IMG/VR virus record: IMGVR_UViG_3300028602_000003 | Origin: an uncultured virus (IMG/VR IMGVR_UViG_3300028602_000003) | Lineage: Duplodnaviria > Heunggongvirae > Uroviricota > Caudoviricetes > Schitoviridae | Direction: 5' to 3' (one strand) | Length of the DNA stretch: 20,000 nucleotides | Shown: piece by piece, positions 1 through 20,000 of the stretch | Layout of the letters: every line of letters starts with the position of its first letter | Position numbering within the stretch: the first letter of the stretch is position 1 | Translations under genes and position numbers: made by a program | Notes under the pieces: generated by a model | Told to the model about the DNA's origin: nothing | The model's input: only the letters and a program-made list of their open reading frames with translations | Database searches by the model: none

Positions 1-207
1 GATTGTTTTTCTGGTCTCAGGCTTCAGTGAAATAAACCATTCACTGTTCCACCAGAGATGCTGCCCATCAGTCTCAGCAGACTCTACGTTATCGTCCCAA
101 ACGAAGATAAGGTCACACATAATGGAACCAAGGAAAGCAGCATTCTTGCCAAGGAATACCTGTGACTTGGTTCGGTCTAACTGAAAGTTAAGTTCTTGAG
201 TATCCAC
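1..207 (-). CDS. N4 gp25-like putative metallopeptidase/VWA partner protein (DUF2201-like), N-terminal part, runs off the window
   Basis: Manual translation from GTG at 207: MDTQELNFQLDRTKSQVFLGKNAAFLGSIMCDLIFVWDDNVESAETDGQHLWWNSEWFISLKPETRKTI. The AxTDG..L.WN..F pattern precedes the HExxH motif in this family. It lies downstream of the AAA ATPase, as in N4-like phages. Confidence 0.7.
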   Translation of the reverse strand, partial: MDTQELNFQLDRTKSQVFLGKNAAFLGSIMCDLIFVWDDNVESAETDGQHLWWNSEWFISLKPETRKTI

Positions 208-228
208 AGGTATTTACCTTTATTCTTC

Positions 229-399
229 TTAGGCAAGTTCAACCCAGACCATCCCAGCATCTCGCTTTTTAGGGCGGAAATACTCAATAGCTCGCTGCTT
301 GGCTGCTGCCAAGGAAGGAGCATACAAACCTACTTCGGTGCCTTTGAAGCCAGCGATATAGGGATACTCGGCTACTTTCTGTTCGTTGATGATTTCCAT
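229..399 (-). CDS. Small hypothetical phage protein, 56 aa (below the ORF-track cutoff)
   Basis: ATG at 399, two bases after the ATPase stop. Translation MEIINEQKVAEYPYIAGFKGTEVGLYAPSLAAAKQRAIEYFRPKKRDAGMVWVELA, TAA at 231-229. Fills the gap between two genes on the same strand. Confidence 0.65.
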   Translation of the reverse strand: MEIINEQKVAEYPYIAGFKGTEVGLYAPSLAAAKQRAIEYFRPKKRDAGMVWVELA

Positions 400-401
400 T
401 G

Positions 402-794
402 TTACCCCACGAGGTACTTACTGAGAGAGATTGCTGCTTGTTGAAAAGCAGGATGGTTACGCAGTTCAGGTTTACTCACCATAACCATACGGAAGAACAG
501 AACACGGAAAGGCAGATCGAAACGACTGGCGTATTGAGCCAATGCTTCGAAATTCTTCTCAGTGATTTTGGTAGTCAGTGAGGTAATCACTGCCCACATT
601 GTCGAGTTATCCCCTGGCAGCATGTAGTTAGCCGGGTCTTCGATGATGTGTTCGATGCATGGCATCGTGGCGTACACCTTCACAAACTGAGTGAACTCAG
701 CAGCTACCGTAGCTGTGATGGTGCCTGCATATAGAGCAGTCTTGGCTTCGGTAACTTCTTTGCCTGTAACCAGTTTGTTCATGAACTCCCATGT
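402..794 (-). CDS. AAA+ ATPase (N4 gp24-like, MoxR-type), exon 2
   Basis: Starts ACA TGG GAG TTC (TWEF) directly after the intron terminal G at 795. Joining to exon 1 gives ...TFCCPR|TWEFMNKL..., 351 aa in total. Confidence 0.88.
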   Translation of the reverse strand, partial: TWEFMNKLVTGKEVTEAKTALYAGTITATVAAEFTQFVKVYATMPCIEHIIEDPANYMLPGDNSTMWAVITSLTTKITEKNFEALAQYASRFDLPFRVLFFRMVMVSKPELRNHPAFQQAAISLSKYLVG

Positions 795-1671
795 CCTGAT
801 GTTCAGTAAGCCCCGCAACAGGCTTACCCGTTCTCTATCATGATCGAGAACTGCTGCACATCTCTATGCAGAGCAGACTATATCAACACCCTCAGCATTA
901 TCTGTTTGGGTGGCTACCATTTCGAACACCATTAGCTTGTGTCCTACGTCTTTCGACTAGTCGTTGGGCATTTAAGGCTATGGAAAATTTCTCTGTCTTT
1001 GTGTATCACCGATAGAATCTAAGAAAGCATCAACAGCTTTCGCAGCTTCGATCTCACAAGTAAACTGCTTATTAATCAGTATCTTGTAATTGTCCTTAAC
1101 TTTCGCTGCATAGTAGGTGTAGGTTTTATCCTTGTACCTAGATGTAACTATGTGGACATTGTGGTAGACAGATTTACCCGGCTTAGGGGTTAATCCATTT
1201 TTATGTGCGTGCAGGTTATTTCCCTGGTGTGTGGTTATCTCTAAGTTGGTCTTAGCGTTGTTTAGCTTATTACCATCTAAGTGATTAACCACACATCCAT
1301 AGGCTGCATTAGGAAAGAAGGCCACAGCCACTAACTGGTGGACTGTTTTCTTACTTGCTCTACCGTCTTTTGACAGTGTTGCATATAGGTAACCAAACCT
1401 GTTCCGGCTTACTGCACGCGGCAATGGTTTTGGGGTTACATATTTATTTTTACATTGCTTATCCGGGTGTCTCCGTACATTCCCTAAAGAGGAAACTTGG
1501 TATAACCCTTCAAAATCTACAATGTCTTTCCAAATTTCACACATAAAAGCACCTATTTAGCAACGGATTGTCTTGTTTTTGATTTTACCGCGCAGGGCAA
1601 TAAAATCACAAGAGTTTCCCGTTTTAGGCAGCTTTCGACATAAGATTTCTCTTATGAAGCGCAGTATGTTT
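795..1671 (-). mobile_element. Group I self-splicing intron (IA2-like) in the AAA ATPase gene, HEG in the P6 region
   Basis: 5' splice site after U in P1 CGU|A-AACAUAC-UGCG (U.G pair). P2 CAUAAGA-GAAA-UCUUAUG. P3 GCUGCC (1632-1627)/GGUAGC (918-913). P AAAACGGGAAACUC, Q AAUCCGUUGC, R CAACGACUA (966-958), S UGAUAUAGUCU (885-875). P7.1/P7.2 hairpins and terminal G at 795. Splicing restores the frame. Confidence 0.92.
978..1544 (-). CDS. Intron-encoded NUMOD4-HNH homing endonuclease with AP2-like C-terminus
   Basis: N-terminal EIWKDIVDFEGLYQVSSLGNVR (NUMOD4); TVHQLVA..F...VNHLDGNKLNNAKTNLE (HNH); C-terminal F..EIEAAKA.D. Lies between the intron Q and R elements. Confidence 0.9.
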   Translation of the reverse strand: MCEIWKDIVDFEGLYQVSSLGNVRRHPDKQCKNKYVTPKPLPRAVSRNRFGYLYATLSKDGRASKKTVHQLVAVAFFPNAAYGCVVNHLDGNKLNNAKTNLEITTHQGNNLHAHKNGLTPKPGKSVYHNVHIVTSRYKDKTYTYYAAKVKDNYKILINKQFTCEIEAAKAVDAFLDSIGDTQRQRNFP

Positions 1672-2334
1672 ACGGGGGCAACAGAACGTCTTGTCTTGGT
1701 GATCAGGTTTGAAGTCCATCAAGCGATTGTTGTTTTGGCTCAGGAAGGCAATGACGCGAGGGTCATAGTTCTCTTTCAGAGCTACGTCGTAGAGCCACTC
1801 ATCGAAACTGGCCATCATCTCAATGTGAACCACACGAGATTCAAGTGCTGTACCGATTGGGTTGACCAAGGCCCTGTCACTACCCAGATTACCAGCCAAC
1901 ATCATGGCTACGTTTGGATGCAGCTTCTTTTGGCCAACCATCCTATCCAGCAGAAGCTTGTAACAGGAGGCTAGCACCAGACGAGTAGCTGAGTTGAACT
2001 CATCCAGCAGAAGCAACCAACCGTCATATTCATGACCGTTCTCATCTTTGGGAAGAGGTGTGCCTTCCAATGGGAAGATGTCCTCAAAGGCGGCATGCTC
2101 AGCAAAACCACGTTGGTTAAAACGAGGTAGACCAGTTTGGTCTTCTGGGGCAGCACCACTCAGACGGTAATCAATCAACAACAGGTTGAATTGCTTAGCA
2201 ACTAGCTTAGCGATGGATGACTTACCTAATCCCGGCGAAGATGTCACATACGGGACCAGCCCACTACTAAGGCACTCTTCAACATACTGGCGAGTAACAC
2301 GAGGTGTTACTCGGTACAGGTTTAATTCAGACAT
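1672..2334 (-). CDS. AAA+ ATPase (N4 gp24-like, MoxR-type), exon 1
   Basis: Walker A SSPGLGKS, Walker B LLLLDEFN, AGN sensor 1, ALESR arginine finger. The conserved sequence ends at TFCCPR (1672); the ORF-track tail KHTALHKRNLMSKAA is intron read-through. Confidence 0.9.
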
Positions 2335-2357
2335 TGGTTACTCCATTTGATTTGGGT

Positions 2358-2633
2358 TTATACGAGATCTTCAGGAGTAAGTTCTCGTATGGCTTGGAAG
2401 CACAGCCGTACCGTGTGGCCGTCTGTAGTCACCACGTTGGCCTCGCCTTCGTCGAGCAGGATGTCCTGATCGGCAAACTCCCAGTCGTCGCTGTCCGAGG
2501 TGGTAAGACGCACGTAGGGTGCGCCCGTGTCGCGGGCGTCGCTGAAGCCAATCTCAATCACTTCGACGCTGCCGACTAGCACGCAATTAGCGCGCTCTAC
2601 ACATCTGAAGAGGCTTACCAAGGTTTTACACAT
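2358..2633 (-). CDS. Hypothetical protein (91 aa)
   Basis: Part of ORF 2358..2690. Start moved to ATG 2633 (MCKTLV), which has a GGAG RBS and lies downstream of the terminator. Confidence 0.65.
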   Translation of the reverse strand: MCKTLVSLFRCVERANCVLVGSVEVIEIGFSDARDTGAPYVRLTTSDSDDWEFADQDILLDEGEANVVTTDGHTVRLCFQAIRELTPEDLV

Positions 2634-2662
2634 AGATTTCTCCACAGTTAGTTGAACCAAAT

Positions 2663-2694
2663 AAAAAATAATGGCCCGGTTAAGGGCCATTATT
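2663..2694 (-). terminator. Rho-independent terminator
   Basis: Minus strand AAUAAUGGCCC-UUAACC-GGGCCAUUAUU followed by a U-tract, just after the stop of 2709..3110. Confidence 0.8.
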
Positions 2695-2708
2695 CAGCTG
2701 GTTACTGC

Positions 2709-3110
2709 TTAGCTCAGGGCGTTAATACGCTCTTGAATTTGCTCAGGAGTGAGCTTCTCCAGCTCAGCATCCTGGCTACGCTCCAGTGCAGACAATAGGC
2801 GTTGACGCTCAGCCTTCTTCGCTTTCTCAGTAAGGGCGTTATCACGCTCTTCAATCTTGACCGCGATGATGTGCTTGACCAATTCCAGCTTCTGTTCCAG
2901 CTCGGTCTTGGCAGGGCTAACCTTGTCCACGAACGAGGTTTCAGTAGCTGCACTCAGCTCAGCATTGACACCTTTGGCGACTGTATCCAGATCCAGACCA
3001 TTCTTGGATTGCAATGGCAGATCCCACAGAACCTCGATACCCAGCGGGCCGGATACCGAAGCAAAGCGGAATTTCTTACGGGAAGCTTGTTCAAAGAGAT
3101 TCATGATCAT
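2709..3110 (-). CDS. Conserved phage hypothetical protein with coiled-coil C-terminus
   Basis: 133 aa, MNLFEQASRKKFRFAS..G....E.LWDLPL motif and a helical charged tail. AAGGA RBS overlaps the stop of the upstream 662-aa gene. Confidence 0.8.
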   Translation of the reverse strand: MIMNLFEQASRKKFRFASVSGPLGIEVLWDLPLQSKNGLDLDTVAKGVNAELSAATETSFVDKVSPAKTELEQKLELVKHIIAVKIEERDNALTEKAKKAERQRLLSALERSQDAELEKLTPEQIQERINALS

Positions 3111-3113
3111 TCC

Positions 3114-5102
3114 TTAAAATTGGATGTTGTGGGTGGTGACTTCACCGGTGTAAGCAGTCACCTGCACGGTTACTACTTGTTCTTTGGTGGAGGAGAACCC
3201 CACACCACTCAATTGCTCGTTGACCACAGGGCACATGGTTTCAGCACCTAGCACTTCAAACACCTTACGGTGCTCAGCAAGGTCATTACGCAGGTACTCG
3301 TTGTAGATACCGCGAGCAGGCTTATCATTGAGACAACCCTCAAGCATGAACAACCAGTGCTTATTACCCACTTGGTTCTCATCCCAGTAGTTAGGGCTGT
3401 ACATCAGGGTAGTCACTGGAACCAGGGTTTCAGTTTCGATACCCCAAACTTTCTGGGTAATGCCGCCCCCTATCAGGCCAGCACCCACGTCCAGTTCGAT
3501 GATTACCCCATTGTGTACTTGAAAGCTGATGGCTTGAACTGTACCGGATACTACTTTGTTGTAGCTGTATTGGCTCAGCTGACCGTTGTTCTCAACTTCA
3601 ATGATGAAGCCGGGGCGGTCTTTAGTACGTTGGTCATACTGGTGAATAGAGACAACGTACTTACCATCACGAGGGTTCTTCCAGCTCAGGTTCTCCACCG
3701 GGTCGGTGTCTGATTTTGGCCCCCATGCGTTCATATCTACGTCCAGAACACCCATCTTATCGCGAAAACAGATATGACCCTCTGGGGCAACACAGTGAAT
3801 ATCTAGGTCATCTGGGTTAAACCAGCTTAGTGATACACGCAGTTTGGCATCGGTATTACCACCAGCACGCTTCACTTTCTCCTTGATGGAGTCAGTGATA
3901 TTGCCGTTGTAGGACCAGGCAAAATCGTTATCCCATTTGAACAGTTGACCTACTGCTGTATCTGCTGGAGCGGTCAGGCTGACCAGATTAGGAACCAAGG
4001 GGTTCTTCATCAGCAGCTTCATGGAGGCTGCTTTAGGCACGATCTCGTCCATGAACACGTCGATAGGCATGTTATCGCCTACCACTGATACAGGCTTCTT
4101 CTTCACCTGCTTAGACGCCATCATGCGATCAGACAGACTGTCTTTCATGACTGCTTTGGAAGAGCCACTTGCCCAGATTACGTTGTTGATGGATACATCA
4201 GACAACTTAGCAAAGCGACGGTTTACAGCTTCTTCAAGACCCAGTTCTTTAAGCTTGGTCAGAGCAGCTTTGATCATCACAGGGGTAATCAGTGCAGTGG
4301 TACGTTTGTAGTTGGTAGGGGCTACTTTGGCCTCAAAAGAAGCCACAGCACGTCCCAGCTCAACACCTTCAGCCAAGTCCTGCAACAGCGAACCAATGGC
4401 GGTATTACGGATGCGTGCGCCTATTTCCTTGTAGAACTCGAAAGGGAAGACCTCTTTCTGTTTTACGCTGGAAGCTGCGTAGTGCTGTTGCAGCGTGTGG
4501 AACGAGTTCACAGCAGCCCAGAACTCTTCACCACGGTAGATCGAGTTGTTGTCGATCAGGTCGAGTACTGTCTTGGTGACCTCATCAGGAATCTCTTTCA
4601 GCCCGCGCTCAAATACAGCAATGGTGCTGTTGATGTCACCAATAGCTTTACCTGGGGTTGTGCTGAACTGAGCAGGGTGTACTGCGCCATGAAAGTGATT
4701 CCAGCGATGGGACTTACCATCAATCAGTTCCAGGTTGTATTCGGCCCCGTAGCTCTTTTCCTTGGTTCGGTACACGCCGTTAATACCAGCATTCTGTACT
4801 ACTGCGTCAAGGTGAGCAGCCACCAGATCGTATGGGTATTCCAGTCCAATATCAGACCACACGGTCTTGATCTCGCCTGCTTGAATACTGACCACACGGC
4901 CAAGGTTTTTGATGAAATTCCGGCAGCAAGAGCAATCATGCTCGGTACGCTCACGGAAGATTTCATTGGTTCCAGCTGGGAAAGATGACAGGTACGCAGC
5001 CCACAGCTCATCACCCGTGATGGTTGATTCAAACAGCTCACCAGCTTGGGCCATTGCGTTGTAGCGTGCATGTGTAGCAGAAGAGAACTTAACAAAAGAC
5101 AT
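3114..5102 (-). CDS. Large conserved phage protein of unknown function with a YfaP/DUF2135-like domain
   Basis: 662-aa ORF with GGAG RBS. N-terminal EHDCSCCRNFI and HRWNHFH motifs; internal LRVSLSWFNPDDLDIHCVAPEG...LDVDMN...PVENLSW....G.Y.V.IHQY resembles YfaP-like domains. Confidence 0.8.
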   Translation of the reverse strand: MSFVKFSSATHARYNAMAQAGELFESTITGDELWAAYLSSFPAGTNEIFRERTEHDCSCCRNFIKNLGRVVSIQAGEIKTVWSDIGLEYPYDLVAAHLDAVVQNAGINGVYRTKEKSYGAEYNLELIDGKSHRWNHFHGAVHPAQFSTTPGKAIGDINSTIAVFERGLKEIPDEVTKTVLDLIDNNSIYRGEEFWAAVNSFHTLQQHYAASSVKQKEVFPFEFYKEIGARIRNTAIGSLLQDLAEGVELGRAVASFEAKVAPTNYKRTTALITPVMIKAALTKLKELGLEEAVNRRFAKLSDVSINNVIWASGSSKAVMKDSLSDRMMASKQVKKKPVSVVGDNMPIDVFMDEIVPKAASMKLLMKNPLVPNLVSLTAPADTAVGQLFKWDNDFAWSYNGNITDSIKEKVKRAGGNTDAKLRVSLSWFNPDDLDIHCVAPEGHICFRDKMGVLDVDMNAWGPKSDTDPVENLSWKNPRDGKYVVSIHQYDQRTKDRPGFIIEVENNGQLSQYSYNKVVSGTVQAISFQVHNGVIIELDVGAGLIGGGITQKVWGIETETLVPVTTLMYSPNYWDENQVGNKHWLFMLEGCLNDKPARGIYNEYLRNDLAEHRKVFEVLGAETMCPVVNEQLSGVGFSSTKEQVVTVQVTAYTGEVTTHNIQF

Positions 5103-5104
5103 GA

Positions 5105-5479
5105 TTACTCCTTGGCTCGCTTAGCACGTAGCCGTTGATTTCTGAGATGACTTACCAATTCAAGGTGTGCAGGGTTACAGCACAAGCGGTTATTGCACTT
5201 GTGATCCACCTGCTTTTTACCTGGGATGTACCCATAGAAATGGGTGAATACAACTAGATGCACAGCCACTGTCTGACTGTTAAGAGACATACGCCCATAA
5301 CCGCCACCACGCCCAGTGCCTGAATCAGGACCGATCCAAATGTGACAAGGGCTTGGTTGGTTATTTAAGACAAAACCCATATCACGTACTTCTACGCGCT
5401 CATGGATACGTTTCAGAATACAGTCACGACGTTCGTAGCTGACTTGGGCATCTAGTGCTAGAGGCCCGTACTTACTCAT
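5105..5479 (-). CDS. Free-standing HNH endonuclease (N4 gp22-like)
   Basis: CHIWIG....GYGRM.......AVHLVVF......KQVDHKCNNRLCCNPAHLE (HNH_3 type). Start set at ATG 5479, overlapping the upstream stop. Confidence 0.85.
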   Translation of the reverse strand: MSKYGPLALDAQVSYERRDCILKRIHERVEVRDMGFVLNNQPSPCHIWIGPDSGTGRGGGYGRMSLNSQTVAVHLVVFTHFYGYIPGKKQVDHKCNNRLCCNPAHLELVSHLRNQRLRAKRAKE

Positions 5480-6005
5480 TTTTACCAGTAAGCCTTTCGA
5501 CTTCACCCAAGTACTTAAGAATGGCAGCACGCAATGGTGCTTTGAGATTGTTAAACAACAAAGCAGACTTCTCAGGGCAAGCTTCGTTAAACACCCAAGC
5601 AGCATTGTTCAACGCAGTGCCCCAATTCTCAGCATCAGCGGTGTAATCAATGCCTTGCTTTACTGGTTCAGGTTTTACCTCTGGTTCACCTTGCTCAACA
5701 GCATCTTCGAAAAACTTCCCCATCGTGTAGTAACCACGTTGAGACACAGTGGTGCGTAGCACGTCTTTACGTACATCAACGTACTCAACACCCAGCTGCT
5801 TCATCGTTGGCGGGTTATCCATCTTGGCCACTAAAGCCATGAAGTGTGCGAAGTCACTTGGGAAACAGGTTATTACATGGGGGCGATCCCACGTTTCACT
5901 GATACCGAAAGCTGTACTGAGCTGATGGATAACCTTGTTCTGTACAGCCAGTGATAGTGTCATGCGTACACGAGGGACAGGTTTGTACTTGTCGTTGCTC
6001 ATCAC
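5472..6005 (-). CDS. Hypothetical protein
   Basis: 177-aa ORF, GAGG RBS, start overlaps the upstream stop (ATGA). Confidence 0.7.
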   Translation of the reverse strand: MMSNDKYKPVPRVRMTLSLAVQNKVIHQLSTAFGISETWDRPHVITCFPSDFAHFMALVAKMDNPPTMKQLGVEYVDVRKDVLRTTVSQRGYYTMGKFFEDAVEQGEPEVKPEPVKQGIDYTADAENWGTALNNAAWVFNEACPEKSALLFNNLKAPLRAAILKYLGEVERLTGKNE

Positions 6006-6211
6006 AAAACCTCTTGGTTATTGAAATACCGACGAAGGTAGTACCCACGCAACAAACTCCACACAGTGCAAATGATCACTGTAATGGTGGCAGCAATGGT
6101 CTTGTCTTCGATTGAGTAGAGAACCAATACAGTGATAATCCAGCTTCCAATGAAGCCAATAGTGGTATTGGTTACTACCTCTTTAGCGGATTGTCTCTTT
6201 GACTGGCACAT
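6002..6211 (-). CDS. Small two-helix membrane protein (common phage family, QSKRQS..E...N..IGF...SLLRGY..RR.FN)
   Basis: 69 aa with two hydrophobic segments; coupled to both neighbours. Confidence 0.75.
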   Translation of the reverse strand: MCQSKRQSAKEVVTNTTIGFIGSWIITVLVLYSIEDKTIAATITVIICTVWSLLRGYYLRRYFNNQEVL

Positions 6212-7038
6212 CAGACATCACGCATGAAGTACTGGTGAATGCAGCTGTTAAGCAGACGAATACCAATATTCATCTCCTCATTCTGGATCTTCAGCATCTT
6301 GATGATCTCAGCTACATCCTTACCCTGTTTAGTTTTGCTGAACATGCGGCGATACTTGATGAACAAGTCAATGCTTGGGATAGCAGCCTCAAGCTCGGCC
6401 AATGTTACCGGGCTGGTTGAATAGACCAATGGCACACGACCAACGAACTCAGTACGCAGGCCAGCATCTTTAAGCTGAGCCAAGGTGGTGATCTCTTGGT
6501 TGCTGTAAGCACCAGCGAAGATGAACAGGCTGTTCTCAATCACCGTTGGTTCGTATTTGCCGTAGTCAGTGAACACGCTGGTGTACTTGCTTTCCAGGCT
6601 AGTCAGGAATTCATCCTGTACAGCAGAGCGGAAGCTTTCAGTGGTCTCACCATTACGCTGAAAGAGCTTGTCGAACTCATCCACAAAGATGATGTTCGGC
6701 TCATTCCAGTGATCACGCAGCTTACGCAGTGCCTTGGACAGACTGTTACCAGACAAGCCTTCAGTAGTGATACCAGCAGCATTCACCTCAATGAATGGGA
6801 TCTTGAGCTTCTGGGCATTCTGTTTGATCAGAAAGGACTTACCCGTACCACTCTCACCAGTCAGGTGAAAGTGAGGGCGGATCTCTGCATCACTGTCTTT
6901 GAAGATGGTGAAGATCTTTTCGATCTGTTGGTTGATCTTTACTTGTGAAGGGAATACCAGATTGCCGTGATCATCGACAACAGCAACAGGGTTGCTTGGT
7001 ACGTTACCGTTGAACAACTGTGCTTTTGCTGATGCCAT
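6211..7038 (-). CDS. ClpX/HslU-like AAA+ ATPase
   Basis: Walker A GESGTGKS, PFIEVNAAGITTEGLSG, Walker B IIFVDEFDK, VQDEFL, LFIFAGAY, GLRTEFVGRVP (compare ClpX GLIPEFIGRLP). Confidence 0.85.
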   Translation of the reverse strand: MASAKAQLFNGNVPSNPVAVVDDHGNLVFPSQVKINQQIEKIFTIFKDSDAEIRPHFHLTGESGTGKSFLIKQNAQKLKIPFIEVNAAGITTEGLSGNSLSKALRKLRDHWNEPNIIFVDEFDKLFQRNGETTESFRSAVQDEFLTSLESKYTSVFTDYGKYEPTVIENSLFIFAGAYSNQEITTLAQLKDAGLRTEFVGRVPLVYSTSPVTLAELEAAIPSIDLFIKYRRMFSKTKQGKDVAEIIKMLKIQNEEMNIGIRLLNSCIHQYFMRDV

Positions 7039-7055
7039 TACGTTCTCCTAGTCAT

Positions 7056-7082
7056 AAAAAAGCCCACCATGAAGGTGGGCTT
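7056..7082 (-). terminator. Rho-independent terminator
   Basis: Minus strand AAGCCCACC-UUCAU-GGUGGGCUU followed by a U-tract, downstream of the Ig-like gene. Confidence 0.85.
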
Positions 7083-7109
7083 GTGAAGTTAATAAACCCA
7101 AGAAAGGAT

Positions 7110-7595
7110 TTATGGAGCGGTAACAGTCACAGCACAGGTCGCAGTAAAACCACCATCTTCGGTGGTGACAGTGATCACCACTGGTTCAGTGGTCACTTCT
7201 ACGGCAGTGATCAGACCAGTTTCGCTAACAGTGGCCTTGGTTACATCGCTTGATGCATAGGTAACAGCATCAATGGTTGGTGCAACAGGGATGAGTGTAG
7301 GGGTCAGCTGCTGGGTAGCCAGTACAGCCAGCGACACACTACGAGGGGATACAGTAATGCCTTGTACTGAGGCAAAGTTCAGGGTGATCGTTTGCATATT
7401 CTCTTCGCCGATGGCGTAGAGAGCATCACGAACATGGTGCCAAACCACATGGTTTACGGTAGCACCCAGCGGATCAACACTGTTTTCATGCTCGAAAGAA
7501 CCAATGTCAGTGGAACCAACAGGGACTGCTTCCCCGTCTACTTGGAGAGTAACCACACGAGTGGTCTCGTTGTATGCGATTTGCAGGATGGTCAT
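7110..7595 (-). CDS. Ig-like (Big_2) domain protein, putative capsid decoration protein (N4 gp17 position)
   Basis: C-terminal VQGITVSP.SVSL.V..TQQLTPT..P.......VTYASSD..KATVS.TGLITAV......ITVTT.DG.FTATC.VTV. Lies just downstream of RNAP2. Confidence 0.8.
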   Translation of the reverse strand: MTILQIAYNETTRVVTLQVDGEAVPVGSTDIGSFEHENSVDPLGATVNHVVWHHVRDALYAIGEENMQTITLNFASVQGITVSPRSVSLAVLATQQLTPTLIPVAPTIDAVTYASSDVTKATVSETGLITAVEVTTEPVVITVTTEDGGFTATCAVTVTAP

Positions 7596-7613
7596 TTTTG
7601 TATCCTCTTACAT

Positions 7614-7647
7614 AAAAAAATTATGGACTCCCCGAAGGAAGTCCATA
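7614..7647 (-). terminator. Rho-independent terminator with C(UUCG)G loop
   Basis: Minus strand UAUGGACUUCC-UUCG-GGGAGUCCAUA followed by A and U7, right after the RNAP2 exon 2 stop. Confidence 0.88.
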
Positions 7648-7651
7648 GAGT

Positions 7652-7839
7652 TTAACTTAACGAATAGTTTGCCTGTAGAACATCATCAGCCAAGGTAGCG
7701 TCAAGCTTTCCGATTACTACGTCATAGCCTAGTAGCTGTGATAGCACACTGCTGAGCAGGTTTGACTTGGCAATCAGATACAGTTGGCGGTTGTACTGCA
7801 TACGCAGGTCATTGCCATAGTTGGGCAAGCAACGGAAAC
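7652..7839 (-). CDS. N4-like RNA polymerase II subunit 2 (RNAP2, gp16-like), exon 2
   Basis: Absent from the ORF track. (T|GT)=C then FRCLPNYGNDLRMQYNRQLYLIAKSNLLSSVLSQLLGYDVVIGKLDATLADDVLQANYSLS*. Spliced product is 402 aa. Confidence 0.9.
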
Positions 7840-8821
7840 CACTTGTTTACTGTGAGCGTTACCTCACAGCCTTAGACACCATGATTAACATGGAAACCAT
7901 ATTTCACATCAGCAGCTTTCCTGGCTGCGGCTGCTTCATCTAGTGTTTTGTAAGAGCCTAATCCGACTTGTTTACGATTCACCATAATGAAAGCTTGGTA
8001 CTTACCTGACGGTAATTTACGTACTCCTTGTACGCCGGATGTGTTATTGCGACGCAATCGCATATTCATCTGGTTTTCTCGACTACCCACATCTCTCATG
8101 TTGAGCCAACGATTGTTGGACCGGTCATGATCAATGTGGTCAATCTGTACTGGCCACTCTCCTGTCTGCATCATCCATATGACCCTATGGGCAAGGTATT
8201 CCTTTCCCCCAATAGACATACTGCGATACCCCCCACTATGTGAGTAAGTAGCAATATTCCCCTTGGTTCCCTGTAAAGTGTCCAGCTTTCTTGTTATTTC
8301 CCCTGAGTAAGGGCAGTAACTAAAGACTGCTAGTAACTCTGCTTGGGTTATTACGGTCATATTTGTTATGCGGTTTTTGCACTGATAACAGAGATGCCCT
8401 ACGTTGCTTTTGCGGGCATCGTAGATGTTTACTACGTACCGGTTTGGGCAGTAGTGGCATACGCATTTGGCTTTGTGTTTGGAGAGTTTTTGAATAATTT
8501 GATGGTCTTGTAGCATATGGCTTACTCGGTTTGTGCATGATGGTTTAGATCATACCCTAACCTTGTTACTAAGTCTCCGTCTTTCGTCGGAGTGTCGGAC
8601 TATATCTTCACCCTCTGTAAACAGTAGGGGCAAGGCACTTCAGCGGGGACTTCCCTCGCTTACGGACATTATTCACCGTTCTGGTGTCTCGTCCTAGTCT
8701 CTGAACCTTCTATACATTCCTGCATAGCTTGGCTGCTGATTGGCATAGGCGTAAGCCCTTAGCTTTCCAGCAATTCACCTTGTATCGGTACGGATTACTC
8801 CGTAAAGGACCGTTTATATTC
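7840..8821 (-). mobile_element. Group I self-splicing intron in RNAP2, HEG in the P9 region
   Basis: P1 GACU|G-AAUAUAAA-CGGUC with U.G at the splice site. P10 AAAC pairs with 3' exon GUUU. P AAUUGCUGGAAAG (8775-8763), Q AAUCAGCAGC (8741-8732), R UUCAGAGACUA (8705-8695), S AAGAUAUAGUCC (8608-8597). P3 CAAGGUG/UGCCUUG. 3' hairpin CUGUGAG-GUAACG-CUCACAG and terminal G at 7840. Confidence 0.95.
7872..8516 (-). CDS. Intron-encoded HNH-AP2 homing endonuclease with N-terminal Cys cluster
   Basis: CHYC...CYQC at the N-terminus; YLAHRVIW...GEWP.QIDHIDHDRSNNRWLN (HNH); NTSGVQGV.....GKYQAFI.....VGLGSY.T.DEAAAAR..A (AP2). Confidence 0.9.
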   Translation of the reverse strand: MLQDHQIIQKLSKHKAKCVCHYCPNRYVVNIYDARKSNVGHLCYQCKNRITNMTVITQAELLAVFSYCPYSGEITRKLDTLQGTKGNIATYSHSGGYRSMSIGGKEYLAHRVIWMMQTGEWPVQIDHIDHDRSNNRWLNMRDVGSRENQMNMRLRRNNTSGVQGVRKLPSGKYQAFIMVNRKQVGLGSYKTLDEAAAARKAADVKYGFHVNHGV

Positions 8822-9842
8822 AGTCATGCACAGTCAGGATCTGGAAAGGCTTCTCAGGCAGGCTGTCGATAAGCTCCCAGATGTCCTTGTGATCCACCAG
8901 CATGGCGTTATGCACCTGGATATGATCCAAGATGCGTGCAGACAGATAGCCGGTCTTCTTGTAGTGATCCCACAAGGTCTGGACCATACGGCTATCTTTA
9001 TCCTCCTTTGGTTCCTCAATGATGTGGCAGTTGTCCATAGCGTTGATGCAACGAATGATCACAGCAGGATCATAGTCACAGCGACGTACCATCTCACGAA
9101 CGATCATGCCGTCAAAGGTGTGGGTTGAGTTAGCCCCCAATGAACGACCGCCTTCGGTAGGCATATTCACTTCAGTGAATACATCGAAAGGCTCATTAAG
9201 GAAGTGAACAGTCTCTTTGACTTTGCCCATTACCTTCCACTTAGCATGGAAGTTGTCAGGCATCACCAGTGAGTAGCTGTAAGCTTCTGGGTTCCAAATA
9301 GACAGGTATGTCTCATTCAGTTCCCATGCAGCAGGAGCTACTGTCTTCATCACGTCGTAGAACACGTTAAGCAATGTACCTGTGCCAAATACATCCTTAG
9401 GCACAGCAGTGGAGCCATACAGCGCAGTCAGGATGGCATCCTTGGTTCGCTCTCGGGAGATAACACTGCTCTCGCCAAGGGCACGTACCATCATCTCGTA
9501 GATGACTGTGTAGGCATCCTCACGGTCACCTGTATCAACTACGTTGCACAGTTCAGCAGCACTGCGATCACCTGTCAGTACAGCCAAGATCTGGAAACCA
9601 GAGGCAGTAGCATCGAGTGAGATTGGGTAGCCAGAAGCTTCACCACGTTCAGCTGCCTTGAAGGCATTGATACCAGCGAAGTACATAGCTGGTTCTTTGG
9701 CTTCTTTGATGAGATCAAGCAGGTGGTGACTATTGTTGTCGAACCAAGTAAGACGCTCATTCCAGCTCTTCTTGTCTAAGCCATAGCTGTTGGCTATGTC
9801 GATCTTTAGATACTCTTTACCAGTGAAAGTTTGAAAAGCCAT
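8822..9842 (-). CDS. N4-like RNA polymerase II subunit 2 (RNAP2, gp16-like), exon 1
   Basis: T7-type motif A SLDATASGFQIL, motif B RERTKDAILTALYGS, motif C TVHD at the exon end. GGAG RBS. Confidence 0.93.
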
Positions 9843-9888
9843 GCTTATTACTCCTAGTTAATTGGATGCGTCTTTGGCCTGTTGCTAT

Positions 9889-10707
9889 TTACTGAGTAAC
9901 TTCCTGATTAGCGAAGTTGATGGTTGCCTTGTTCCAAGGTGCTCCTTGGTAGTTCACGTGATAGCCTTGAGCATATGAACGACCACGTTTGTCATAGCTA
10001 TGGGTTAAGTGAAATACATCAGTGTGCTCACTGATCACTGCAATCACGTCATGAGCAGTACGGTCATACTTCTCAAAGGCACGCTTACGCTTTTCAAAGT
10101 CTTGCTTTGATTCACCTTCTTTAGGCTTATCGAGATTACGCCATTGGTTCTTAACCATAGCGATAACGTCATGGTTAAAGGACAGCTCAACACTGTTGCA
10201 GTGGTTGATATGGTCCAGACACACATCATCATCATGATGGTTGTCTTTCAGAATGATTGACTTACTACTAGTGAGATAACCATTCTGGGAGTTGTTATTC
10301 ACTTTCTTGGGTCGCACTACCATAGGCAGTGGGTACTGATAACGATCAAGATCTTCTTGAACATCATCACTGATACCGAAGCGATGGATGAATACCTTGA
10401 GTGCTGGATTCCAGTCCACCAAGTCATACTCTGCACATAGCAGGATCATGTCAGTAGTCTGTTGCACATCGTCATACATCTTGTTGAGTACACCTACCAA
10501 AGTAGGCAGGTCACAGCGCTTATGCAGCACCATCTGAGCCAATAGGTTGAATCCAAACTTTGGATCAATGCCTACGTTCTCCATGTGTTCCAGGTAGCCT
10601 TTCTCTGAGATGAACTCAGACTTGATACGACTAAGTGTCTGGTTCTTGTTGTACAGCTTTTCAAGCTGGCGTTGCTGATCAATTAAGGTGTATGCGTCTT
10701 GACTCAT
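9889..10707 (-). CDS. N4-like RNA polymerase II subunit 1 (RNAP1, gp15-like)
   Basis: 272 aa; YQYPLPMVV.P; HSYDKRGRSYAQGYHVNYQG (DxxGR motif of T7-like RNAPs). Directly upstream of RNAP2. Confidence 0.92.
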   Translation of the reverse strand: MSQDAYTLIDQQRQLEKLYNKNQTLSRIKSEFISEKGYLEHMENVGIDPKFGFNLLAQMVLHKRCDLPTLVGVLNKMYDDVQQTTDMILLCAEYDLVDWNPALKVFIHRFGISDDVQEDLDRYQYPLPMVVRPKKVNNNSQNGYLTSSKSIILKDNHHDDDVCLDHINHCNSVELSFNHDVIAMVKNQWRNLDKPKEGESKQDFEKRKRAFEKYDRTAHDVIAVISEHTDVFHLTHSYDKRGRSYAQGYHVNYQGAPWNKATINFANQEVTQ

Positions 10708-10730
10708 AAAGTCTGCTCCTATTGCTTAAT

Positions 10731-11114
10731 TTAGATGGTGCCCCAGTACTGCTTGTCATCACCCAACAAGGCACGCCAGTTCTCATCGAACAGGCAGTTC
10801 TTGGTAGCAGATGCGAACATGGGTGCAATGTCTTCATGCTTGTAGCCAGCAAGGCCACAGCCGATACAGGTGACTTGGAACTTCAGTTTGGGGTGTCCTG
10901 CTGCATAGGCCAGAAAGCCTTGCACATACTGCTCAATGCGAGCCAAGGGGAGTGTACGGATGTCTTCGTCTTTGGTTGGAATAGCAAAGCTGTCACCATA
11001 GTGACCATAGCTTTTACCAAAGCGAGCACCCTTCTTTTCATAGGCAAACTTGGCAGCACCAGCACCATGTATACCAGAGTCGTTACTACCGAATACAAAT
11101 ACTCGATTAGCCAT
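10731..11114 (-). CDS. Macrodomain-like phage protein (FVFGSN..G.HG.GAA family, N4 gp14 position)
   Basis: RVFVFGSNDSGIHGAGAAKFA...GDSFAIPTK...FQVTCIGCGLAGY; the Gly-rich loops resemble the two ligand-binding loops of macrodomains. Confidence 0.75.
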   Translation of the reverse strand: MANRVFVFGSNDSGIHGAGAAKFAYEKKGARFGKSYGHYGDSFAIPTKDEDIRTLPLARIEQYVQGFLAYAAGHPKLKFQVTCIGCGLAGYKHEDIAPMFASATKNCLFDENWRALLGDDKQYWGTI

Positions 11115-11400
11115 TTAAGTTACCTAATAATAGGAGAGTACTATTTACAGTTGCTAGTAACTCTTTGTGATATTTCAGGGTTGGTGGGACACAGTGTTTA
11201 CTTGTCCAATAGACAGCTAAGTCTCTTCTATGAAGATACCTAACTAAGGCTGCATGTGAACCACCTTCCCATTCTTTCAGTAACGCAGAGGCATAGGTAA
11301 TCACTCCACTGAGTTCATACCAGCAAGAACTTCTTGGGTCACTTGGGTTTAAGTGCCACTTTACGGTGTACATGGCCATATTGAATTTTGCTCTTTTCAA
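11107..11400 (-). CDS. Hypothetical protein (start uncertain)
   Basis: 97-aa ORF filling the gap on the same strand; overlaps the downstream start. Confidence 0.45.
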   Translation of the reverse strand: MKRAKFNMAMYTVKWHLNPSDPRSSCWYELSGVITYASALLKEWEGGSHAALVRYLHRRDLAVYWTSKHCVPPTLKYHKELLATVNSTLLLLGNLNG

Positions 11401-11462
11401 GAGGACTGCAACGCATACACGAACAATTTCGTGTCTCTTGTTTAGTGGTACGGCAAATTACT

Positions 11463-11693
11463 TTAGTCATTTTCATTCTCTGTGATAGATACCTCGATAG
11501 TGAGGTTGAGTTTGTCAGCCATCTTCATATACATGCGGATGGATAAGCGTTCGTAGTAGCCATTAAGAACATTGGCTACTGTTGTGGTTGATACCTTCAG
11601 TGAGTGACTAAGCTCTTTATTAGTCTTGCACTCACGTATCAATTTGAAGGCAATAGCCTTCCCCAAATAGATCTTTGCTTCTTGGTTATTCAT
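11463..11693 (-). CDS. XRE/Cro-like helix-turn-helix protein
   Basis: TNKELSHSLKVSTTTVANVLNG....LSI..Y.KMA.KLNL. ATG 11693 has a GAGG RBS. Confidence 0.7.
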   Translation of the reverse strand: MNNQEAKIYLGKAIAFKLIRECKTNKELSHSLKVSTTTVANVLNGYYERLSIRMYMKMADKLNLTIEVSITENEND

Positions 11694-11716
11694 AGGAATC
11701 CTCAAAACAAAACAAA

Positions 11717-11735
11717 CCAAAAGACACGAAGTGGC
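11717..11735 (-). promoter_or_regulatory. Putative virion-RNAP hairpin promoter (degenerate copy)
   Basis: Template (+) strand CC-AAAA-GACAC-GAA-GTGGC: same CAC-GAA-GTG core and spacing as the two perfect copies, with one stem mismatch. Upstream of the HTH gene. Confidence 0.6.
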
Positions 11736-11740
11736 TTTAC

Positions 11741-12010
11741 TTATTTGTAAGTAAGCTTCTCTACTTGGATGCGTAATTGTGTCATTGCTTGTTTACAGGT
11801 AACGCCTTCTGGTACTAACACAAGAGCTTCGTCCTCAGGTATGCCATTCCAGTCTGCGTAGATAACCTTACTGCCTGTACTCAATTCCTCCATAGAGATC
11901 TTGATGTTGTTGTTATTGAAGAAGGCAGCATCTTCATCAGTGATGTCAATTACATCAATGATAGTTTGCGTACCATGTGGGGGTGTAAATACAGTTGCTT
12001 TAATCGGCAT
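11741..12010 (-). CDS. Hypothetical protein
   Basis: 89-aa ORF, AAGGA RBS, overlaps the upstream gene. Confidence 0.7.
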   Translation of the reverse strand: MPIKATVFTPPHGTQTIIDVIDITDEDAAFFNNNNIKISMEELSTGSKVIYADWNGIPEDEALVLVPEGVTCKQAMTQLRIQVEKLTYK

Positions 12011-12287
12011 GATTTAATTCCTTTGGTTCAAGTAAGTGGATAGTTATTACTTCCATGTCCCCAGCTTTACGATGAGGTTGTTTCAATATCTCGAAACCAT
12101 CTTCCCAATTGAAAAGATGTCTTCCAGCTAACCACTGAGTTAATGCAGCTTTAGCATTACGCTCAGTGGCATATAGCTTAGGGATTAGTGATTGCTTCCT
12201 TGGTTCCCAGTTACTCATGTAACGCATATCACCAATAAGGAAACCAGTTGGTATATGTTTGATTGCATATGTAGTAAGCATTACCAA
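12000..12287 (-). CDS. Hypothetical protein
   Basis: About 95 aa, YAIKHIPTG...PKLY.TE..AK.AL..W pattern seen in small phage early proteins. Confidence 0.65.
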   Translation of the reverse strand: MVMLTTYAIKHIPTGFLIGDMRYMSNWEPRKQSLIPKLYATERNAKAALTQWLAGRHLFNWEDGFEILKQPHRKAGDMEVITIHLLEPKELNHAD

Positions 12288-12400
12288 TCTCCACGGAAGT
12301 ATTTACCACATACATGGCACTTCCAGTAATAGGGTTTTAAACGATGGAAGGGTTCTGTACCGCAATCAGGGCATTTAAGGATATGGAGTGTTTTCACCAT
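12281..12400 (-). CDS. Small zinc-ribbon protein
   Basis: CPDC...CHVC; ATG 12400 with a GGGG RBS-like element. Fills the gap between neighbours. Confidence 0.5.
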   Translation of the reverse strand: MVKTLHILKCPDCGTEPFHRLKPYYWKCHVCGKYFRGDW

Positions 12401-12647
12401 AGTCCCCTGTATGAACACAGCTAAGCCCACGGTACGATTGATAGCAGCTGACACCTTTCTCAAGGTCATCAATACGACGTATTTCGTTAGAACCATCAGC
12501 AGTGCCTACGTAGACAGATTCATCTATTGGTTCAGCTGCTGTTGTCTTTTGTTGTTTCAACTCTAAGCCGAATAGCATTAGTGAAACACCAAGTAGTATT
12601 GTTAATGGTCCTACGTATAACCACTTGTTCATTGGTTGATAATCCAT
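12375..12647 (-). CDS. Small membrane-anchored protein
   Basis: N-terminal hydrophobic helix; C-terminal D.EKGVSCY.....LSCV. Confidence 0.65.
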   Translation of the reverse strand: MDYQPMNKWLYVGPLTILLGVSLMLFGLELKQQKTTAAEPIDESVYVGTADGSNEIRRIDDLEKGVSCYQSYRGLSCVHTGDYGENTPYP

Positions 12648-13189
12648 TCATTGGCAATCACGCAGAGTGCATGAGCCTGGTTGATAGGTGTGCTTGCAAA
12701 GCAATCACTGAGGGTGTTTTTGTGTTGTTCGGCTAGCTCTACAAGCTCAAAGAGCAGTTCACTGTTGTGGATTGCCCACACACGCCATAGGTTGAGGTAC
12801 AGCAGCCAGAGCTGACCATCTGGGTAAGGGAAGAGTGGTGGCTTGCCTTTGCCAAGCTTCCAGTCACGACCACCAACGTCATAGCCTTTGATGTCGCACT
12901 GATACCACATCTCAATGGTTCGCCCATCAGGCATCAATGCATTGAGTGCGCTGAAGCGAGGATCACCTTTGGTGGAACACTCGTAACCATCTCGCCTAGC
13001 CCATTTCAGATGCTTCTCATTGAACGGGACTGTGCTTGAGTACAGCTCTACTATGTCAGCTACCTCACGTACAAAGATTTCAGTGACAGGTTCACTGCCA
13101 TGCTCACGTTGGAACATGGCTACTTGGTATTCACCTTTGCCTTGTGCAATGTGTTGTCCAAGTAACTTAGCTAGCTTGATCAGGTTCAT
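12629..13189 (-). CDS. Phage protein with a NADAR-like C-terminal domain (putative)
   Basis: 186 aa; YECSTKGDPRFSAL...TIEMWYQCDIKG...N.ELL.EL......L.D......NQA.AL parallels the NADAR/YbiA pattern (E..YQ..K; L...L....L.E; N.LG..L). Confidence 0.6.
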   Translation of the reverse strand: MNLIKLAKLLGQHIAQGKGEYQVAMFQREHGSEPVTEIFVREVADIVELYSSTVPFNEKHLKWARRDGYECSTKGDPRFSALNALMPDGRTIEMWYQCDIKGYDVGGRDWKLGKGKPPLFPYPDGQLWLLYLNLWRVWAIHNSELLFELVELAEQHKNTLSDCFASTPINQAHALCVIANEWIINQ

Positions 13190-13378
13190 TCAGTTTCTCC
13201 TTACTAATTGGTAATGGTTGGATTGCTTAGCCAGTCTGCTACCTGCGCTAAACCAGTAGAAACAAGGTGTCTCGTACAAAGCATGCAGTAATACAACCCT
13301 ACCTATTGCAGTGGTTTGGGTTAGATGAATGCCTTGAGTACCTTGTTCTCGAATATGTCTCTGAGGTTTGCTACTCAT
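13190..13378 (-). CDS. Hypothetical protein
   Basis: 62-aa ORF that fills the gap exactly on the same strand. Confidence 0.5.
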   Translation of the reverse strand: MSSKPQRHIREQGTQGIHLTQTTAIGRVVLLHALYETPCFYWFSAGSRLAKQSNHYQLVRRN

Positions 13379-13389
13379 CTAAGATATCT

Positions 13390-13746
13390 CTAATAATTAA
13401 CAAGGAAGTATGGCTTGGCCAACATATCCAAATAGCTAATCATGTGTTTGGTTCCACGAGATTTACCATCCCAGAAGATCAAGGCTAGGCAGCATGCCTT
13501 ACCCATCTCTTCATTTCTGACGAAACCAGCACGCTTACCTAGACCATTCCAGTCAGGTATGAACTTGTGGGTAGGCAAACCAAGCTGACTGAATATGCTG
13601 TATCCCAGCATGTCTGCGCCTTTGGCCATGCCACAGATAAGCTCAACAGAGTCATCAATAATGCCTTTCTCTTGTAGCTCTTGAAGGGCTTGCACCATCA
13701 GTGCGTGATCATTGAAGTCACGCCCTCCTGCTATGAGTAGGTTCAT
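13390..13746 (-). CDS. SLOG-superfamily protein (DUF2493/YspA-like)
   Basis: LLIAGGRDFND...ICGMAKGAD.LG.......PDW...GKRAGFVRNEEM......IFWDGKSRGTKHMI. Confidence 0.85.
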   Translation of the reverse strand: MNLLIAGGRDFNDHALMVQALQELQEKGIIDDSVELICGMAKGADMLGYSIFSQLGLPTHKFIPDWNGLGKRAGFVRNEEMGKACCLALIFWDGKSRGTKHMISYLDMLAKPYFLVNY

Positions 13747-13925
13747 TTCTGTTTACTCAAGTAATCAGTGAGTTGTCTGTGAAGCCTTTCCACATCTTCT
13801 TTAGAGAGGATGGTGGAAATCTTCCTTTCAGCGGCATCTACCATCACAAATGATAAGTCATCGCTTACACCTTGATAGACAGTTAGCTCGTCTGTTGGGC
13901 ATGTAGTGCAGGTATACTTTTCCAT
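13743..13925 (-). CDS. Hypothetical protein
   Basis: 60 aa, GAGG RBS, stop overlaps the SLOG start (ATGA). Confidence 0.65.
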   Translation of the reverse strand: MEKYTCTTCPTDELTVYQGVSDDLSFVMVDAAERKISTILSKEDVERLHRQLTDYLSKQK

Positions 13926-14001
13926 CTAACTTACCTCTAATTTAGCTGGTTAGTGTTTAGGCTGTCATAGCCAAAAATGGCTATTTTTTAACTTTTAGGT
14001 T

Positions 14002-14205
14002 TTAGATAGTTGAACTAGGAGAAGTGACTACTACAACTGATTTACCGTCGATAAATACTTCGATACCGCAGCTGTTTACATCAGCGTATTGCTGGGCAAT
14101 CCATTCGATTAAGCCATCACCCTCAGGTAGATCTTTGATCAACTCTTTCGTTGATCCATCGTTGAAGTGGAATACGAATTTAACTTTCTTGAGCTGTACG
14201 ATCAT
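14002..14205 (-). CDS. Hypothetical protein
   Basis: 67-aa ORF on the same strand, following a terminator. Confidence 0.55.
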   Translation of the reverse strand: MIVQLKKVKFVFHFNDGSTKELIKDLPEGDGLIEWIAQQYADVNSCGIEVFIDGKSVVVVTSPSSTI

Positions 14206-14222
14206 GTCTATCTATCCCAAAT

Positions 14223-14261
14223 AAAAACCAACGGGAGCCTCTAGTGAGACTCCCATTGGTT
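14223..14261 (-). terminator. Rho-independent terminator
   Basis: Minus strand AACCAAUGGGAGUCU-CACUAG-AGGCUCCCGUUGGUU-UUU, right after the gp2-like stop. Confidence 0.8.
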
Positions 14262-14266
14262 CGTTG

Positions 14267-14665
14267 TTACAGCGCCAGTACGCGAGCGAAGGCGTTGTTT
14301 TCGGTAGTAGCTTCAGCCACGTCCTCGTTGACACGACGCAGTTGGATTTCCAACTTGAGGATGCGGTCTTCGCCTGGCTTCAGGGTTTCAGCAACAGCCA
14401 TGATCTGCGCGTGCAGGTCATTCCGTGCTGCCTGGAACTGAGCGAACTGAGCATTGCTGCTCTTGGTGGACAGCTCGGTTTGAGTGTCCAACGGGATGCC
14501 CATAGGCAGGCTGACGAAGCGATGCTCTTGGCCTGCTTCGGTCTGGACATCGACGCCATAACCAATGTTCAGCCAGTACTCTGCTTTTGGCAGAGCTTCT
14601 TTGGCAGCAACAGGCTTAGCGCCGAAAGTTTTGGTGAAATCAACAGCGTTGTTGGTGGTAGCCAT
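14267..14665 (-). CDS. drc: N4 gp2-like ssDNA-binding RNAP II cofactor (Drc-like)
   Basis: LPKAEYWLNIGY...FVSLPMGIPLD...ARNDL..QIM..AETLKPGE...LEIQLRRV. Early position behind a hairpin promoter. Confidence 0.8.
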   Translation of the reverse strand: MATTNNAVDFTKTFGAKPVAAKEALPKAEYWLNIGYGVDVQTEAGQEHRFVSLPMGIPLDTQTELSTKSSNAQFAQFQAARNDLHAQIMAVAETLKPGEDRILKLEIQLRRVNEDVAEATTENNAFARVLAL

Positions 14666-14699
14666 GAGGTATTACTCCAGAGTGATAACAAGGCAGAAT

Positions 14700-14721
14700 T
14701 GCCACAAGGCACGAAGTGCCT
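14700..14721 (-). promoter_or_regulatory. Virion-RNAP hairpin early promoter
   Basis: Template (+) strand TGCC-ACAA-GGCAC-GAA-GTGCC: 5-6 bp stem, GAA triloop, 4-nt A-rich spacer to CC, which is the N4 vRNAP promoter architecture. Confidence 0.8.
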
Positions 14722-14726
14722 AGATG

Positions 14727-14888
14727 TCAGGACCAATAATGATCCTGAACAGACCAGCGATAAGAGACGGCAACCCAAAGGATGCCAACTAAGCACATGA
14801 CAGGGTGTAGTCCATGAAAGTCTGTTTCATAGGACCAACCCGTATACATGAACATTACGATGCAGAGTGCAGCAATGATTGCTCTCAT
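14727..14888 (-). CDS. Small membrane protein (53 aa)
   Basis: MRAIIAALCIVMFMYTGWSY...; ATG 14888 with AAGGA RBS; two hydrophobic segments. Confidence 0.5.
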   Translation of the reverse strand: MRAIIAALCIVMFMYTGWSYETDFHGLHPVMCLVGILWVAVSYRWSVQDHYWS

Positions 14889-14892
14889 TGGT

Positions 14893-15027
14893 TCAGTCCT
14901 TTGCCTTGGAGGCGTAAGTGAATGACCAAAGACCGTCTTGTTTGAAACAACGGTCAGGGATGCCATGACCTTGCGATATAGCAAGGCGCAGTGTGTCCAT
15001 GAAGGTAAAGCCAACGATAGTGATCAT
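14893..15027 (-). CDS. Small hypothetical early protein (44 aa)
   Basis: Manual translation MITIVGFTFMDTLRLAISQGHGIPDRCFKQDGLWSFTYASKAKD*; AAGG RBS; packs tightly between neighbours. Confidence 0.45.
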   Translation of the reverse strand: MITIVGFTFMDTLRLAISQGHGIPDRCFKQDGLWSFTYASKAKD

Positions 15028-15031
15028 GATT

Positions 15032-15214
15032 TTAACCTTGTGAAGGATTGAGCATTTGCTCAATACGGTTGTTAAGAAGAGTCAGCTCTTCCAGTTGTTT
15101 TTGAGTACAAGTGCTCTGTTGTGCCATAGAGCAGAGACGTTGTACTTGGTGAATAAGTTGAATGTGACGTTTAACTTGATGGCCCAGTTGAGCCATAGGG
15201 GAATTGTGGTACAT
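15032..15214 (-). CDS. Small hypothetical early protein (60 aa)
   Basis: MYHNSPMAQLG...; ATG 15214 with AAGGTG RBS. Confidence 0.55.
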   Translation of the reverse strand: MYHNSPMAQLGHQVKRHIQLIHQVQRLCSMAQQSTCTQKQLEELTLLNNRIEQMLNPSQG

Positions 15215-15440
15215 GGGTTGATCACCTTTTCGGATGTGTTTAGGGGAACACATAGAATGACTTACCCTAAGGTAAGTCTAAAAGTTTAGGATATGGTAGT
15301 TAAATCAATTAGTTAGGTGCTGGATAAGTACATCAAACTAAGTTAAAAAGCACTGAAACAGGACCTAATCTATCCTCACGTACATGAGGAATAATCCTAG
15401 TGCCTATCTTCGATGTCCTGCGGACTATCTTAAATTAAGG

Positions 15441-15462
15441 GTTGGGAGCGTTAGCTCCCAAC
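15441..15462 (-). terminator. Hairpin after the gp1-like gene (probable terminator or processing site)
   Basis: Perfect 9-bp stem GTTGGGAGC-GTTA-GCTCCCAAC, 4 nt past the stop; weak U-tract. Confidence 0.5.
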
Positions 15463-15466
15463 GGTG

Positions 15467-15784
15467 TTACTTGGTACGCAGGATGCCTGCATACTTGGTG
15501 TAAGCAGACTCATAGGCGTCTGCATGTGCCTTGGATAGCGAGATGAACTCTTGGACAGCGATGGTGCTGTCAGTTTCTTCTTTGGCCTTGCGACGGATGA
15601 GATCTTCGATGAAGGTCTCTTTGTCTGCGAGGATGTTGAGTTGTTGCTCTTGGGCTGCGTTCTGTACGAACGCTGATGCCATAGAGACTGCATGAGTAAC
15701 CACGTCGAGGGACTTGGTTACTGTGTTAGCAGTAGTGGATACGGTGCTGAGTAGTGCGCCGAATGTTGCACGGGATGTGGACAT
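15467..15784 (-). CDS. N4 gp1-like first early protein
   Basis: 105-aa helical protein (RATFGALLSTVSTTANTVT..LDV....V.M...FV); first gene behind the first hairpin promoter. Confidence 0.7.
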   Translation of the reverse strand: MSTSRATFGALLSTVSTTANTVTKSLDVVTHAVSMASAFVQNAAQEQQLNILADKETFIEDLIRRKAKEETDSTIAVQEFISLSKAHADAYESAYTKYAGILRTK

Positions 15785-15811
15785 GGTGAACCCCTATAGG
15801 TGATGGCGAAG

Positions 15812-15832
15812 TGCCACAACCCACGAAGTGGG
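15812..15832 (-). promoter_or_regulatory. Virion-RNAP hairpin early promoter (first, Pe1-like)
   Basis: Template (+) strand TGCC-ACAA-CCCAC-GAA-GTGGG; flank and core identical to 14700..14721, with covarying outer stem. Confidence 0.82.
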
Positions 15833-16015
15833 GGTATGTGTGAATGTGTGAAGTGTTTAGTACCGGGGGGTACTTTTAGGATTGGGGGGTGTGAACAGTG
15901 TGAGTACTGCAACCAGACATACATACAAAAAATTATAAAAGTTTTCATCCCCTACCCTGAGACATACATAAGAAAAAATCTAAAAGTTTCTACCCCAAAC
16001 ACTTCTCTAAAAATA

Positions 16016-16303
16016 TTAGAAAATATAGTCCCCATTAAAACTAGATGTTTCTTGTGGGTAGTAGCAGTTACGTATCTTATCTCGCCATTCCTTCTCATCC
16101 TTTGGATCAGGCCAAGCTATATCTACTACGTGAAAGAACTTCATGAAACCCCGGTCATATTCCCTCTCCTTGGTTCGGCTTCCAATCTCTATGGTTAGCA
16201 TCTTACCGTAGAGGAGGCACATACCAGTCATGTATTCCAAGACTTCTTTGCTAGCTACGTTTACGTAGACTGAACCTTCAGGGTGTTCAAAGAGCTGAGC
16301 CAA
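16016..16303 (-). CDS. Hypothetical protein (start uncertain)
   Basis: 95-aa ORF with a TTG start; the frame stays open about 20 codons further upstream. Confidence 0.5.
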   Translation of the reverse strand: MAQLFEHPEGSVYVNVASKEVLEYMTGMCLLYGKMLTIEIGSRTKEREYDRGFMKFFHVVDIAWPDPKDEKEWRDKIRNCYYPQETSSFNGDYIF

Positions 16304-16395
16304 TGGGACTGGTTTAGGTAATGCTCCTGCGTTTGAGTACAGATAATATTTGAGATTCCTATCTCACCAATTAGATATAAGTTTAAGTAATAGGT

Positions 16396-16427
16396 AAAAA
16401 TAAGGGCAGATTTCTCTGCCCTTATTT
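16396..16427 (-). terminator. Rho-independent terminator with GAAA tetraloop
   Basis: Minus strand AAAUAAGGGCAGA-GAAA-UCUGCCCUUAUUUUU. Confidence 0.85.
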
Positions 16428-16544
16428 GTGTCAGCCCCTAGCGTATTGCAATACAGAGATGAGTCTGTACTAGGAGTTTGCTATGACTGACTGCGCGGTT
16501 ATCTCCTCCACCATTCGCTGGGAGGCTATGGCCCATCAAGTACA
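16396..16544 (-). ncRNA. Candidate structured small RNA (~150 nt)
   Basis: Bounded by a sigma70-like promoter and a strong terminator; several internal stems; the only ORF is 32 codons with no RBS. Confidence 0.4.
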
Positions 16545-16549
16545 ACGTG

Positions 16550-16578
16550 AATCTAGAACAGGACTTACAGGGTGTCCA
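16550..16578 (-). promoter_or_regulatory. Putative sigma70 promoter
   Basis: Minus strand TGGACA-17 nt-TAGATT. Confidence 0.5.
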
Positions 16579-16834
16579 GTTTATTTAAAATGTCTGTAGG
16601 GTCTGAGGCAAAAAAGACTATAGGTGCCCCGTAGAACCAGGAGTTTGTATAGGCACCTTCTACGTGTAAGTAGATGGTGATCTCACTACCCATGAGTAAC
16701 TGAAGCCCCTCAAATAGTGGGCGTTGGCTCTCATCTTCTATGAGCAGAACCGCATCTTCTTCTGCATAAAGCTCTTCAAGAGTAGCTTCTAGATAGGGGC
16801 CGCTGGCCTTTCTTTTATATAGAGTAAGTTCCAT
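16565..16834 (-). CDS. Hypothetical protein (89 aa)
   Basis: MELTLYKRK...; ATG 16834 with AAGGGG RBS. Confidence 0.6.
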   Translation of the reverse strand: MELTLYKRKASGPYLEATLEELYAEEDAVLLIEDESQRPLFEGLQLLMGSEITIYLHVEGAYTNSWFYGAPIVFFASDPTDILNKLDTL

Positions 16835-16904
16835 TACAGCCCCTTGGTTCGGCGTAGCAGAAGCAATAGATATCCCTACCCACATACACAGTAGGGAAAA
16901 CAGG

Positions 16905-16933
16905 TTGCGGTGTATCTAAAGCTAGCCTAAAGT
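16905..16933 (+). promoter_or_regulatory. Putative sigma70 promoter for the plus-strand block
   Basis: TTGCGG-17 nt-TAAAGT, about 30 nt upstream of ATG 16965. Confidence 0.35.
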
Positions 16934-16964
16934 CTATCCCCATAAACCACAAGAGGGAAGCACC

Positions 16965-17426
16965 ATGAGCGTAGCAAATAAAGTAGTACCACAAGATCTG
17001 GAAGACGAGATTGCCAGTGAGGTTTATCACGTGTTGCCCAACACCACGACAACGGTAGCAATGCTTACCACGAAGACAGGGTGGGATCTGACAGGTATCA
17101 GTGCGTGTGTGGACCCAGCCAACTTCAATGAAGAGGTTGGTCGTAAATGGGCACGAGAGGATGCACTGAAGAAGCTGTGGCCTCTGTTGGGTTTCCGGCT
17201 GAAGGACAAGCTTCACCTATTGGCTCAAGCGCCTGTCAGTACTTTTGCCGGTCGGTTGATGGATGAGCAGCGTGAGCTTGCTGAGAAGATTGAGAAATTA
17301 GATGTGTTTTGTAAGGGAGCAGTGTTTCAGGGACTGAGTCCTATTGCTCAAGACAATCTCACGGAGCAGCTTGTGGTGATGCGGCATTACAATAAGATCC
17401 TACTGAATCGCATTGACGGGCTGTAA
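16965..17426 (+). CDS. Gp49/Sf6-gp66-family domain fused to a crAss001_48-like helical domain; putative double nucleotide-signal sponge (Acb4-like plus Sequestin-like)
   Basis: N-half TTVAMLTTKTGW.LTG.SACVDPANFNEEVGRK.A.EDA..KLWPLLGF.L; C-half RL.DEQ.EL.EKIEKL..F.....F..L....Q..L..Q...M..Y..IL..RI. Confidence 0.75.
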   Translation: MSVANKVVPQDLEDEIASEVYHVLPNTTTTVAMLTTKTGWDLTGISACVDPANFNEEVGRKWAREDALKKLWPLLGFRLKDKLHLLAQAPVSTFAGRLMDEQRELAEKIEKLDVFCKGAVFQGLSPIAQDNLTEQLVVMRHYNKILLNRIDGL

Positions 17427-17434
17427 TTAGAGTC

Positions 17435-17470
17435 ATCTTTAGGGGAGCAATCCCCTTTAGATTTATTTTT
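17435..17470 (+). terminator. Probable terminator
   Basis: AGGGGA-GCAA-TCCCCT stem followed by a T-rich tract, after the stop at 17426. Confidence 0.55.
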
Positions 17471-17482
17471 GAGGAAGAAGTT

Positions 17483-18157
17483 ATGCTAACCAAAAAAGAG
17501 ATAGAGCTTTCCTTACCAGCACACCTGAAGAGTTCTGCCACCCAAGAACTCGCTGACAAGGTGAATGCGGTTACGTCAGACCCTATTATGGCTGAGCATA
17601 TTAGAGATAATTTTATTTCGTATGTAGGGGTGCTACGTGAAGGGAAGTTTAAGACAGAGGACTATCTGAATGCTGTCACCTACACCAGCTACAAGCTGAT
17701 GGGGTATAGCAACCAAGATGCCTACTTCAAAACCTTCCCTGCTCGTCATCAAGCATTGGTAGCTAAAGGCACTAGCTCTAAAGACATCAGTGCGTATGTG
17801 AGTGCCTACCATAAAGGTAAGCTGGTCACGATGATCATTGAGCAATCCTTGGTGCCATCGTGGGTGCTTAACCAGGATGTGTACCAGAAGGCTATTAATG
17901 TGCAGGCTGATCTGATGCTGAATGCCCAGAGTGAGAAGGTACGCTCCGATGCAGCTAACAGTTTGCTGACTCACCTGAGCAAGCCTAAGGAGGCAGGCCC
18001 ACTGATCAACATTGATATGCGTGAGACTTCGGGTATGAAGGAAATGCAGGAGATGATGATGCAGATTGCTACCCGTCAGCGTGAAGCCATTGGTGCGGGC
18101 GTGACTACTAAAGAGATCGCAGCTCAGCGAATCTTTCATGATGAGGTGGTGGGATGA
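17483..18157 (+). CDS. N4 gp69-like protein (putative terminase small subunit)
   Basis: IRDNFISY..VL.EGKFK.EDYLNAV.Y.SYKLMG.SN.DAY.KTFP.R...SEKVRSDAANSLLTHL..P; upstream of TerL; GAGG RBS. Confidence 0.8.
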   Translation: MLTKKEIELSLPAHLKSSATQELADKVNAVTSDPIMAEHIRDNFISYVGVLREGKFKTEDYLNAVTYTSYKLMGYSNQDAYFKTFPARHQALVAKGTSSKDISAYVSAYHKGKLVTMIIEQSLVPSWVLNQDVYQKAINVQADLMLNAQSEKVRSDAANSLLTHLSKPKEAGPLINIDMRETSGMKEMQEMMMQIATRQREAIGAGVTTKEIAAQRIFHDEVVG

Positions 18158-18363
18158 TCTACTTCTATTATGCAGATGGTGTGGTGAAGAAGTTCACCAA
18201 TGAGGAACGGCTACGTAATTACCTGTCCAGTGGGAAGACCCCACTGGCTGCACGAGTGACACACGAGATCACGATGAGTAAATTCATGGACGTACTCGAT
18301 GCAGTGAATTGTGTGTATGGCTTTGTAAAACTGGAAGGGACTATTGCATATGGCACTCGTTAA
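18154..18363 (+). CDS. Hypothetical protein inserted between gp69-like and TerL
   Basis: 69 aa, overlaps both neighbours (ATGA coupling upstream). Confidence 0.6.
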   Translation: MIYFYYADGVVKKFTNEERLRNYLSSGKTPLAARVTHEITMSKFMDVLDAVNCVYGFVKLEGTIAYGTR

Positions 18364-19939
18364 GCAGGGCTTGGATGAGTGGCTGAACCAAGTGGACTAC
18401 TCAGAGCTGAACAGTAATGCGTACATGCCCAGTGTCTTTGCCCTCATCTTTATGAACTTCATCAAGATGGTGAACGGTGCTCAAGGTGAGAGCAACAAGA
18501 CACCACCTGTTCACTTGAAGATGCTGGATAAGATCGTAGGGCCATCCTCCTATATTGCTAACCTGTGCTTCCGTGGTGCAGGTAAGACAGCTGTATTCAT
18601 GGAATACCTGACACTGTTCGTGGCCATGTACGGTCACCTGCCTGAGTTTGGTGACATCACTGGCATGATCTACGTGTCTGACTCAATGGAGAACGGGGTA
18701 GCATCTGCACGTAAGAACATCGAGTTTCGCTACAACAACAGTGAATTCCTTCAGTACTGGATTCCTGAAGCTAAATTTACCGATAAGTACATGGAGTTTA
18801 AGAATCGGGATGGCCACCCACTAGGTGTACGGATGTTCGGTGCCAAGACAGGTCTTCGTGGTACGAAGATCTTTGGTAAGCGCCCTGTGTTGGCAATCCT
18901 TGATGACTTGGTTAGTGATGATGACGCCAAGTCTAAGGTGTCCATGATCGCTATCAAGGACACTGTATATAAAGGTGTAAACCACGCACTCGACCCAACA
19001 CGTCGTAAGGTTGTATTCAACGGTACACCCTTCAACATTGATGACATCCTTATTGAAGCGGTTGAGTCTGGTCAGTGGGATGTGAACGTATGGCCTGTAT
19101 GTGAGCGTTTCCCTTGCTCACGGGAAGAGTTTGTTGGTGCATGGGAAGATCGCTTCAGCTTTGACTACATACAAGAGCAGTACAACATGGCTGTTGGTAC
19201 TGGCAAGCTTGGTTCCTTTTATCAGGAGCTGATGCTACGCATTACGTCTGAAGAAGAACGCCTGGTGCAAGATGATGAGATTCGTTGGTACAAACGAGCC
19301 AATCTACTCGCTAACCAGACCTCGTTTAACTTCTATGTGACTACCGACTTCGCTACGTCCGCTAAGCAGACAGCTGACTTCTCTGTCATCTCCAATTGGG
19401 CATATAACGCCAATGGTGATCTGTTCTGGGTAGACGGTATCTGTGAACGGCAGACGATGGATAAAACCATCGACTCACTGTTTAAGTTTGTTCAGCAGTA
19501 TCGTCCGCAATCTGTGGGTGTAGAGGTGACTGGGCAGCAAGGTGCATTCATCACTTGGCTCCAAGGAGAGATGCTAAACCGGAACATTTGGTTCAACTTT
19601 GCTTCGTCTGAGCAGAGCGGTTCTCCAGGTATTCGCCCTGTTACGGATAAGCTAAGCCGGTTTAACTTAGTAGTTCCTTGGTTCAAGATGGGTAAGATAT
19701 ACTTCCCTGAAGAAATGAGACATTCTAAGATTGTCGGCCAATTCATTGAGCAGATCCGCCTAGCCACACAAAGTGGGCTTAAAGGTAAGGATGACTGCCT
19801 CGATACAATTTCCATGCTTGGTTACATGAAGATGTGGAAACCATCTGAATCTGGTCCAGCTACTCCCGATGAAGTTGAGGTGTGGGAGGAGACTCATGGA
19901 CAAGAACAAGCAACCCCTCTTTCTTCCTACATCGTGTGA
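18350..19939 (+). CDS. terL: Terminase large subunit (N4 gp68-like)
   Basis: CFRGAGKT Walker A, LAILDDL Walker B, FNGTP motif, nuclease domain YVTTDFA...DFS...GVE...DDCLD. Likely start ATG 18350. Confidence 0.93.
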   Translation: MALVKQGLDEWLNQVDYSELNSNAYMPSVFALIFMNFIKMVNGAQGESNKTPPVHLKMLDKIVGPSSYIANLCFRGAGKTAVFMEYLTLFVAMYGHLPEFGDITGMIYVSDSMENGVASARKNIEFRYNNSEFLQYWIPEAKFTDKYMEFKNRDGHPLGVRMFGAKTGLRGTKIFGKRPVLAILDDLVSDDDAKSKVSMIAIKDTVYKGVNHALDPTRRKVVFNGTPFNIDDILIEAVESGQWDVNVWPVCERFPCSREEFVGAWEDRFSFDYIQEQYNMAVGTGKLGSFYQELMLRITSEEERLVQDDEIRWYKRANLLANQTSFNFYVTTDFATSAKQTADFSVISNWAYNANGDLFWVDGICERQTMDKTIDSLFKFVQQYRPQSVGVEVTGQQGAFITWLQGEMLNRNIWFNFASSEQSGSPGIRPVTDKLSRFNLVVPWFKMGKIYFPEEMRHSKIVGQFIEQIRLATQSGLKGKDDCLDTISMLGYMKMWKPSESGPATPDEVEVWEETHGQEQATPLSSYIV

Positions 19940-19945
19940 GGAATT

Positions 19946-20000
19946 ATGAACGTAGAACAAATGTACGAGGCATTGTCCTATGGGGAATTGTCCAACCTTG
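19946..20000 (+). CDS. N4 gp67-like virion protein, N-terminus (partial)
   Basis: GAGG RBS, MNVEQMYEALSYGELSNL; follows TerL as in N4. Confidence 0.7.
   Translation, partial: MNVEQMYEALSYGELSNL

Follow-up and report, generated by a model that had tools for sequence, protein, structure and literature searches.

The 20,000-nucleotide stretch of DNA analysed here, called the window below, comes from an uncultured virus of the Schitoviridae (IMG/VR record IMGVR_UViG_3300028602_000003) and carries an intact open reading frame, from an ATG at 16965 to a stop codon ending at 17426, whose product (P0001) joins an Acb4 domain to a Sequestin domain (Table 1). The gene lies 56 bases ahead of that for the small terminase subunit (terS), on the same strand. 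The terS product is 67% identical to the annotated small terminase of phage Arace01 and 54% to that of Paxi; the large subunit (terL) is 77% identical to that of Zurivirus zuri and 77.6% to those of the Pseudomonas putida phages Ebordelon and Holyagarpour, the closest terminases being those of Pseudomonas phages. The whole record of 73,321 bases is that of an N4-like phage (Schitoviridae), with a size in the 70-77 kb range, an N4-type terminase and an RNA polymerase open reading frame (PF00940) at 8820-9842. The strand of the terminase genes and the fusion gene, opposite to that of the SSB gene, also carries an open reading frame of 3,585 aa, which has the size of a virion polymerase and is so called on its length and location only.

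The sequence-only reading had placed the gene at the genome end ahead of the packaging genes. The second part of that placement stands, but the window edge is likely not the physical end, because the first and last 127 bases of the record are identical and the record was opened just past terL. An annotated terminal repeat (Zuri, G7C) or record end (Paxi) lies 1.7-3.4 kb upstream of terS and, by synteny with these phages, the physical end is probably upstream of the P0001 gene. That end likely falls in the divergent region that separates the early genes from the terminase unit, which also holds two tandem 45-base AT-rich copies, 76% alike, at 15915-16004. Between two minus-strand open reading frames, at 16398-16427, two 13-base arms form a perfect inverted repeat around a 4-base loop, flanked by A/T and possibly serving as a terminator; a repeat search of 14000-17600 gave nothing linked to the P0001 gene. 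A 69-aa open reading frame on the plus strand (18154-18363) overlaps both terS and terL at its ends and gives no Pfam or PHROG match; Littlefix, too, has an extra gene between terS and terL, which the other cultured relatives viewed lack. Elsewhere in the window, the early region encodes a SLOG-family (YAcAr, PF10686) protein (13390-13746, minus strand), which we take to have a nucleotide-binding fold and which is conserved in inbricus. Three HNH endonuclease genes occur within 8 kb (978-1544, 5105-5605 and 7872-8516, minus strand), one of them directly behind the RNA polymerase II genes. A 67-aa open reading frame (14002-14205, minus strand) matches Dmd (PF17587), presumably the T4 antitoxin of RnlA/LsoA, at E 1.1e-4, which is below the cut-off and a lead only.

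Table 1. Features of the fusion locus and of the related 70-aa domain; positions refer to the window unless another record is named.
Feature	Position	Strand	Remarks
Promoter-like TTGCGG-17-TAAAGT and conserved motif CTAAAGTCTA	16905..16936	+	weak sigma70-like site 16905-16933; motif 16927-16936
Shine-Dalgarno-like AGAGGG	16952-16957	+	seen in the sequence, 7 bases 5' of the P0001 ATG
Acb4-Sequestin fusion gene	16965..17426	+	153 aa (P0001); genome coordinates 70286-70747
Acb4 domain (PF13876), predicted cyclic-dinucleotide sponge	16989..17213	+	residues 9-83
Inter-domain stretch	17214..17240	+	residues 84-92; helix until 88, coil after
Sequestin domain (PF21825), predicted gcADPR sponge	17241..17417	+	residues 93-151; R97, E101, Q135, R149
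GC-rich hairpin (GCAA loop) and T-rich tail	17435..17470	+	between P0001 gene and terS
Small terminase subunit (N4 gp69-like)	17483..18157	+	phrog_2109; directly downstream of P0001 gene
Large terminase subunit	18344..19939	+	phrog_38, E 4.3e-92
Unnamed 70-aa domain (N-half of phrog_872)	L012:2264-2509; L004:3261-3476; P0002 residues 103-172

Domains, model and pockets of P0001

The N-terminal half had been read from sequence as a member of the Gp49/Acb4 family and the C-terminal half as a member of the crAss001_48/Y16Q-like family, and Pfam profile searches bore out both assignments. PF13876 matched at 74.2 bits against a curated cut-off of 27 (E 1.3e-20) and PF21825 (crAss001_48, now Sequestin) at 54.8 bits against 24.8 (E 8.7e-15); the two domains do not overlap, and P0001 is the sole match to either family in the 73,321-base genome, in which a search for Tad2 (PF11195) found none. 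In an AlphaFold2 model built on a 71-sequence alignment (mean pLDDT 96.3), an alpha/beta domain closes with a long helix that reaches residue 88; some five residues of coil (89-93) follow, and a two-helix hairpin (94-152) comes last. The two halves with a short linker were thus read correctly, but the free coil is shorter than the proposed LLAQAPVST. In this model the Acb4 half has a pLDDT near 98 and an Acb4-like fold of three antiparallel strands with flanking helices; the Sequestin helices, 94-116 and 126-152, have pLDDT 92-98. The expected structural match to a known sponge was obtained, as Foldseek ranks 1-10 for the model are all chains of 9e4w, the SPO1 Acb4 (E 6.9e-5, probability 1.00, rmsd 1.3-3.1 over 69-74 columns), which is also the sole PDB match by sequence (E 0.0027; E 1e-10 by profile). 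For the other half, the assignment rests on the Pfam match and on individual residues, because no Sequestin structure was matched in the PDB by sequence, profile or fold, the set searched apparently lacking the gp59 domain structure.

Both families are known from published work. Acb4 (PF13876) is described as a tetrameric cyclic-dinucleotide sponge, and all eight homologues tested are reported to bind 3'3'-cGAMP and leave it uncleaved (Chang et al., 10.1101/2024.12.30.630793). PF21825 was named Sequestin by Tal et al. (10.1101/2025.07.12.664507), whose available text relates its discovery as the commonest fusion partner of Acb4 (91 cases), the inhibition of type I Thoeris by 10 of 13 tested proteins, with three having no effect, and a model of the Acb4-Sequestin fusion of phage YH6. 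TadIV-1 is reported to belong to a different family (PMC13243611). P0001 itself has a near-identical copy in the same frame with two substitutions (L009), the single near-identical locus in a viral-contig search with P0001 as query; a word-index protein search, an insensitive method, gave 17 matches only. Matches covering at least 80% of P0001 came from 73 of the 518 matching phage records, and both domains were present in 118 of the 149 best other matches among 1.84 billion representatives, a partly circular count, as 70 of these matches had gone into the profiles. The Acb4-Sequestin fusion is therefore common and already published, P0001 being not a discovery but a further example, one more divergent fusion among many, and it may already be included in the table of 3,244 IMG/VR Sequestins of Tal et al. 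(10.1101/2025.07.12.664507).

The pockets of the two halves are conserved to different degrees. The Sequestin pocket is reported to comprise R8, E12, Q47 and R61 in SequestinA and R7, E11, Q45 and R59 in SequestinB, of which the E, the Q and the second R are required for anti-defence (10.1101/2025.07.12.664507); the source text has "O47" and "O45", taken here as Q, and the numbering was compared through T4 denB.1. This 64-aa T4 protein (PF21825), which we take to be Y16Q on its length and family, is 29% identical to the Sequestin half, and its R7, E11, Q45 and R59 align with R97, E101, Q135 and R149 of P0001, with the spacing of SequestinB. Among 70 homologues, picked from the 149 best matches as short, full-length, two-domain forms, E101, Q135 and R149 are kept in all 70 and R97 in 66. 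The ten SPO1 Acb4 ligand contacts compared (K36, F48, E49, V56, Y57, F62, N63, I66, T70 and K81) are identical in P0001 at two places (F54, N55), similar at three (W40, D41, V58) and different at five (T28, C48, V49, W62, P73), the register of K36 being uncertain by one; gp59 of phage Ab09, a homologue that does bind, has three of the ten. Several P0001 residues in or near this pocket are rare among the 70 homologues (D41 and T38 in none, W62 in two, W40 in three), and A32 is found in about 4%. The Acb4 core is intact (G39, G44, S46, C48, N53, F54, G59, A63, A67, W72, G76), D41 puts an acid back where SPO1 has E49, and W40 and W62 also occur in P0002, the closest relative. With rare residues in the Acb4 pocket and kept residues in that of Sequestin, the Thoeris arm is therefore well supported and the Acb4 ligand less settled.

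The slot ahead of terS and its transcription

The neighbourhood of terS was surveyed in relatives. From IMG/VR, 69 terS loci were gathered with the terS of this phage, a sample that leans to its kin, and reduced to 47 clusters at 90% identity, the whole records of the representatives being searched for four sponge families. Of the 63 matches (Acb4 30, one of them below cut-off; Sequestin 21; Tad2 11; Acb2/Tad1 1), 60 were on the strand of terS and no more than 4.5 kb upstream of it; a sponge domain was present there in 35 of the 42 records that extend 1 kb or more upstream. Most of these records are short fragments, which favours a terS-proximal result; among those of at least 60 kb, sponge domains were within 2.6 kb upstream of terS in 10 of 11, making up 19 of 20 matches. 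Fifteen cultured phages used the slot in eight cases and had a sponge elsewhere in three (Ab09, 3HA13, Littlefix), and none of three sponge families was found genome-wide in the other four. Four of the fifteen had been chosen as P0001 matches and eleven by terminase, ten of the latter hand-picked from 60 listed matches; in the eleven, the slot was used in five, a sponge lay elsewhere in two and none was found in four. The two sample sets may overlap. The content of the slot varies between Acb4, Sequestin, Tad2, Acb2/Tad1 and fusions, and G7C, 3HA13, ZC08, FSL SP-058 and V21 have no co-oriented gene in it. In one record (that of locus L065), a single open frame of 185 aa holds a Sequestin match that is split in two (G038:56256-56513), through an insertion or the duplication of a segment.

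In this group of N4-like phages, known sponge domains are thus over-represented in the slot ahead of terS. The available text of Fedorova et al. (10.64898/2026.06.04.730250) describes a primase-vRNAP hot spot only, terminase is not mentioned in the accessible part of a 2026 review (PMC13712596), and a literature search, with most subscription journals outside its scope, found no paper on a terS-proximal sponge slot of N4-like phages, a weak sign that it is undescribed.

A promoter upstream of the fusion gene and a terminator downstream had also been proposed, and each survives in a reduced form. A consensus promoter scan gave no site near the P0001 start (four sites in 14000-20000 against 7.3 expected, below chance), but the weak TTGCGG-17-TAAAGT site draws its support solely from conservation in relatives. 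In the window taken alone the promoter-like motif is at chance (1 match against 1.32 expected). The pattern was chosen after the window sequence had been viewed; of 25 hand-picked gene starts ahead of terS, that of the window among them, 14 have it no more than 100 bases away, against 1.7 expected from shuffles. Of 42 IMG/VR representatives, 12 have the 10-base core upstream of terS on the plus strand with one mismatch allowed, counting one that is near-identical to the window, as do 7 of 14 cultured phages; the core is on the minus strand in 2 of 42 and 1 of 14, downstream in 1 of 42 and 0 of 14, and missing at this stringency in 30 of the 42. Because the core stands 95 bases (G7C) and 90 bases (3HA13) before terS with no gene between, the site likely serves the terminase unit, and not the P0001 gene alone, as a late promoter for the host polymerase, and the sponge genes were likely inserted behind it. 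The late genes of N4 are reported to be read by the host sigma70 polymerase with N4SSB (PMC4496689), and in the N4-like phage LUZ7 the genes on the structural-gene strand are all described as transcribed late, from sigma70-like promoters (PMC9163698). The host polymerase would read the P0001 gene late from the terminase-unit promoter, and late expression is, in our judgement, probable.

The hairpin at 17435-17462, with its T-rich tail, is there as proposed but is a modest one (z -2.09; 8 of 200 shuffles as stable). Many relatives have a GC hairpin like it before terS, in which the T tail is often missing. Of 25 spacers ahead of terS, picked by hand and including that of the window, 7 have a hairpin of -8 kcal/mol or lower with a T-rich tail, the one in L058 lying far from the stop; a terminator ahead of terS is not general among these spacers. 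A leaky terminator or an mRNA leader element is the likelier reading of the predicted structure, because a full stop would cut off terS; such an element would damp read-through, so that much more sponge than terminase would be made.

Function of the fusion and the alternatives

The closest guide to the function of P0001 is gp59 of Ab09, studied by Fedorova et al. (10.64898/2026.06.04.730250). According to the available text, this fusion has a very high affinity for gcADPR and a lower one for cGAMP, inhibits type I Thoeris strongly and CBASS II-A in part, and also binds 2'3'-c-di-AMP and triggers Panoptes; SEC-MALS showed gp59 as well as its Acb4 domain to be tetrameric, and its Sequestin domain forms an antiparallel dimer, the two pockets of which bind 1''-3' gcADPR. 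The proposal that one polypeptide could take up both CBASS and Thoeris signals is supported by this demonstration in a homologue and at the same time refined by it, as the anti-CBASS effect is only partial and the Acb4 half is a liability against Panoptes. By analogy, P0001 would likely act without catalysis, as a sponge for two signals: cyclic dinucleotides, the CBASS signals, would be held in a predicted Acb4 tetramer core and 1''-3' gcADPR, the type I Thoeris signal, in predicted Sequestin hairpin pairs, and with both soaked up the host effectors would stay off. A tetramer with tight gcADPR and weaker cGAMP binding, a strong anti-Thoeris and a partial anti-CBASS effect, and a cost against decoy systems of the Panoptes/PanDA type would be expected from gp59. 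We are most confident that the Sequestin half is active, slightly less so, though still with good confidence, that the Acb4 half binds some cyclic dinucleotide, and only lean towards useful protection against a CBASS system.

P0001 and gp59, both from N4-like phages, have the same two domains in the same order (153 and 147 aa), are 34% identical over 145 aa (E 3e-25) and share the R/E/Q/R residues, but differ at several Acb4 pocket residues and in place. The gp59 gene is in the primase-vRNAP hot spot behind the SSB gene and on its strand, beside Bes1 and Bes2, whereas the P0001 gene is ahead of terS on the late strand, opposite to SSB, and lies at 70286-70747, about 40 kb in record coordinates from the SSB and Bes1 matches at 28742-30010. 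In Ab09 and YH6 the fusion gene follows SSB and precedes Bes1; here a Bes1 (Ab09 gp60) homologue (28694-29251, minus strand; 43.5% over 170 aa) comes directly after SSB, and searches of the genome for gp58 and Bes2 at E 0.01 gave no match. Ab09 with gp59 alone deleted is reported to have stayed resistant (10.64898/2026.06.04.730250), because Bes1 and Bes2 are redundant in function, and the P0001 gene may be dispensable since its genome also encodes a Bes1 homologue.

With the Sequestin family the C-terminal half shares the Pfam match, the predicted two-helix hairpin and the four named pocket residues, but the members tested are reported to be mostly stand-alone (10.1101/2025.07.12.664507) and that of P0001 is fused to Acb4. 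The SPO1 Acb4 (PDB 9E4W) shares with the N-terminal half PF13876 and a three-strand sheet with flanking helices; unlike P0001 it is a single-domain protein, and it is 25-27% identical, with two of ten ligand contacts the same. Acb4 proteins of phages with Gram-negative hosts are reported to bind c-di-AMP as well (10.1101/2024.12.30.630793; 10.64898/2026.08.10.743972), and by analogy this is the likelier pattern for the Acb4 half of P0001. Nearest in arrangement are Paxi gp90, QDWS595 gp06, RHph_I1_6 gp87, inbricus gp38 and Arace01 gp2, which have both domains and stand directly ahead of terS in cultured N4-like phages, annotated as hypothetical; P0001 is 38-43% identical to those of Paxi, QDWS595 and inbricus. 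In Paxi and QDWS595 the fusion also has Tad2 genes upstream of it.

The main alternative is that only the Sequestin half is a sponge and that the Acb4 half, its ligand lost or changed, provides the scaffold of a tetramer; the phage would then not spring traps of the Panoptes/PanDA type. It is favoured by D41, T38, W62 and A32, which are uncommon residues at or close to the Acb4 pocket, and loss would be selectable given that Acb4 domains are reported to trip decoy systems: gp59 triggers Panoptes (10.64898/2026.06.04.730250), N4 Acb4, which binds c-di-AMP at 111 nM, and Bas69 Acb4 trip PanDA, and escaper mutations fall in acb4 (10.64898/2026.08.10.743972). However, the core is intact in a confidently predicted fold, the acid of D41 and the sharing of W40 and W62 with P0002 speak against it, and the eight-of-eight record of cGAMP binding by homologues (10.1101/2024.12.30.630793) counts the same way, so that this alternative is unlikely.

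Two further explanations fare worse. A DNA-packaging role would account for a place in the terminase unit, and is in keeping with the short distance to terS on one strand and with the Acb4-family genes at the same place in many relatives; the varying content of the slot, its lack of a co-oriented gene in the five phages named above, and the Ab09 copy, which lies far from terS and whose deletion is reported to be tolerated (10.64898/2026.06.04.730250), make it very improbable. That the fusion arose by an assembly or frameshift error joining two neighbouring genes has in its favour the one point that the record is a metagenomic assembly, and even its slight chance falls to next to nothing against the intact frame in L009, the 73 phage records matching at least 80% of P0001 and the 118 of 149 best other matches with both domains, by which this reading is refuted. 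The two-signal sponge remains the preferred reading.

An unnamed partner domain and the meaning of the slot

The closest relatives of the Acb4 half, P0002 (72%) and P0003 (59%), carry between Acb4 and Sequestin an unnamed domain of 70 aa, which is also added to the inbricus and Arace01 fusions and is absent from P0001; a tblastn search of the P0001 genome (E 1) gave no match to it. The domain is present in 15 of the 149 best-match representatives and in 23 fetched loci, two weak partial matches having been discounted as extra copies, and it has Acb4, Sequestin or the two together as fusion partners, or stands alone two genes from an Acb2/Tad1 gene. None of 16 members searched had a Pfam match and no PDB sequence matched; Foldseek gave nothing at E 0.001, SPO1 Tad2 chains at E 1.9-3.5 being a lead only. 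It is predicted to form a small beta barrel, with a best VIA Z of 4.8 to SH3/Tudor-like barrels, and its Atlas neighbours are all unnamed.

This company makes the 70-aa domain a candidate further sponge. The wider proposal, that N4-like phages have a second, late-expressed sponge cassette, bounded by the terminase-unit promoter and terS and with swapped and fused Acb4, Sequestin, Tad2 and Acb2/Tad1 modules, and that the 70-aa domain joined to these in close relatives is an undescribed sponge for a signal outside the reach of the known families, is offered tentatively, as the two parts together are somewhat doubtful.

For the biology of these phages, the rare pocket residues make P0001 a fair test case for a shift in Acb4 specificity, setting CBASS evasion against the tripping of decoy systems. 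The slot ahead of terS is a more useful result than P0001 itself, and the small unnamed genes and domains in it are ready candidates for new anti-defence proteins, by the logic of fusion and neighbourhood that led to Sequestin. Its position on the late strand is, in addition, a testable claim about when in infection sponges are needed.
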